Assembly: GCA_964611355.1 (NCBI GenBank) | Contig: CAZSYD010000005.1 | Span: 2,788-66,787, forward strand | DNA from: an uncultured Ignavibacteriales bacterium | GTDB lineage: Bacteria; Zixibacteria; MSB-5A5; GN15; JAAZOE01 | Direction: 5' to 3' | Length of the DNA stretch: 64,000 nucleotides | Shown here: piece by piece, positions 1-64,000 of the stretch | Layout: each line of letters begins with the position of its first letter | Numbering within the stretch: the first letter of the stretch is position 1 | Program-made: the position numbers and the translations under genes | The notes under the pieces: generated by a model | What the model was told of the DNA's origin: nothing | What the model saw: the letters and a program-made list of their open reading frames with translations, nothing else | The model's database searches: none

Positions 1-1872
1 TACCAGTCGATTTTCTCTTTTGCCAACGCCGTGACCTTCGTCAGGGAAAATCAGGGAATCGACAATTCCACCGCGCTTTCTGATTGCCTTAATGATCTGT
101 CGAGCCTCTCCTATGGGGACGCGGGGATCATTTTCGCCGTGGACAACTAACAGGGGAGTCTGTATCATGTGCATTTTGTTAATCGGGGAAATGGATTTCA
201 AGAATTCCTTATCGGTTAAAGGACCGTATTCCGATTCGCGCAAATAGCGCCGATAAGCTGAGGTGTTCTCCAGAAAGCTGACGAAATTTACGATGCCGAC
301 CGAGTTACATGCCGCGGAAAAGAAATCGGGATATTCGGTGACGGCGGCCATCGTCATATAACCACCGTAACTGGCGCCTTTGACGCCGATCATCCCTTTT
401 TTAGCATAGCCGTTTTCTATCAGCCAGTCGGCTCCTGCTTTCATATCTTTGACGGAACCAAGACGATTCTTGTAGTTGTCCATAGCCAGATAGTCTTTTC
501 CGTAACCGTCGGAACCGCGAACGTTGGGGGCCAGAATACCGAAGCCATTGAGCATCAGGTATTGAAAATGACGCGCGAAATTTGGTCGAAACTGGCCTTC
601 GGGGCCGCCGTGCATGTGGAGAATAAAAGGAATCGGGCCGCCTTTATAATCAGCCGGCAGGTAGAGAAACGCCGGTATTTCGAGGCCATCAAAAGAGTTA
701 TATTTGACAAGCTTCGGCTCAGCAAAAATTTCACGGTCAATGCCGGCATAGATCGAGTGAGTTATTTTTTCCAGCTTACGGCCGCGCCAGTCCCAGCTCC
801 AGATGTCGGTAGTTTGGGTAGGTGAATTGAAGGTGAAAAGAATTCTGGACGTATTGCAAAAAGCGGGGCTGCCGATAAGACCATCCAGGTTGGGAACGGG
901 CAGTTCGCGTCCCGTTTCAATCTCAGCCAGTTTTATCCGGGCGTAGCCGTCTTCATTAAGTATCCAGGCCATAATTTTTCGATCGGGCGACATGTTGATA
1001 CCGTCAACGTTCCACGGAGATTCAGGCTCGAAGTAAGATAGTTCTTTGGATACCAGGTCAAGTTTTGCCCGGAGGCTGAAGCCCTGATCATTGTCGTTGC
1101 AAGTCAGATACAGGCATGAACCGTCGGCCGAAAAGAAAGGGTTGTCATACAGGATATCGCCTTCATGAGGGGTTAGGAACTCGGCTTTACCGGATTCGAT
1201 ATCGTACAGATACAAGTCATCATTCACATTCGAGGTCAGGTGGTAGTAAAGGAGTTTTCTGCCATCCGGGGAGATGTCGCCCCAGCCGTTCCAGCCTTCC
1301 GTGTCAATCAGCTTCTCGATGTTACCTGTCGCGGGATCCATTTTATACAGCTTGAAGTCACGGAGATTTTCCATGTTAGAGCGGATATAGATGGTTTTAT
1401 CATCACGGCTCCACGCTACCGAGCCGTATTGGATTTTAGGAGTATCGGTCAGTTGCTTGGTCCTGCCGGTGCGAGTATCAATAAGGTGAAGCTGGGATTG
1501 CTCCGATCCGCCGATGGAGGCTCCCACAATAGCCAGGTCAGCCGAATGGGACATGGCGTACCAGTCGATGCCGTCCTTGAAAAGCGTAAGTTGATATGGC
1601 CAGCCTTCATCGGTTAAACGATAGAGTTGATTTACTCCCGAAATACCCGTGGTGAAAAAGACTCTCCGCCCATCAGGCGAGATATCGGGATCGACGTTCC
1701 AACCGATTTGCATAAAAGTTTCGATGTCGGGGATATAGGTTTCCTCGCCGAAATAGCCCGGCAGATCGGTCGTTGATCTACCGGCGGCAAAATCCACCTC
1801 TTTTTCTATCGTGCATCCGATCATGGCCAAAAGAAAAAAGCCCGCGGCAATGGTAATCGTGTACCTTTTCAA
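1..1872 (-). CDS. S9-family serine peptidase (prolyl oligopeptidase / dipeptidyl-peptidase type), probable lipoprotein; C-terminus runs off the window
   Basis: Absent from the ORF track because it leaves the window. My minus-strand translation starts at TTG 1872-1870 (GGAG 5 nt upstream) and gives MKRYTITIAAGFFLLAMIGC (signal plus lipobox). A propeller-like N-terminal half follows, then GASYGGYM (GxSxGG nucleophile), HGENDPRV and PDEGHG (Asp and His of the triad). The frame stays open to position 1. Confidence 0.85.
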   Translation of the reverse strand, partial: MKRYTITIAAGFFLLAMIGCTIEKEVDFAAGRSTTDLPGYFGEETYIPDIETFMQIGWNVDPDISPDGRRVFFTTGISGVNQLYRLTDEGWPYQLTLFKDGIDWYAMSHSADLAIVGASIGGSEQSQLHLIDTRTGRTKQLTDTPKIQYGSVAWSRDDKTIYIRSNMENLRDFKLYKMDPATGNIEKLIDTEGWNGWGDISPDGRKLLYYHLTSNVNDDLYLYDIESGKAEFLTPHEGDILYDNPFFSADGSCLYLTCNDNDQGFSLRAKLDLVSKELSYFEPESPWNVDGINMSPDRKIMAWILNEDGYARIKLAEIETGRELPVPNLDGLIGSPAFCNTSRILFTFNSPTQTTDIWSWDWRGRKLEKITHSIYAGIDREIFAEPKLVKYNSFDGLEIPAFLYLPADYKGGPIPFILHMHGGPEGQFRPNFARHFQYLMLNGFGILAPNVRGSDGYGKDYLAMDNYKNRLGSVKDMKAGADWLIENGYAKKGMIGVKGASYGGYMTMAAVTEYPDFFSAACNSVGIVNFVSFLENTSAYRRYLRESEYGPLTDKEFLKSISPINKMHMIQTPLLVVHGENDPRVPIGEARQIIKAIRKRGGIVDSLIFPDEGHGVGKRENRLV

Positions 1873-2127
1873 AAGATCTCCTTCGTTAAATAGCAAATTG
1901 TTCGTCGAAACCTATCATAATTACGGGCAATAGTCAAGGTTAACACCCTTGAAACAACCGGGACACCGACAAACCTTTGGGCACTCTTACCTCGCAAGGT
2001 TTACATACTGTCAAAGGGACGAATAGTTGCAGCGTAACGTTAAACGGCGTTTTTCGAGAATAGATGAGACTATTATGGGATTCTTTTGAATTGCGAAAAG
2101 GCTGGCCGCATAAAGCGGACCTTTTGT

Positions 2128-4287
2128 CTAAGGTCTTTCGTATTCGCCGACAACCCGGATGATTGGCTCGAAGCGGGGGTTATCTTTGAACTGTTCGAAT
2201 TTGTCTTCGGATACGCTCAGTTTGAAATCGGCATAGGTTTTTTTAACCTTCCTGAAATCATCTCTGGCAAAATAATTGAGCATTAAATAATGATATACCT
2301 CGGGAATATTTGGGTCGGCATCGTGCGCATTACGCAGATATTTATCGGCCCATTTGTTTTTATGCATGGAGAAGTAAAGCTTGCCCAATTCGAAGTTGGC
2401 GCGGAAGTTATTCTTATCGTATTTTAATATTTCTTTATATGTCTTGATGGCCTTATCGTTATCGTTCTTATTTTTATAAAGACCCGCCATATTAATCAGC
2501 GCCGGAATTGATTTCTTGTTGAGGTCAAGACCGCCGGAGAACATCTGGCGGGCGGTTTCGTACCGCTTTTGGGATGCAAAGATTTCGCCGGCCCGAACAT
2601 AATCGTTTTCCGCCGATAAGGCGCTACCGGCGATTTGATAAGCCCTGGCCCGATTGGCGTACGCGTCGGCCATGGATGGTTTTAGATTGATCGCCTCGGT
2701 AAAATCCTCAATGGCCGAGGCTGTATTTCCATCCGTCAGCATCGCCAGACCGGATTGATAGAAATCCTCCGCCGAGTAAGTCGGCTTGGCGGGCTCCTGC
2801 TGCAATTTTTCGAGCGTAACATCCAGGACGTAGGTTTTGTTTGGTTTTAGGTTGACGGTTCCTTTCCATTTTTTATAGCCGTCTTTGGTAACCTCGACTC
2901 GATGTTTACCCGGTTTCAGCTTTTTGTACGTCAGGTTTCCGACCCCGAGAACCTGACTGCCGGCCACGAGCCTGGGACTCTCGACGTTTGATTTCAGTCT
3001 CAGCGAGGAATACTCCTTTTTTGACGCGGCTTTTTGGGTTTTTTGGGATTTCTGCGGGGGCTCCTCTCTGGTTTTTTGGGGTTGAACCTGCTGCCGGCCG
3101 GCCGATACCGGTGGAGCGGTGTAGCCGCCTGAAGAAGCGGTCGCCGACGGCCGTTCTTCTTGAAGACCAAGACTGATCATCAGGGTTGTTGTCTTGTCGT
3201 TGACTACTGAGACGTTATCCATGCCGACGGTTTCGTTTGGGGCTGAGCAACGAATGAAGTAGGTTCCGGTAGGCACGTTGTCAAAACGGAAAAAACCCTG
3301 CGCATCGGTTTTGACCTTTTTCCCCGCTTCCGGAAGGGAAACCTCACTGCCGGAAATCAGCGGGCGGCCGTCTTCGTCGAGGGCGACGCCAATAACGGAA
3401 CCGCTCCCTGGCAGAGTCGGTGAGATGAATTGCCTCCCGATCAGAAAGAGCAAAATAGCCAGCAGTGCTGAAAACGCGATAATTGTATACTGGTGTTTGA
3501 TTTTTTTCGGCTTTAATAAATAATAGCGGTCGTCGATGACCAGTTCTTCTCCTGTCGAGGGATGAACTGCGCCGGTAAGCTGGATGAAATTTTTATGGAA
3601 ATAGGCAATCCTACGTACCGAGGGAGTCTTTTGAACCCCTTCAAATGCCTGGGTTGACGGCTCGGATGAATCGGCGGCATCTGGCTGATTTTCAGGCGAC
3701 GGATCGGATGGCTGCCTTGACGTGGCGTCGTCCTCTGGATCTGCGCCCGATTCGGCTTTTTGATCGTCTTCGGGACCGGTCGGATTTTTGGGCACATTGG
3801 TCATCATCCTGGAAGCATCCTCGGGAGTGGCGCTTGAGCTTTTGTTGGGATCAGAAACGAGTGAAGACCTGATCTGTTCAGCCTGCTCGGGCGACAGCTT
3901 TTTCAGCTTATCGGTGTTTTCGTCATTCGCCCCTGCTTGGGTGTCTTCCTGACCGGCGGGCGATTCCACCTGCGGTGGAAGTGGGGATGAAGTCTGACCG
4001 ATCGGTTTATCATCCGGTTTTTCCGGGTCGGATGTTTCCTCGGCGGCTCCTATGAATTCGCCAGGATCGCAAAGCTGTATAAGTTCTTCCGAACCGCCCG
4101 ATGGCGTGGAACTATGGTCAGAATAAGAAGGAGTTCGGGCATCGGTGTTTTCTTCTTCGAGACGTACCTCGGGGGTTTCATTTTCTTCATTTTCGACGAC
4201 TTCGGCCTTTATTCTGGCGCCACAGTCGGGGCAAACGGTGGCCGATTCATCGATTATAAGATATCCGCAAACTGGACAGGTTGGCAA
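2128..4287 (-). CDS. Multidomain membrane protein: zinc-ribbon, acidic low-complexity region, TM helix, carboxypeptidase-regulatory-like and PEGA-like beta-sandwiches, TPR repeats
   Basis: 719-aa ORF. It has an N-terminal CPVC...CPDC zinc ribbon and about 200 aa of Asp/Glu/Pro/Ser-rich sequence. One TM helix (IIAFSALLAILLFLIG) follows. Then come GSVIGVALDEDGRP...FRFDNVPTGTYFIR (CarboxypepD_reg-like), GKHRVEVTKDGYKKWKGTVNL (PEGA-like) and C-terminal TPR-like repeats. Confidence 0.75.
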   Translation of the reverse strand: MPTCPVCGYLIIDESATVCPDCGARIKAEVVENEENETPEVRLEEENTDARTPSYSDHSSTPSGGSEELIQLCDPGEFIGAAEETSDPEKPDDKPIGQTSSPLPPQVESPAGQEDTQAGANDENTDKLKKLSPEQAEQIRSSLVSDPNKSSSATPEDASRMMTNVPKNPTGPEDDQKAESGADPEDDATSRQPSDPSPENQPDAADSSEPSTQAFEGVQKTPSVRRIAYFHKNFIQLTGAVHPSTGEELVIDDRYYLLKPKKIKHQYTIIAFSALLAILLFLIGRQFISPTLPGSGSVIGVALDEDGRPLISGSEVSLPEAGKKVKTDAQGFFRFDNVPTGTYFIRCSAPNETVGMDNVSVVNDKTTTLMISLGLQEERPSATASSGGYTAPPVSAGRQQVQPQKTREEPPQKSQKTQKAASKKEYSSLRLKSNVESPRLVAGSQVLGVGNLTYKKLKPGKHRVEVTKDGYKKWKGTVNLKPNKTYVLDVTLEKLQQEPAKPTYSAEDFYQSGLAMLTDGNTASAIEDFTEAINLKPSMADAYANRARAYQIAGSALSAENDYVRAGEIFASQKRYETARQMFSGGLDLNKKSIPALINMAGLYKNKNDNDKAIKTYKEILKYDKNNFRANFELGKLYFSMHKNKWADKYLRNAHDADPNIPEVYHYLMLNYFARDDFRKVKKTYADFKLSVSEDKFEQFKDNPRFEPIIRVVGEYERP

Positions 4288-4425
4288 AAAAGGCTCCTTA
4301 TTTGAAACTTTTTACTAAACAGTTTATCGACCGATCAGTCATATTCTTGAATAGATAAGGCCGGGCTGTTTTCGGCCGAGCACTCTAAAGCTCAAGAGCT
4401 TAGAGGATATTTAGCCAAAAACGGC

Positions 4426-4454
4426 TTGACATGGGGACGGCTATTGGATAGATT
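4426..4454 (+). promoter_or_regulatory. sigma70-type promoter candidate TTGACA-17-TAGATT
   Basis: TTGACA at 4426-4431, a 17-nt spacer, TAGATT at 4449-4454. It lies about 45 nt upstream of ATG 4498, which has a GGGAGG Shine-Dalgarno. Confidence 0.45.
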
Positions 4455-4497
4455 CTTTTTTTGAATTCTTTTCACGCGCTTTCGGGAGGAAAAGAGG

Positions 4498-5844
4498 ATG
4501 AAGTTCAGCTTAAGACATCTTTTGATAAGCCTTGTATTTGGCGCGGCGTTGATTGTGGCCTTTGGATGTACCCAGCACGATGATATTGTCCAGCCTCAGA
4601 GTCGGGCTTCTATTACTCTCAGGCCGCTTAATCTGCCGACCCTGGATACTCTTTATGCCTACGAACTCTGGATGTTGGCGGTGGATGGCGGTGATTCGAC
4701 TTTTACCTCACTGGGCAAGTTCCTCTGGGATAATTATGAATTCCGGTTCACCGATCTATCCGGTAACTACATCGACAGCGTCTATGAAGTCCCCGACATA
4801 TGGGAAGATTATGACTATATCGCGGTTACGGTTGAAAACCGCAACGACCTCAGCCCTGACCCTTCCGGCTCTATAATGTTAATTGATGAGGTTGGAGACC
4901 CGACAGCCCAGCCCATATCGCTCCGGTTCCCGGCTGATTTTTCTATGACCACCGGTTATTACTTCACGGGTACGCCCTCTGACGATAACGATGACACCGA
5001 TGAAGAAAAAGGGTTATGGATATGTGCCCGGGCGAAGAGTGAGCGTCGTCTGCAGGACACCCTGGGCATCAAAAATACTACTCTAACCGTTACTCAGCAG
5101 GATACTCTGAACCGCGAAAGGACTGATTCTGATACGATCGACGTTGCCGGCTGGACGTTCTTTGACAGTACCATTGTGATTATCGGGTATGATACCATAT
5201 GGGATCATAAACGTATCGATGTCGAATGGGTTGATACGGTTGATACGAACAACGATTACATTCTCAGGGTCGACTATGAAACCGGTGACCCGGTAGTCCT
5301 TGAATATTACATTTATGCCGGGCCTCTGGAAGAGCTTCCGGATATTAAATCATACGGCTGGCGTTATAACGCCTGGGTATTCCATGAGTACTTTCCTTCC
5401 GAGGCTAATCTCTCCCGGATGGTTCCTTTCGGTTATGAAAGGCAGTTTATTTTTACGGGAGATACCACCTGGCAGGTCCTGCCGCTGGGCGCCTTCTTCC
5501 GTTCCGATTCCTGTGATTTATCCAACAATTATAATGACCAGTTGGAAGTACCCCAGTTCCCCGGCGAAGATTTCATCGTTGATCCCGGTCCGCTTGGTTT
5601 GATTGATCTGCGGTATGATGGTCCAGACAGTACCGGAGGCGAATGGGGCAGTATCGTCATTAGTATGGAACCGATTCCCGACGCGGCCAGAATCAACGTT
5701 GATACGACGCGTAACTTCCCGCTGTTTATACTTTCAGACTTTCTGAGTTCAGCATCGAGTTACGACGTCGAAATGGTACATGCTTTCCATAACTGGGGTC
5801 AATTCCTGCCACAGATCAGGTTGGCGGTTACTTTCCACGAATAA
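4498..5844 (+). CDS. Hypothetical secreted protein, probable lipoprotein
   Basis: 448-aa ORF with an SD. The N-terminus MKFSLRHLLISLVFGAALIVAFGC looks like a signal peptide plus lipobox. The protein is Asp-rich and I recognise no family motif. Confidence 0.7.
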   Translation: MKFSLRHLLISLVFGAALIVAFGCTQHDDIVQPQSRASITLRPLNLPTLDTLYAYELWMLAVDGGDSTFTSLGKFLWDNYEFRFTDLSGNYIDSVYEVPDIWEDYDYIAVTVENRNDLSPDPSGSIMLIDEVGDPTAQPISLRFPADFSMTTGYYFTGTPSDDNDDTDEEKGLWICARAKSERRLQDTLGIKNTTLTVTQQDTLNRERTDSDTIDVAGWTFFDSTIVIIGYDTIWDHKRIDVEWVDTVDTNNDYILRVDYETGDPVVLEYYIYAGPLEELPDIKSYGWRYNAWVFHEYFPSEANLSRMVPFGYERQFIFTGDTTWQVLPLGAFFRSDSCDLSNNYNDQLEVPQFPGEDFIVDPGPLGLIDLRYDGPDSTGGEWGSIVISMEPIPDAARINVDTTRNFPLFILSDFLSSASSYDVEMVHAFHNWGQFLPQIRLAVTFHE

Positions 5845-5861
5845 CGGTCTTTGCGAGCATT

Positions 5862-5895
5862 AAAGGTCGGCATAGTCTTATGTCGGCCTTTTTTG
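5862..5895 (+). terminator. Rho-independent terminator candidate
   Basis: AAAGGTCGGCATA / TATGTCGGCCTTT form a 13-bp stem (two G-U pairs) with loop GTCT, followed by a T-run. It begins 18 nt after the stop at 5844. Confidence 0.6.
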
Positions 5896-5906
5896 TTTAT
5901 ATCAAC

Positions 5907-5935
5907 TTGCCATTTTATTTGTGTTCCATTATATT
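5907..5935 (+). promoter_or_regulatory. sigma70-type promoter candidate TTGCCA-17-TATATT
   Basis: TTGCCA at 5907-5912, a 17-nt spacer, TATATT at 5930-5935, upstream of hppA. Confidence 0.45.
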
Positions 5936-5996
5936 CGCGCTCAACATGTTGCAGGATTTGCGCTATGAAGGGTGCAGATAAGTCTGGAGGGGTTCA

Positions 5997-7991
5997 ATGA
6001 GTCTGGACCACGGTATTTGGGCTGCGATTCTTGGAATCGTCGGTATTATGTTTGCAGGGATCCTTTATCTTACTATAAAACGTCAGTCTTCCGGTTCGGA
6101 GCAGATGACCGAGCTGGCCAATACTATTCATCGCGGGGCAATGGTCTTCCTGAAAAGAGAGTATTCGGTTCTAATCCCGTTTGTGATCGTCGTCTTTGGG
6201 CTGCTTTCATGGAAAATCGGCATCAACACCGGAGTAGCTTTCATATCCGGCGCAGCTTGTTCCATGCTAGCGGGGCTTTTCGGCATGAACGCCGCCACAA
6301 AGGCGAATGTCCGTACCTGCGAAGCGGCCCGTGTATCGGGTCAGTCAAAGGCGTTGCAGATCGCTTTTTCCGGCGGCGCTGTCATGGGTATGTCGGTTGC
6401 TTCGCTGGGGCTTCTTGGATTGGGAATTTTTTATTACTTTTTCTTCGATCCGAATAATCTGGGAAACCTCCAGGTCTTGACCGGTTTTTCCATGGGCGCC
6501 TCTTCGATTGCGCTTTTCGCCCGTGTCGGCGGGGGTATCTATACTAAATCCGCTGATGTCGGCGCTGATCTGGTGGGCAAGATCGAAGCCGGTATTCCGG
6601 AGGACGACCCGCGTAACCCGGCCGTTATCGCTGATAACGTCGGTGACAACGTCGGCGACGTGGCCGGAATGGGCGCCGATCTGTTTGAATCGTACGTCGG
6701 CTCTATTGTCGCCACGATAGTGCTCGGCGCAGCCCTGGTGATGGAACAAGGTCCTTCGATGATGGGATATATTGCGATGCCGCTGATGATTGTTACGGTC
6801 GGCATCGTTGCATCCATGCTTGGGGTGGCCTCGGTCAAGGTTTTCTCTTCCATGAATCCCGCGGCGACGCTTCGCGTAGTTACCTACGTTGCCGCGATTC
6901 TTATGTGGATTGCCACTTATGTTCTGGCTGGCGTTCTTAATGTAGGCGTCGGTGTTTTTTGGGCGGTCCTTGGCGGCTCTCTGGCGGGGATTGTGCTGGG
7001 ACTTCTGACCGAGTATTATACATCGGGCAAACCAATCAGAAAAATCGCTAGAGCTTCGGAAACCGGCCCCGCCACCAACATCATCACCGGTCTTGCCGTG
7101 GGAATGGAATCGGTAGCCCTGCCGGTTATCGTGATCTGCATCGCCATATTCGTCGGATTCAAGCTGGCCGGTTTGTACGGTATCGGTATAGCCGCGGTTG
7201 GGATGCTGGCCACCATCGGTGTGACGATGTCGGTTGACGCTTACGGTCCGGTGGCTGATAACGCTGGCGGTATTTCGGAAATGTCGGGCCTGGGCCCGGA
7301 GGTTCGCAGTATCACCGACCGGCTCGACGCTCTCGGTAATACGACCGCCGCGATCGGTAAGGGGTTTGCCATCGGGTCGGCGGCCCTGACGGCGCTTGCT
7401 CTCTTTTCCGCTTATACGACTGCGGTTAAGCTGGACAGTATCAACCTGGTCAATGCCCGCGTGGTAATCGGCCTTTTCCTTGGCGGCCTCCTGCCGTTTT
7501 TTATTGCGGCTTTGACCATGAAAGCCGTCGGCAAGGCGGCATTTTCAATGGTCAAGGAAGTTCGCCGCCAGTTCAAGGAAATAACCGGCTTAATGGAAGG
7601 AAAGGCCAAACCGGACTCCGATCGCTGCGTGGCCATTGCCGCCACTTCAGCCATTAAGGAGATGGTCGTGCCCGGTCTGACCGCCATTATTGCCCCGATA
7701 CTGGTCGGTTCCCTGCTGGGCAAGGAAGCTCTCGGTGGTCTTCTGGCCGGAGCGACACTGACCGGCGTTATGCTGGCTTTAATGATGGCCAATGGCGGCG
7801 GCGCCTGGGATAACGCCAAGAAGTTTATCGAACGCGGGAATCTCGGCGGCAAAGGTTCTGATGCTCACAAGGCCGCCGTGGTCGGCGATACCGTAGGTGA
7901 TCCATTCAAGGATACTTCCGGGCCGTCAATGAATATTCTAATAAAGCTGATGGCCATTGTTTCCCTCGTTCTGGCTCCATTGTTTATTTAG
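5997..7991 (+). CDS. hppA: Membrane-bound ion-translocating pyrophosphatase (K+-dependent-type signature)
   Basis: 664-aa polytopic ORF with the hallmark motifs [41 protein letters not shown] and [18 protein letters not shown]. The GNTTAA form carries Ala where K+-independent enzymes carry Lys. Whether it pumps H+ or Na+ cannot be told from this. Confidence 0.93.
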
Positions 7992-8011
7992 GGTATTATA
8001 TAGGTGTTGAG

Positions 8012-8043
8012 AGCAGGCCCGAAAAGTCGGGCCTGCTTTTTTT
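8012..8043 (+). terminator. Rho-independent terminator
   Basis: AGCAGGCCCGA / TCGGGCCTGCT form an 11-bp stem with loop AAAG, followed by TTTTTT. It starts 20 nt after the hppA stop. Confidence 0.8.
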
Positions 8044-8054
8044 GGATGAATAAT

Positions 8055-8083
8055 TTGCTATGCATCATGTATATTATTACAAT
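8055..8083 (+). promoter_or_regulatory. sigma70-type promoter candidate TTGCTA-17-TACAAT
   Basis: TTGCTA at 8055-8060, a 17-nt spacer, TACAAT at 8078-8083. It sits in an AT-rich gap between the hppA terminator and the 8180 gene. Confidence 0.5.
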
Positions 8084-8179
8084 GTATTTGAGAAGCGATA
8101 ATTTGAGATTTTTGAAACAATAGCAGGGATGAAACGTCTAACAGGCTATATCAGGCAATAGCAAGGAGGAAAGCGAAGG

Positions 8180-8923
8180 ATGGAGGCAAATCCGGAAATC
8201 GTTGATGGCAATGCCGGTGTCGCAGATAACAATATCTGGAAAATAATGATTGGCGTTTTTACATTGCCCGTAAACGCCTTTGGGAGGTTTAATCAGTCCC
8301 CGAAACTCATCATTCCAATCATTGTAACGATAATTTTGGGCGGTTTTATGACCGGGCTTATTGCCAAGCAGCAAGCCATGCTTCAGTACAATATGATGAA
8401 AAAGTCGACCGTGATACCGCAAGAGGTGTTGAATAAGATGAAGGGGGATGCGGAGAATGCCAATCCGTTGAAATCCGGAGCGATTGGAGGGGCGGCGATC
8501 GTTGGCTTTGGCATCCTGTCACCCCTTTTGGCCTGGTTTATCGGAAGCGTCATTTTTGGAGGTTCGACGAAGTTCAAGAAAATCTGGGGAGTATATTTGC
8601 TGAGCGGTCTTATTGTTCTTGTTGGAGGACTATTAAAAGCGCCGCTTGTGATTGCCAAGGATAGCGCCCACGTATCAATGGGGCTGTCGGTTCTGCTCCC
8701 CGGCAAGGACTTCACGTCATTTATTTATTATTTTCTGTATACTGTTGATCTTTTTGTGATCTGGTCGGTTATCGTCACCGGCATCGGTCTGGCGGCTATT
8801 TACGATTTCCCCAGGGGTCGCGGGATCACAGTTTCGGCCATAACATGTCTCGTATGGGTGACTCTTGGCTTTGTGCCGATTATGCTGATGAGCTTTGCGG
8901 GTGTGGAAATAAGTTTCTTCTGA
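8180..8923 (+). CDS. Polytopic membrane protein, Yip1-domain-like
   Basis: 247-aa ORF with about five predicted TM helices and a short soluble N-terminus. AGGAGG lies upstream. The family call rests on overall architecture only. Confidence 0.5.
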   Translation: MEANPEIVDGNAGVADNNIWKIMIGVFTLPVNAFGRFNQSPKLIIPIIVTIILGGFMTGLIAKQQAMLQYNMMKKSTVIPQEVLNKMKGDAENANPLKSGAIGGAAIVGFGILSPLLAWFIGSVIFGGSTKFKKIWGVYLLSGLIVLVGGLLKAPLVIAKDSAHVSMGLSVLLPGKDFTSFIYYFLYTVDLFVIWSVIVTGIGLAAIYDFPRGRGITVSAITCLVWVTLGFVPIMLMSFAGVEISFF

Positions 8924-8939
8924 TCTTATAGAGGTAAAT

Positions 8940-10259
8940 ATGAAAAAGGTTTTATGGATTGTGACGCTTTTTATGCTTGTCGCAGGAGGTACGGTTTTCG
9001 CCGAAACATATACCCTCGATCAGTGTATAGAAATGGCCCGGAAGACCGATCCAAACCTGACAAAATTCCGCAATACGGTCAAGACGGCCGGAACCGCGGT
9101 CTGGCAGCGGGCCGGTCAGTTTTTGCCTTCGGTATCGGTATCCGGTTCTTATCGTAAGGTGGACCGGGGGAAGACTTCGGCGCAAATCACCGATCTCGGC
9201 GGTGGTGTAATTGAAGTGGTACCCGAGCAGCCAGCCGAAACCTATAAAAGTTATTCGGCCGGTTATTCTATTGGCCAATACGGATTCAACATTCCGGGCA
9301 AGATATGGGATTATCTCTATAGCCGGGCCAGCAAGCACGGTGCGGAATACAGTTATGCTCAGGCCATCTCCGATCTTGATCTCGTGGTCAAAACATACTA
9401 TTACCTGGTTCTAAAGGGCAAGAATGATCTCGATGTCGCCCGCGACGCGGTTGAGCGCTCCAAAGAGCTCCTGAAGGTTTTCGAGGAAAAATATGATCTG
9501 GGATCGGCATCATTATCGGAGGTGCTCAAGCAGAAGGTACAATACGGCACCGACCAGTTGACCTTGGTGAGTGCCCAAAACAATTCCCGCACCACGCGCG
9601 ATCAACTGGCTTTGACCATCGGCGTCCATCCCAGTGAAGATTTCAATGTGGCTGATCTGGAGTTGACTCGAGGGGATATCGGCGAACTACCGGGCCTAAT
9701 TGCGAGGGCCTGCGAGTATCATCCGACGCTGAAGGCGGCTGAGCAGTCGGTATCTGCCTATGGATACGCCGTACGGTCGGCCTGGAGTGATTACTTGCCG
9801 ACCATCGATATTGGATATAGTTTTGGCTGGAGCAAAAATACCTTTGATGAAATCAAGGAATTCGGGTCTGATGACCACACCGGGACATTATCTATCGGTA
9901 TCAGTATGAATATATTCGACCGGTTTTCACGCCGTTACCAGTTATCGGTGGCGAAGGTGAATCTCAATAATGCCCGGGCCAGTAAAGTTTATACGAAAAA
10001 CGAAATGATCAAGGATATAAGAGATGCCTACCTGGGTATAAAACTTGCCGAGGAAAAGCTTCAAGTCACCGAGGAGACCGAGCAGGCCGCCAGCGAGGAT
10101 ATGGATCTTGTCCAGGCCAAGTATAATCTGGGAGCGGCCGCCCTGTGGGAACTCCTTGATGCTCAGGTCAGCCTGAAATCGGCCAGTTTTGAAAAGGTCA
10201 AGGCGGAATTTGATTATAACCTGGCTTTGGCCAAGTTGAAAAACGCCATGGGAGAGTAA
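8940..10259 (+). CDS. TolC-family outer-membrane efflux channel
   Basis: 439 aa with a signal peptide (MKKVLWIVTLFMLVAGGTVFA). The TYTLDQCIEMA start and the two-repeat coiled-coil/beta pattern are typical of the TolC/OprM family. Confidence 0.85.
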   Translation: MKKVLWIVTLFMLVAGGTVFAETYTLDQCIEMARKTDPNLTKFRNTVKTAGTAVWQRAGQFLPSVSVSGSYRKVDRGKTSAQITDLGGGVIEVVPEQPAETYKSYSAGYSIGQYGFNIPGKIWDYLYSRASKHGAEYSYAQAISDLDLVVKTYYYLVLKGKNDLDVARDAVERSKELLKVFEEKYDLGSASLSEVLKQKVQYGTDQLTLVSAQNNSRTTRDQLALTIGVHPSEDFNVADLELTRGDIGELPGLIARACEYHPTLKAAEQSVSAYGYAVRSAWSDYLPTIDIGYSFGWSKNTFDEIKEFGSDDHTGTLSIGISMNIFDRFSRRYQLSVAKVNLNNARASKVYTKNEMIKDIRDAYLGIKLAEEKLQVTEETEQAASEDMDLVQAKYNLGAAALWELLDAQVSLKSASFEKVKAEFDYNLALAKLKNAMGE

Positions 10260-10290
10260 TCGTTTGAGACTATTCTGAAAGCGAGTCATA

Positions 10291-11619
10291 ATGGGAAAAA
10301 AGAAAAACAAGAAAAAATGGTTGATTATAGCGGGTGTCGTTATCGTTGTCGTCATCCTGGTGGTGGCGAATCTGACGCAGTCGAAACGGGGAACAGTAAC
10401 GGTTCAGACCAAGAAGGTTATCGTCACTGATATTACATCAATTGTTTCAGGGTCCGGCAAGGTGCAGCCTAAAACCAAAGTAAACGTGACTGCCGAGGCC
10501 ACCGCCGAGATAATCAGCATACCGGCTAACGAGGGTGATTTTGTCAGAAAAGGACAGATCTTGATTCAACTCGATACCGTTCAGTTGAAGAGAGACGTGG
10601 AATCTTATCTATATACCGCCAACGAGATGGAGGCTCACCTTGAAGGAGCAGGAGTGCTTCTGAATCAGAGCAGGGATGAATTTGAAAGGCAGAAGGAACT
10701 CTATGCCAAGAAGCTGACATCGGAGCAGGCTTTTAAAAATGCCGACTATGCTTATCGAAGTCAGAAGGCAAGTTACGACGCGATGAAACAGCAGAAGAAG
10801 GCGTCTTTTGCGCGGCTTGAAAAGGTGCGCGACCTCCTGAATAAAACGACTATTAGGGCTCCGATGGACGGTATTATTACCTGGGTGGATGCTGAGGTCG
10901 GCGAAATTGCGCAGGCCCAGACGCCTTACTCCCCCGGAAAGCCGCTGATGATCGTCTCCGATCTGTCGGAGTTTGAAGTCGAGGTGGAAATTGACGAGAC
11001 CGACATCGCCTATCTCGAGGTAGGGCAGAAATCACAGGTTGAAATAGACGCCTTTCCCGATACGTTGTTTTCCGGCGAAGTCATGGAAATCGGCAATACG
11101 GCGACTATATCCGGCATGGGCTCCAGCGATCAGGCTATCAATTTCAAGGTAAAAGTATCTCTTCTTGATGTTCACGAAAAAATCCGCCCGGGAATGTCGG
11201 CGACGGTTGATATCACAACCGATGAACGTACCAATGTCCTGGCGATACCGATTCAGGCCCTGGTGATTCGCGAATTCGACCCTGATTCACTGGAAGCCGG
11301 CGAGGATCGGGAAATCGAAGAGGAAGGCAATGCCGCGCTGGCCTCGACCATGCCGGAGGCGGAAAACGACTCGGTTACCGGCAACTCCGGCGAGAAAAAG
11401 AAAATTGAGAAAAAGGGAGTGTTTGTTAATCGCGACGGCGCTGCGAAGTTTGTTGAAGTACAAACCGGAATCTCCGATCAGACTAATTACGAAATCGTAG
11501 AGGGGCTTGAAAAGGGCGACGAGGTAATAATCGGCAGTTTCAGGATTCTGCGGACCTTGAAAAACGGGGATTTAATAGATGTTGACAATACAATGCTGAA
11601 AAGGAAAAATGAGGAATGA
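10291..11619 (+). CDS. Periplasmic adaptor (HlyD/MacA-type membrane fusion protein)
   Basis: 442 aa with an N-terminal TM anchor, a long coiled-coil segment and a [14 protein letters not shown] lipoyl/beta-barrel motif. Its stop overlaps the next gene's start by 4 nt. Confidence 0.85.
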
Positions 11620-12305
11620 GCCTGATTGAAGTAGAAGACCTTTGGAAAACATATGAGATGGGCCAGGAACAGGTCCATGCGCTGCGCGGAGTAACCTTGT
11701 CTATCGTAAAAGGGGAGTATATGGCTATTATGGGGCCTTCCGGTTCCGGAAAATCGACCCTGATGAATCTTATCGGATGTCTGGACACGCCGACCAAGGG
11801 AAGGTACCTGCTTAATTCAAGTCCGGTGGCCGATCTCAATGACGATGAACTGGCCAGAATACGCAACAAGGAAATAGGTTTTGTTTTTCAGACGTTTAAT
11901 CTTTTGCCTCGCGCTACTGCCCTGCATAACGTGGAATTGCCGTTGATATATAACGGGACATCCGGCGAAGAGCGAAAGGAGAAGGCCATTCAGGCGATGG
12001 AGACCGTCGGCCTGGCCGACAGAATGACGCACAGGCCGAATGAACTATCCGGCGGTCAGAGACAACGGGTCGCTATTGCTCGGGCGCTGGTTAATGACCC
12101 TTCGATTATTCTGGCCGACGAGCCGACCGGGAACCTGGATAGTACAACCGGCGCCGAGATTATGGATTTGATGGCGGACCTCCATAGCCGCGGAAATACC
12201 CTGATTGTAGTTACCCATGAATCCAGCGTGGCCCGACACGCCGACCGGATAATATATCTTTATGATGGCCGGATTGATAAAGAAGAAAAGAAGCCGTTCA
12301 GTTAA
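11616..12305 (+). CDS. ABC transporter ATP-binding protein (MacB/LolD family)
   Basis: 229 aa with Walker [10 protein letters not shown], signature [15 protein letters not shown] and Walker [12 protein letters not shown]. Confidence 0.92.
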
Positions 12306-12322
12306 GAAGAAAATACTTAAAC

Positions 12323-13543
12323 ATGTCGATTTTTGAATCGGTAAAAATTGCCCTGGCGGCTATTTGGGCCAATCGGTTGCGCTCTGTTCTGACTCTCCTG
12401 GGCGTTATCATCGGGGTGATGTCGGTGATAACCATTATATCGGCCATCGAGGGGCTTATGGGCAGTATCGAGGATTCGGTCAGCGCCCTAGGCCCGGCGA
12501 CTTTTATCGTCACCAAATTCGGTATAATTACATCCGATGAGGATTTTTTCAAGGCACTGAAAAGAAAGAATTTTACCGTTGAGGATATGCGGGCGGTAGA
12601 AAAGGCATGCCCCGGCTGTGAAAAGGTTGGCGGCCGGGATTTTAATCGAGCTTCGATCAAGCGCGGCAATAAGGGTCTTCGGCGGGTTTCAATTGCCGGC
12701 ACTACCGCTAATCTTTTAGATATAGTCGATATTCAATTAGCCGAGGGACGTTTTTTTACCGAGACGGAATATAATCACAAAAATCAGGTTGCCTTTGTGG
12801 GGCCGGTCATTGTTGAGGAGCTCTTCGAAGGCGTTGATCCACTGGGCAAAACGATAAAGATAAAGGGGAAAAGATTCACTGTTATAGGCATAGCAAAAAA
12901 GAGGGGATCGTTTTTAGGCAACAATCAGGATAATTTCGTCATGATTCCTCTGTCGGCTCATATTAAGATGTTTGGCAGGACACGGCGGAATTTTAATCTG
13001 ATGATAAAGTCGGCCACGATTGAAGGCATCGAGGATACGAAAGACCAGGTGCGTGCTATCCTTCGCGCCAGGCGGGGCGTCCCGTACAAAGAGGACGACG
13101 ATTTTTCCATCCTGACGGCCGATAATATTTTGAGTTTTATCGATACTATCACTCGAGGTATAAGGATCGCTTTAATCGGCATTTCATCTATCGCCCTGGT
13201 GGTCGGCGGCATTGTAATTATGAATATCATGATGGTGTCGGTAACGGAACGAACAAGGGAAATCGGTATTCGCAAATCAATAGGCGCCCGACGCAAGAAT
13301 ATTATGGTCCAGTTTCTCTTCGAGGCCCTTATTCTATCGGTAGGCGGAGGAATTATCGGAACTGCTCTCGGAATCGGCACGGCAATCGTTCTCGGTAGCC
13401 AGATTTCCCTGCCGGTAACGCCGTCTTTGTTTGCCATCATTTCAGGGATGTCAATATCCACCGGTGTGGGAGTCTTTTTCGGGCTGTACCCGGCCGTGAA
13501 AGCCTCCCGGCTGGATCCGATCGACGCTCTGCGGTTTGAATAA
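12323..13543 (+). CDS. ABC transporter permease, MacB periplasmic-domain / FtsX type
   Basis: 406 aa: N-terminal TM, large periplasmic domain, C-terminal FtsX-like 3-TM bundle (VTERTREIGIRKSIGAR). Confidence 0.88.
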   Translation: MSIFESVKIALAAIWANRLRSVLTLLGVIIGVMSVITIISAIEGLMGSIEDSVSALGPATFIVTKFGIITSDEDFFKALKRKNFTVEDMRAVEKACPGCEKVGGRDFNRASIKRGNKGLRRVSIAGTTANLLDIVDIQLAEGRFFTETEYNHKNQVAFVGPVIVEELFEGVDPLGKTIKIKGKRFTVIGIAKKRGSFLGNNQDNFVMIPLSAHIKMFGRTRRNFNLMIKSATIEGIEDTKDQVRAILRARRGVPYKEDDDFSILTADNILSFIDTITRGIRIALIGISSIALVVGGIVIMNIMMVSVTERTREIGIRKSIGARRKNIMVQFLFEALILSVGGGIIGTALGIGTAIVLGSQISLPVTPSLFAIISGMSISTGVGVFFGLYPAVKASRLDPIDALRFE

Positions 13544-13560
13544 AAAACGGTATTCGGAAG

Positions 13561-14805
13561 ATGATAAGCACAACTGAAATAAAAGACGGCATCTTCTTAG
13601 CGCTGGCCTCAATCAGAGAAAACAAGTTACGCGCCGGTTTGACTATTCTGGGAGTGCTGATTGGCGTTGCGGCCGTAATCGGGATGGCGTCTATAATTGC
13701 CGGTCTGGACAAAATGGTTATGAACGAGATCGAAAATCTTGGCTCGAATGTGCTGTACGTAACCAAATTCCCACCGGACGTCGATTACGATAAGCTGACC
13801 GAGGATGAGCGGAACCGCAAACCGATTGATTACGAGGCTGCTCAGGCGATCCGGGAACTCTGCCCGTCGGTCAACGCCGTATCGCCCCAAAACTATTATT
13901 CCGCCCTGGGCGGCAACGTCGTCAAATACAAAAACAACCAGGCTAATCGCCCCAACCTTTTCGGGACGTTGCCGGATTTTATTAAGGTCAACAATCGCTT
14001 TGTTGAAAAAGGACGATTTATCAATGATCTGGATATGCAGCGGCGAGCTATGGTATGCGTTATCGGCAATGATGTAGTCAAGGCTCTTTTCCCGAATGAG
14101 GACGCGTTAGGTAAAAACATCCGAGTTAATTCGCGGTTGTTCAGGGTAATTGGAGTCATGGAGGAAAAACCTCCCTTTTTAGGCGAATCCGATAACAATT
14201 TTATCATTCTTCCGTATTCGACCTTCGCCAAGATTCATCCGTGGGAAAAGGAATTATTCCTGCAGGTTAGCGCCGTCAACTACTCGCAAATATCCCAGGC
14301 AATCGAGGAAATCACCGCCGTTTTGCGAAACCTGCGAGGCGTCCCGTACGATAAACCGAACGACTTCGCCGTATGGACGCAGGAAAACCTGAAGGAGATG
14401 GTCGGCGATATTACGCAGTATATTTATATCGCCATGATCGTCATTTCTTCGGTGGGACTGATGGTCGGTGGAGTGGGCGTCATGAATATTATGCTGGTTT
14501 CGGTCACTGAAAGAACACGCGAAATCGGCATCCGTAAGGCCATCGGGGCTAGGAAAGTAAACATCCTGATTCAATTCCTGACCGAAGCCATGACCCTCTC
14601 CGGTTCGGGAGGAGTGATGGGAATAATTGCCGGAATTCTGCTTGCCGTTCTGGTTAAGTTAATCTTTTCAATGCCTTTCACCGTCTCTATCATATGGATG
14701 ATTATTGGATTTTCGGTTTCGGTAATGGTCGGTTTGATCGCCGGAATTTACCCTGCCTACAAAGCGGCCCGTGTTGATCCGATAATATCATTAAGATATG
14801 AATAA
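13561..14805 (+). CDS. ABC transporter permease, MacB periplasmic-domain / FtsX type (second copy)
   Basis: 414 aa, paralogous to the previous gene (VTERTREIGIRKAIGAR). Confidence 0.88.
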   Translation: MISTTEIKDGIFLALASIRENKLRAGLTILGVLIGVAAVIGMASIIAGLDKMVMNEIENLGSNVLYVTKFPPDVDYDKLTEDERNRKPIDYEAAQAIRELCPSVNAVSPQNYYSALGGNVVKYKNNQANRPNLFGTLPDFIKVNNRFVEKGRFINDLDMQRRAMVCVIGNDVVKALFPNEDALGKNIRVNSRLFRVIGVMEEKPPFLGESDNNFIILPYSTFAKIHPWEKELFLQVSAVNYSQISQAIEEITAVLRNLRGVPYDKPNDFAVWTQENLKEMVGDITQYIYIAMIVISSVGLMVGGVGVMNIMLVSVTERTREIGIRKAIGARKVNILIQFLTEAMTLSGSGGVMGIIAGILLAVLVKLIFSMPFTVSIIWMIIGFSVSVMVGLIAGIYPAYKAARVDPIISLRYE

Positions 14806-14869
14806 TTATCTTGCCTCTGCAGAGAAGGTGAGATAGATTGCAAAAGGTATAAGGAAACGGCGGTGAAAT

Positions 14870-16189
14870 GTGAGCTATTCGTGCAAAGCGGTCCGCATTA
14901 TAACCCTGCTGATGCTTGTGGCATCTTCGGGTACCAAGAGTCAGACCGGGTACCGATCGCCTGATGAGTTTGAAGAAGCTCGTTTTGTCGTTGATGCGGT
15001 TGATTTTCGTTCCAACAAGGAAGGCATCAATACCCTTGAGATATATTACAAGGTATTCTACAATGGCCTGAGTTATCAAAAAATAACCGACGGATACGAA
15101 GCGCGCTACGACGTTTCGATCGTGGTCGAGGGGAAAGACAATATACAATTGGAAGGGATTAGTCGTGCGGCACAAATTAAGGTCGATACGTATGCTGAAA
15201 CGCGACGCGAAGATGATTTTATAATTAACATGCTGGCCGTTCCGGTTGAGGAAGGTCAGGATCTCACAATCAGGGCAATCCTGACCGATAAGCTGTCTCA
15301 AACCTCGCGCGAGGTAGAAAAACGCCTCAATAAGCGTGATTACCGGGGCAAATATCCTGCGCTTTCACGAGTGCAATTTGCCCGCGAAGTTAGCCCGGCC
15401 GAAAGAAAATCGAAATTCAACAAGGGCGACCTCCGCGTAATTCCCAGCGTAACGCGTCTGTTTGGCGGGGATTCCGACAGCATTCTGAATTATTATCACG
15501 AAATATATCCGGGAAGAACAAAAGACAAGTACAGCAAACTTATCTCCCGCATTTATCATCGGGTAAAAGGATTTGTCTATGCCGATACCGTCAGGTACGG
15601 CAAAATCGAAGAGACTCAGTGTGCGGCTTGCAGTATTAACGTGAGCGATTTTATGCCCGGCTATTACGAGCTTGAACTTAGGCTTGAAGGCCGTAGGGGG
15701 AGGTTGTATAGCAAGCTTATCGAAGAATTTGAGTTGGAGTTGACAGCCGAGTCGATGTTCAAAACGGATTATAAAACGGCGGTGGAAATGTTGAAATACA
15801 TGACCACTCGCGGAGAGTATAATACGCTGAAGAACGCCAAAACCGATGAGGAGCGTCGGCGGGCATGGGATGAATTCTGGCGGCTTCGGGATGATGATAC
15901 TCACGATCGTGAAAACCCCGCCAAGCGGGAATATTTCCGGCGGGTCCGGCACTCCAACCGGTACTTCTCGGTTATGCATAAGCAGGGATGGAAAACCGAT
16001 CGTGGGATGATATATATCACTTACGGGGAACCGGATGAAGTTGAGAATTATCCATTCGAGCTGGCCACCAAGCCTTACCAGATATGGCATTATTATAAAT
16101 TAAGCCCGCCCCGCGAATTTTTGTTTGTGGACGAATGGAGTGATGGTGATTATGAACTGAAGCCCCCGTACAACGGCATCGGTTTTTAG
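14870..16189 (+). CDS. GWxTD-domain secreted protein
   Basis: 439 aa with a signal-like N-terminus. The C-terminal domain reads GWKTDRGMIYITYGEPDEV ... YQIWHYY ... FLFVDEWSDGDYEL, matching the GWxTD domain pattern. Confidence 0.8.
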   Translation: MSYSCKAVRIITLLMLVASSGTKSQTGYRSPDEFEEARFVVDAVDFRSNKEGINTLEIYYKVFYNGLSYQKITDGYEARYDVSIVVEGKDNIQLEGISRAAQIKVDTYAETRREDDFIINMLAVPVEEGQDLTIRAILTDKLSQTSREVEKRLNKRDYRGKYPALSRVQFAREVSPAERKSKFNKGDLRVIPSVTRLFGGDSDSILNYYHEIYPGRTKDKYSKLISRIYHRVKGFVYADTVRYGKIEETQCAACSINVSDFMPGYYELELRLEGRRGRLYSKLIEEFELELTAESMFKTDYKTAVEMLKYMTTRGEYNTLKNAKTDEERRRAWDEFWRLRDDDTHDRENPAKREYFRRVRHSNRYFSVMHKQGWKTDRGMIYITYGEPDEVENYPFELATKPYQIWHYYKLSPPREFLFVDEWSDGDYELKPPYNGIGF

Positions 16190-16196
16190 GAAATAT

Positions 16197-17591
16197 ATGA
16201 TAATAAAAAGAGTTTGCCTTGCCATATTAATCCTGACGCTGACAGCGTCAATTCCGGCCCGCTCGTCAGACAGCCTGACTATACAGGCCGGTTATGCCGC
16301 CTTTTATGATCTGTCGCGAAGTTCCGCCTACGTCGAATTTTATTATGGCTTATACCGTCATCAGCTCGGATTTATCGGGTCAGATACGCTCGATTATGTA
16401 TATGCCGGTGTTTTCGCGTCGGTGAAGCTGTTCGACGAATCAGGAATAGCAATTGATTCGGCTTCAACCTATTTCCTGGTACAGGCAAAAGACACTTCGG
16501 AACTGTCGCGGACCGATATCCGTCTTTTTGATTATCTTCCGATAAAGCTGGCTCCGGGGAAGTACCTGGCGGAGTTTGCTGTTATTGATGATGTTTCCAA
16601 AGCGAGCGGGACGACATTGCTGACGGTGACGGTCCCGGATTATCGCGGCGGCCAATTTGCCGGGAGCGATATAGAATTTGCCTATGAGATTCGAGAAGTG
16701 TCCGATATCCCGGCCGAGACGATTAATCAGCGTCTGGTGAAGGAAGAGCGACTGGTCGTCCCCAATCCAACCGGCATATATCAACTGAAAGGTGACAGTG
16801 TAATATTTGTTTACTCTGAATTGTATGGTCTGGATGCAGCCTCCGGAGACAATGACAGCTTTGGGGTAAGGTATTGCGTGAAAGATGCCGCCGGCAATCT
16901 GGTCCACGATTTCGGCCGGGCCGTGTTCCGTAAGCCGGGAAACTCGGCTGTGCTTTCAAATACCCTTGATATCGGCAACCTGGAACCGGGCCGGTACAAT
17001 CTCCTCCTTGAAGCCACTGATCTTGATACCAAACAGCAGACCGTAACGGCCAAGGAATTCTCGATAATTGATCCGAATGCAGTCAAGGCTCCAGATAAAT
17101 CGGATGTGGAGTTGATGATAAACATCGCCTGGTATCGTCTCAGCGAGGCCGAAAAAATCCAGATACGCAAACTTACTTCTGAAGGGCAGGTGAATTTCGT
17201 CAAGCAGTTCTGGCGGGAAATGGATGATGATCCTTCGACCCCGGAAAATCCGGTTTATGATAATACCGTTAGACAATTTGCCTTCGCCAATGACCATTTC
17301 TCAACCTTCTACGGCCGTCAGGATGGCTGGAAGACCGACCGGGGCCGGGTTTATATCACATATGGGCCGTATGATAATGAAACCGAGTTAATCCTGCCGG
17401 GGGGATCATATCCGTTGATTAAATGGGAATACTATAATATCGAAGGCGGTGTTATTTTTATCTTCGCCAGTGATGAAATAGCCGGCACCAGCAATTATCA
17501 GTTGGTTCATTCCACACATTCAGGAGAAATCTATAACCCTTACTGGATGGACAAGTTTGAAAAAGAAGCCCCGGAAGAACAGGGACGATAA
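16197..17591 (+). CDS. GWxTD-domain secreted protein (second copy)
   Basis: 464 aa with signal peptide MIIKRVCLAILILTLTASIPARS. The C-terminus reads GWKTDRGRVYITYGPYD ... IKWEYY. It starts 7 nt after the previous gene. Confidence 0.8.
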   Translation: MIIKRVCLAILILTLTASIPARSSDSLTIQAGYAAFYDLSRSSAYVEFYYGLYRHQLGFIGSDTLDYVYAGVFASVKLFDESGIAIDSASTYFLVQAKDTSELSRTDIRLFDYLPIKLAPGKYLAEFAVIDDVSKASGTTLLTVTVPDYRGGQFAGSDIEFAYEIREVSDIPAETINQRLVKEERLVVPNPTGIYQLKGDSVIFVYSELYGLDAASGDNDSFGVRYCVKDAAGNLVHDFGRAVFRKPGNSAVLSNTLDIGNLEPGRYNLLLEATDLDTKQQTVTAKEFSIIDPNAVKAPDKSDVELMINIAWYRLSEAEKIQIRKLTSEGQVNFVKQFWREMDDDPSTPENPVYDNTVRQFAFANDHFSTFYGRQDGWKTDRGRVYITYGPYDNETELILPGGSYPLIKWEYYNIEGGVIFIFASDEIAGTSNYQLVHSTHSGEIYNPYWMDKFEKEAPEEQGR

Positions 17592-17676
17592 TTGACGTCT
17601 CTAAAAATGAATTAAGAGAGAGGTCGGATGCTCGGCTGGTGTGGCGGCATGGTGATTGACATTTGATTTTATCGTC

Positions 17677-17710
17677 AGCCTGAAATCCGGTTAAATATCC
17701 GGCTTTTTTG
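17677..17710 (+). terminator. Rho-independent terminator candidate (end of the 8180-17591 operon)
   Basis: AGCC..GAAAT / ATATC..GGCT form an imperfect stem, followed by TTTTTT at 17704-17709. Confidence 0.4.
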
Positions 17711-17732
17711 CGTGTATTAGTTTGAGGAGCAC

Positions 17733-18110
17733 TTATTCCTTCGGTTGCCCGCCGCAATAGCCTTCTCCACAGGTCCCTGTGCATTCGAAACCCTGGGGCT
17801 TTATTTTTGTTCCGACCAAAAATCCCCGCTGGTCGGGGCCGTTATCAATAAAGTCAACGACAACACCCCCCAGCGGTTTCAACTGCTCGGCGATGTCAGT
17901 ATGTATATGAATCTGTATGCCGTTCGACTCATAGATACTATAGCTGTCATCCGGTTCATCCACAGCCAGTCCCAGAACGGGGCCGCTGCATCCAAAACCC
18001 GTGAAATTAATAAAAAGTCCTTTTCCTTTGTATTGTTCCATCTGGAGGACTTTATTTATTTCCGAGCCGGCCGAATCGGAAATTTCCACCATCTTTTCTA
18101 TTCTCCCCAA
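17733..18110 (-). CDS. HesB/IscA-like Fe-S cluster biogenesis domain protein with Cys-rich C-terminal tail
   Basis: 125 aa. ISDSAGSEINKVL ... FINFTGFGCSGPVLGLAVDE resembles the IscA/HesB GGGCSG region. The C-terminus CTGTCGEGYCGG differs from the canonical CGCG ending. Confidence 0.6.
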   Translation of the reverse strand: MGRIEKMVEISDSAGSEINKVLQMEQYKGKGLFINFTGFGCSGPVLGLAVDEPDDSYSIYESNGIQIHIHTDIAEQLKPLGGVVVDFIDNGPDQRGFLVGTKIKPQGFECTGTCGEGYCGGQPKE

Positions 18111-18230
18111 TATGCCTGATTGCTGCCTGTAAGGGTTAAATCAGGCGTGATATTCGTGTTTCCCCGGTTTTCAGGCAACTCCTGTTAATTTCTGAGGTAT
18201 TATAATAAATATCAGAAGAAGGTAAAGCCC

Positions 18231-18271
18231 AAAAGTAAAAAACCCGCCAAAGATTGAATACTCGGCGGGTT
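18231..18271 (-). terminator. Rho-independent terminator candidate
   Basis: On the minus strand AACCCGCC / GGCGGGTT form an 8-bp stem (15-nt loop) followed by TTTTACTTTT. It starts 26 nt after the TAA at 18297-18299. Confidence 0.5.
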
Positions 18272-18296
18272 AGTTAAGTTAATCCGGATTCCTGCC

Positions 18297-19061
18297 TTAA
18301 TGTTTGTCGCCCGATTTCCCGGAGGCCTCGTTATTGCCTGAAGGAGATTTCGTATTGGCCGTCTTTACTCGCTGGGAAACCACAAAAGTGAAGCGGGAAT
18401 TGGCGGCATCGTTAAGCTCGAGGGTTATGGATTTCTCGAAACTTTTTTTTACGAAATCATCGGCGGCTTTTATCCTGCATTTGACAATTTTACCCGACTT
18501 AACAGTCTCGGGGACATCAATATCGAAATACCCATACGGCTTATACGCCACTTGTATTTCAAGGTCTTCGTCCGAAACGTTGGCAATCGTGAATTCGCTT
18601 CCGTCTTCCTTAACCGTACCGCCTTCATCAAGAAGTATCCTGGACGGATTGATTACAATCGGGTAGGTGGAATCGGGCTGCTGAACCACATAAGCCTCGA
18701 CCGATACATTCCTTGGCCTACTACCCTCGTTGGTGGTTATCCTCGGCTTACTGGATTTTCTAAGGCCGCGTGTTCCGATTATAAGAATAATTTCAAGCTC
18801 GGTGCTGTCGCCGACAGCAAGCTCCGTTTTCTTGATAGGAGCTTTGGTACAGCCTCACCCGGTCTTTATATTGATAATCTTGAGGGTGTCGTCACCAACC
18901 GATTTTATCCAGAAAACATGGCCTATCTTGCTGCTCTGAGGCACATAACCAAAATCGAACTTTTCCTCAGCGAGATACATCTTTGGCTGCGCCATGACAG
19001 ATGAAAACAGCAGGAAAAGCGCCAGTACTAAAAAAGCGGCCAAAAACCAGATATTGCGCAT
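18297..19061 (-). CDS. Secreted DUF1573-like protein with a single in-frame TGA at codon 69 (proposed selenocysteine; otherwise a nonsense-disrupted gene)
   Basis: Track ORFs 18855..19061 and 18297..18689 are in the same frame. My translation of the gap between them has no other stop. The start reads GGAGGACTAATG and the signal peptide is MRNIWFLAAFLVLALFLLFSSVMA. The domain reads FDFGYVPQSSKIGHVFWIKSVGDDTLKIINIKTG-TGA-GCTKAPIKKTELAVGDSTELEIIL...ITTN. This matches the DUF1573 pattern, with the TGA at the first Cys of SCGCT. Confidence 0.6.
18795..18844 (-). other. Two adjacent mRNA hairpins immediately 3' of the in-frame UGA (SECIS-like candidate)
   Basis: On the mRNA, AAGCUCC (+14..+20 from the U of UGA) pairs perfectly with GGAGCUU (+33..+39) around a 12-nt loop. 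It is directly followed by GCUGUC-GGC-GACAGC (+40..+54). A second GAGCUU at +58..+63 could pair with AAGCUC instead. Confidence 0.35.
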
Positions 19062-19297
19062 TAGTCCTCCGAGTAAAGCAGTCTCTCTTTATCCTGTTTC
19101 TATACTATTCGGCCTGATTGGTTCCCGCTCAAGTCGATCAGGCACAACTATATTAAATTTAACGATTTTCTCTTTCAAGTCAAGTGGAATACTGTATCAA
19201 GCGCTTATCATGACCAGATTTAAGACATTCTCTCAAGGCGGGATTTAATTTCTTGGGATCATTCCGAAACATAGTGTATTAGAATGGCAACCGGACA

Positions 19298-26948: not shown

Positions 26949-28733
26949 ATGCGGGAAATCGAACAAATGGAAGATATATTTCAAAGGGAAATATCACGGC
27001 GGACATCTGAAGCGATTCGTGCGACGTATCCCGACAGGATGAATTCTTTTGGCGAGGCCTTTAAGATTAATCCTTCCCAATTTGAGGATCTCGTTTATTC
27101 CAGATTGGAAGTGCCCCGGGACGCGAAACAGGGGGATTTCGCTTTTCCCACTTTTTTTCTTGCCGGGGTTCTGGAAGAAAAACCTCCCCAAATAGCTCAA
27201 AAAATCGCCGCATCGATAGAAGGTAAAGACTTTCAAACCGTCGGCCCGTATATAAACTTTACCATCGGCGCACGTGATCTGGCTTGTGAAGTATTGCCGG
27301 CGATTTTTGAACAGGGAGAAAATTACGGCAGTCAGAAAATTGGCGAGGGGAAAAACATCGTCATCGATTTTTCGTCGCCCAATATCGCCAAGCCATTTGG
27401 GGTAGGTCATCTCCGATCGACGGCAATCGGCGGCTCGCTTTATCGTATTTACGAAAAACTGGGATATAATTCAATCGGTATCAACCACCTCGGCGACTGG
27501 GGAACCCAGTTCGGCAAGATGATCGTCGCTTATCGGAAATGGGGAAAACAAGAAGAGCTTGAGAAAGAACCGATTGACGTTTTATACGATCTATATGTGA
27601 AGTTCCATCAGGAGGAAGAAAAAGACCCGTCGCTTACCGACCGGGCGCGGGAAAGTTTTAAGAAGCTTGAAGAAGGCGATAAGGAAACGGTAGAGTTGTG
27701 GAAATTATTCAAGGAATACTCCCTCAAGGAATTCAAACGGATATATGATCTCCTCGGCGTGAAATTCGATTACTATACCGGCGAGTCATTTTACAACGAC
27801 AAGATCGACGCGGTTATCGAAAAACTGCAAAAAGCCGGGTTGGCGATAGAATCCCGCGGCGCCCTGGTGGTTGAACTGGATGATTTCGGCATGCCGCCCT
27901 GTTTATTGAAGAAAGCTGACGGCGCCACGCTTTACGCCACCCGCGATCTGGCGGGTATATTTTATCGGCATGAGAACTTTAACTTCCATAAGGCTCTGTA
28001 CGTTGTCGGCGCTGCCCAGCGGGAGCACTTCAAGCAGATTTTCAAGGTGATTGAGCTTCTGGGCGAGGATTACGCTGACCGTCTGGTCCATGTCGAGTTC
28101 GGCTGGATCAGGTTCGAAGATAAAGCGATGTCCACTCGCAAGGGGAATATAATTTTCCTTGAGGACGTGATCGAAACGGCTTTTGAAAAAGCCAAACAGA
28201 TCATTAAAGAAAAAAATCCGAGTCTTCCCAAGCTTGCGGAAACGGCGCGGATAGTCGCGATTGGCGCCATCATATTTGCTGACTTGGGCGTAAAAAGGCA
28301 CAAGGATGTCAACTTTTCGTGGGAAGAGGTTCTTAACTTCGAAGGCGAAACCGGCCCGTACCTGCAATATACTCACGCACGCCTATCGGCGCTGCATCGC
28401 AAGTATGGCCGGGAGGTTGTCGGCGACGTTGACTTCAACCTGTTTAATTCGCCCGAGGAGAAGGCGTTATTGAAGCATCTTTATCGGTTCTGGCAGGTAG
28501 TTGAACTTGCGGCCGACAAGTATGAACCGAATTTCATCGCCGAATATCTTTTGGAATTGGCGGCGGTTTTTAATCGGTTTTACCAGCGCAAAGACGCAGG
28601 CGGCCGACTGATCAAGATCATTTCCGAAAACAAAGAAGAAACAAAGGCACGGATGCTCCTGGTGAGGTCGGTTCGCACCGTTCTGAAGGAAGGTCTGCGA
28701 TTGCTTGGCATCCGGGCTCCCGAGGAAATGTGA
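26949..28733 (+). CDS. argS: Arginine--tRNA ligase
   Basis: 594 aa with SSPNIAKPFGVGHLRS (HIGH-type), MSTRKG (KMSK-type) and the typical ArgRS C-terminal ending in M. Confidence 0.93.
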   Translation: MREIEQMEDIFQREISRRTSEAIRATYPDRMNSFGEAFKINPSQFEDLVYSRLEVPRDAKQGDFAFPTFFLAGVLEEKPPQIAQKIAASIEGKDFQTVGPYINFTIGARDLACEVLPAIFEQGENYGSQKIGEGKNIVIDFSSPNIAKPFGVGHLRSTAIGGSLYRIYEKLGYNSIGINHLGDWGTQFGKMIVAYRKWGKQEELEKEPIDVLYDLYVKFHQEEEKDPSLTDRARESFKKLEEGDKETVELWKLFKEYSLKEFKRIYDLLGVKFDYYTGESFYNDKIDAVIEKLQKAGLAIESRGALVVELDDFGMPPCLLKKADGATLYATRDLAGIFYRHENFNFHKALYVVGAAQREHFKQIFKVIELLGEDYADRLVHVEFGWIRFEDKAMSTRKGNIIFLEDVIETAFEKAKQIIKEKNPSLPKLAETARIVAIGAIIFADLGVKRHKDVNFSWEEVLNFEGETGPYLQYTHARLSALHRKYGREVVGDVDFNLFNSPEEKALLKHLYRFWQVVELAADKYEPNFIAEYLLELAAVFNRFYQRKDAGGRLIKIISENKEETKARMLLVRSVRTVLKEGLRLLGIRAPEEM

Positions 28734-28751
28734 AACGTAAGGGAAATTGAT

Positions 28752-28871
28752 ATGCTGATTGTCACGGATTGGCATGCTGCGCCGGAGCAGGTCAGGGCGG
28801 TTATAGAACAGTTCAAGAAATTGACGAAAGAGGCGTCGGCGGTCGCTGCGGTTCCGGAGGGGAATCTGTGA
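28752..28871 (+). CDS. 39-codon mini-ORF overlapping the aroA start (GTGA)
   Basis: ATG 28752 to TGA 28869-28871, encoding MLIVTDWHAAPEQVRAVIEQFKKLTKEASAVAAVPEGNL. The SD is weak. It is too short for the ORF track. Confidence 0.25.
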   Translation: MLIVTDWHAAPEQVRAVIEQFKKLTKEASAVAAVPEGNL

Positions 28872-30223
28872 GCGAAACGGTCATTAAGCGGGCAAAAAAG
28901 ATTTCCGGATGTTTCCGGATGGCGGGAGACAAGTCGATCTCTCATCGGGCGGCGCTTTTGTCGCTTCTTTGCCGCGGCCCAATCAGGGCCGAAAACTTCG
29001 CTGACGGAATAGATTGCCGACGCTCACTGGATGCGGTTCAAACCCTCGGCGGTTTAGTTGAGACAGATGGCGTTACCGTTCAAATAACTCCTCCGATGAG
29101 CGGCATTGTTTCGCCTGACAGGTCCATCGATTGCGATAATTCCGGCACCACCATGCGGCTTCTGGCCGGTCTTTTGGCCGGTTCGAATATATCGGCGGAA
29201 TTAGTCGGAGATGAATCGCTTACCCGAAGGCCGATGAAACGGATTATCGATCCCTTAAGGCAAATGAACGCATCAATAGAATCTACCGAAAATGGCACGG
29301 TGCCTTTGACAATAAAACCGGCGACCTTGATTCCGATAGATTATACCCTTCCGGTGGCATCGGCTCAGGTGAAGTCGGCGCTTTTGCTGGCCGGACTGGC
29401 ATCGGGATGCCCTGTAACCATCCGGGAGAAAAACCATACCCGCAATCATACCGAAAGAATGATTAAACATCTCGGAGGAGATATTCAAATTGAGGATGTC
29501 AAAATCGAAGTTGTCCCCGATCCAAACGACCCAAGGAAAAAGAAAAAACGCCCGGAGACGGAAGAATACAAAAGGACTATCGCTCTTTCACCAAACGGTC
29601 TGCTGTCCGGCGGTACTATTGAAATTCCCGGCGATATTTCGACTGCTGCGTATTTTATAGCGGCGGCGCTTCTGGTTCGCGGCAGTCACCTGATTATTCA
29701 AAATGTCGGAGTCAACCCTACTCGCATGGCTTTTGTAACGATGCTCAAGCAAATGGGCGCGGAAATTAAAATGAAAAATCGAACGGAAATCTCCGGCGAA
29801 CCGGTAGCTGACATTGAGGTAACATACTCGCGGTTGAAGCCGCACAAGATTTCCGGCGATGTAATACCTAATCTGATAGATGAAATCCCGATTTTAGCCG
29901 TTTTGGCTTCGCAGGCGAAAGGAACAACAGTCATTCGTGACGCAGAAGAACTGCGTCATAAAGAGTCCGATCGGATAAAGGCGGTGTTAAAAAACCTGAC
30001 CGCTATGGGCGTCAAGGTTGGGGAATTCCCTGACGGGTTTGCCGTCGAGGGAGGCGGGGAATTAAATGGAGTTGAAATCGATTCTTTTGGCGATCACAGA
30101 ATCGCTATGGCCTTTGCCGTCGCCGGACTGGCCGCTCACGGTCGCACGGTGATTACCGACAGCGAAACGGTCGAAATTTCCTGCCCGCAATTTTTTGTCA
30201 TGCTGGAAGGTTTGCGTTCGTAA
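28868..30223 (+). CDS. aroA: 3-phosphoshikimate 1-carboxyvinyltransferase (EPSP synthase)
   Basis: I place the start at GTG 28868 (GGAGG 8 nt upstream), giving VSETVIKRAKKISGCFRMAGDKSISHRAALL. The track's upstream extension is Gly/Cys-rich filler. Confidence 0.9.
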   Translation: MSETVIKRAKKISGCFRMAGDKSISHRAALLSLLCRGPIRAENFADGIDCRRSLDAVQTLGGLVETDGVTVQITPPMSGIVSPDRSIDCDNSGTTMRLLAGLLAGSNISAELVGDESLTRRPMKRIIDPLRQMNASIESTENGTVPLTIKPATLIPIDYTLPVASAQVKSALLLAGLASGCPVTIREKNHTRNHTERMIKHLGGDIQIEDVKIEVVPDPNDPRKKKKRPETEEYKRTIALSPNGLLSGGTIEIPGDISTAAYFIAAALLVRGSHLIIQNVGVNPTRMAFVTMLKQMGAEIKMKNRTEISGEPVADIEVTYSRLKPHKISGDVIPNLIDEIPILAVLASQAKGTTVIRDAEELRHKESDRIKAVLKNLTAMGVKVGEFPDGFAVEGGGELNGVEIDSFGDHRIAMAFAVAGLAAHGRTVITDSETVEISCPQFFVMLEGLRS

Positions 30224-31068
30224 TGGGATATCATTTTGGCCTTGTAGGACATAATATCTCATACTCGCTGTCGCCGCGGATATTTGAATTAATTTTTAAT
30301 AGTGAAAAGATTAAAGGGAAATTTTCAATAGTTGACATAACTCCCGATCAACTCTCATCTGAGACAGGTAAGCTGAAAGCGCTTGACGGGTTTTCAGTGA
30401 CAATACCATACAAGGAAAAGATTATTCCATATTTGACCGGCCTTTCCGATGATGCCCAAATGATCGGGGCTGTGAATTCGGTTAAAGTGGAAGATGGGAT
30501 CTTTTATGGTTACAATACGGACGCGCATGGATTCATCTATCCTCTGAAAGCCATCAACGACTATTTTAAGCGGGTACTGATATTTGGTCACGGCGGATCG
30601 GCTCGGGCGGTTCTATACGCACTGGCGCGCGAATACCCTGATGCTGTTATTGATATTTGCGGACGCGATATTGACAGGGCGCGGGCTTTCGTCGAATCAG
30701 TCAAAGGTTTCGGCTCCGAGCAAACAATTATCACTCCAAAGAAATATGCCGACCTCCGAAACGGCGATAGGTATGATCTCGTTATAAATTGCACTCCTCT
30801 GGGTGGTATGAGCAATCTTGAAGAATCGCCTTTGCCTGAATCATTTAGGTTTGACGGTTGTTCGATTTGCTATGATCTTATTTATCGGCCTGCAAAAACA
30901 AAACTGCTTGATCGGGCCGAAAAGCATGGTTGCCGAATTATCAATGGCTTGTCGATGCTTGTGCGACAGGCGCTGGAATCATATATTGTCTGGACCGGCC
31001 GCCGGATAGATACCGATAGCCCGACCGGTTATATTCTTGAATCGCTGGCGGAAATCGGGGAGTATTGA
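30223..31068 (+). CDS. aroE: Shikimate dehydrogenase
   Basis: 281 aa with GHNISYSLSPRIF, VTIPYKE and a GHGGSARAV NADP loop. Its start overlaps the aroA stop (TAATG). Confidence 0.9.
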   Translation: MGYHFGLVGHNISYSLSPRIFELIFNSEKIKGKFSIVDITPDQLSSETGKLKALDGFSVTIPYKEKIIPYLTGLSDDAQMIGAVNSVKVEDGIFYGYNTDAHGFIYPLKAINDYFKRVLIFGHGGSARAVLYALAREYPDAVIDICGRDIDRARAFVESVKGFGSEQTIITPKKYADLRNGDRYDLVINCTPLGGMSNLEESPLPESFRFDGCSICYDLIYRPAKTKLLDRAEKHGCRIINGLSMLVRQALESYIVWTGRRIDTDSPTGYILESLAEIGEY

Positions 31069-31070
31069 CA

Positions 31071-31622
31071 GTGAAGAAAATGCCGGAAGTGATCTTGCTG
31101 TGTGGTTTCTCCGGTTCCGGCAAAACGGAAACGGGAAAAATCCTGGCCGAAAATATCGGTTATGGATTTACCGATACCGACGAGACTGTCGAGGAAATAT
31201 TGGGGAGACCGATTCCGGAAATATTCGCGCAGATGGGAGAGGCAGAATTTCGTTCGGCCGAATCGGACGCCCTGCGCACCGCCGTCATGCGCAAACCCCG
31301 AATAATTTCTCTGGGCGGCGGCGGCATTGACGATGAAAATAATTTGGAGTATGTTAAACGCAATGGTTGCCTTGTTTATCTTAAGGTTACTCCCGAAACG
31401 GTGCATAAGAGACTCCGAAACAGTCATGTCCGTCCGATGCTCCAATCGTTTGGCCTGTCTGATAGGAAGAAGACGGCGGTCGATCTTGAGAAGATTCGTC
31501 CCCTCGTGGAAAAGAGAGAGAAGTATTATCTGCAGGCTGATATAGTCATAGATACCGAGGGCAGGACGCCCGAGGAAGCAGCCAGGGAAATAAAAAGCAG
31601 GCTGATTCAGGATGGCCCTTAG
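31071..31622 (+). CDS. aroK: Shikimate kinase
   Basis: P-loop GFSGSGKT, then FTDTDE and LGGG. The track start is TTG 31065. I prefer GTG 31071 because GGGGAG lies 8 nt upstream. ATG 31080 is also possible. Confidence 0.85.
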   Translation: MKKMPEVILLCGFSGSGKTETGKILAENIGYGFTDTDETVEEILGRPIPEIFAQMGEAEFRSAESDALRTAVMRKPRIISLGGGGIDDENNLEYVKRNGCLVYLKVTPETVHKRLRNSHVRPMLQSFGLSDRKKTAVDLEKIRPLVEKREKYYLQADIVIDTEGRTPEEAAREIKSRLIQDGP

Positions 31623-32718
31623 GCAGCGCATAATAGTCAAGGCCGGCAGTTGCAAATATCCGGTAATTTTCTCAAGGCACCGGCGGCAACTGGAAAATAT
31701 TATCGGTTCAGCCGACCGGGTAATTATAATCTCCAACCCAACCGTATTTTCACTTCACGGCGATGCGTTTGTCGATAACTACCTGCCGGGCAATTTGGAA
31801 GTTGTTCTCCTGTTGATGGAGGACGGGGAAAGATTTAAGACGCAGAAAACGGTCAACAATCTTTATGATCGGCTTTTTAATATCCGTCTGGGAAGATGCG
31901 ATACGATTATCGCTTTTGGCGGCGGTGTAGTCGGGGATACGGCTGGATTTACGGCCGCTACCTATATGCGGGGGGTCGGACTGATTCAGGCGCCCACGAC
32001 GCTTCTGGCCATGGTCGATTCTTCAATCGGAGGCAAAGTCGGAATAAATCACGCGCGGGGCAAAAATCTGGTCGGCGCTTTTTACCAGCCCCGGGCGGTA
32101 GTGGTTGACCCTGTCTGGCTGACCACGCTGGGCCGCCGGGAGATGGTGGAGGGTTTGGCGGAAATTATCAAGGTAGGATTTTTATCGTCAGCCAAATTCC
32201 TTCATGAAGCTGTCGATACCGAGCCGGTCTTTTCGCGCGGGCAGAAAAAACGCGTCAACCACCTGATTCAGGAAGCGATGAAATTCAAGGCCGATGTTGT
32301 CGGACAGGATGCCAATGACCGGGGCGTTCGAGCCATCCTGAATTTCGGCCATACCTTTGCTCATGCGATAGAGAAGGTGGAAGGATTCAGGAAATACCGT
32401 CACGGCGAAGCCGTTCTGGCCGGAATGGTCGGCGCTTTTTATTTATCGTACGCGTCGGGGCACCTTACAAAAAGCAGAATGAAGCAATATCAATATTATC
32501 TGGGCCAATTAGTGAAACAACTGGCGCCGTTAAAAAGGAAAGCCGGCGATTATTTATCTCCGATGTATGTCGATAAAAAAAGTAGCAACGGCCGGCTGCA
32601 ATTTGTGTTGCTGGAAAAGATCGGGTGCGCTGTCCTGCGTACGGTCAGATCGGAGAAAAAGGTGATTGAGGCTATCGAGTTTATGAAAGAATTTATCAAT
32701 CACAAAGGGGTTTTGTGA
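31612..32718 (+). CDS. aroB: 3-dehydroquinate synthase
   Basis: 368 aa with [27 protein letters not shown] and [11 protein letters not shown]. It overlaps aroK by 11 nt. Confidence 0.92.
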
Positions 32719-33143
32719 AAAAGATACTGCTGATAAACGGGCCCAATCTGAATCTGCTGGGAACGCGAGAACCGGAAATTTACGGCCGCACTACACTATC
32801 CGAAATCGAAGCGACAGTTTCGGAACAGGCGGAAAAACTGGGAATGGCAATCAAACCATATCAGAGCAACCATGAAGGCGGTATAATAGATTTTATCCAG
32901 GCCGAATGTGATGATGCCTATGGAATAATCATCAATCCCGGTGCCTTTACTCATTACAGCTACGCTATCCGCGACTGTCTGGCCGGAGCCGGGTTACCGG
33001 TGGTGGAGGTTCACATTTCCAACCTTCACAAAAGGGAGAAGTGGCGAAATAAATCGGTTATATCCGAAATATGTGCCGGTATGATAAATGGGATGGGAGT
33101 TACCGGGTATCTTCTGGCTCTGGAGTATTTTAAGGATAAATGA
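32715..33143 (+). CDS. aroQ: Type II 3-dehydroquinate dehydratase
   Basis: 142 aa with [24 protein letters not shown] and VEVHISN. Its start overlaps the aroB stop (GTGA). Confidence 0.93.
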
Positions 33144-33150
33144 GGTATCA

Positions 33151-34737
33151 ATGCGGTATTCGCTGATTATATGCGCCGGATTGGCGATTTTGTTTTTGAC
33201 CCTCAACTCGTGCCAAACATCTCATGTGACCCGGAACGAAATCGTTGACTTTATCGACAATTATGAAAAAGAGGTGGAGTTTTCAAGCCGTCAGTTGTCG
33301 CTGAGCCAGTGGCAGTACTATACCGAGGGACAATCAGATTCGCTTGAGTATTTTCAGAACCTGTACGCTACCCTGATATCCGATCCCAAAAGACTTTCCC
33401 TTATTAAGAAATACAGAACCCTGATCAGCGATGAGCCTTACCGGAGAAAACTGGATATTATATACCGGGAAAGCTTTCGCTTAGTCATTGAACACAAGAC
33501 GGCCATTAAGAAAACAAGAGATTCACTTATGGCCGTTGCGGAGCAGTATAATTTCGTGTTTGAAGGCAAACCGTCTACCGAAGACAGGCTCCGTCAAATC
33601 CTTTCAACCGATAAAGACAGGTTTCGTCGGCGCGAAGTTTACAAATCCCTGACTTCGCGAGGAGATAAACTGGCGGGCGGATTGGAAACACTGGCCCGCC
33701 TGCGCAACCAGGCGGCCGTCAGGCTGGGATATAATTCCTACTACGACCTGATGCTTATGGCCGACGGAATTGAAAAAACCGAACATATTGATTTCCTTAA
33801 TGAGCTGGATCGGTTGACTTCCGAACCGTACAAACGAGCGCTTGATTCCCTCGCAGAGAGCCTTAACCTGGATGATCTTCAAATATGGGATATTGAATAT
33901 GCCCTTAATCATACCGGGTTCAATCCGGATACGTATTACCCAAAAGATGACCAGTTATCGCTCCTAAAAGGCACTTTCCATGGTTTGGGGTTTAATATCG
34001 GCGCCTGGCCGGTTTATTTCGCGCCGAAGGTGACAACCGGCGATGATCCCGGCAGCCGGATATTGCCGGTGCACGTTCCTGACGATATCAGGATTATTAC
34101 CAATATTAAGTCGGGATATACCTCGCTGTCGAACCTGTTTGCCCAGGTTGGCCTGGCAATATATGCCGTTCATATCGACAAGTCGGATTTCCTTCTGGCG
34201 CAGGCTCCGGCGCCCTGTTTTGAGATTGCCATGGTCCGCATTATCACTGACATGATCGATCTGGACAGCTGGGAAAATATATATGCCGGTATCCCTGAGC
34301 AACAAGTAATGAAGATGGCCGCCAGAAGGGATTTCAGGCGGCTGTTTGACCTTCGTATGAGTCTGGCGCAGCTTTTCTTTGAACGCGAGCTTTACGCTGA
34401 CCCATATGCCGATCTTACCCGAAAATACAGTGAAATATTTGAAAAGTATTTGATGATTCCCTGTAACCTTGATATTAAGCCGTGGGCTGCCCGAATTGAG
34501 TATATTGACCGGCCGGTGACCATACAGAATAATCTGCTGTCGGAGTGCATAACAGCCCAGACTTATAGTTATCTGAAAAAGAAATACGGTTCCGTGCTGG
34601 ACAACCAGCATACGCGGGAATTTCTGGTTCAGAATTTTTACCGATTCGGACGCGGCGAAGACTGGCAGACTCTGCTTGCCCGCGGTACCGGCGAAAAACT
34701 GAATCCAGTATATATTCTCGAATACTGCGGCATTTGA
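33151..34737 (+). CDS. Lipoprotein with M3/oligoendopeptidase-F-like (gluzincin) architecture but no HEXXH
   Basis: I place the start at ATG 33151 (MRYSLIICAGLAILFLTLNSC), with GAGG upstream and just after the aroQ stop. Where M3 enzymes read tLfHExGHa, this protein reads NLFAQVGLAIYAVH. The downstream FEIAM and the C-terminal GRGEDWQTLLARGTGEKLNP resemble M3. There is no HExxH anywhere in the protein. Confidence 0.55.
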   Translation: MRYSLIICAGLAILFLTLNSCQTSHVTRNEIVDFIDNYEKEVEFSSRQLSLSQWQYYTEGQSDSLEYFQNLYATLISDPKRLSLIKKYRTLISDEPYRRKLDIIYRESFRLVIEHKTAIKKTRDSLMAVAEQYNFVFEGKPSTEDRLRQILSTDKDRFRRREVYKSLTSRGDKLAGGLETLARLRNQAAVRLGYNSYYDLMLMADGIEKTEHIDFLNELDRLTSEPYKRALDSLAESLNLDDLQIWDIEYALNHTGFNPDTYYPKDDQLSLLKGTFHGLGFNIGAWPVYFAPKVTTGDDPGSRILPVHVPDDIRIITNIKSGYTSLSNLFAQVGLAIYAVHIDKSDFLLAQAPAPCFEIAMVRIITDMIDLDSWENIYAGIPEQQVMKMAARRDFRRLFDLRMSLAQLFFERELYADPYADLTRKYSEIFEKYLMIPCNLDIKPWAARIEYIDRPVTIQNNLLSECITAQTYSYLKKKYGSVLDNQHTREFLVQNFYRFGRGEDWQTLLARGTGEKLNPVYILEYCGI

Positions 34738-34769
34738 CCCCACCCCATTTTTTTAATATATTCTTCAAC

Positions 34770-34795
34770 GGAGGTCAGTGGTGCCTCCCTTTTTT
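34770..34795 (+). terminator. Rho-independent terminator candidate
   Basis: GGAGG-TCAGTGGTG-CCTCC followed by CTTTTTTG. The stem is short (5 bp). Confidence 0.4.
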
Positions 34796-34800
34796 GCATT

Positions 34801-36162
34801 ATGACAAGAGCGGAGTATAAATATACCGAAGGGCCGATCCTGAAAGCGGTTTGGCGTCTGGCATGGCCGGCGGTAACCTCGATGTTTTTCGAAACCTTCC
34901 TCTCGATAACCGATGCCTTTTGGGTGGGAAAATTGGGCGCGACAGAAATGGCCGCGGTAACTTCGAGCATGTTTCCGATCTGGACCGTCTTTTCGATGCT
35001 GACGATTATCCCGATCGGCGTGGTGGCCATCATATCAAGGGCGGTTGGAGCGGGTCGAACCGATGAGATCGGCCGAACCGCTCGGCAAAGCCTGTTGTTT
35101 GCCGTCTGGATCGGTATCGCGTTTAGTATCCTTGGATTTGTGATTGCTCCCGCTCTTTTCAAACTGATGGGTACGGAGGAGATCGTTACCCGACTGGGCG
35201 TCAACTATCTGCGCATCTTTTTTATCGGCATGATATTTTTCTTTATCAATGATACTTTTTCGGGGATATTCCGGGCCGTTGGTGATGCCAAAGCGCATCT
35301 TATCGGATACAGCGCCGCCATCATTATCAACATAATCCTCGATCCCCTTTTAATATTCGGCGTGGGACCTTTTCCCCGGTGGGGTACCGGCGGCGCTTCC
35401 GTGGCTACTATTATCGCCGCCGCCTGCGGGACGATTGTCTTCCTGCGCATGATAGCGCGGGGGAGACTGCCATATCCGATCGGCTTCCGTTTTCTGGAAA
35501 AGCTTGATTTCCGCCTGATCGGCGGTATAGTGCGGATTGGTTTTCCACCGGCCATTGCAGGTATTACTTTCTCTGTCGTTTATATCTTCATAAATCGTAT
35601 CGTTGCCGATTTTGGGACTATTTCTATCGCCGCTCTGATGATCGGCAACCGTATGGAATCGCTGTCGTATTTGACCTGCTTTGGTTTTTCCATGGCGGCC
35701 TCGACTCTGGTCGGGCAAAACCTTGGAGCAGGCAGTCCTTCCCGGGCGGCCAAATCGGCTTGGGCGGCGCTGGCAATATCAGCCGCGGTCACCTTTGTTA
35801 TCTCGATTCTTTTTCTGGCCATACCCCGGCAGCTTTCGACCTTCTTTATAAACGATGAGCGAGTCATTATCATCGCCATTGATTACTTACGTATTCTGGC
35901 CCTGTCGCAGATGTTTATGGCGGCCGAAATTGTTTTGGAGGGCGCGTTCGCCGGCGCGGGAAATACGATACCCCCGATGGCCGTATCGATTCCCGGTTCG
36001 GTTGCCCGGCTGCCGCTGGCTTATTATCTTGCCTTTGTCGTCGGCATGGGCATAAACGGCGTATGGTGGACATTGACCATCACGACCTGGATTAAAGCCA
36101 TAATCATTATCTATTGGTTCTGGCGAGGACGCTGGAAGAAAACAGGGTTGATAGCGACATAG
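34801..36162 (+). CDS. MATE-family efflux transporter
   Basis: 453 aa with 12 TM helices and a typical MATE N-terminus (GPILKAVWRLAWPAVTSMFFETFLSITDAFWVGKLG). Confidence 0.88.
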   Translation: MTRAEYKYTEGPILKAVWRLAWPAVTSMFFETFLSITDAFWVGKLGATEMAAVTSSMFPIWTVFSMLTIIPIGVVAIISRAVGAGRTDEIGRTARQSLLFAVWIGIAFSILGFVIAPALFKLMGTEEIVTRLGVNYLRIFFIGMIFFFINDTFSGIFRAVGDAKAHLIGYSAAIIINIILDPLLIFGVGPFPRWGTGGASVATIIAAACGTIVFLRMIARGRLPYPIGFRFLEKLDFRLIGGIVRIGFPPAIAGITFSVVYIFINRIVADFGTISIAALMIGNRMESLSYLTCFGFSMAASTLVGQNLGAGSPSRAAKSAWAALAISAAVTFVISILFLAIPRQLSTFFINDERVIIIAIDYLRILALSQMFMAAEIVLEGAFAGAGNTIPPMAVSIPGSVARLPLAYYLAFVVGMGINGVWWTLTITTWIKAIIIIYWFWRGRWKKTGLIAT

Positions 36163-36246
36163 AAACCTGCGCTTTTATGAGGAAATTGGGTTTCTTTTTA
36201 GCGGCATATGAAATAGTTTTCAGTATAAAGAAACGGAGAGGATAAC

Positions 36247-37011
36247 TTGTTGGAAAAATTTATCATGTTCGAAACGGCCGGAAGTAAGATGTATGGCCGT
36301 CTTGACGGCGATAAAGCGGAAATTCTTGACGGCCCATATTGGCTGGATATTCGTCCGACCGGACGGACGGTCGATCCGGTCGATATCAAGCTCCTATGTC
36401 CGGTCGAGCCTTCCAAGATAATTCTGATCGGGCTCAATTATCATGCCCACGTAAAGCATTCCAGGTCGGCGGTCGAGATTCCCCAAAATCCGATCATGTT
36501 TCTCAAGCCGCCCAGTTCGCTTCTTGGTCCGGGCGGTGAAATAATCTATCCTAACAATGTCGATCGAGTTGATTACGAAGCTGAATTGGGTGTTGTTATT
36601 GGAAAAGAAGGGCATAATATTCCCGCAGAGAAGGCAGATGAATATATATTCGGATATACCTGTGTGAACGATGTCACGGCGCGGAAAATTCAAAAGCAGG
36701 ATATTCAATGGACCAGGGCGAAAAGTTTTAATACTTTCTGCCCGGTCGGGCCGCACGTGGTGCGCGGGGTGGATGTGTGCAATCTGGCGGTGGAAGCTTA
36801 TCTAAACGGCGAAAGAAAGCAGTATGGACGAACATCGGATTTGATCTTTTCTATACCGCACCTGGTCGAGTTTATTTCGTCGGTAATGACCCTTTTACCG
36901 GGCGACATAATATCGACGGGAACACCGCAGGGAATCGATCCGATGCAGCGTGGCGACACGATAGAAGTCCGTATAGAAAATATCGGGTCGCTGGTTAATA
37001 GAATTGTTTGA
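36247..37011 (+). CDS. Fumarylacetoacetate hydrolase (FAH) family protein
   Basis: 254 aa with IGLNYHAH, VDYEAELGVVIGK, NDVTAR and PGDIISTGTP. The start is TTG, with GGAGAGG upstream. Confidence 0.88.
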   Translation: MLEKFIMFETAGSKMYGRLDGDKAEILDGPYWLDIRPTGRTVDPVDIKLLCPVEPSKIILIGLNYHAHVKHSRSAVEIPQNPIMFLKPPSSLLGPGGEIIYPNNVDRVDYEAELGVVIGKEGHNIPAEKADEYIFGYTCVNDVTARKIQKQDIQWTRAKSFNTFCPVGPHVVRGVDVCNLAVEAYLNGERKQYGRTSDLIFSIPHLVEFISSVMTLLPGDIISTGTPQGIDPMQRGDTIEVRIENIGSLVNRIV

Positions 37012-37029
37012 TCTGCTGGCGACGCATCA

Positions 37030-38235
37030 ATGCAAAGCAGTGCTATGACGGAGAGGTTATATTATACGGATTCCTGTATGCTGGAATTCAAGGCCGGCGT
37101 AATCGGAATAGACTACGTTAACGAGAAGTATAGAATTACTCTCGATCGTTCCGCCTTTTATCCCACTTCCGGCGGGCAGTTGTTCGATACGGGTTATATA
37201 TCCGGAGAACGGGTCGTCGATGTTATTGAGGAAAACAGGGAGGTCGTTCATATTCTTGAGAAAAAGCCGGCTTTTCTGATCGGCGATGAAGTCGAAGGGA
37301 AAATCGACCCGGCCCGTCGTCGCGACAATATGCAGAAGCATACCGGCCAGCATATCCTGTCCCGGGCTTTCATTGAAATCTGCGGCGCCAAAACAGTCAG
37401 CGCACGGCTGGGCGAAGAGGACAGCAGCATCGATCTTGACCGCGATCAGGTAAGCAAAGATGATTTGATTAATGCCGAAGATTTGGCTAACCTGGTTATT
37501 TTTCAAAACCGTCCGGTTAAAATTGATTTTGTTTCTTATGAGAAATTAAAAGAAATTCCACTGCGCAAAATCCCGGACAGGCAGGAAGGTAATTTCCGCA
37601 TTATTACGATTGAGGATTTTGACTGGTCGGCCTGCGGCGGAACGCATTGTTTGGCGACGGGTTCGGTCGGCATTATCAAGGTCTCCGGAAAAGAAAAGAT
37701 ACGGGGCAATCTCCGTGTGCATTTCCTGACCGGCCTGAAGGCGCTTGACGATTATCGCTGGCGCTTTGATCAAATTGAAGCCATATCAAACGTTTTTACC
37801 CGCCATGGCCGTGAATCATTTGATGCCGTATGGGCTTTGAACGAAGAAAACAAGAGCCTTCGCCGGCAGGTCGCTGAATTGAGAAAAGAACTCCTGCCTA
37901 TGCTGGTTGACAGGTGGTATAACGATTCTATCGAGCTGAATGGAAACCGGATAATTGCGCTCGATCTGTCCGGCCAGGATTTCAAAGCAGCAAAAGGAAC
38001 GGCTCTGGCTGTCATTAATAAATACGACGCCGTCGTCTTGATTGGAATTGACGACAAGCTTCTCGTCGCAGTTTCCAAATCTTTGTCCGTCTCCGCAGCC
38101 GATATTATCAAAAACGCTTCCGAGCGATTTGGCGGCAAAGGGGGAGGAACGCCGCAACTGGCCCAGGGGGGCGGCTTCAATCCCGAAGACATCAAAGTTT
38201 TAATTGCCGATCCCGGCATGATAATAAATGTATAA
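37030..38235 (+). CDS. alaX: Alanyl-tRNA editing protein, AlaX-L type (editing domain plus DHHA1-like C-terminus)
   Basis: 401 aa with zinc/editing motifs HTGQHILSRAF and SACGGTHC and a C-terminal GGKGGGTPQLAQGGG. The start could instead be ATG 37045 (MTERLYY). Confidence 0.8.
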   Translation: MQSSAMTERLYYTDSCMLEFKAGVIGIDYVNEKYRITLDRSAFYPTSGGQLFDTGYISGERVVDVIEENREVVHILEKKPAFLIGDEVEGKIDPARRRDNMQKHTGQHILSRAFIEICGAKTVSARLGEEDSSIDLDRDQVSKDDLINAEDLANLVIFQNRPVKIDFVSYEKLKEIPLRKIPDRQEGNFRIITIEDFDWSACGGTHCLATGSVGIIKVSGKEKIRGNLRVHFLTGLKALDDYRWRFDQIEAISNVFTRHGRESFDAVWALNEENKSLRRQVAELRKELLPMLVDRWYNDSIELNGNRIIALDLSGQDFKAAKGTALAVINKYDAVVLIGIDDKLLVAVSKSLSVSAADIIKNASERFGGKGGGTPQLAQGGGFNPEDIKVLIADPGMIINV

Positions 38236-38238
38236 CTC

Positions 38239-41200
38239 ATGCGTACGCTGATCGCGATACTGGCTATTCTTTGCCTGTTGTTGCCTTTATGCGGTACTTC
38301 CGCGGCAGCGGAGAAAAAGAATACCCTTGTTCTGGAAAACGCCGACAGCCTGAAAGTCAGACGGAGCGACGGCGGCGAAGTCTGGTACGGCTTCGGCAAT
38401 GTCCGTTTCCGGATTGATTCCACTCATGTCGCTGCCGATTCGGCTATCTGGGATCGTGAACAGGATATAATTCGATTTTACGGTCAGGTGGAAGCGTACG
38501 ATACGATCCGGCATATATGGGCGCAGCGGGTCAGCTATTATCACCGCGATTCGCTTCTAATCGCCGAACAGGACGTCGTGATGATCCATTACGCCGATTC
38601 AATTCGCACCGAGTCGCAGACGGCCAGGTTTGATCAAAAGCGCGAGATATTGTACCTTGAGAGAGAACCTTGCCTGTATCTTAATTATCCCGATTTCGAA
38701 AATCTCGTTACCGTAACAGCCAACCTGCTGACCTATTATTCGGTGGAAAAGCGGGGAGAGGCCGAGGGGGAGGTCGTAATCGAGTACAAGGATACCCGGG
38801 CCACCTGTCAGTGCGCGCAATTTGACCTGAAAAAGAAGGTCCTGACCCTCACCGAAGAACCATATGCCTTACGCGGGCTGTCCACCATCAGGGGTCAGGA
38901 AATGGAGATCTTCTTTGCCGGTGGCGAAATCAATAGGATTGAGGTTTATGATGACGCCGAGGCTTTATTCGTCGAGGAAGGCGATACCGTTACCGGCGAT
39001 TTCTCCGGAGAATCGTATCTATCCGCCCGACAGATCAGGTTTTTCTTCAGGGATGAAGAGGTGCGGAAAATCGCCGCCGTGGGAGCGGCCCGATCAAAGT
39101 ATTTCCCCGCCCCTGACGACACCACCGGCGCCGGCAAAAATTTCGTTTCAGGCGATTCGATTTTCATTTTCGTTAAGAATCGCAAGACGAGTAAGGTGGA
39201 GATCAAAGGCGGCGCCGAAGGAGTATATATCACCGAAAAAGAAGGCACCGACACGCTTAAGGCGGATTCGCTTTCCTCTTCAGTTGCGGCAGATAAAGAT
39301 ACGACAACGGTGATAGATTCGGTAACGATTGAATCTTCCGACCGGGGAATTTCCGATTCCGTTATTGTATCGGACTCCACAACAACGGAAATGGCGTCGT
39401 TGGAGGATTCAATCCATTATAACGGCGATTTTCTTGAATTCTTCGTTGACAATCGCCTTATCCGAATAACCGGCAACTCGGTCGTCCGCCAGGAAGATGT
39501 GGTTTTGAACGCGGGCCAGATGGATTACGATATTGATAAACGGGTTGTTTTGGCCAGGGCGGCAGTCGATACGTTGGAAGATACCACGGTAATCAAGCCG
39601 CTTTCCCTGCGCGACGCCCGGGAGGAAATATTTGGCTCCAGACTTGTATTTAACGTGGATACCAAAAGGGGGTTAATTGAAGACGCTACGACCGAATTTG
39701 AACGTTCGCATTACTTCGGCTACGACCTGTATAAGGAAGAAGAGCAGGTATTTTATGTTCTTGACGGGAAGTTGACGCCGTGCGATCTGGAAGACGCCAA
39801 CATCCATTTCCGGTCGAAAAGAATGAAACTGATTCATAACGATCGGGTAATTGCCCGTCCTGTAACAATGTATATTGAAACCCTGCCGGTAATGGTTTTC
39901 CCTTATTATGTTTTTCCCCTCAAGCGCGGTCGCCACTCGGGTATCCTGCCGATCAAACTGGGCAATTTCGAAAGGGGCAATCGTTTTATCGGAAACCTTG
40001 GTTATTATTGGGAGGCTTCCGAATACTGGGATTTGCAGGGAGCGCTCGATTTTTATGAAAACATCGGTTTTACGATAAACAGTTTGTTCCGATATAACCG
40101 GCGTTATGCTTTTTCAGGCCAGGTTCGAGGCAGCTTTTCGCGGGAAAGGCAAGAATATGCCTTTGGAGAAAGTAAAAGCCGCCGATGGACTTTGAGCGGC
40201 AGTCACACTCAAACGCTGCCGCATGATATTCGGTTCCAGGCTTCTGGAACATTCGTTTCCGATAAGAATTATTATACGGATTATTCCACCGATCCGGATG
40301 AGCGGCGAAACCGGTCCATAACTTCCAAAGCCAATTTTAATAAACGGTTTGGGCGGGCGTCGTTGTCGCTGTCATTCAACCACACCAATAATCTCGATAC
40401 CGACTCGCGGCGAAGCCAGGTTCCTTCCGGCAGTTTTACCATGCCGTCGTTTCATCCTTTCGGCAGCGGTCGAGAGGCTGACGGCAAGACCATAAAAAGA
40501 TGGTATAATTATCTTTATCTGGGTTACCGAAACAGCTTCGCCGTTAATACCTTCAGCTCCCGGGAAACCGACGGCTCTAAAACCAGAAAAGAATATGCTT
40601 ACATTGACCACTCGATTTCGTTGTCGGCTTCGCAGAAGGTGTTTAAATATATCAATGTCAGCCCCGGTTTATCGTCGCAGGAAACATGGTATTATGTAAT
40701 GCCGACAGATCAGGCCGAAGAAGCCGGAATAATAGCCGGTCGGCCTTACCGGCGCGGAGCCGTTTCAGTCGGGTTATCTTCAAATACCAACCTTTATGGG
40801 ACTTTTCCCATTAACCTTTTTAGTTTGATAGCCCTGCGTCAGGTGATTACTCCCGGAGTCGGTTTTCGGTGGGCACCTGCGGTTACCAAAAATGACCCGG
40901 TGAAAAATTATATCCAAAAGGGCGGAGGCGGGTATAAACAGAAAACAATGTCATTCAGCCTGACCCAGTTATTCCAGGCCAAGGTCAGGCAGGGTGAGAT
41001 TGAAAAGAAATACGATCTCCTGCGGGTATCTTCAAGTGTCAGTCATAACTTCGAAGCCACCGGGCGTAAATATTCCGATTTAAGCACGACCATATCATCG
41101 TCACTCATAAATAACGTAAATCTTAGCGGCAGCCTGGTACATGACCTGTACGATGATAAAGATCGGCTCAACTGGAAATCACCGCGACTGAAGTCATTTT

Positions 41201-41682
41201 CTATTGCGATCACTTTCCAGGCTCGCGGATCGGTTTCGGATAATTATGTTCGCCAGGGTCTGGGTTCCGATTTACCGGAAGATACCACCGGCCTGTCCGC
41301 ATCCGGATTGGATTATAATATTGCGGCTCCGCCCGAATCATCAGAAGCTTCGTGGAATTTAAGGATGTCGCATCGTTACAGCGAAACGGGGCTTTTGACT
41401 TCCTATAAAAACCGCTCCCACTGGATACAATTTACCTTTAACATGAACCTGACCGATAATTGGAAAATCAAATATCATCAGAATTATGATATTATCAACC
41501 ATCAGACGACGGAGAAAGTGATAGATCTTTATCGTAAACTGCCGTGCTGGGAGGGACATTTTTACTGGATTCCGGAAGGGTCGCGCAAGGGGTATTATTT
41601 CAAGATAAATGTTACCGCCATTCCAGATATTAAATTCGAAAAATCGGAATCGGGGTTGCGGGGAGCGCTTTTAGGGCGCTGA
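38239..41682 (+). CDS. Large LptD/OstA-family outer-membrane protein
   Basis: 1147 aa with a signal peptide. The N-terminus has repeated OstA-like beta-jellyroll segments. A long C-terminal region has alternating beta-strand pattern typical of LptD-like barrels. Confidence 0.6.
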   Translation: MRTLIAILAILCLLLPLCGTSAAAEKKNTLVLENADSLKVRRSDGGEVWYGFGNVRFRIDSTHVAADSAIWDREQDIIRFYGQVEAYDTIRHIWAQRVSYYHRDSLLIAEQDVVMIHYADSIRTESQTARFDQKREILYLEREPCLYLNYPDFENLVTVTANLLTYYSVEKRGEAEGEVVIEYKDTRATCQCAQFDLKKKVLTLTEEPYALRGLSTIRGQEMEIFFAGGEINRIEVYDDAEALFVEEGDTVTGDFSGESYLSARQIRFFFRDEEVRKIAAVGAARSKYFPAPDDTTGAGKNFVSGDSIFIFVKNRKTSKVEIKGGAEGVYITEKEGTDTLKADSLSSSVAADKDTTTVIDSVTIESSDRGISDSVIVSDSTTTEMASLEDSIHYNGDFLEFFVDNRLIRITGNSVVRQEDVVLNAGQMDYDIDKRVVLARAAVDTLEDTTVIKPLSLRDAREEIFGSRLVFNVDTKRGLIEDATTEFERSHYFGYDLYKEEEQVFYVLDGKLTPCDLEDANIHFRSKRMKLIHNDRVIARPVTMYIETLPVMVFPYYVFPLKRGRHSGILPIKLGNFERGNRFIGNLGYYWEASEYWDLQGALDFYENIGFTINSLFRYNRRYAFSGQVRGSFSRERQEYAFGESKSRRWTLSGSHTQTLPHDIRFQASGTFVSDKNYYTDYSTDPDERRNRSITSKANFNKRFGRASLSLSFNHTNNLDTDSRRSQVPSGSFTMPSFHPFGSGREADGKTIKRWYNYLYLGYRNSFAVNTFSSRETDGSKTRKEYAYIDHSISLSASQKVFKYINVSPGLSSQETWYYVMPTDQAEEAGIIAGRPYRRGAVSVGLSSNTNLYGTFPINLFSLIALRQVITPGVGFRWAPAVTKNDPVKNYIQKGGGGYKQKTMSFSLTQLFQAKVRQGEIEKKYDLLRVSSSVSHNFEATGRKYSDLSTTISSSLINNVNLSGSLVHDLYDDKDRLNWKSPRLKSFSIAITFQARGSVSDNYVRQGLGSDLPEDTTGLSASGLDYNIAAPPESSEASWNLRMSHRYSETGLLTSYKNRSHWIQFTFNMNLTDNWKIKYHQNYDIINHQTTEKVIDLYRKLPCWEGHFYWIPEGSRKGYYFKINVTAIPDIKFEKSESGLRGALLGR

Positions 41683-41873
41683 TTTGCGTGGCAGAACCCC
41701 GGGGATTGCCCATTTTACGGGATCATCATGGCCTATGACCCGCGAAAAGCCTGATTTTATGCGATTATTTTGACTCTGGAATAGATTATTTTAATTGACA
41801 AGGATTATAAAAAACGCCTAAAGTTTATGTGGGAATTAACCAAAAACCAACTCCAAACTCACGGAGGATGATA

Positions 41874-42149
41874 ATGACCAAGGATCAACTTGTTGCCAGG
41901 ATTGCCAAGGATGCCAGCATCAGTAAGCGTCAGGCCAACGAAGTGCTGAAGACTTTCTTTGGCTCGGTTACCAACGCTCTTAAGAAAGGTCAAAAAGTCA
42001 GCTTTGTTGGCTTTGGCACCTTTTCGACCACAAAGAGAAAAGCACGGACCGGTCGCAACCCGCGCACAGGTGCTGCCATCAAAATTCCGGCTGCGCGCGT
42101 CCCTAAATTCAAAGCCGGCAAAGCGCTGCGCGAGGCATGCAGGAAATAA
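41874..42149 (+). CDS. hup: HU-family DNA-binding protein
   Basis: I place the start at ATG 41874 (GGAGG 6 nt upstream). The sequence is MTKDQLVARIAKDA ... GFGTFSTTKRKARTGRNPRTG ... PKFKAGKAL. Confidence 0.92.
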   Translation: MTKDQLVARIAKDASISKRQANEVLKTFFGSVTNALKKGQKVSFVGFGTFSTTKRKARTGRNPRTGAAIKIPAARVPKFKAGKALREACRK

Positions 42150-42167
42150 TTTATTAATCGGCGCTTA

Positions 42168-42198
42168 AAAGGCAGGGTAGGGCACCCTGCCTTTTTTT
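42168..42198 (+). terminator. Rho-independent terminator
   Basis: AAAGGCAGGGT-AGGGC-ACCCTGCCTTT followed by a T-run, 19 nt after the hup stop. Confidence 0.8.
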
Positions 42199-42245
42199 GT
42201 TGACCCTTTGGCGCGACGGCCCGATATTTTGTTGCGTTAACGGCG

Positions 42246-44594
42246 TTGTTTATAATGGATAACAGGCGAAAAAAGCAGATATTCGGCATACTTCTTCTGG
42301 CCTTCTCGCTGATGTTTTTTGTCAGTCTCCTTGGACATTCCACCGGCGATGACCTGCAGATTACATCCGATGAGGCGATTTACGGCAATCCGTTTTCCCT
42401 CGATTACACTAACCCGGGCGGCATGATGGGGGCTTACCTTAGCTATGAGACTCTTTCCCTTTTGGGTTGGGGAGCGTTCCCTGTTGTTCTTTTTTTGGTG
42501 GTGCTGTCTTTTAGGATTACTGGCTTTGATATTGGCCGCCGGCTTCTAAAGCATGCCGCTATGGTCTGGGCGCTGGGATTTCTGACACTTTTGATCTTTG
42601 ATATTTCAAAGATTGCCGGGGGATACATCTATACTGCCGAAATCCCAAACGGCGCGGGAGCGTTAGGTCAAACTCTGATTGAACTGGGTATAAAACTTAT
42701 CGGCGTTCCCGGTTCGTATATTCTTACTCTTGCTGCGATTATCTGTATTCTGGTGTTTTACTTTTCGATATCGCATCGTTTCAGAAATGCCGTTACGGCG
42801 GCGGCCGACACTGCCGGAACGATTCTTAAGAAAAGATTCGAAAGCGCCCGGCCGGTGTTTAACGGCTTCAAAGAGCGTCTGAATATCAGGCGGCTGGCGT
42901 CGGTGACGAGACCTCACTTCAAAGATGAATTGAAGCGGGCTCTTCGCAAGTCGGGGGTTAAAGAAAAACCGGGGAATAAGAGCGGATCGGAAAAAGGGTC
43001 CGGAAAAATCCCTGATGACAGGATTATCTATGAAAAAACCGGTTCAACTGATTCGCCAAAGATAAAAAGAAAGGTTGTCCTGCCCGGGGAATCGGAACCG
43101 GATTCAGACGCCGCGGCAGAATCCGACTTCTTGAGAGAAGACGAAGAGTTGACTAAATCTTTTACTATGCCGGGGCAGGAGATTTTCTCCGAACATGACG
43201 TTACCAGACGACCTTCCGATGAAAAAGAACTGCCAGAGACAGCTCAAGCCCTCCGGGAAACATTGGAAACCTTCGGCGTCAGGATCGACGGCAATATTGA
43301 GATATTTCCCGGCCCGGTTATCACGCGGTTTGAGATAAAGCCGGCCGCCGGTATCAAAGTCAACCAGGTGGCCAACCTCTCGGATGATCTGGCCCTGAAT
43401 CTCCGCGCCAAAAGTATTCGTATTGTGGCGCCGGTTCCGGGTAAGGCGGCTGTCGGGATTGAGATTCCAAACCGGAATCCGGAAATCGTCCACCTACGGG
43501 ACATTATTTATTCCGACCAATTTCGGAACAACCGCTATGAATTGCCTCTGGCTCTGGGCAAAAACAGCGCCGGTAACCCGTATGTAACCGGCCTGGGTCG
43601 GATGCCGCACCTTCTAATAGCCGGGACAACCGGCTCGGGGAAATCAGTCTGCATAAACGTTATTATTACTTCGCTGGTTTATTCGCTTCATCCTGATCAC
43701 TTGAGGTTTATCTTTGTTGATCCCAAGATGCTGGAGTTGACCATTTACAAAGGCATCCCGTATCTTGATGAAGACGTGGTTACGAATCCAAAACAAGCCG
43801 AAAGGGTTTTGGGTAACGCCGTCAGTGAAATGGAGTTGAGGTACCGCAAACTTGCCGCCGCGGCGGTCAGAAATATAGTTGATTACAACAAGAAACAAAA
43901 ATCCAAAAGTGACATACTTCCGTATATTGTCATTATCATAGATGAGCTGGCCGATTTAATGGTGTCGACCTATTCCAACCGGGTTGAGCTTTTGATAACC
44001 CGTCTGGCGCAGATGGCGCGAGCGGTCGGGATTCATTTGATTCTGGCCACCCAGCGGCCGTCGGTGGACGTCATTACCGGCTTGATTAAAGCTAATTTCC
44101 CCTCACGGATAGCCTTTCAGGTGGCGACAAAAATAGATTCGCGAACCGTCCTTGACTGTAACGGAGCTGAAAGGCTTTTGGGCAATGGCGATATGCTCAT
44201 TCTGGAGGCCGGCTCGGCCGAACCGGTGCGTCTGCATGGAGCATTTATATCTTCCGAAGATACCGAACGTCTGGCGATCTTTCTCAAAGATCAGCCGTAC
44301 AGCCGTATCAAGGCTGATGAGGCCAAAGCGACTGCCGACGAAAAAGCCCAATTGCGCCCCTTCAATGATCCCGTCCTTTTGGAAGCGATCGAGACGGTCG
44401 TCCGGCAGAAGCAGGCATCGGTTTCGCTGCTTCAAAGAAAGCTAGGGATCGGTTATCAGCGAGCAGCGCGGCTGATCGATGAACTCGAAGAGATGAAAAT
44501 AATCGGCCAGTATAATGAATCCAAGGCCCGCGAGGTCTTGGTCGACCGTTCATTCCTTGATAGCATTAAAAGCGGAAAATTCAGCAAAACCTGA
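42246..44594 (+). CDS. ftsK: DNA translocase FtsK
   Basis: 782 aa with N-terminal TM helices, a linker, a motor domain with Walker A GTTGSGKS, and a C-terminal gamma winged helix (SVSLLQRKLGIGYQRAARLIDELE). The start may instead be ATG 42255. Confidence 0.92.
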   Translation: MFIMDNRRKKQIFGILLLAFSLMFFVSLLGHSTGDDLQITSDEAIYGNPFSLDYTNPGGMMGAYLSYETLSLLGWGAFPVVLFLVVLSFRITGFDIGRRLLKHAAMVWALGFLTLLIFDISKIAGGYIYTAEIPNGAGALGQTLIELGIKLIGVPGSYILTLAAIICILVFYFSISHRFRNAVTAAADTAGTILKKRFESARPVFNGFKERLNIRRLASVTRPHFKDELKRALRKSGVKEKPGNKSGSEKGSGKIPDDRIIYEKTGSTDSPKIKRKVVLPGESEPDSDAAAESDFLREDEELTKSFTMPGQEIFSEHDVTRRPSDEKELPETAQALRETLETFGVRIDGNIEIFPGPVITRFEIKPAAGIKVNQVANLSDDLALNLRAKSIRIVAPVPGKAAVGIEIPNRNPEIVHLRDIIYSDQFRNNRYELPLALGKNSAGNPYVTGLGRMPHLLIAGTTGSGKSVCINVIITSLVYSLHPDHLRFIFVDPKMLELTIYKGIPYLDEDVVTNPKQAERVLGNAVSEMELRYRKLAAAAVRNIVDYNKKQKSKSDILPYIVIIIDELADLMVSTYSNRVELLITRLAQMARAVGIHLILATQRPSVDVITGLIKANFPSRIAFQVATKIDSRTVLDCNGAERLLGNGDMLILEAGSAEPVRLHGAFISSEDTERLAIFLKDQPYSRIKADEAKATADEKAQLRPFNDPVLLEAIETVVRQKQASVSLLQRKLGIGYQRAARLIDELEEMKIIGQYNESKAREVLVDRSFLDSIKSGKFSKT

Positions 44595-44618
44595 TATCCC
44601 TAGTCCCGTATAATCGAT

Positions 44619-45242
44619 ATGATGACGCTTTTGCGCATAATGGCCATGATATTCCTACTGTATGGGTTGAATATTTGCATGGCTGCAGAAAAATGTCCGG
44701 ATATTGCCGGATTACGGGCCAGTTTCCAGCAGGAAAATTACATAACCCTTGATTTTCTGCAGATTATCGATTCCGATATTTTTGAAAGCGTCGATAGTCT
44801 GACCGGAAATCTCCGGGCAGGAAAGGAAGGGCGGTTCCGGCTCGAGATGCCCGGCCAGACGCTGGTTTCAAACGGTATCCTTTACTGGAGTTATTCGGCC
44901 GAAAACAATCAGGTACTGATCGACTCGGTGGCCGGTCTTGGCGAATGGAATCCGCTAACCCTGTTGTATAATCCGGAAGAAATCTACTGCTGTATGAATG
45001 AGTCAAAAAATAAAAATACATTTGAATTCGAAATGTCGGCGACGGATAGTCTGACCGAACCGCAGGTATTTATATTACGAGTTACTAAAAAGGATTTTAT
45101 CCCAAAGAATCTTATTTATTATGACGACAACGATTCGCGGATTGAAGTTATTATTGAAAATTTCGAGCGGAACGAGAGTCTGACCGATTCATTGTTTATA
45201 TTTCATGCCCCGGCCGGCGTGGAAGTCATCCGGATGCCATGA
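44619..45242 (+). CDS. LolA-like outer-membrane lipoprotein carrier protein
   Basis: 207 aa with a signal peptide. Size and beta-rich pattern fit LolA/LolB-like proteins. The call is architecture-level only. Confidence 0.5.
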   Translation: MMTLLRIMAMIFLLYGLNICMAAEKCPDIAGLRASFQQENYITLDFLQIIDSDIFESVDSLTGNLRAGKEGRFRLEMPGQTLVSNGILYWSYSAENNQVLIDSVAGLGEWNPLTLLYNPEEIYCCMNESKNKNTFEFEMSATDSLTEPQVFILRVTKKDFIPKNLIYYDDNDSRIEVIIENFERNESLTDSLFIFHAPAGVEVIRMP

Positions 45243-46558
45243 TACGGTTTTATATCCACAAGCTCGGCTGTCCCAAAAATGATGTTGATGCCGACTATCT
45301 TGCCGGCTTTCTCGTGAAACAAAACATGGTTCCGGTCAGTAATCCCGAGGAAGCCGAACTGATAATAGTCAACACCTGCGGCTTTATCCGGCCGGCCAAG
45401 GAGGAATCAATCGAAGCGGCTTTGACCATGGCACAACTCAAAAAAAGAGCAAAGGGAATGAAACTGATTCTGACAGGATGCTTATCCCGGCGATATGCTT
45501 CTGAACTGGCCGAGGAAATACCGGAACTTGACGGGATTTTTGGAATCAATGATTTCGCTAATATCAGGAACTGGCTCAATGGCGGGCAGTCCGGATTTAT
45601 ACCACCGTCTGATAATCCGAAAATCTTTTCGGAGTATAATTTTTCACGAATCCTGATTCCGGAAGAGAGTTTTGCCTATATAAAGATCTCAGACGGATGC
45701 GATAACCGTTGCAGTTATTGCGCCATTCCCGATATCCGAGGACCTCTTAGAAGTCGAAGGATCGAGGCCGTTACGGAAGAAGCCGTTTATCTGCTCGACA
45801 ATGGAAAAAAAGAACTTATTCTTGTCTGCCAGGAAGCCACGGCTTATGGGCGCGACCTTTATGGAAAGATGCAACTTCTGCAATTGCTTGACAGACTTTC
45901 GAGTATCAACGGGTATTTCTGGATTCGGGTCATGTATATGCACCCGGCCCGACTGACCGAAGAAGTTATCGACTATATGATTGACAATCCGAAGATATGT
46001 TCCTACTTTGATATACCATTGCAGCATATAAACGATAGAATTTTAGCCATGATGAATCGCCGGGTAAAGCGCCATAGAATTGAAAAGCTTCTTGATTATA
46101 TCAGAAGCCGCAAAGGTGATTCGGCGGTCCGCACCACTTTCATTGCCGGTTTTCCCGGTGAAACCGACTCGGAGTTTGAAGAATTGTATAAATTCGTCGA
46201 AGAGCGTCGTTTCGACCGTATGGGCGTTTTTGAATATTCTCTCGAAGAGAGCACGGGGGCGGCAACTCTGCCCGGTCAAATTGAGCATCATGTCGGGTGC
46301 GGAAGGCGCGAGCGGCTGATGTTGTTGCAGCAGGATATTGCCTTTGAGCGAAACGAGGCCGAAGCGGGCCGCCTTGTGGAGGTTCTGGTGGATAAGGTTG
46401 ACAATGAGAACAAGACGACTGTCGGGCGCACCCGATTCGACGCGCCCGAGATCGACCAGGTTGTCAGGCTTGATTTTTCCGATATTGCGCCGGGCGAGTT
46501 CGTAAATGTTGCTATTGACGGTTATGACGGGTATGACCTGTTGGGGAGAAGAGGATAG
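45239..46558 (+). CDS. rimO: Ribosomal protein S12 methylthiotransferase
   Basis: 439 aa with GCPKNDVD, the radical-SAM motif CDNRCSYC and a C-terminal TRAM domain. Its ATGA start overlaps the previous gene's stop. Confidence 0.88.
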   Translation: MIRFYIHKLGCPKNDVDADYLAGFLVKQNMVPVSNPEEAELIIVNTCGFIRPAKEESIEAALTMAQLKKRAKGMKLILTGCLSRRYASELAEEIPELDGIFGINDFANIRNWLNGGQSGFIPPSDNPKIFSEYNFSRILIPEESFAYIKISDGCDNRCSYCAIPDIRGPLRSRRIEAVTEEAVYLLDNGKKELILVCQEATAYGRDLYGKMQLLQLLDRLSSINGYFWIRVMYMHPARLTEEVIDYMIDNPKICSYFDIPLQHINDRILAMMNRRVKRHRIEKLLDYIRSRKGDSAVRTTFIAGFPGETDSEFEELYKFVEERRFDRMGVFEYSLEESTGAATLPGQIEHHVGCGRRERLMLLQQDIAFERNEAEAGRLVEVLVDKVDNENKTTVGRTRFDAPEIDQVVRLDFSDIAPGEFVNVAIDGYDGYDLLGRRG

Positions 46559-46560
46559 TC

Positions 46561-47214
46561 ATGAATTCCGGGGTTAGTTTGGATAAAACCGGTATCTTTC
46601 TTTCCAAGCCGATTGCGTTGCTTTTGGTTCTTATCTATCTTTTGCAGTCAACGCTTCTGGTTTTTTTAATCAAGGACAAGTATGAACTGCACAAGATAAT
46701 CGACTACCAGCGCAAACGTCTTACCGAGATGGAGGAGAAACTGAAGATATTTCAAGTTATTGAAGATTTTCAGGTAGGTTTCACCGAGGAAGAGAAAAAC
46801 CAGTTGGCCAGGGTTATATTCGATGAGAGCAATAGATATAATTACGATCCCCTCCTTATCATGGCTGTGATTCTGACCGAGTCGACCTTTAAGAAAGGAC
46901 AGGTTTCCGATGTCGGCGCTCGTGGTATTATGCAGCTTATGCCGTCAACGGGGCGCGATCTCGCGGCGCGCACCGGCATTAAATGGGCCGGGTCGGAACA
47001 GCTTTTGGATCCTGTCGTCAATGTCAGGCTGGGAACACTTTATCTTTTTGAACAGGTCATAAAGTTTAAAGACGTCAAAAAGGCCATAATTGCATATAAT
47101 CTTGGTGAAAGCCGGCTTCGCGGGAGATTAAGGGCCAATGAGCCTCTGCCGAAACAGTATTTTCGCCGGATATGGAAAAACTACAGCATGTTGAAAGAAA
47201 AGTATGGTGCCTGA
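46561..47214 (+). CDS. Lytic transglycosylase (SLT domain) protein
   Basis: 217 aa with an N-terminal TM helix, a catalytic region AVILTESTF and GIMQLMPSTG. Confidence 0.82.
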   Translation: MNSGVSLDKTGIFLSKPIALLLVLIYLLQSTLLVFLIKDKYELHKIIDYQRKRLTEMEEKLKIFQVIEDFQVGFTEEEKNQLARVIFDESNRYNYDPLLIMAVILTESTFKKGQVSDVGARGIMQLMPSTGRDLAARTGIKWAGSEQLLDPVVNVRLGTLYLFEQVIKFKDVKKAIIAYNLGESRLRGRLRANEPLPKQYFRRIWKNYSMLKEKYGA

Positions 47215-47998
47215 CCGTTATTACCTTCCCTATATTTCTTTGCTGATCGCTTTCCTTATGGTTTTGCTCGTCGGGTGCGGCGGTATTACCATGAAAATGT
47301 ACGATACCGCCGATGAACAATATCGCCAGGCAATGAAAGAATACCACAAGAAAAACTATATCAGGGCTATTGACGGTTTACAAAAAGTCGTCTTCAATTT
47401 CAGCGGTGCGTCGATGGTTGATTCAGCCCAGTATTACCTGGGAATGTCGCAGTATCACCTTGATGAATATTACCTGGCCGCCACGGAATTTGAACGGGTG
47501 GTTAATAATTATCCCGGGTCGCCTTTTGTGGATGACGCTCAGTATATGACCGGGCTGTGTTACTTCAAGGCGGCTCCCAAACATTACGGCCTGGACCAAG
47601 CGGAATTGAAGCGAGCAATTCAGGCCTTTGAGGATTTTATAATCGACTACCCCGAATCGGAATTGATTGACGATGCCCGCGAAATGATGACTATCGCCCT
47701 TGATAGGCTGGCTCGCAAGAGGTATGAAAACGGCCGTCTTTATTTGCGGCTGGGGAATTACCAGGCCGCCGGCCTGTATTTTCAAACGGTAATTGATGAA
47801 CATACCAACACCGATTGGGCGGCTCGAGCGCTGTATTACCAGGGTGAAATCGATTTTAGGCAGAAAAAATATGAACAGGCGAGAAGCAAATTCAAAAACT
47901 TCCTGGTAGTTTATCCCGATCACGACTTTTCCGAGGAAGCCGGTAGGATGCTGGCAAAAACAGACAAAAACCTTGCCGAATCCGGAGAAAATAAATAG
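47204..47998 (+). CDS. bamD: Outer-membrane protein assembly factor BamD
   Basis: 264 aa with lipobox LLVGCG and TPR-like repeats showing the BamD/YfiO pattern (YPGSPFVDDAQY, YPESELIDDA). Confidence 0.85.
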   Translation: MVPDRYYLPYISLLIAFLMVLLVGCGGITMKMYDTADEQYRQAMKEYHKKNYIRAIDGLQKVVFNFSGASMVDSAQYYLGMSQYHLDEYYLAATEFERVVNNYPGSPFVDDAQYMTGLCYFKAAPKHYGLDQAELKRAIQAFEDFIIDYPESELIDDAREMMTIALDRLARKRYENGRLYLRLGNYQAAGLYFQTVIDEHTNTDWAARALYYQGEIDFRQKKYEQARSKFKNFLVVYPDHDFSEEAGRMLAKTDKNLAESGENK

Positions 47999-48584
47999 CC
48001 CGTCTCGCGGCGGCGCATGGGGAATCCTGGGGGGGACGTTTAACCCCGTTCACATGGGCCATCTTATTATGGCCGAGTCGGTGATGCATTCGGTCAATGC
48101 CGACGGCATGCTTTTCGTTCCGGCCAAATGGCATCCTTTCAAATCCAACCGGCAGATATCCAACTATAACGAGCGAGTAGAAATGCTCAAGGCGGCGATA
48201 ACCGATAATATCCATTTTTTGCTGGAAGAACCGCCGGCCGATTCGGGCTATACTATTGACTTGATTGACTGTCTGCGAACCAGGTATACTGCCGCCGAAT
48301 TTTTCCTGGTCGTCGGTTCGGATATTCTCGAAGAATTTGACACCTGGTATAAGCATGAAGAGATCGAGCAAAGTGTCAGGATCGTAATCGCCGCGCGGCC
48401 TGGGTATCGGCTTAAGGGGCGCGATCATAGTATCCTTAAGGGAGCCGAGAGGGTCATGATTCCTCAGTACGATATTTCTTCCAGCGATATCAGAGAACGA
48501 GTACGATCACGGTTGTCGATCAGACATATGGTTCCGGAGGCGGTGAAAAAATATATATATGAAAAGGGGCTTTATGTCGGATGA
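47973..48584 (+). CDS. nadD: Nicotinate-nucleotide adenylyltransferase
   Basis: 203 aa with GILGGTFNPVHMGHL and ISSSDIRERV. The exact start is uncertain. Confidence 0.9.
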   Translation: MPNPEKINSPSRGGAWGILGGTFNPVHMGHLIMAESVMHSVNADGMLFVPAKWHPFKSNRQISNYNERVEMLKAAITDNIHFLLEEPPADSGYTIDLIDCLRTRYTAAEFFLVVGSDILEEFDTWYKHEEIEQSVRIVIAARPGYRLKGRDHSILKGAERVMIPQYDISSSDIRERVRSRLSIRHMVPEAVKKYIYEKGLYVG

Positions 48585-51306
48585 AAAAGCAAAGAAATCC
48601 GATGAAAAGACGCTTTTTCTGGTCGACGGCTCAGCCTTTGTTTATCGGGCATATTTCGCCTTCATCAGAAATCCGCTGATTAATTCAAAGGGTGAAAACA
48701 CGTCCGCCGTCTTTGGTTTTGTCAACTCCCTGACAAAAATCATCAGAAAAGAAAAACCTGATTATCTGGCGGTGATATTCGACACCAAAGCGCCCACTTT
48801 CCGCCATGAAATGTATGGCGAATACAAATCAACCCGGGCTAAGATGCCGGAAGATATGGCGGCGCAGATTCCCCGGATACACCAGGCCGTGGAGGCTTTG
48901 CGCATTCCGGAATACTCGATGAATGGGTACGAAGCGGATGATATTATCGCAACCCTGGCCAAAGAGTGGGCCGGAGAAGGATTGAATGTTGCCATTGTCT
49001 CCAGCGACAAAGATCTGTTTCAGATGGTTGATGAGCGTATTCGGATGTACGTTCCGCAAACAGGTTCCGAACCGCCGGTGTGGATGGATCGTGAAGCCGT
49101 TAAACAAAAAATCGGCGTTTATCCGGAACAGGTGATTGAATTTATGGCTATGACCGGCGACAGTTCCGACAATATTCCCGGCATTCCCGGCGTTGGTCCC
49201 AAAACCGCGCTTTCGCTTCTGGAACAGTTCGGCAACTTCGATGCCGTTCTTGAAAAAGCGGGCAGCATCAAGGCCAAAGGAATTCGTAACAAGGTCCTAG
49301 AAAACAGGGAAATAGCGCTTTTGTCGCGAAAGCTTGTGACGATAGATTGCAATGTCCCGATTGATATCAAGCTAAAGGATATTCAGAGAGAAGAGCCGGA
49401 CCTTGTTAAATGCAAAGAACTGTTTACCGAACTCGAGTTTTTCGGTCTGCTCAAAGAGATCTTTGGCAAACATGAGACCGACGTCAGGTCGGGCTCCCGC
49501 ATCAGGGCAAAGTATCGGAGGATATCTTCTTTACGGGAATTGGAAAAGCTGGTCTCCAGACTTTCACAAGCAAAAGAGATTGCCTTCGATACCGAAACCG
49601 ATTCGCTTGATTCGCTTAAGGCAAACCTGGTGGGTATTTCGCTTTCGGCCGGAGCCGGCGAAGGTTATTATATTCCGATTGCGCATACTGAGCGGGCGGA
49701 GTTGAATCTGCCGGCCAAAGAAGTACATAAAATACTTGCCCCACTGATGAAAGATAAATCGGTACAAAAGATAGCGCATAACTTTAAGTATGACTTGCAA
49801 GTTATGGAACGAGCCGGATATACGATCACCCCTATATCTTTCGATACCATGTTGGCTTCTTATGTTCTCAACCCGTCCGCCAGGGGGCACAACCTGGACA
49901 ACCTGGCGTTGCAGCATTCTGATCACAAAATGATTCCGATAACCGATTTGATCGGCAGCGGCAAAAAACAGACGTCTTTTGCCGCGGTTGATCCAGATAC
50001 GGCCGCCGAATATGCCGCTGAAGACGCCGATTATACTTATCGTTTACGAGGCGTTTTCGCTCCCAAAATAGAGGAAACGAAGCTTGCCAGGCTTTATTAT
50101 GATATTGAACTGCCCCTTATACCCGTTCTGTCGCGCATGGAAAAGGCCGGCGTTAAAATCGATACCGCTTTTCTGACCAGACTTTCCGGTCAAATGCAGG
50201 CGGAAATGAATAAGTTGGCGGGCGAGATATATGCCATGGCCGGTTACGAGTTTAATATCAACTCCACCCAGCAGCTTTCCAGGCTTTTATTTGAAGAGTT
50301 AAAGCTTCCCAGGAGGCGAAAAACGGCCAAGAAGACCGGCTATTCCACCGATGTTCGTGTACTGGAAGAGCTGTCCGAGATTCACCCGCTTCCAAAAGCA
50401 GTCTTGGAATATCGTCAGTTAAGCAAGCTGAAATCAACTTACGTGGATGCTCTTCCGGAATTAGCCGATCCTGAAACCGGAAGGGTGCATACCTCGTTCA
50501 ACCAGGCGGTAACGGCCACGGGGCGTCTGTCGTCGTCGGATCCCAACTTACAAAACATTCCGGTTCGTACTGAGACCGGTCGTGAAATTCGTATCGCCTT
50601 TGTTCCCACGGACGAAAACCATTCGCTTCTGGTGGCTGATTATTCCCAGATCGAGCTACGCATACTGGCTCATTTCGCCGCCGACCCGGGATTACTCAAG
50701 GCTTTTAAGAACGGCGAGGATATTCATGCCCGCACGGCCGCCGAGGTATATGGGGTTCCCATCGGTAGCGTTACGTCGGAACAGCGGCGCGCGGCCAAAA
50801 CGGCCAACTTCGCCATAATCTATGGCGTTTCTGCCTATGGGTTGTCACAGCAGACAGAACTTGATCTGGGTGCGTCGCGGCAGTTTATCGATAACTATTT
50901 CGAGCGGTACCCCAATATCAGGAAATATATGGACGATACGATTGAAGCGGCCCGCCATGACGGCTACGTTACCACGCTGTTGGGGCGGCGGCGGTACTTG
51001 CCGGAAATTAACAGTAAAAATTTCCAGCGACGACAGTTTGCCGAGAGAACGGCTATCAATACTCCCATTCAGGGCACGGCGGCCGATCTTATCAAGCTCG
51101 CCATGATAAAAATCGACAAGGCCATGTCAAAGATGAGGTCAAAAATGGTGCTTCAGGTGCACGATGAGTTGGTCTTTGATGCGCACAACGATGAATTGGA
51201 TGAACTGAAAGACGTGGTTGAAAGCAAAATGTCGAAAGCCATCAGGCTGAAGGTTCCGCTGGTGGTCGACATCGGGATAGGCCCTAACTGGCTTGAGGCG
51301 AAGTAA
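48559..51306 (+). CDS. polA: DNA polymerase I (5'-nuclease, 3'-5' exonuclease and polymerase domains)
   Basis: 915 aa. Exo motifs are FDTETDSL, HNFKYDL and YAAEDADY. Polymerase motifs are DYSQIELR, RRAAKTANFAIIYG and QVHDELVF. An alternative start is ATG 48574. Confidence 0.95.
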   Translation: MKRGFMSDEKAKKSDEKTLFLVDGSAFVYRAYFAFIRNPLINSKGENTSAVFGFVNSLTKIIRKEKPDYLAVIFDTKAPTFRHEMYGEYKSTRAKMPEDMAAQIPRIHQAVEALRIPEYSMNGYEADDIIATLAKEWAGEGLNVAIVSSDKDLFQMVDERIRMYVPQTGSEPPVWMDREAVKQKIGVYPEQVIEFMAMTGDSSDNIPGIPGVGPKTALSLLEQFGNFDAVLEKAGSIKAKGIRNKVLENREIALLSRKLVTIDCNVPIDIKLKDIQREEPDLVKCKELFTELEFFGLLKEIFGKHETDVRSGSRIRAKYRRISSLRELEKLVSRLSQAKEIAFDTETDSLDSLKANLVGISLSAGAGEGYYIPIAHTERAELNLPAKEVHKILAPLMKDKSVQKIAHNFKYDLQVMERAGYTITPISFDTMLASYVLNPSARGHNLDNLALQHSDHKMIPITDLIGSGKKQTSFAAVDPDTAAEYAAEDADYTYRLRGVFAPKIEETKLARLYYDIELPLIPVLSRMEKAGVKIDTAFLTRLSGQMQAEMNKLAGEIYAMAGYEFNINSTQQLSRLLFEELKLPRRRKTAKKTGYSTDVRVLEELSEIHPLPKAVLEYRQLSKLKSTYVDALPELADPETGRVHTSFNQAVTATGRLSSSDPNLQNIPVRTETGREIRIAFVPTDENHSLLVADYSQIELRILAHFAADPGLLKAFKNGEDIHARTAAEVYGVPIGSVTSEQRRAAKTANFAIIYGVSAYGLSQQTELDLGASRQFIDNYFERYPNIRKYMDDTIEAARHDGYVTTLLGRRRYLPEINSKNFQRRQFAERTAINTPIQGTAADLIKLAMIKIDKAMSKMRSKMVLQVHDELVFDAHNDELDELKDVVESKMSKAIRLKVPLVVDIGIGPNWLEAK

Positions 51307-51897
51307 ATGATAATAGGGTTGACCGGTCTGATCGGTTCCGGAAAATCGGAAGTGGCTGCCGTCTGGGAAAAGATGGGAGCGAAAATCATCAGTGGCGACG
51401 CAATCGGCCGGGAAGTGGTGGAAAATGATTCGATTGTATTTTATCGCTTATTAATGGAATTCGGCCCGACAATAATAGATAAAAATGGAAAACTGAATAG
51501 AAAGAAACTTGGCCGCCTGGCATTTTCTTCTCGCGAAAAAACTGAACTTCTAAACTCGATTGTTCATCCTTCCTTGTTGAAACGGCTGGACGCACAGGTA
51601 GCCCATGCAAAGTTGAAAGATTATCAAGCTGTCGTTGATGCCGCTTTATTGATCTATTGGAATTATCACAAGAAAATGGATCGTACGGTTCTCGTTTCCT
51701 CCACGGCGCGCAATCGGCATAATCGGCTTCTTGATCAGGGCTTCAGCGTGGAAGAGATTCGAAGACGCACCAAATCGCAGCTGCCGTATTCATATTTGCG
51801 AAAGCATGCCGACTATGTAATCTACAACAATAAAGACCTTAACAGTCTTCATAAAAGGGCGCAGATAATATATTCCGAATTGGTCAAAAGGGGTTGA
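51307..51897 (+). CDS. coaE: Dephospho-CoA kinase
   Basis: 196 aa starting MIIGLTGLIGSGKS. It begins immediately after the polA TAA. Confidence 0.9.
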   Translation: MIIGLTGLIGSGKSEVAAVWEKMGAKIISGDAIGREVVENDSIVFYRLLMEFGPTIIDKNGKLNRKKLGRLAFSSREKTELLNSIVHPSLLKRLDAQVAHAKLKDYQAVVDAALLIYWNYHKKMDRTVLVSSTARNRHNRLLDQGFSVEEIRRRTKSQLPYSYLRKHADYVIYNNKDLNSLHKRAQIIYSELVKRG

Positions 51898-51959
51898 CTT
51901 CTCCCGCCAAATTCGCCAAATTCTCCGAAAACATGTAGATTCTATGACCGGGAGGAACA

Positions 51960-53972
51960 ATGGGTTCGGTTAAAGCCAACACCGCGCCGATCGGCGCTCA
52001 TCTTACCATAGAAGAACTGAAGGAACACGCCAATTACATGCGCGGTCTTAACTTGATATCGCTTTGCTGTGCTGCGTCCGGTCATTCGGGCGGCACACTT
52101 TCCATGATGGATATCCTGGCGGCCCTTTATCTGAAGGTTGCCAAACATGATCCGAAAAACCCGTCCTGGGAGGATCGCGACCGTATCATCTGGTCGGCCG
52201 GTCATAAGGCGCCAGCCCTTTATGTATCCCTTGCGGTTTCCGGCTATTTTCCCGAAGAAGAACTGGCCAAATTGCGCGCCCTGTATGCGCCTTATCAGGG
52301 GCATCCTCACCGGCTGGAATTGCCCGGAGTTGAAATATCATCCGGCTCGCTGGGACAAGGTTTTTCGGTTGCCGTGGGCGTGGCCCTTGCAGCAAGGCTG
52401 AATAAAAAAGATTATCGGGTATTTGTTATTTCCTCGGACGGTGAACATCAGGAAGGTTCGATGTGGGAAGCGGCCATGTGCGCGGCCAATTTCAGCCTGA
52501 ATAACCTTACCCTGATTCTTGACCGCAACCATCTGCAGATTGATGGTGATACCAAAGACGTCATGCGATTGGAGCCGCTGGCCGACAAATACCGCGCATT
52601 CGGCTGGAACGTGATTGAAATTGACGGCCACAATATGGAAGAGATTCTGGCTGCGCTGGAAAAGGGATATAACAACACGAGCGACAAACCGACCTGTATC
52701 GTGGCCACAACTACCAAGGGAAAAGGCGTCAGTTTTATGGAGGACATTGCCGGCTGGCACGGCAAACCGCCCAACCGTGAGGAACTGGACAAGGGGCTGG
52801 CCGATCTTGGCCTGACCGAGACTTTTGATCTTAAAAAATACTTCAAGATTGCGGCCGACTACCAGACCGAGGTTGAGGAAAAATTAGCTGCCAAGATGCC
52901 GCATTTTTCCGGCAATTACTGGTGGAATACAGGCGACGGCATGAAAGTGGAAATGGACGCTACCCGAAGGGGGTTAGGCCGAGCCCTGGATCAGTATGGT
53001 GATGACGAGCGGGTGGTTTGTATCGGGGCCGATATTTCCGATTCGATTACCATATCGCAGTTTTGTAAGAATCATCCTGAGCGCAAAGATCGCTGGATAT
53101 CGGTCGGCGTCGCCGAGCAGAACGGTACAACCGTTGCCGCCGGTTTGGCCAAGGAAGGTAAACTCCCCGTCTTTGGCACGTACGGCGTCTTTTCATCCGC
53201 CCGGAATCTTGACCAACTCCGCGTTTCGGTCTGCTATGGCAATTACAATGTGATGATTATCGGCGCTCACGGCGGAGTATCCGTCGGTCCCGACGGGGCC
53301 ACTCACCAGGAACTGGAGGCGCTTTTCCAGATGTGCGGTCTGCCGAACATGCGTGTCTGCGCGCCGTGCGATTCAATCGAAGCAAAAAAGGCGACCCGGA
53401 TTCTGCTGTTTGATATTGTCGGCCCCAAATATATCCGCTTCGCCCGTGAGGCCACACCGGTAATCACTCGCGATGACACTCCTTTTGTATTCGGCAAAGC
53501 CAATATCTATCGTTTTCGCGGAGAGAAAGAAAACTTCATCGACGCTTTTGAAATATGTCTCGCGGAAAAGTACAAGAACGAGAACGAAGATATAACGCTG
53601 ATCGGCTGTGGTCCGGAAACGGCCGAGGCCTGTCGCGCCGCCTGGATTTTGAAACAGGAGTACGGCATCGAAGCGCGGGTAATCAATATGCACACACTCA
53701 AGCCGCTTGATCGTCCGGCGATTATCCGGGCGGCAAAAGAGACCGGAGCGATTCTTACGTGCGAGGAGCACCAGGTCGGCGGGTTGGGCAACTGGATTGC
53801 GTCAACCGTTCTGTGCGACACCGAATCGGCCGGCAGGAAAATGCTGTTCGACATGCTTGGGGTTGACGACCGATTTGGCGAATCGGGCAAACCATGGCAG
53901 TTAATAAAAGAATTCGGCCTTTCGGCGGAGCATATTGCTGATCGAGCCAAGAAACTTCTGGATAAAAAGTAA
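51960..53972 (+). CDS. tkt: Transketolase, single-chain fusion of the split-type N- and C-terminal halves
   Basis: 670 aa. The N-half has SGHSGGTLSMMDILAALY, GHPH, GSLGQG and SSDGEHQEGSMWEA. The C-half has GVAEQNGTTVAAGLA, GPDGATHQ and EEHQVGGLG. GGAGG SD upstream. Confidence 0.85.
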   Translation: MGSVKANTAPIGAHLTIEELKEHANYMRGLNLISLCCAASGHSGGTLSMMDILAALYLKVAKHDPKNPSWEDRDRIIWSAGHKAPALYVSLAVSGYFPEEELAKLRALYAPYQGHPHRLELPGVEISSGSLGQGFSVAVGVALAARLNKKDYRVFVISSDGEHQEGSMWEAAMCAANFSLNNLTLILDRNHLQIDGDTKDVMRLEPLADKYRAFGWNVIEIDGHNMEEILAALEKGYNNTSDKPTCIVATTTKGKGVSFMEDIAGWHGKPPNREELDKGLADLGLTETFDLKKYFKIAADYQTEVEEKLAAKMPHFSGNYWWNTGDGMKVEMDATRRGLGRALDQYGDDERVVCIGADISDSITISQFCKNHPERKDRWISVGVAEQNGTTVAAGLAKEGKLPVFGTYGVFSSARNLDQLRVSVCYGNYNVMIIGAHGGVSVGPDGATHQELEALFQMCGLPNMRVCAPCDSIEAKKATRILLFDIVGPKYIRFAREATPVITRDDTPFVFGKANIYRFRGEKENFIDAFEICLAEKYKNENEDITLIGCGPETAEACRAAWILKQEYGIEARVINMHTLKPLDRPAIIRAAKETGAILTCEEHQVGGLGNWIASTVLCDTESAGRKMLFDMLGVDDRFGESGKPWQLIKEFGLSAEHIADRAKKLLDKK

Positions 53973-53993
53973 ACTTTTACGAGGTGTGAAAAT

Positions 53994-55178
53994 ATGAAAT
54001 TCGCCAAGAGAATGTCACGATTGGGAACAGAGTCGGCTTTCGAGATTCTGGCCCGGGCTCAGAAATTGGAAAAGGAAAAAGGAATCGAGGTCGTTCATCT
54101 CCAGATCGGGGAACCTGATTTCGACACCCCTCGAAATATTCGCGATTCGGCCATTAACGCCATCAACGAAGGATATACTCACTATACCGCCTCGCCCGGG
54201 ATGCCCGAAGTCCGTGCCGCTATTTCCGAATATTATTATAAATTGCGCGGCGTTAAGTATGACCCCGATCAGGTGGTTGTTACGTCCGGCAGCAAGGAGG
54301 TTATGTTCTCCTTGATAATGATGCTGGCCGAGGAGGGGACTGAGGTTATCTATCCCGATCCCGGTTACCCGATTTACAAATCGGTAATTGATTTCGCCGG
54401 CGCTACGGCGGTGCCGATTCCACTGCGAGAGGAAAATCAATTCCGGCTCGACGTGAACGAATTGAAAAAGCTGGTTACACCCAGAACAAGGCTTTTAATC
54501 ATCAACACGCCTGAAAATCCGACCGGATCGGTGCTGACCCGCCGGGACGTCGAGGAAATATACAAGCTGGCCAGTGATAATGATTTCTTGGTCATGGCGG
54601 ATGAGATTTATTCACGGGTAATCTATGACATCGAGTTCGCTTCAATTTCGCAGTTTGATAAAAAACAGGAACGGGTCATTATCCTCGACGGCATGTCAAA
54701 GGTGTATGCCATGTGCGGCTGGCGGCTTGGCTGGGGACTGATGCCGAAAACGCTGGCTCCCGGCGTAGCTCGAATGCAGACCAATATAACCTCCTGCGCG
54801 ACTTCATTCATACAAAAAGCGACCGTTGACGCCCTGCTGGGCCCACAAGATGACCCTGCCAAAATGGTGGCCGAGTTCAAAAAGCGTCGCGACTTCTTTG
54901 TTGATGGTATTAACCAAATCGAGGGGTTCTCATGCCTGAAACCGCCCGGAGCCTTTTACGTATGGCCGAATATCAAGCGAACCGGATGGAAATCGATCGA
55001 TCTGTTTGAATATCTTTTGACGGAACTCGGTGTGGCCGGGCTGTCCGGTACTGCTTTCGGCGAAGAGGGCGAGGGATATCTGAGATTTTCCTACGCAAAC
55101 TCGATTGAGAATATCGACAAAGCCATTAAAAGAATCAAGGAAGCCATGCCGGCCCTGATTAAGGAACGGGTAAAATAG
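53994..55178 (+). CDS. PLP-dependent aminotransferase, class I (aspartate aminotransferase-like)
   Basis: 394 aa with LQIGEPDFDTP, INTPENPTG and the PLP-lysine region GMSKVYAMCGWRLGW. Confidence 0.88.
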   Translation: MKFAKRMSRLGTESAFEILARAQKLEKEKGIEVVHLQIGEPDFDTPRNIRDSAINAINEGYTHYTASPGMPEVRAAISEYYYKLRGVKYDPDQVVVTSGSKEVMFSLIMMLAEEGTEVIYPDPGYPIYKSVIDFAGATAVPIPLREENQFRLDVNELKKLVTPRTRLLIINTPENPTGSVLTRRDVEEIYKLASDNDFLVMADEIYSRVIYDIEFASISQFDKKQERVIILDGMSKVYAMCGWRLGWGLMPKTLAPGVARMQTNITSCATSFIQKATVDALLGPQDDPAKMVAEFKKRRDFFVDGINQIEGFSCLKPPGAFYVWPNIKRTGWKSIDLFEYLLTELGVAGLSGTAFGEEGEGYLRFSYANSIENIDKAIKRIKEAMPALIKERVK

Positions 55179-55200
55179 ACGCAGCTATCATACGAAAATA

Positions 55201-55228
55201 AAAGGGCGCTTTCTCGGCGCCCTTTTTT
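55201..55228 (+). terminator. Rho-independent terminator
   Basis: AAAGGGCGC-TTTCTCG-GCGCCCTTT followed by a T-run. Confidence 0.8.
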
Positions 55229-55295
55229 GCAGGATCGAAATATAATCATTCTATTTTTCATTGCAATCCGTACATAAATTTGATATTGATCGGGT

Positions 55296-56087
55296 ATGTT
55301 ACACGGCATAGTAAAAATTTCGGTTACGGATCTGCGCGCGCGGCCCGATTCAAAATCTGAACGGGTTACCCAGGCGCTGTTCGGCACACCCATCGAAATT
55401 CGAATCGTTCGAAAAACATTCCTGAAAGTATCCCTCCCGGATGGCTGTATCGGCTGGTGCAGGGCCGGGCATATTGAGCGGGTCGCCCCGGGACCCTGGA
55501 AAAAATATGTCAGGCGTCGCAAAGCAAAAGTCAGGGTCGAATCAACAAAGGTGAAGGATATCTCAAACAGACAGGCACCGCCGTTCAGGCTTTATTTCGG
55601 CACGGAATTGATCCTGACCGATCGAAATGGAAAAAGCCGTTTTGAACTGCCGGGTGGCATTAGAGGGGTGATAAGCCAGGACACTTTACTTCCGTATGAT
55701 TGGAACCGCATTAAAGGGGTTGCCGGTAAAAAGATCATTGCTGCCGCCAAGCGTTTTCTCGGCGCGCCGTATCTGTGGGGCGGTATTACGCCCGCGGGAT
55801 TTGACTGCAGCGGGCTTGTGCAAACGATTTATGGTTTTTATGATATCAAGCTTCCCCGCAACAGCAAAGAGCAGCAGGGAAAAGGTCTTGCCGTCGCCCG
55901 CGATGCCCTTAAACCCGGCGATCTGCTTTTCTTTCCCGGCCACGTGGCGATATCCTGCGGCGGCAATGAAATTATTCACGCTTCAGCCAGTCGGGGAATG
56001 ATAATAACTGAATCTCTCGATCCGTCATCGCCGGATTATCGTCGCGATCTTGATGATAAGTTCATCTGTGCCCGGCGGCTGCTATGA
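55296..56087 (+). CDS. NlpC/P60 (C40) peptidase with N-terminal SH3b-like domain (YkfC-like gamma-D-glutamyl endopeptidase)
   Basis: 263 aa with GAPYLWGGITPAGFDCSGLVQTIY (catalytic Cys) and FFPGHVAI (His). Confidence 0.85.
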   Translation: MLHGIVKISVTDLRARPDSKSERVTQALFGTPIEIRIVRKTFLKVSLPDGCIGWCRAGHIERVAPGPWKKYVRRRKAKVRVESTKVKDISNRQAPPFRLYFGTELILTDRNGKSRFELPGGIRGVISQDTLLPYDWNRIKGVAGKKIIAAAKRFLGAPYLWGGITPAGFDCSGLVQTIYGFYDIKLPRNSKEQQGKGLAVARDALKPGDLLFFPGHVAISCGGNEIIHASASRGMIITESLDPSSPDYRRDLDDKFICARRLL

Positions 56088-57082
56088 ATTGCAAGATTTT
56101 GCCGATTGAGTTGAAGCTAAAGCGCGAATTTGCCGTTGCCGGAGGGAAAGTATCGACTAAACCGAATTTTATTTTCATAATGGAAGGCAAAGGAATAGGA
56201 GAAGCGGCCGGTTCGGTTCATTATGGCGCGTCTCCGGAGAAAATTGAAAACGATCTAAATAAAATAGCAGTCAACCTGACAGTTTGTACCCCTGACAAAG
56301 TTCCCGAATATCTGAATCATTCGGTCGGTTCATATTGCCGACCTGCCCTTTGCGCCGTATCAACGGCGTGGCACGATTGGAAAAGCAGAGAGAGAAAGAT
56401 GCCGTTATTCAAACATCTTGGATTGCAACCACCTCAAAGCATAAAAACCTCGGTTACCGTTTCAATCGGCGATATCGCGGCCATTCGTGAATTGTCACAA
56501 TCCGGATATAATAAAATCAAAGTAAAACTTGATGCGGATGACACGCATATTGAACCGCTGGTTAAGGCGATAAACGAGAGCGAATCTTTATCCGTCAGGA
56601 TTGACGCCAACGGTAGTTGGAGTTACGATTACGCTATAGAATTATTAAAGGTATTGCCGACCGACAAGGTGGAACTAATTGAACAGCCGTTTCCGTGTGA
56701 CCGTACGGATAACTGGAGACTTTTTCAAGAAGTAACTAAGATACCTTTAATAATGGACGAGTCAATCGAAACCGCCGATGATGTAAAAAGAGTGGCCGGA
56801 TATGTCGATGGCGTAAATGTGAAGATACAAAAATCAGGCCGGCTTGAAACAGCCGTAGAAGCTATGCGAACGGCGCATGAATTGAATCTGAAAGTTATGC
56901 TGGGATGTATGATTGAATCGTCGGCAGGCATAGCCACCGCCTGTCACCTGTCCTCGCTGGCCGATTATTATGATCTCGACGGCAGGCTTTTAGTTATGGA
57001 TGATCCTTTTTGCGGTCTTGATTACGACTGCGGGTATCTGAAGATATCAGGTGTTTATGGGCATGGAGTATCATTTGCTTAG
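56084..57082 (+). CDS. Dipeptide epimerase of the enolase superfamily (L-Ala-D/L-Glu epimerase-like)
   Basis: 332 aa with KIKVKLD, RIDANGSW, LIEQP, IMDES, VKIQKSG, MLGCMIES and DLDG. It overlaps the upstream gene by 4 nt. Confidence 0.82.
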   Translation: MNCKILPIELKLKREFAVAGGKVSTKPNFIFIMEGKGIGEAAGSVHYGASPEKIENDLNKIAVNLTVCTPDKVPEYLNHSVGSYCRPALCAVSTAWHDWKSRERKMPLFKHLGLQPPQSIKTSVTVSIGDIAAIRELSQSGYNKIKVKLDADDTHIEPLVKAINESESLSVRIDANGSWSYDYAIELLKVLPTDKVELIEQPFPCDRTDNWRLFQEVTKIPLIMDESIETADDVKRVAGYVDGVNVKIQKSGRLETAVEAMRTAHELNLKVMLGCMIESSAGIATACHLSSLADYYDLDGRLLVMDDPFCGLDYDCGYLKISGVYGHGVSFA

Positions 57083-59003
57083 ATCGTTTGTCATTGCGAT
57101 GGCGATTGCTTTAATCCCGTCCGTAATTATGGCAGGGTCATTGGATCTTAACGTCATTTATCCGCAAGAAGGGCAAAACGTTGCGCCGGTCGATTCGACT
57201 TTCATCTTCGGTTCGGTTGCAAAAGGCGCTGATTTGACCATAAATGGATTCCCGGTTGACGTACACAAGGACGGAGGCTGGCTCGCCTTTCTGCCGGTAT
57301 CACCGGGGCGATTTGCGTTCCACCTTAAGGCAGAAAAAAGCGGCCTGATTGATACTCTAACAGTCACTGTCCAATTACCGGAGCTTTCGAAATACACTTA
57401 CGACAGCCTTTACTTCGTACCCGGTTCATTCAGGCCGCCGGAACCCCTCTGGATTAAAAAAGGCGATGAGATAACCGTCTCGCTCAAGTCTTTGCCATAC
57501 TGTAACGCCATCTGCGTTGTCGAACCGACAGGCGATACGATCTATATGCACGAACTGCCGCCACGAAGTTATTATGGCGGCAGGAACATATTTGATTGTA
57601 CACGTTCGTCAGGTCCGGTTGTGCCTGAATCACTCCTCGTTCGTGGAATTTATGAGGGATCATATACAATTCCGGTCACGGGTAGCGACAGCCTTTTCCT
57701 GATATATTATGTATATCCGCCGTCATCGGCTCAGGTTATCTGGCTGATCGAACATGGGCCGAAAGTGGAATCACCTTCACTTTTGCCTTTTCACAAATTG
57801 CTTTCATTGACTCCAATACCGGCTGAAACTTCGTCGGTATGTATTAGAGTCCTTGACGAAAGATCGTTACCGGTGGCGGAACTAAAGGACAGCCTGACGG
57901 TTATACGCACCGGTCCGCAAAAGGGGTATCTGTGCATTCATCAGCCGCCGGGTATCAGGGCCAGGGTAGCCAGCAAAGAAGGAAGCTGGCTGAAACTGGA
58001 ACTGCCTGATTATCAATACGGTTGGGCACCTGATACATCGATCATTTTCCTGCCGCCCGAAACAATCATACCGCATTCGTATATTAGCCGCATACAGACG
58101 GTAAATTACGAAGACAGAGTGTCGGTCCGCATCGCGACTTCGGCCCGGCATGCTTTCCGGGTGATTGAAAACATCGACGAAAAGTCGATCACGCTTTATA
58201 TCTACGGCACCGACAGCGATACCGACTGGATTCGCTATGATAACACCGACAGCCTGATCGATCATATCGTCTGGTTTCAGAGTGAACCGGATTTGTACGC
58301 GGTTAAAGTATATCTGACTGAAGAAAACATCTGGGGCTATGACGGTTATTACGTTGGTCATGAACTCTATTTTGATATTAAGAAACCGCCGAAGAGAAAG
58401 CGGGATATTTCAGATTTCCGATTTGTCATCGATCCCGGCCACTCGCCTGACCCCGGAGCGATCGGCCCGACCGGTTTGACTGAAAGCGAAGCCAACCTTG
58501 CCATATCGCTGCGATTGAAAAACGAACTCGAACGGCAAGGCGCCGAGGTGATTCTTACCCGCTGTGATGATTCGCCGTTGCCGCTTTATGATCGTCCCAA
58601 AATCGCCGTTCTGGAAAAAGCCAATATATTTATTTCCGTACACAACAACGCCCTGCCCGACGGCACCAATCCATTTGTTAATAACGGCGTATCCACTTAT
58701 TATTATCATCCTCATTCGGCGCCACTGGCTCGCGCAGTTCAGAATTCCATGGCGCGCAGCCTGGGCTTGAAGGATTTCGGGTTTTATCACGGCAACCTGG
58801 CCGTCAACCGCCCGACGCAGTATCCCGCGATCCTGGTTGAATGCGCCTTTATGATGATCCCGGAACAGGAAGCGATGCTCAAAACCAAAAGGTTTCAGAA
58901 AAAAATAGCACGAGCCATTGTCAAAGGAGTCGAAGATTTCCTCAGGGGTCGGGCTTTGACGGAATGGGATATTCAACAGGCGAAATCGTACGGCTGGGAA
59001 TAA
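57051..59003 (+). CDS. N-acetylmuramoyl-L-alanine amidase (Amidase_3) with a long N-terminal beta-rich region
   Basis: 650 aa with a signal/TM at the N-terminus. The C-terminal domain has VIDPGHSPDPGA, TESEANL, FISVHNNA and ILVECAFM. Confidence 0.85.
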   Translation: MFMGMEYHLLRSFVIAMAIALIPSVIMAGSLDLNVIYPQEGQNVAPVDSTFIFGSVAKGADLTINGFPVDVHKDGGWLAFLPVSPGRFAFHLKAEKSGLIDTLTVTVQLPELSKYTYDSLYFVPGSFRPPEPLWIKKGDEITVSLKSLPYCNAICVVEPTGDTIYMHELPPRSYYGGRNIFDCTRSSGPVVPESLLVRGIYEGSYTIPVTGSDSLFLIYYVYPPSSAQVIWLIEHGPKVESPSLLPFHKLLSLTPIPAETSSVCIRVLDERSLPVAELKDSLTVIRTGPQKGYLCIHQPPGIRARVASKEGSWLKLELPDYQYGWAPDTSIIFLPPETIIPHSYISRIQTVNYEDRVSVRIATSARHAFRVIENIDEKSITLYIYGTDSDTDWIRYDNTDSLIDHIVWFQSEPDLYAVKVYLTEENIWGYDGYYVGHELYFDIKKPPKRKRDISDFRFVIDPGHSPDPGAIGPTGLTESEANLAISLRLKNELERQGAEVILTRCDDSPLPLYDRPKIAVLEKANIFISVHNNALPDGTNPFVNNGVSTYYYHPHSAPLARAVQNSMARSLGLKDFGFYHGNLAVNRPTQYPAILVECAFMMIPEQEAMLKTKRFQKKIARAIVKGVEDFLRGRALTEWDIQQAKSYGWE

Positions 59004-59071
59004 ATTATTATATTTCGACGAGATTTGATTATCCGCCAATATCATCCTTGCCTTTAATCGCTCAATTCCGA

Positions 59072-59100
59072 TTGACAATACCAGCGTTTTGCCGTATAAG
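59072..59100 (+). promoter_or_regulatory. sigma70-type promoter candidate TTGACA-17-TATAAG
   Basis: TTGACA at 59072-59077, a 17-nt spacer, TATAAG at 59095-59100. Confidence 0.45.
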
Positions 59101-59139
59101 GAGCCTTACCCGCATAAGCAGGAGCCGCCTTAATATGGA

Positions 59140-60051
59140 ATGTCGATCTCGCAAATGATAGAAACTCTGCCGCATATTGGCGAAACGCTGTCCCTGCTGA
59201 CGGCGGTCGCGTGGGCTTTTGCCGTCATCCTGTTCAAGAAAAGCGGTGAAACCGTTCACCCGGTGGCGCTCAATTTATACAAAAACATTTTGGCGATGAT
59301 ACTTGTTCTGCCGACCATTCCGCTGTTCGGAGAGACTCTTTTTCGTTCTATTCCGACCAATGAATATCTGTTGCTTCTGGCCAGCGGCGCACTCGGAATC
59401 GGCGTCGCCGACACGCTGTTTTTCAAAAGCTTAAATCTTCTGGGCGCCGGCCTGGTGGCTATTGTCGATTGCTTGTATAGTCCTTTTATCATCGGTTTGT
59501 CTCTCGTGTGGTTAGGGGATAGCCTGACGGTCTGGCAGGTGGTCGGCGTAATTATGATTATCTCCGCCGTGATGACGGCAACCAGCAAAAAAGGAAGCGG
59601 CAAAATCACGCGTCGGAATTTATGGTTAGGTATCCTTTTTGGCGTTTTGGCAATGGCCACCATGGCGGTCGGGATTGTTATGATAAAGCCGCTTCTTAAC
59701 CGGTCGCCTTTGCTCTGGGTAACCGAAGTTCGTATGGTCGGCGGCGTTATGGTTCTTGCCGTGGTACTGGCGCTACACCGGAAACGCCGCGCCATTATCG
59801 GCACCATAATAACCACGAAAGGCTGGCGGTACACCTTATCCGGTTCGTTTGTCGGCGCTTACCTGTCCATGATCCTGTGGCTGGCCGGAATGAAATATAC
59901 CTACACATCGATTGCCGCGGCAGTAAGCCAGACGAGCAACATTTTTATTTTTATCCTTGCGGCCGTTTTTCTTCACGAACCGATCAACCGCCAGCGCATG
60001 GCAGGCATTATCCTTGGCGTCGCGGGCGTGTTACTGGTAACTTTCGCCTGA
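59140..60051 (+). CDS. DMT-superfamily (EamA-type) transporter
   Basis: 303 aa with 10 TM helices in two EamA-like halves. Confidence 0.82.
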   Translation: MSISQMIETLPHIGETLSLLTAVAWAFAVILFKKSGETVHPVALNLYKNILAMILVLPTIPLFGETLFRSIPTNEYLLLLASGALGIGVADTLFFKSLNLLGAGLVAIVDCLYSPFIIGLSLVWLGDSLTVWQVVGVIMIISAVMTATSKKGSGKITRRNLWLGILFGVLAMATMAVGIVMIKPLLNRSPLLWVTEVRMVGGVMVLAVVLALHRKRRAIIGTIITTKGWRYTLSGSFVGAYLSMILWLAGMKYTYTSIAAAVSQTSNIFIFILAAVFLHEPINRQRMAGIILGVAGVLLVTFA

Positions 60052-60360
60052 CGGCGCCGGTTTTTCCGGTTCAAAGTCCAGTTCAACTCCACCGACAAGT
60101 TTGGCCGTGCCGTTATATACCAGCGCGTAAATCAACCCGCCGATAAAGCCCATTATGCCGTAAAAAATCGGAAAGAGAATGATTGAGCCTATGCCGAAAA
60201 TCGTTCCTAACAGCGCTCCGGATGAATCGGAACCTGCGCCGATAGCCGTGCCTAACAATGCGAACAGTGAGAAAAAGAACCCGGCTATCAGTCCGATTAT
60301 GGCGCTAATTATGCCGCTGACCTTGCCGAGCGAAAACACACCGACTCTTTTAAGAATCAT
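60031..60360 (-). CDS. Small Gly-rich membrane protein, unknown function
   Basis: 109 aa with GAGG SD. It has three or four Gly-zipper-like TM helices. Its 3' end overlaps the convergent DMT gene by 21 nt. Confidence 0.6.
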   Translation of the reverse strand: MILKRVGVFSLGKVSGIISAIIGLIAGFFFSLFALLGTAIGAGSDSSGALLGTIFGIGSIILFPIFYGIMGFIGGLIYALVYNGTAKLVGGVELDFEPEKPAPSGESYQ

Positions 60361-60771
60361 GGGTAACCTCGCTTTTTTGGGTGATGCGGTAATAGATTAC
60401 ACACGCCTGATTATGTCAAGTAAAAATTTCCCGATTCCGGTTATCCACAATGATGAAATATAAAAATACCGTTTATCATTCAGGTATCCAACCGGTTACA
60501 AAGAAATGGGTTCGTTTTGTCATATTTTACTTTTCGCGCTATCGGTTTTGTAGTGATTCTTGTATGAGGTTGAAACTGAAGGTGTTTGAGGAATCTATAG
60601 GCGCGGCGGGATCGGCAAAGCCAGTTGGCGATGAGTTGTTTTTTGCTGATAGGCATATTTATATCCCCGGTATAATTATCCATTAATAGGGTCAGGTTAT
60701 GAAATAGCGGTGGTTGTGTATTAAAATTGATGATGTTGTGTCATAATCCAAGCGGGAACCGGTAAGACTAC

Positions 60772-60793
60772 CCCCACGTCTAAAGACGTGGGG
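60772..60793. repeat. Perfect 9-bp hairpin CCCCACGTC-TAAA-GACGTGGGG
   Basis: Read directly from the sequence. It lies 33 nt downstream (minus-strand sense) of the 60826..61635 gene. No U-run follows on either strand. Confidence 0.6.
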
Positions 60794-60825
60794 CACCCGG
60801 CTCAGGGTATACAGGGGTTTCCGAC

Positions 60826-61635
60826 CTATGGGCTTGGTGCCAGTTTACTTAGTTTATCTTTATAACTGATAATCTCTCCATCTATCTTCAGATCGTATTC
60901 ACCATTAAGAATATCTAAAATGCCGAGAATATACTCGCTCGCTTCAAAAAGGCATCTGTCAACGGCATCCATCGTAGGTCCAGCGAAATATGACAATTTA
61001 TTAATATCAAAAAAATCCTGGAAGCTTTCAATTGACCCATGAGATTTAATTGAATGCATATAATAGGGTTGATTATAATAATCACCCATTCCAATTTCCT
61101 TAGCCATAGCCCGGATTGATTTTCCGGACCAATTACGATAATATTTATTAGGAATTTTGCCCTCTTCATCCCGGGGGAAATAGTCCCGACATTCTTCAAG
61201 CTGGCGCTGAATTTCCGGATAAAGCTCTTTAAATCCGTCACGTAAATATGCAGAATATGAAACGTCTTTTATTATTTTTTCTGCTAATTGCTTGTTTCGC
61301 AGGCAGCCGAAATACCAATACATCTTTGCTCTTTTTTCTGGATCGTTCTTAATATATCTCATATTTACAACCGTTTCCAATAGCGTCCTCAAGATGTTAT
61401 CGGCATCATGGACATGACCGATATTCGCAAGATGAAATATGCTTTTTACTGTAAGTGACGCCCTACAGTAAATATAACCAAGTATTTTTTGAAACAGGGT
61501 CATATCATTCCGCTTTATATTCTTCGCATCAAGCAAATCAACACAATAATCTGTGTACTGAATTAGATCGCTAACAAAGTCGAAATGCTCATGATAATGC
61601 AGGTATATTTCATTATTTTGTGGCTTAAACTGCAT
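60826..61635 (-). CDS. AT-rich orphan protein, possibly DUF5677-like
   Basis: 269-aa ORF. My hand counts of two 100-nt samples give 40% and 29% GC, against 62% in a proS sample. HDADNILRTLLETVVNMRYI and WSGKSIRAMAKEIGMGDYYNQPYYMHSIKSHGS resemble my memory of DUF5677. This is unverified. Confidence 0.55.
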   Translation of the reverse strand: MQFKPQNNEIYLHYHEHFDFVSDLIQYTDYCVDLLDAKNIKRNDMTLFQKILGYIYCRASLTVKSIFHLANIGHVHDADNILRTLLETVVNMRYIKNDPEKRAKMYWYFGCLRNKQLAEKIIKDVSYSAYLRDGFKELYPEIQRQLEECRDYFPRDEEGKIPNKYYRNWSGKSIRAMAKEIGMGDYYNQPYYMHSIKSHGSIESFQDFFDINKLSYFAGPTMDAVDRCLFEASEYILGILDILNGEYDLKIDGEIISYKDKLSKLAPSP

Positions 61636-61697
61636 ATTCCCCCAGCAAGTATGATGGTCTATTCTAAAAAATCAAACCTTTAAGAGCATTTACAAAG

Positions 61698-61769
61698 TAC
61701 CCCCGCCAGGAATCGAACCTGGACGAACAGCTCCGGAGGCTGCCGCGCTATCCGTTACGCTACGGGGGC
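61698..61769 (-). tRNA. tRNA-Arg (anticodon CCG)
   Basis: Folded by hand. Acceptor GCCCCCG/CGGGGGU has a G1-U72 wobble. The D-arm is GCGU-AACGGAUA-GCGC. The anticodon arm is GCAGC-CUCCGGA-GCUGU, with CCG at positions 34-36. The T-arm is CCAGG-UUCGAUU-CCUGG and the discriminator is A. CCA is not encoded. Confidence 0.9.
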
Positions 61770-61969
61770 AAAAACCTGTTAGATTCAAATTCGATATCAG
61801 ACCGACAACCAATCAAGGCAACATTTGATATTAACCTTCTTTTTCCCTGTCTGTCAACCATTTTGAAATACCAAATCGACGAATAAACCAAATAAAAATT
61901 GACAAAACGGCACAAAAGCCTATTTTAGACATCTTGTCTGTCGAAAAGCAATAGAGTAAGGCGACTGTT

Positions 61970-63685
61970 ATGCGCTGGACCAGAACATATATACCGACAC
62001 TTCGCGAAGTTCCCGCCGAGGCGGAACTGATTTCGCATCAGTATCTTTTGCGGGCCGGGTACATGCGCCGCCTGGCGGCAGGCATATATGTATATCTGCC
62101 GCTTATGCAACGGGTTATAGATAAAATCTCAACCATCGTGCGAGAAGAGATGAACGCCGCCGGAGCGATTGAAATCCTGATGCCGGTTTTGCATCCGGCC
62201 GAATTGTGGCAGAAATCGGGCCGCTGGACGACGATGGGCAAGGAACAGATGCGCATGAAAGACCGCCACCTGCACGAGCTTGCCCTCGGCGGAACGCACG
62301 AGGAAGTCGTTACCGACCTGGTGGCAGGAGAGTTAAAAAGTTACAAGCAAATGCCGCTGAACCTCTACCAGATTCAGACCAAGTTTCGCGACGAAATCAG
62401 GCCCCGTTTCGGACTGATGCGAGGGCGGGAATTTTTAATGAAGGATGCTTATTCGTTTGATGTTGATGAGGAAGCGCATAAAGTCGCCTACCAGAAAATG
62501 GTTGACGCTTATTACAAGGTTTTCGACCGCTGCGGCCTGCCGACGAAAAAGGTTGAATCGGACACCGGATCCATGGGGGGAAAAGCGGCTCACGAATTTA
62601 TGGTTCCGGTCGATACGGATGGCGGCGAATGCGTGATTTTATCGTGCAATAAATGCGATTACGCCGCCAATATCGAAAAAGCGACTTTCCGTGAATTAAT
62701 TCCCCCTGAGCAGGAAACGGAAGTCAAACCGATAGAAGAAATTGATACTCCCAATGCCGCCACGATAGAAGAGATAACCGCCTTTTTGAAACTTCCGGCG
62801 CATCGTTTCGCAAAGACTTTACTCTATCTTGCCGACGGAAAACCGGTAGCGGCAATGATTCGAGGCGACCGGCAGATAAACGAAACCAAACTGCGCAATC
62901 ACATCGGCTGCATAGAGCTTGAAATGGCGGGGGCTGAGATAGTCGAGGAATTAACGCAGGCGCCGGTCGGCTTTGCCGGGCCGTTAGGCCTGAAGGTTCC
63001 TGTTATCGTCGATCCGGAAGTTGTCCAGATGACCAACTTCGTAACCGGCGCGAATAAGGCTGACACTCACGTGCTTAACGTCAACGTAGGCCGCGATTTC
63101 AAAGCGGACAGCGTGGTGGATATCAAAAACGCTGTGGGCGGCGAAGGGTGTCCGGTTTGCGACGGCATCCTGGTTGAATCCAGCGGTATCGAGGTCGGCA
63201 ATACGTTCATGCTTGGCACCAAGTATTCGGAATCGCTCGGCGGGAAATTTCTCGACGCCGAAGGCATGGAAAAGCCGTATATCATGGGATCGTACGGAAT
63301 CGGGATAACCCGGACAGCTCAGGCGGCAATCGAGAAATATCACGACGAGAAAGGAATAATCTGGCCGAAAAGTATCGCCCCGTACCAGATAATTATCACG
63401 CCGTTAAATATCACCAAAGAAAACCAAAAGGAAACTGCCGAAAAATTATACGCCGAGTTGACCGGGGCCGGGTATGAGGTGCTTTTCGATGACCGAACCG
63501 AACGGGCGGGCGTCAAGTTAAACGATGCCGACCTGATCGGCATCCCGCTTCGGATCGCCATCGGCGAAAGATCGCTGGCAAGGGGGGAAGTTGAACTTAA
63601 GCTGCGAGGTGAAAAGGAGTTCGAAGCGGTTGAAATCGGTTTAATTATCGAAAAAGCTGGTATCTTTCTAAAACGGGCAACGTAG
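61970..63685 (+). CDS. proS: Proline--tRNA ligase (bacterial type with insertion editing domain)
   Basis: 571 aa starting MRWTRTYIPTLREVPAEAELISHQYLLRAGY, with FRDEIRPRFGLMRGREF, the class II motifs and a C-terminal anticodon-binding domain. Confidence 0.94.
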   Translation: MRWTRTYIPTLREVPAEAELISHQYLLRAGYMRRLAAGIYVYLPLMQRVIDKISTIVREEMNAAGAIEILMPVLHPAELWQKSGRWTTMGKEQMRMKDRHLHELALGGTHEEVVTDLVAGELKSYKQMPLNLYQIQTKFRDEIRPRFGLMRGREFLMKDAYSFDVDEEAHKVAYQKMVDAYYKVFDRCGLPTKKVESDTGSMGGKAAHEFMVPVDTDGGECVILSCNKCDYAANIEKATFRELIPPEQETEVKPIEEIDTPNAATIEEITAFLKLPAHRFAKTLLYLADGKPVAAMIRGDRQINETKLRNHIGCIELEMAGAEIVEELTQAPVGFAGPLGLKVPVIVDPEVVQMTNFVTGANKADTHVLNVNVGRDFKADSVVDIKNAVGGEGCPVCDGILVESSGIEVGNTFMLGTKYSESLGGKFLDAEGMEKPYIMGSYGIGITRTAQAAIEKYHDEKGIIWPKSIAPYQIIITPLNITKENQKETAEKLYAELTGAGYEVLFDDRTERAGVKLNDADLIGIPLRIAIGERSLARGEVELKLRGEKEFEAVEIGLIIEKAGIFLKRAT

Positions 63686-63851
63686 ATTTTTTTATTGCTT
63701 TCATTCCGCAATTAGTTATATTTTAAGGTTTTAGTGGGGAGAAATCCACTAAGGGGAGGTTATATCAAAAATGCCGACTGAAATCGGCCTTTGGTATTTT
63801 CGATAGTCATGTTGATTTTGCCTTATGGTGGTAAAGGTTAGATTGTAAAGA

Positions 63852-64000
63852 ATGCTTGGTGACCTGAAGACAAAGATCGAAAAAGTTATTAGGCCGATCC
63901 TAACCGATCAATATTTTGACTTGTTGGAGATCAAGCTCTTGCGGTACAGGAAAAACTATCGCCTGCAGGTTTTTATTGATTCCGACGACGGCGTCAAACT
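63852..64000 (+). CDS. rimP: Ribosome maturation factor RimP, N-terminal part (runs off the window)
   Basis: My translation from ATG 63852 is MLGDLKTKIEKVIRPILTDQYFDLLEIKLLRYRKNYRLQVFIDSDDGVK, a typical RimP N-terminus. It is not in the ORF track because there is no stop within the window. Confidence 0.7.
   Translation, partial: MLGDLKTKIEKVIRPILTDQYFDLLEIKLLRYRKNYRLQVFIDSDDGVK

What the first reader, a model, noticed from the sequence alone, without database searches (positions are those of the whole stretch)
18297..19061. In-frame UGA at the first Cys of the SCGCT motif in a secreted DUF1573-like protein: candidate new selenoprotein
A single minus-strand frame runs from GGAGGACTAATG (ATG at 19061) to TAA at 18297-18299 and is then followed by a terminator. 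It is interrupted only by TGA at 18855-18857 (codon 69). Upstream of the TGA lie a signal peptide and FDFGYV...GHVFWIKSVGDDTLKIINIKTG. Downstream the frame reads GCTKAPIKKTELAVGDSTELEIIL...ITTN. This tracks the DUF1573 pattern (FDFG..h.F.h.N.G...L.I..v..SCGCT....i.PG....i.v......tN), so the UGA falls where the family has the first Cys of its CxC pair. The result would be a U-G-C selenylsulfide-type motif. After the UGA come 185 further sense codons with no stop; (61/64)^185 is roughly 1e-4 for random sequence. TGA works as a normal stop elsewhere in the window (argS, dinB, aroB, aroE end where homologs end), so this is local recoding or a very recent nonsense lesion, not a reassigned code. A Sec/Cys pairing at a conserved redox Cys is the classical signature used to find selenoproteins. 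I do not recall DUF1573 being catalogued as a selenoprotein family.
Basis: partly seen in the sequence, partly recalled or inferred. Interest (0 to 1): 0.8.

Follow-up and report, generated by a model that had tools for sequence, protein, structure and literature searches.

The report
Known-family selenoprotein gene in Zixibacteria
The in-frame UGA is almost certainly a real selenocysteine codon in a secreted DUF1573 protein, but this family (OS_HP2/DUF1573, U-G-C motif) has been listed as a selenoprotein family since 2007, so it is a new lineage-specific member and not a new family.

Summary
A 254-codon minus-strand gene (19061..18297) has one in-frame TGA at 18857..18855, and it matches Pfam DUF1573. 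The TGA lies at the first Cys of the invariant C-G-C motif. It is not an error or a recent lesion. The same TGA is present in 37 distinct orthologous sequences from more than 30 genome assemblies, including independent metagenome copies at 100, 98 and 84% identity. dN/dS downstream of the TGA is 0.33. Two RNA hairpins follow the TGA only in the Sec forms. The second (GCUGUC-GGN-GACAGC) is invariant even at synonymous sites in 36 of 37 Sec forms, and fully paired in only 2 of 80 Cys forms. In close relatives the neighbouring HesB-like gene is also a Sec/Cys pair, so the clade decodes Sec. DUF1573 (OS_HP2, UxC/UGC) was reported as a selenoprotein family in 2007 and 2008 and is listed in reviews from 2022 and 2026, and NCBIfam has a model for it. 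What is new is modest: a two-domain Zixibacterial subfamily that public annotation splits into two ORFs, a two-hairpin SECIS that only partly fits the consensus model, and frequent Sec/Cys switching. Sec machinery genes could not be searched.

The parts
18297..19061 (-). Complete selenoprotein gene: 254 codons including UGA-Sec at codon 69, with a TAA stop
   Evidence: orthologs with the same architecture
19066..19070 (-). Shine-Dalgarno GGAGG, 4 nt upstream of the ATG
18990..19061 (-). Signal peptide, codons 1-24 (MRNIWFLAAFLVLALFLLFSSVMA|QPK). There is no lipobox Cys, so the protein is predicted to be exported by the Sec translocon
   Evidence: Sequence. The AF2 model of the ortholog has an N-terminal helix at residues 2-19. 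The cleavage site is inferred from the VMA-Q pattern
18855..18857 (-). UGA codon 69, read as selenocysteine (first position of U-G-C)
   Evidence: Aligned to invariant Cys69 in 54 Cys orthologs. TGA is at the same column in 37 distinct sequences
18849..18851 (-). UGU codon 71, the invariant partner Cys of the U-G-C motif
18819..18844 (-). Hairpin H1 (AAGCUCC-12 nt-GGAGCUU), starting 11 nt after the UGA. Its sequence varies among orthologs but stays paired
   Evidence: 83% paired; double-sided changes at pair 18-35; meets the bSECIS model in 26 of 37 orthologs, but not in the window copy
18804..18818 (-). Hairpin H2 (GCUGUC-GGC-GACAGC) with a GG apical loop. It is invariant in the Sec forms, including synonymous sites, and is the most likely SelB-binding element
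   Evidence: (36 of 37 Sec forms fully paired against 2 of 80 Cys forms; fixed codons GCT GTC GGN GAC AGC)
18687..18974 (-). DUF1573 (PF07610) Ig-like domain, residues 30-125, carrying the U-G-C motif
   Evidence: the AF2 model of the ortholog has pLDDT 92
18366..18674 (-). Second Ig-like beta-sandwich domain, approximately residues 130-232
   Evidence: weak resemblance to 2qsv
18237..18270 (-). Intrinsic terminator (CCCGCC...GGCGGG plus T6) after the stop codon
17733..18092 (-). Neighbouring IscA/HesB-like gene. It is the Cys form here (TGC at 17988-17990), but a TGA (Sec) form in close relatives, so it is a conserved partner gene and a proxy for Sec decoding in the clade

Best explanation
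The gene encodes a genuine bacterial selenoprotein. It is a secreted protein with two Ig-like domains, and its N-terminal DUF1573 domain carries a U-G-C motif in place of the family's invariant C-G-C. When the ribosome reaches UGA69, a structured element inside the coding sequence recruits SelB-GTP-Sec-tRNA(Sec), so selenocysteine is inserted and release factor 2 does not terminate. This element consists of a variable hairpin H1 followed directly by an invariant hairpin H2 with a GG apical loop (inferred). The 254-residue precursor is exported and its 24-residue signal peptide is removed (inferred). In the mature protein, Sec69 and Cys71 most likely form a reversible selenenylsulfide or a soft-metal/chalcogen binding site on a non-enzymatic Ig-like scaffold (inferred, low confidence). 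The gene belongs to the already catalogued DUF1573/OS_HP2 selenoprotein family. It represents a Zixibacteria-type two-domain subfamily in which Sec and Cys forms interconvert often.
For: 1. The Sec/Cys pair sits at an invariant Cys.
2. TGA lies at the identical column in 37 distinct sequences from more than 30 assemblies sharing 31-100% protein identity. These include independent metagenome copies at 100, 98 and 84% identity with otherwise intact frames.
3. dN/dS downstream of the UGA is 0.33 between the window and L006, with no indels or stops.
4. The RNA structure is specific to the Sec forms. MFE over nt 10-57 is -18.7 kcal/mol in Sec forms against -11.4 in Cys forms (p = 7e-15), despite lower GC. 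H2 is fully paired in 36 of 37 Sec forms against 2 of 80 Cys forms, and its synonymous codons are fixed only in Sec forms. H1 is 83% paired against 29-59% with slid partners, and it shows compensatory changes.
5. Closely related Cys forms have either just switched and still keep both hairpins (L065_3001) or have lost H2 through synonymous changes (L014_165).
6. The adjacent HesB-like gene has a TGA at its Cys column in L001, L002, L009, L010, L092 and L095, followed by a similar two-hairpin, GG-loop structure. These genomes therefore decode Sec in at least two families.
7. The family is already documented as a selenoprotein family with the same motif.
Against: selA, selB, selD and tRNA-Sec could not be looked for in the window's genome. 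None is present in the 64 kb window or in the 1.33 Mb of related DNA held. Neither hairpin of the window copy satisfies every constraint of the published bSECIS model. H1 has a 12-nt loop without a leading G, and the H2 loop lies 42 nt from the UGA whereas the model allows 16-37 nt. No Rfam family matches. There is no experimental evidence for Se incorporation. The protein scores below the NCBIfam OS_HP2 cutoff (67.9 against 100 bits). The proposed chemistry of the U-G-C site is inference only.
Confidence: 0.9

Rival explanations
1. The TGA is a recent nonsense mutation, an assembly error or a sequencing error, and the gene is a decaying pseudogene.
For: A single in-frame stop in one window cannot by itself be distinguished from a lesion. 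Public gene callers split the gene into two ORFs.
Against: The same TGA is found in independent assemblies and samples at 100, 98 and 84% identity, and in 37 distinct orthologs. No additional frame disruptions occur in any of them. Downstream dN/dS is 0.33. The RNA structure is maintained only where the TGA is present.
Confidence: 0.01
2. UGA69 is read through or recoded to a standard amino acid (Cys, Trp or Gly) without selenium. Possible routes are hairpin-stimulated near-cognate read-through or a Sec-to-Cys recoding variant of the SelB/tRNA system.
For: The Sec machinery was not demonstrated. The hairpin spacing is atypical for the consensus bSECIS. Sec and Cys forms interchange readily.
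Against: The UGA always aligns with a redox/metal Cys, and the family is a catalogued selenoprotein family with the same motif. A second known selenoprotein family (HesB-like) carries a UGA at its Cys in the same genomes. The G-rich apical loops match the hallmark of SelB-binding elements.
Confidence: 0.06
3. Translation terminates at the UGA, and the downstream part is a separate gene that starts at an internal start codon. The result would be two small proteins.
For: Gene callers produce a 66-68 aa ORF plus a 150-186 aa ORF.
Against: The split cuts the DUF1573 beta-sandwich in the middle. Codons between the UGA and the first possible restart are conserved as protein (GCTKAP..ELAVGDSTELEII). 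The window copy has no start codon until GTG at 18689, which is 55 codons downstream. The called internal starts differ between orthologs.
Confidence: 0.02
4. The organism uses a genetic code in which UGA is a sense codon everywhere.
For: None beyond the in-frame TGA itself.
Against: About 21 of 50 long ORFs in the window end at TGA. The DinB-like gene ends at TGA with the same 409-aa length as its ortholog. No other TGA-interrupted coding frame was found in the window.
Confidence: 0.01

Closest known systems
OS_HP2 / DUF1573 selenoprotein family (Zhang & Gladyshev 2007, PMC1976440; GOS 2008, PMC2398784; reviews PMC9312934 and PMC13188914; NCBIfam NF041425)
   Same: It has the same Pfam domain (PF07610) and the same U-x-C / U-G-C motif at the family's conserved CxC. 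Cys homologs are in the majority. It was predicted purely by Sec/Cys pairing, and its function is unknown.
   Different: The window protein scores 67.9 bits, below the 100-bit cutoff of NF041425. It has a second C-terminal Ig-like domain and a signal peptide. It comes from Zixibacteria-type MAGs, not from deltaproteobacterial symbionts or ocean samples. It is followed by a two-hairpin element. Public annotation does not mark this subfamily as a selenoprotein.
HesB-like selenoprotein family (TIGR01911 HesB_rel_seleno; NF038090 IscA_HesB_Se)
   Same: The gene immediately downstream is of this type and is a Sec/Cys pair in the same clade. Its UGA is followed by a similar two-hairpin, GG-loop structure.
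   Different: It is a different fold and is cytoplasmic, with no signal peptide. In the window itself this gene is the Cys form and its second hairpin has decayed.
Consensus bacterial SECIS (bSECISearch model as summarised in PMC13188914, Fig. 2)
   Same: It is a stem-loop inside the ORF just 3' of the UGA. It has a small apical loop with G in the first positions and an MFE below -7.5 kcal/mol. H1 satisfies all four constraints in 26 of 37 orthologs.
   Different: The invariant element H2 lies 42 nt from the UGA, outside the 16-37 nt range. In the window copy H1 has a 12-nt loop without a leading G. There are two adjacent hairpins where the model has one.
ASH/HYDIN/PapD-like Ig domains (PF22544) and the uncharacterised P. 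gingivalis protein 2qsv
   Same: The predicted fold is a tandem beta-sandwich.
   Different: Those proteins have no CxC/UxC site. No solved structure matches the DUF1573 CxC domain by sequence.

Membership tests
Pfam PF07610 (DUF1573) | HMM score above the gathering threshold | tested here: met
   61.9 bits against 26.1, residues 30-125 matching profile positions 3-98 of 98
Pfam PF07610 (DUF1573) | Conserved CxC motif (PGCGCT), with the UGA at the first Cys | tested here: met
   C69 and C71 are invariant in 54 orthologs, and the window has TGA at 69 and TGT at 71
NCBIfam NF041425 OS_HP2 family (seleno)protein | Score at or above the curated cutoff (100 bits) | tested here: not met
   67.9 bits. 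It is the best NCBIfam hit but falls below the cutoff, so this is a related DUF1573 subfamily and not OS_HP2 in the strict sense
Bacterial selenoprotein (general criteria) | In-frame UGA aligned with Cys in homologs (Sec/Cys pair) | tested here: met
Bacterial selenoprotein (general criteria) | UGA conserved in orthologs from several organisms, with intact frames | tested here: met
   37 distinct sequences from more than 30 assemblies; downstream dN/dS of 0.33
Bacterial selenoprotein (general criteria) | SECIS stem-loop immediately downstream of the UGA that fits the bSECIS model (loop 3-9 nt, G in the first two loop positions, 16-37 nt spacing, MFE <= -7.5) | tested here: inconclusive
   Sec-specific conserved hairpins are present. 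H1 fits the model in 26 of 37 orthologs but not in the window copy. H2 fits except for its 42-nt spacing.
Bacterial selenoprotein (general criteria) | Genome encodes selA, selB, selC (tRNA-Sec) and selD | not testable with these tools
   None is in the window or in the 1.33 Mb of flanks held. The rest of the genomes cannot be read. Indirect support comes from a second selenoprotein family in the same genomes.
Bacterial selenoprotein (general criteria) | Selenium incorporation shown experimentally | not testable with these tools
   This requires 75Se labelling or mass spectrometry

The most novel reading that the evidence does not exclude
The two-hairpin element may be a distinct class of bacterial SECIS used by Zixibacteria for both the DUF1573 and the HesB-like selenoprotein genes. 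It consists of a variable H1 and an invariant GG-loop H2, whose 42-nt distance from the UGA is outside the consensus model. On this reading, the conserved DUF1573(Sec)/HesB-like(Sec) gene pair next to the GWxTD proteins and a MacB-type exporter forms a previously unrecognised selenium-dependent envelope module for redox or metal/chalcogen handling.
Probability: 0.2. Interest if true: 0.5.

Novelty: new member of a known kind. Interest (0 to 1): 0.3.

Why it matters
This is a clean, well-supported example of Sec recoding in a poorly studied candidate phylum. It has practical value for annotation. Across public databases this subfamily is split into a 66-68 aa ORF and a truncated 'DUF1573 domain-containing protein', because it scores below the NCBIfam OS_HP2 cutoff. 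It also offers a natural experiment of about 37 Sec forms against 80 Cys forms, including tandem paralogs and fossil SECIS elements. That set can be used to study how SECIS elements are gained, maintained and lost, and how far a SelB-binding loop can lie from the UGA. It does not reveal a new selenoprotein family or a new mechanism.

Tried and rejected
- Rfam scans found no SECIS and no tRNA-Sec, either at gathering thresholds over the whole window or at E <= 10 on 18740-18900.
- ARAGORN on the window and on 60 loci found no tRNA-Sec.
- I ran tblastn with E. coli SelA, SelB and SelD against all DNA held. The single hit, in L015, turned out to be IF-2 followed by nrnA/truB, not SelB.
- Looking up the window's LexA to find the source genome returned only JGI/Logan contigs of 3.7 kb or less, so the rest of the genome is out of reach.
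- A scan for other TGA-interrupted frames in the window found only adjacent genes that happen to share a frame.
- RNAalifold on the Sec set recovered H2 but not H1. H1 shifts register between orthologs, so H1 was assessed with an explicit structure and with per-sequence folds.
- Sequence and profile searches of the PDB found no solved DUF1573 CxC domain.
- I ran no further search on SelB or SelA. The top-120 listing would be filled with close relatives of any query I could supply and would not link back to these genomes.
- The literature search for Zixibacteria plus selenocysteine returned nothing relevant.

Full report
**Observation.** The minus strand carries a gene with Shine-Dalgarno GGAGG (19070..19066), ATG at 19061..19059 and TAA at 18299..18297. 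It is followed by a stem plus T6 terminator at 18270..18237. The 254-codon frame is interrupted only by TGA at 18857..18855, which is codon 69. With Cys substituted at codon 69, the protein matches Pfam PF07610 (DUF1573) at 61.9 bits against a cutoff of 26.1, over residues 30-125. It also matches the overlapping HYDIN/VesB-like Ig model. TGA is an ordinary stop elsewhere in the window. About 21 of 50 long ORFs end in TGA, and the DinB-like gene ends at 409 aa like its ortholog in L001. No other TGA-interrupted coding frame was found in the window.

**Not an error and not a lesion.** A protein search returned about 100 full-length Cys orthologs of 235-257 aa, mostly labelled Zixibacteria. It also returned a second group of 150-186 aa 'proteins' that all begin just after the motif. 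The DNA behind these fragments always shows a 66-68 aa ORF, then TGA, then the fragment, in a single frame reading PG-TGA-GCT(K/Q)AP. Independent metagenome contigs at 100%, 98% and 84% protein identity to the window gene also carry the TGA in otherwise intact frames. Across all loci fetched, 37 distinct Sec-form sequences were recovered. They come from 27 GTDB species-representative assemblies, 5 further assemblies, and metagenome contigs. The same loci yielded 80 Cys-form genes, 72 with TGC and 8 with TGT. Between the window and the 84% ortholog L006, the 185 codons after the UGA differ at 31 synonymous and 40 nonsynonymous sites. There are no indels or stops, dS is 0.30 and dN/dS is 0.33. 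The downstream part is therefore translated and under purifying selection.

**Recoding signal.** Positions are numbered from the U of the UGA.
- Every Sec form has two adjacent hairpins. H1 pairs nt 14-20 with nt 33-39 (window 18844..18819). H2 pairs nt 40-45 with nt 49-54 and reads GCUGUC-GGN-GACAGC (window 18818..18804).
- H2 encodes A-V-G-D-S. All 37 Sec forms encode exactly this peptide with fixed codons: GCT 37/37, GTC 37/37, GAC 37/37 and AGC 36/37. Only the loop Gly codon is free.
- The Cys forms mostly encode APGDS or AAGDS with mixed codons. Only 2 of 80 have all six pairs, against 36 of 37 Sec forms.
- MFE over nt 10-57 is -18.7 kcal/mol in Sec forms and -11.4 in Cys forms (p = 7e-15), although the Sec set has lower GC.
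- On a gap-free alignment, H2 is 100% paired. H1 is 83% paired in a fixed register, against 29-59% when the 3' partner is slid. Pair 18-35 shows double-sided changes, from U-A to G-U, G-C or A-U, in 9 sequences. One example is a synonymous Ala change (GCU to GCA) that compensates a Glu-to-Val change (GAG to GUG).
- Close Sec/Cys relatives show the expected dynamics. The tandem paralog L065_3001 (TGC) still carries both hairpins base for base. L014_165, at distance 0.11 from the Sec form in L011, has already lost H2 through synonymous changes.
- No Rfam family matches. This is expected, because bacterial SECIS elements are heterogeneous (PMC13188914).

**Fit to the published SECIS model.** The consensus model has four criteria: an apical loop of 3-9 nt on a 4-16 bp stem, a G in the first two loop positions, 16-37 nt between the UGA and the loop, and MFE of -7.5 kcal/mol or lower (PMC13188914 Fig. 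2). H1 meets all four in 26 of 37 Sec forms, with spacing of 19-21 nt. It fails in the window copy, which has a 12-nt loop (UAUCAAGAAAAC). H2 meets the loop, G, stem and energy criteria in 36 of 37, but its loop lies 42 nt from the UGA in all 37. I cannot tell which hairpin binds SelB. The invariance of H2 and its rapid loss in Cys forms make it the better candidate, with H1 acting as a compact spacer. This is inference.

**Independent evidence that the clade decodes Sec.** No selA, selB, selD or tRNA-Sec lies in the window or in the 1.33 Mb of related DNA held. The one SelB-like tblastn hit is IF-2. The rest of these genomes cannot be read with the tools available. However, the gene immediately downstream of the DUF1573 gene is informative. 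It lies at window 18092..17733, and its best NCBIfam hits are NF038090 IscA_HesB_Se and TIGR01911 HesB_rel_seleno, both below their cutoffs. It has TGC at its GFG-C-SGP motif in the window and in L006. In L001, L002, L009, L010, L092-94 and L095 it has TGA at that position. There the TGA is followed by a similar two-hairpin arrangement, whose second hairpin GGCUC-UGGAU-GAGCC is invariant and has GG in its loop. HesB-like proteins are a long-known selenoprotein family (PMC9312934). L009 combines HesB-Sec with DUF1573-Cys, and the window combines HesB-Cys with DUF1573-Sec, so the two genes switch independently within a Sec-competent clade. In the window the HesB hairpin has decayed, while both DUF1573 hairpins are intact in the window and in L006. 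This argues that the DUF1573 UGA is still actively decoded in the window's lineage.

**The protein.** Residues 1-24 form a typical signal peptide with no lipobox. An AlphaFold2 model of the 50%-identical Cys ortholog P0001 is confident, with mean pLDDT 92.2 and pTM 0.82. It shows two beta-sandwich domains. Foldseek matches ASH/HYDIN-type Ig domains of ciliary central-pair proteins, CEP192 SPD-2 domains and the uncharacterised P. gingivalis protein 2qsv. None of these is an enzyme or a thioredoxin fold. No solved structure matches the CxC domain by sequence or profile. Apart from C69 and C71, the nearly invariant polar residues are Q42, H48, S86, T87, K104 and N111. My best guess is a surface U-G-C site on an extracytoplasmic binding scaffold that acts either as a reversible selenenylsulfide or as a soft-metal/chalcogen ligand. 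The adjacency to an IscA/HesB-type carrier with a Cys-rich tail is compatible with this guess. No functional data for DUF1573 exist in the searchable literature.

**Context.** The synteny is conserved: TolC-like, HlyD, ABC ATPase and two MacB/FtsX permeases (8940-14805), two GWxTD proteins (14870-17591), the HesB-like gene, the DUF1573 gene, DUF3187 (19298-20305), then LexA, DUF6504 and a DinB-like polymerase. Relatives often carry tandem arrays that mix Sec and Cys paralogs, as in L010, L013, L065 and L088. A neighbour-joining tree of 116 sequences interleaves the two states, with about 18 parsimony changes. That tree is built from short proteins and is only indicative.

**Comparison with what is known.** The family is already catalogued. 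OS_HP2 was reported from the Olavius symbiont metagenome with 2 Sec sequences (PMC1976440). It was equated with pfam07610, motif UxC, in the GOS survey, which found 2 Sec and 354 Cys sequences (PMC2398784). [quoted passage not shown] NCBIfam NF041425 'OS_HP2 family (seleno)protein' is the top NCBIfam hit at 67.9 bits, below its 100-bit cutoff. The window gene is therefore a member of the known DUF1573 selenoprotein family in the broad sense, but of a different, two-domain, Zixibacteria-type subfamily. The curated model does not capture this subfamily, and public annotation splits it; NCBI, for example, names the 186-aa 3' piece P0060 simply 'DUF1573 domain-containing protein'.

**Verdict.** The selenoprotein reading is strongly supported, with confidence of about 0.9 that UGA69 is decoded as Sec through a SelB/SECIS mechanism. 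The claim of a new selenoprotein family is not supported. The incremental points are the breadth of Sec forms in Zixibacteria, the two-hairpin element that only partly fits the consensus bSECIS model, the linked HesB-like Sec/Cys gene, the rapid Sec/Cys turnover with fossil SECIS elements, and the systematic misannotation. Interest is modest (0.3), and the novelty class is 'new member of a known kind'.

Noticed in passing
window 17733-18092 (-), Cys codon at 17988-17990; L001 ~3854, L002 ~3826, L009 ~1495, L010 ~12722, L092 ~2332, L095 ~1638: The IscA/HesB-like gene directly downstream of the DUF1573 gene is itself a Sec/Cys pair. It has TGC in the window and L006, and TGA in six related genomes, where two hairpins follow (the second, GGCUC-UGGAU-GAGCC, is invariant). 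The window copy has lost that hairpin, while L006 keeps it as a fossil.
   Followed up: partly
L010 (9281, 10183, 11036), L013 (9337, 10198, 11086), L065 (2005, 3001), L088-L091 (502-2013), L004 (1980-3507): Relatives carry tandem arrays of DUF1573 paralogs that mix Sec and Cys forms. In L065 the Cys paralog still has both SECIS hairpins base for base, which suggests a very recent TGA/TGC switch.
   Followed up: partly
window 8940-22776: A gene neighbourhood is conserved across relatives. It runs TolC-like/HlyD/ABC/MacB-FtsX exporter, two GWxTD-domain proteins, the HesB-like gene, the DUF1573 gene, DUF3187, and then a LexA-DUF6504-DinB-like cassette. Any functional link between them is unknown.
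   Followed up: partly
public protein records P0056-P0120; L001 2776-3561, L002 2776-3537: Gene callers and NCBI annotation split every Sec form of this subfamily into a 66-68 aa ORF plus a 150-186 aa 'DUF1573 domain-containing protein'. In L001 a spurious opposite-strand ORF (3927-4133) is called over the HesB-like selenoprotein gene.
   Followed up: yes
L011, L015, L016, L018, L023 and other loci from 'binchicken' TPA assemblies: Many loci with clear orthologs and Zixibacteria-like synteny are titled 'uncultured Ignavibacteriales/Ignavibacteriaceae bacterium' by their submitters. The taxonomic labels may be unreliable.
   Followed up: no
L030 10993-11358, L035 6449-6817: A tmRNA gene (tag GESNYAMAA) lies just downstream of one Cys-form DUF1573 paralog in two genomes. 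This is probably coincidental.
   Followed up: no
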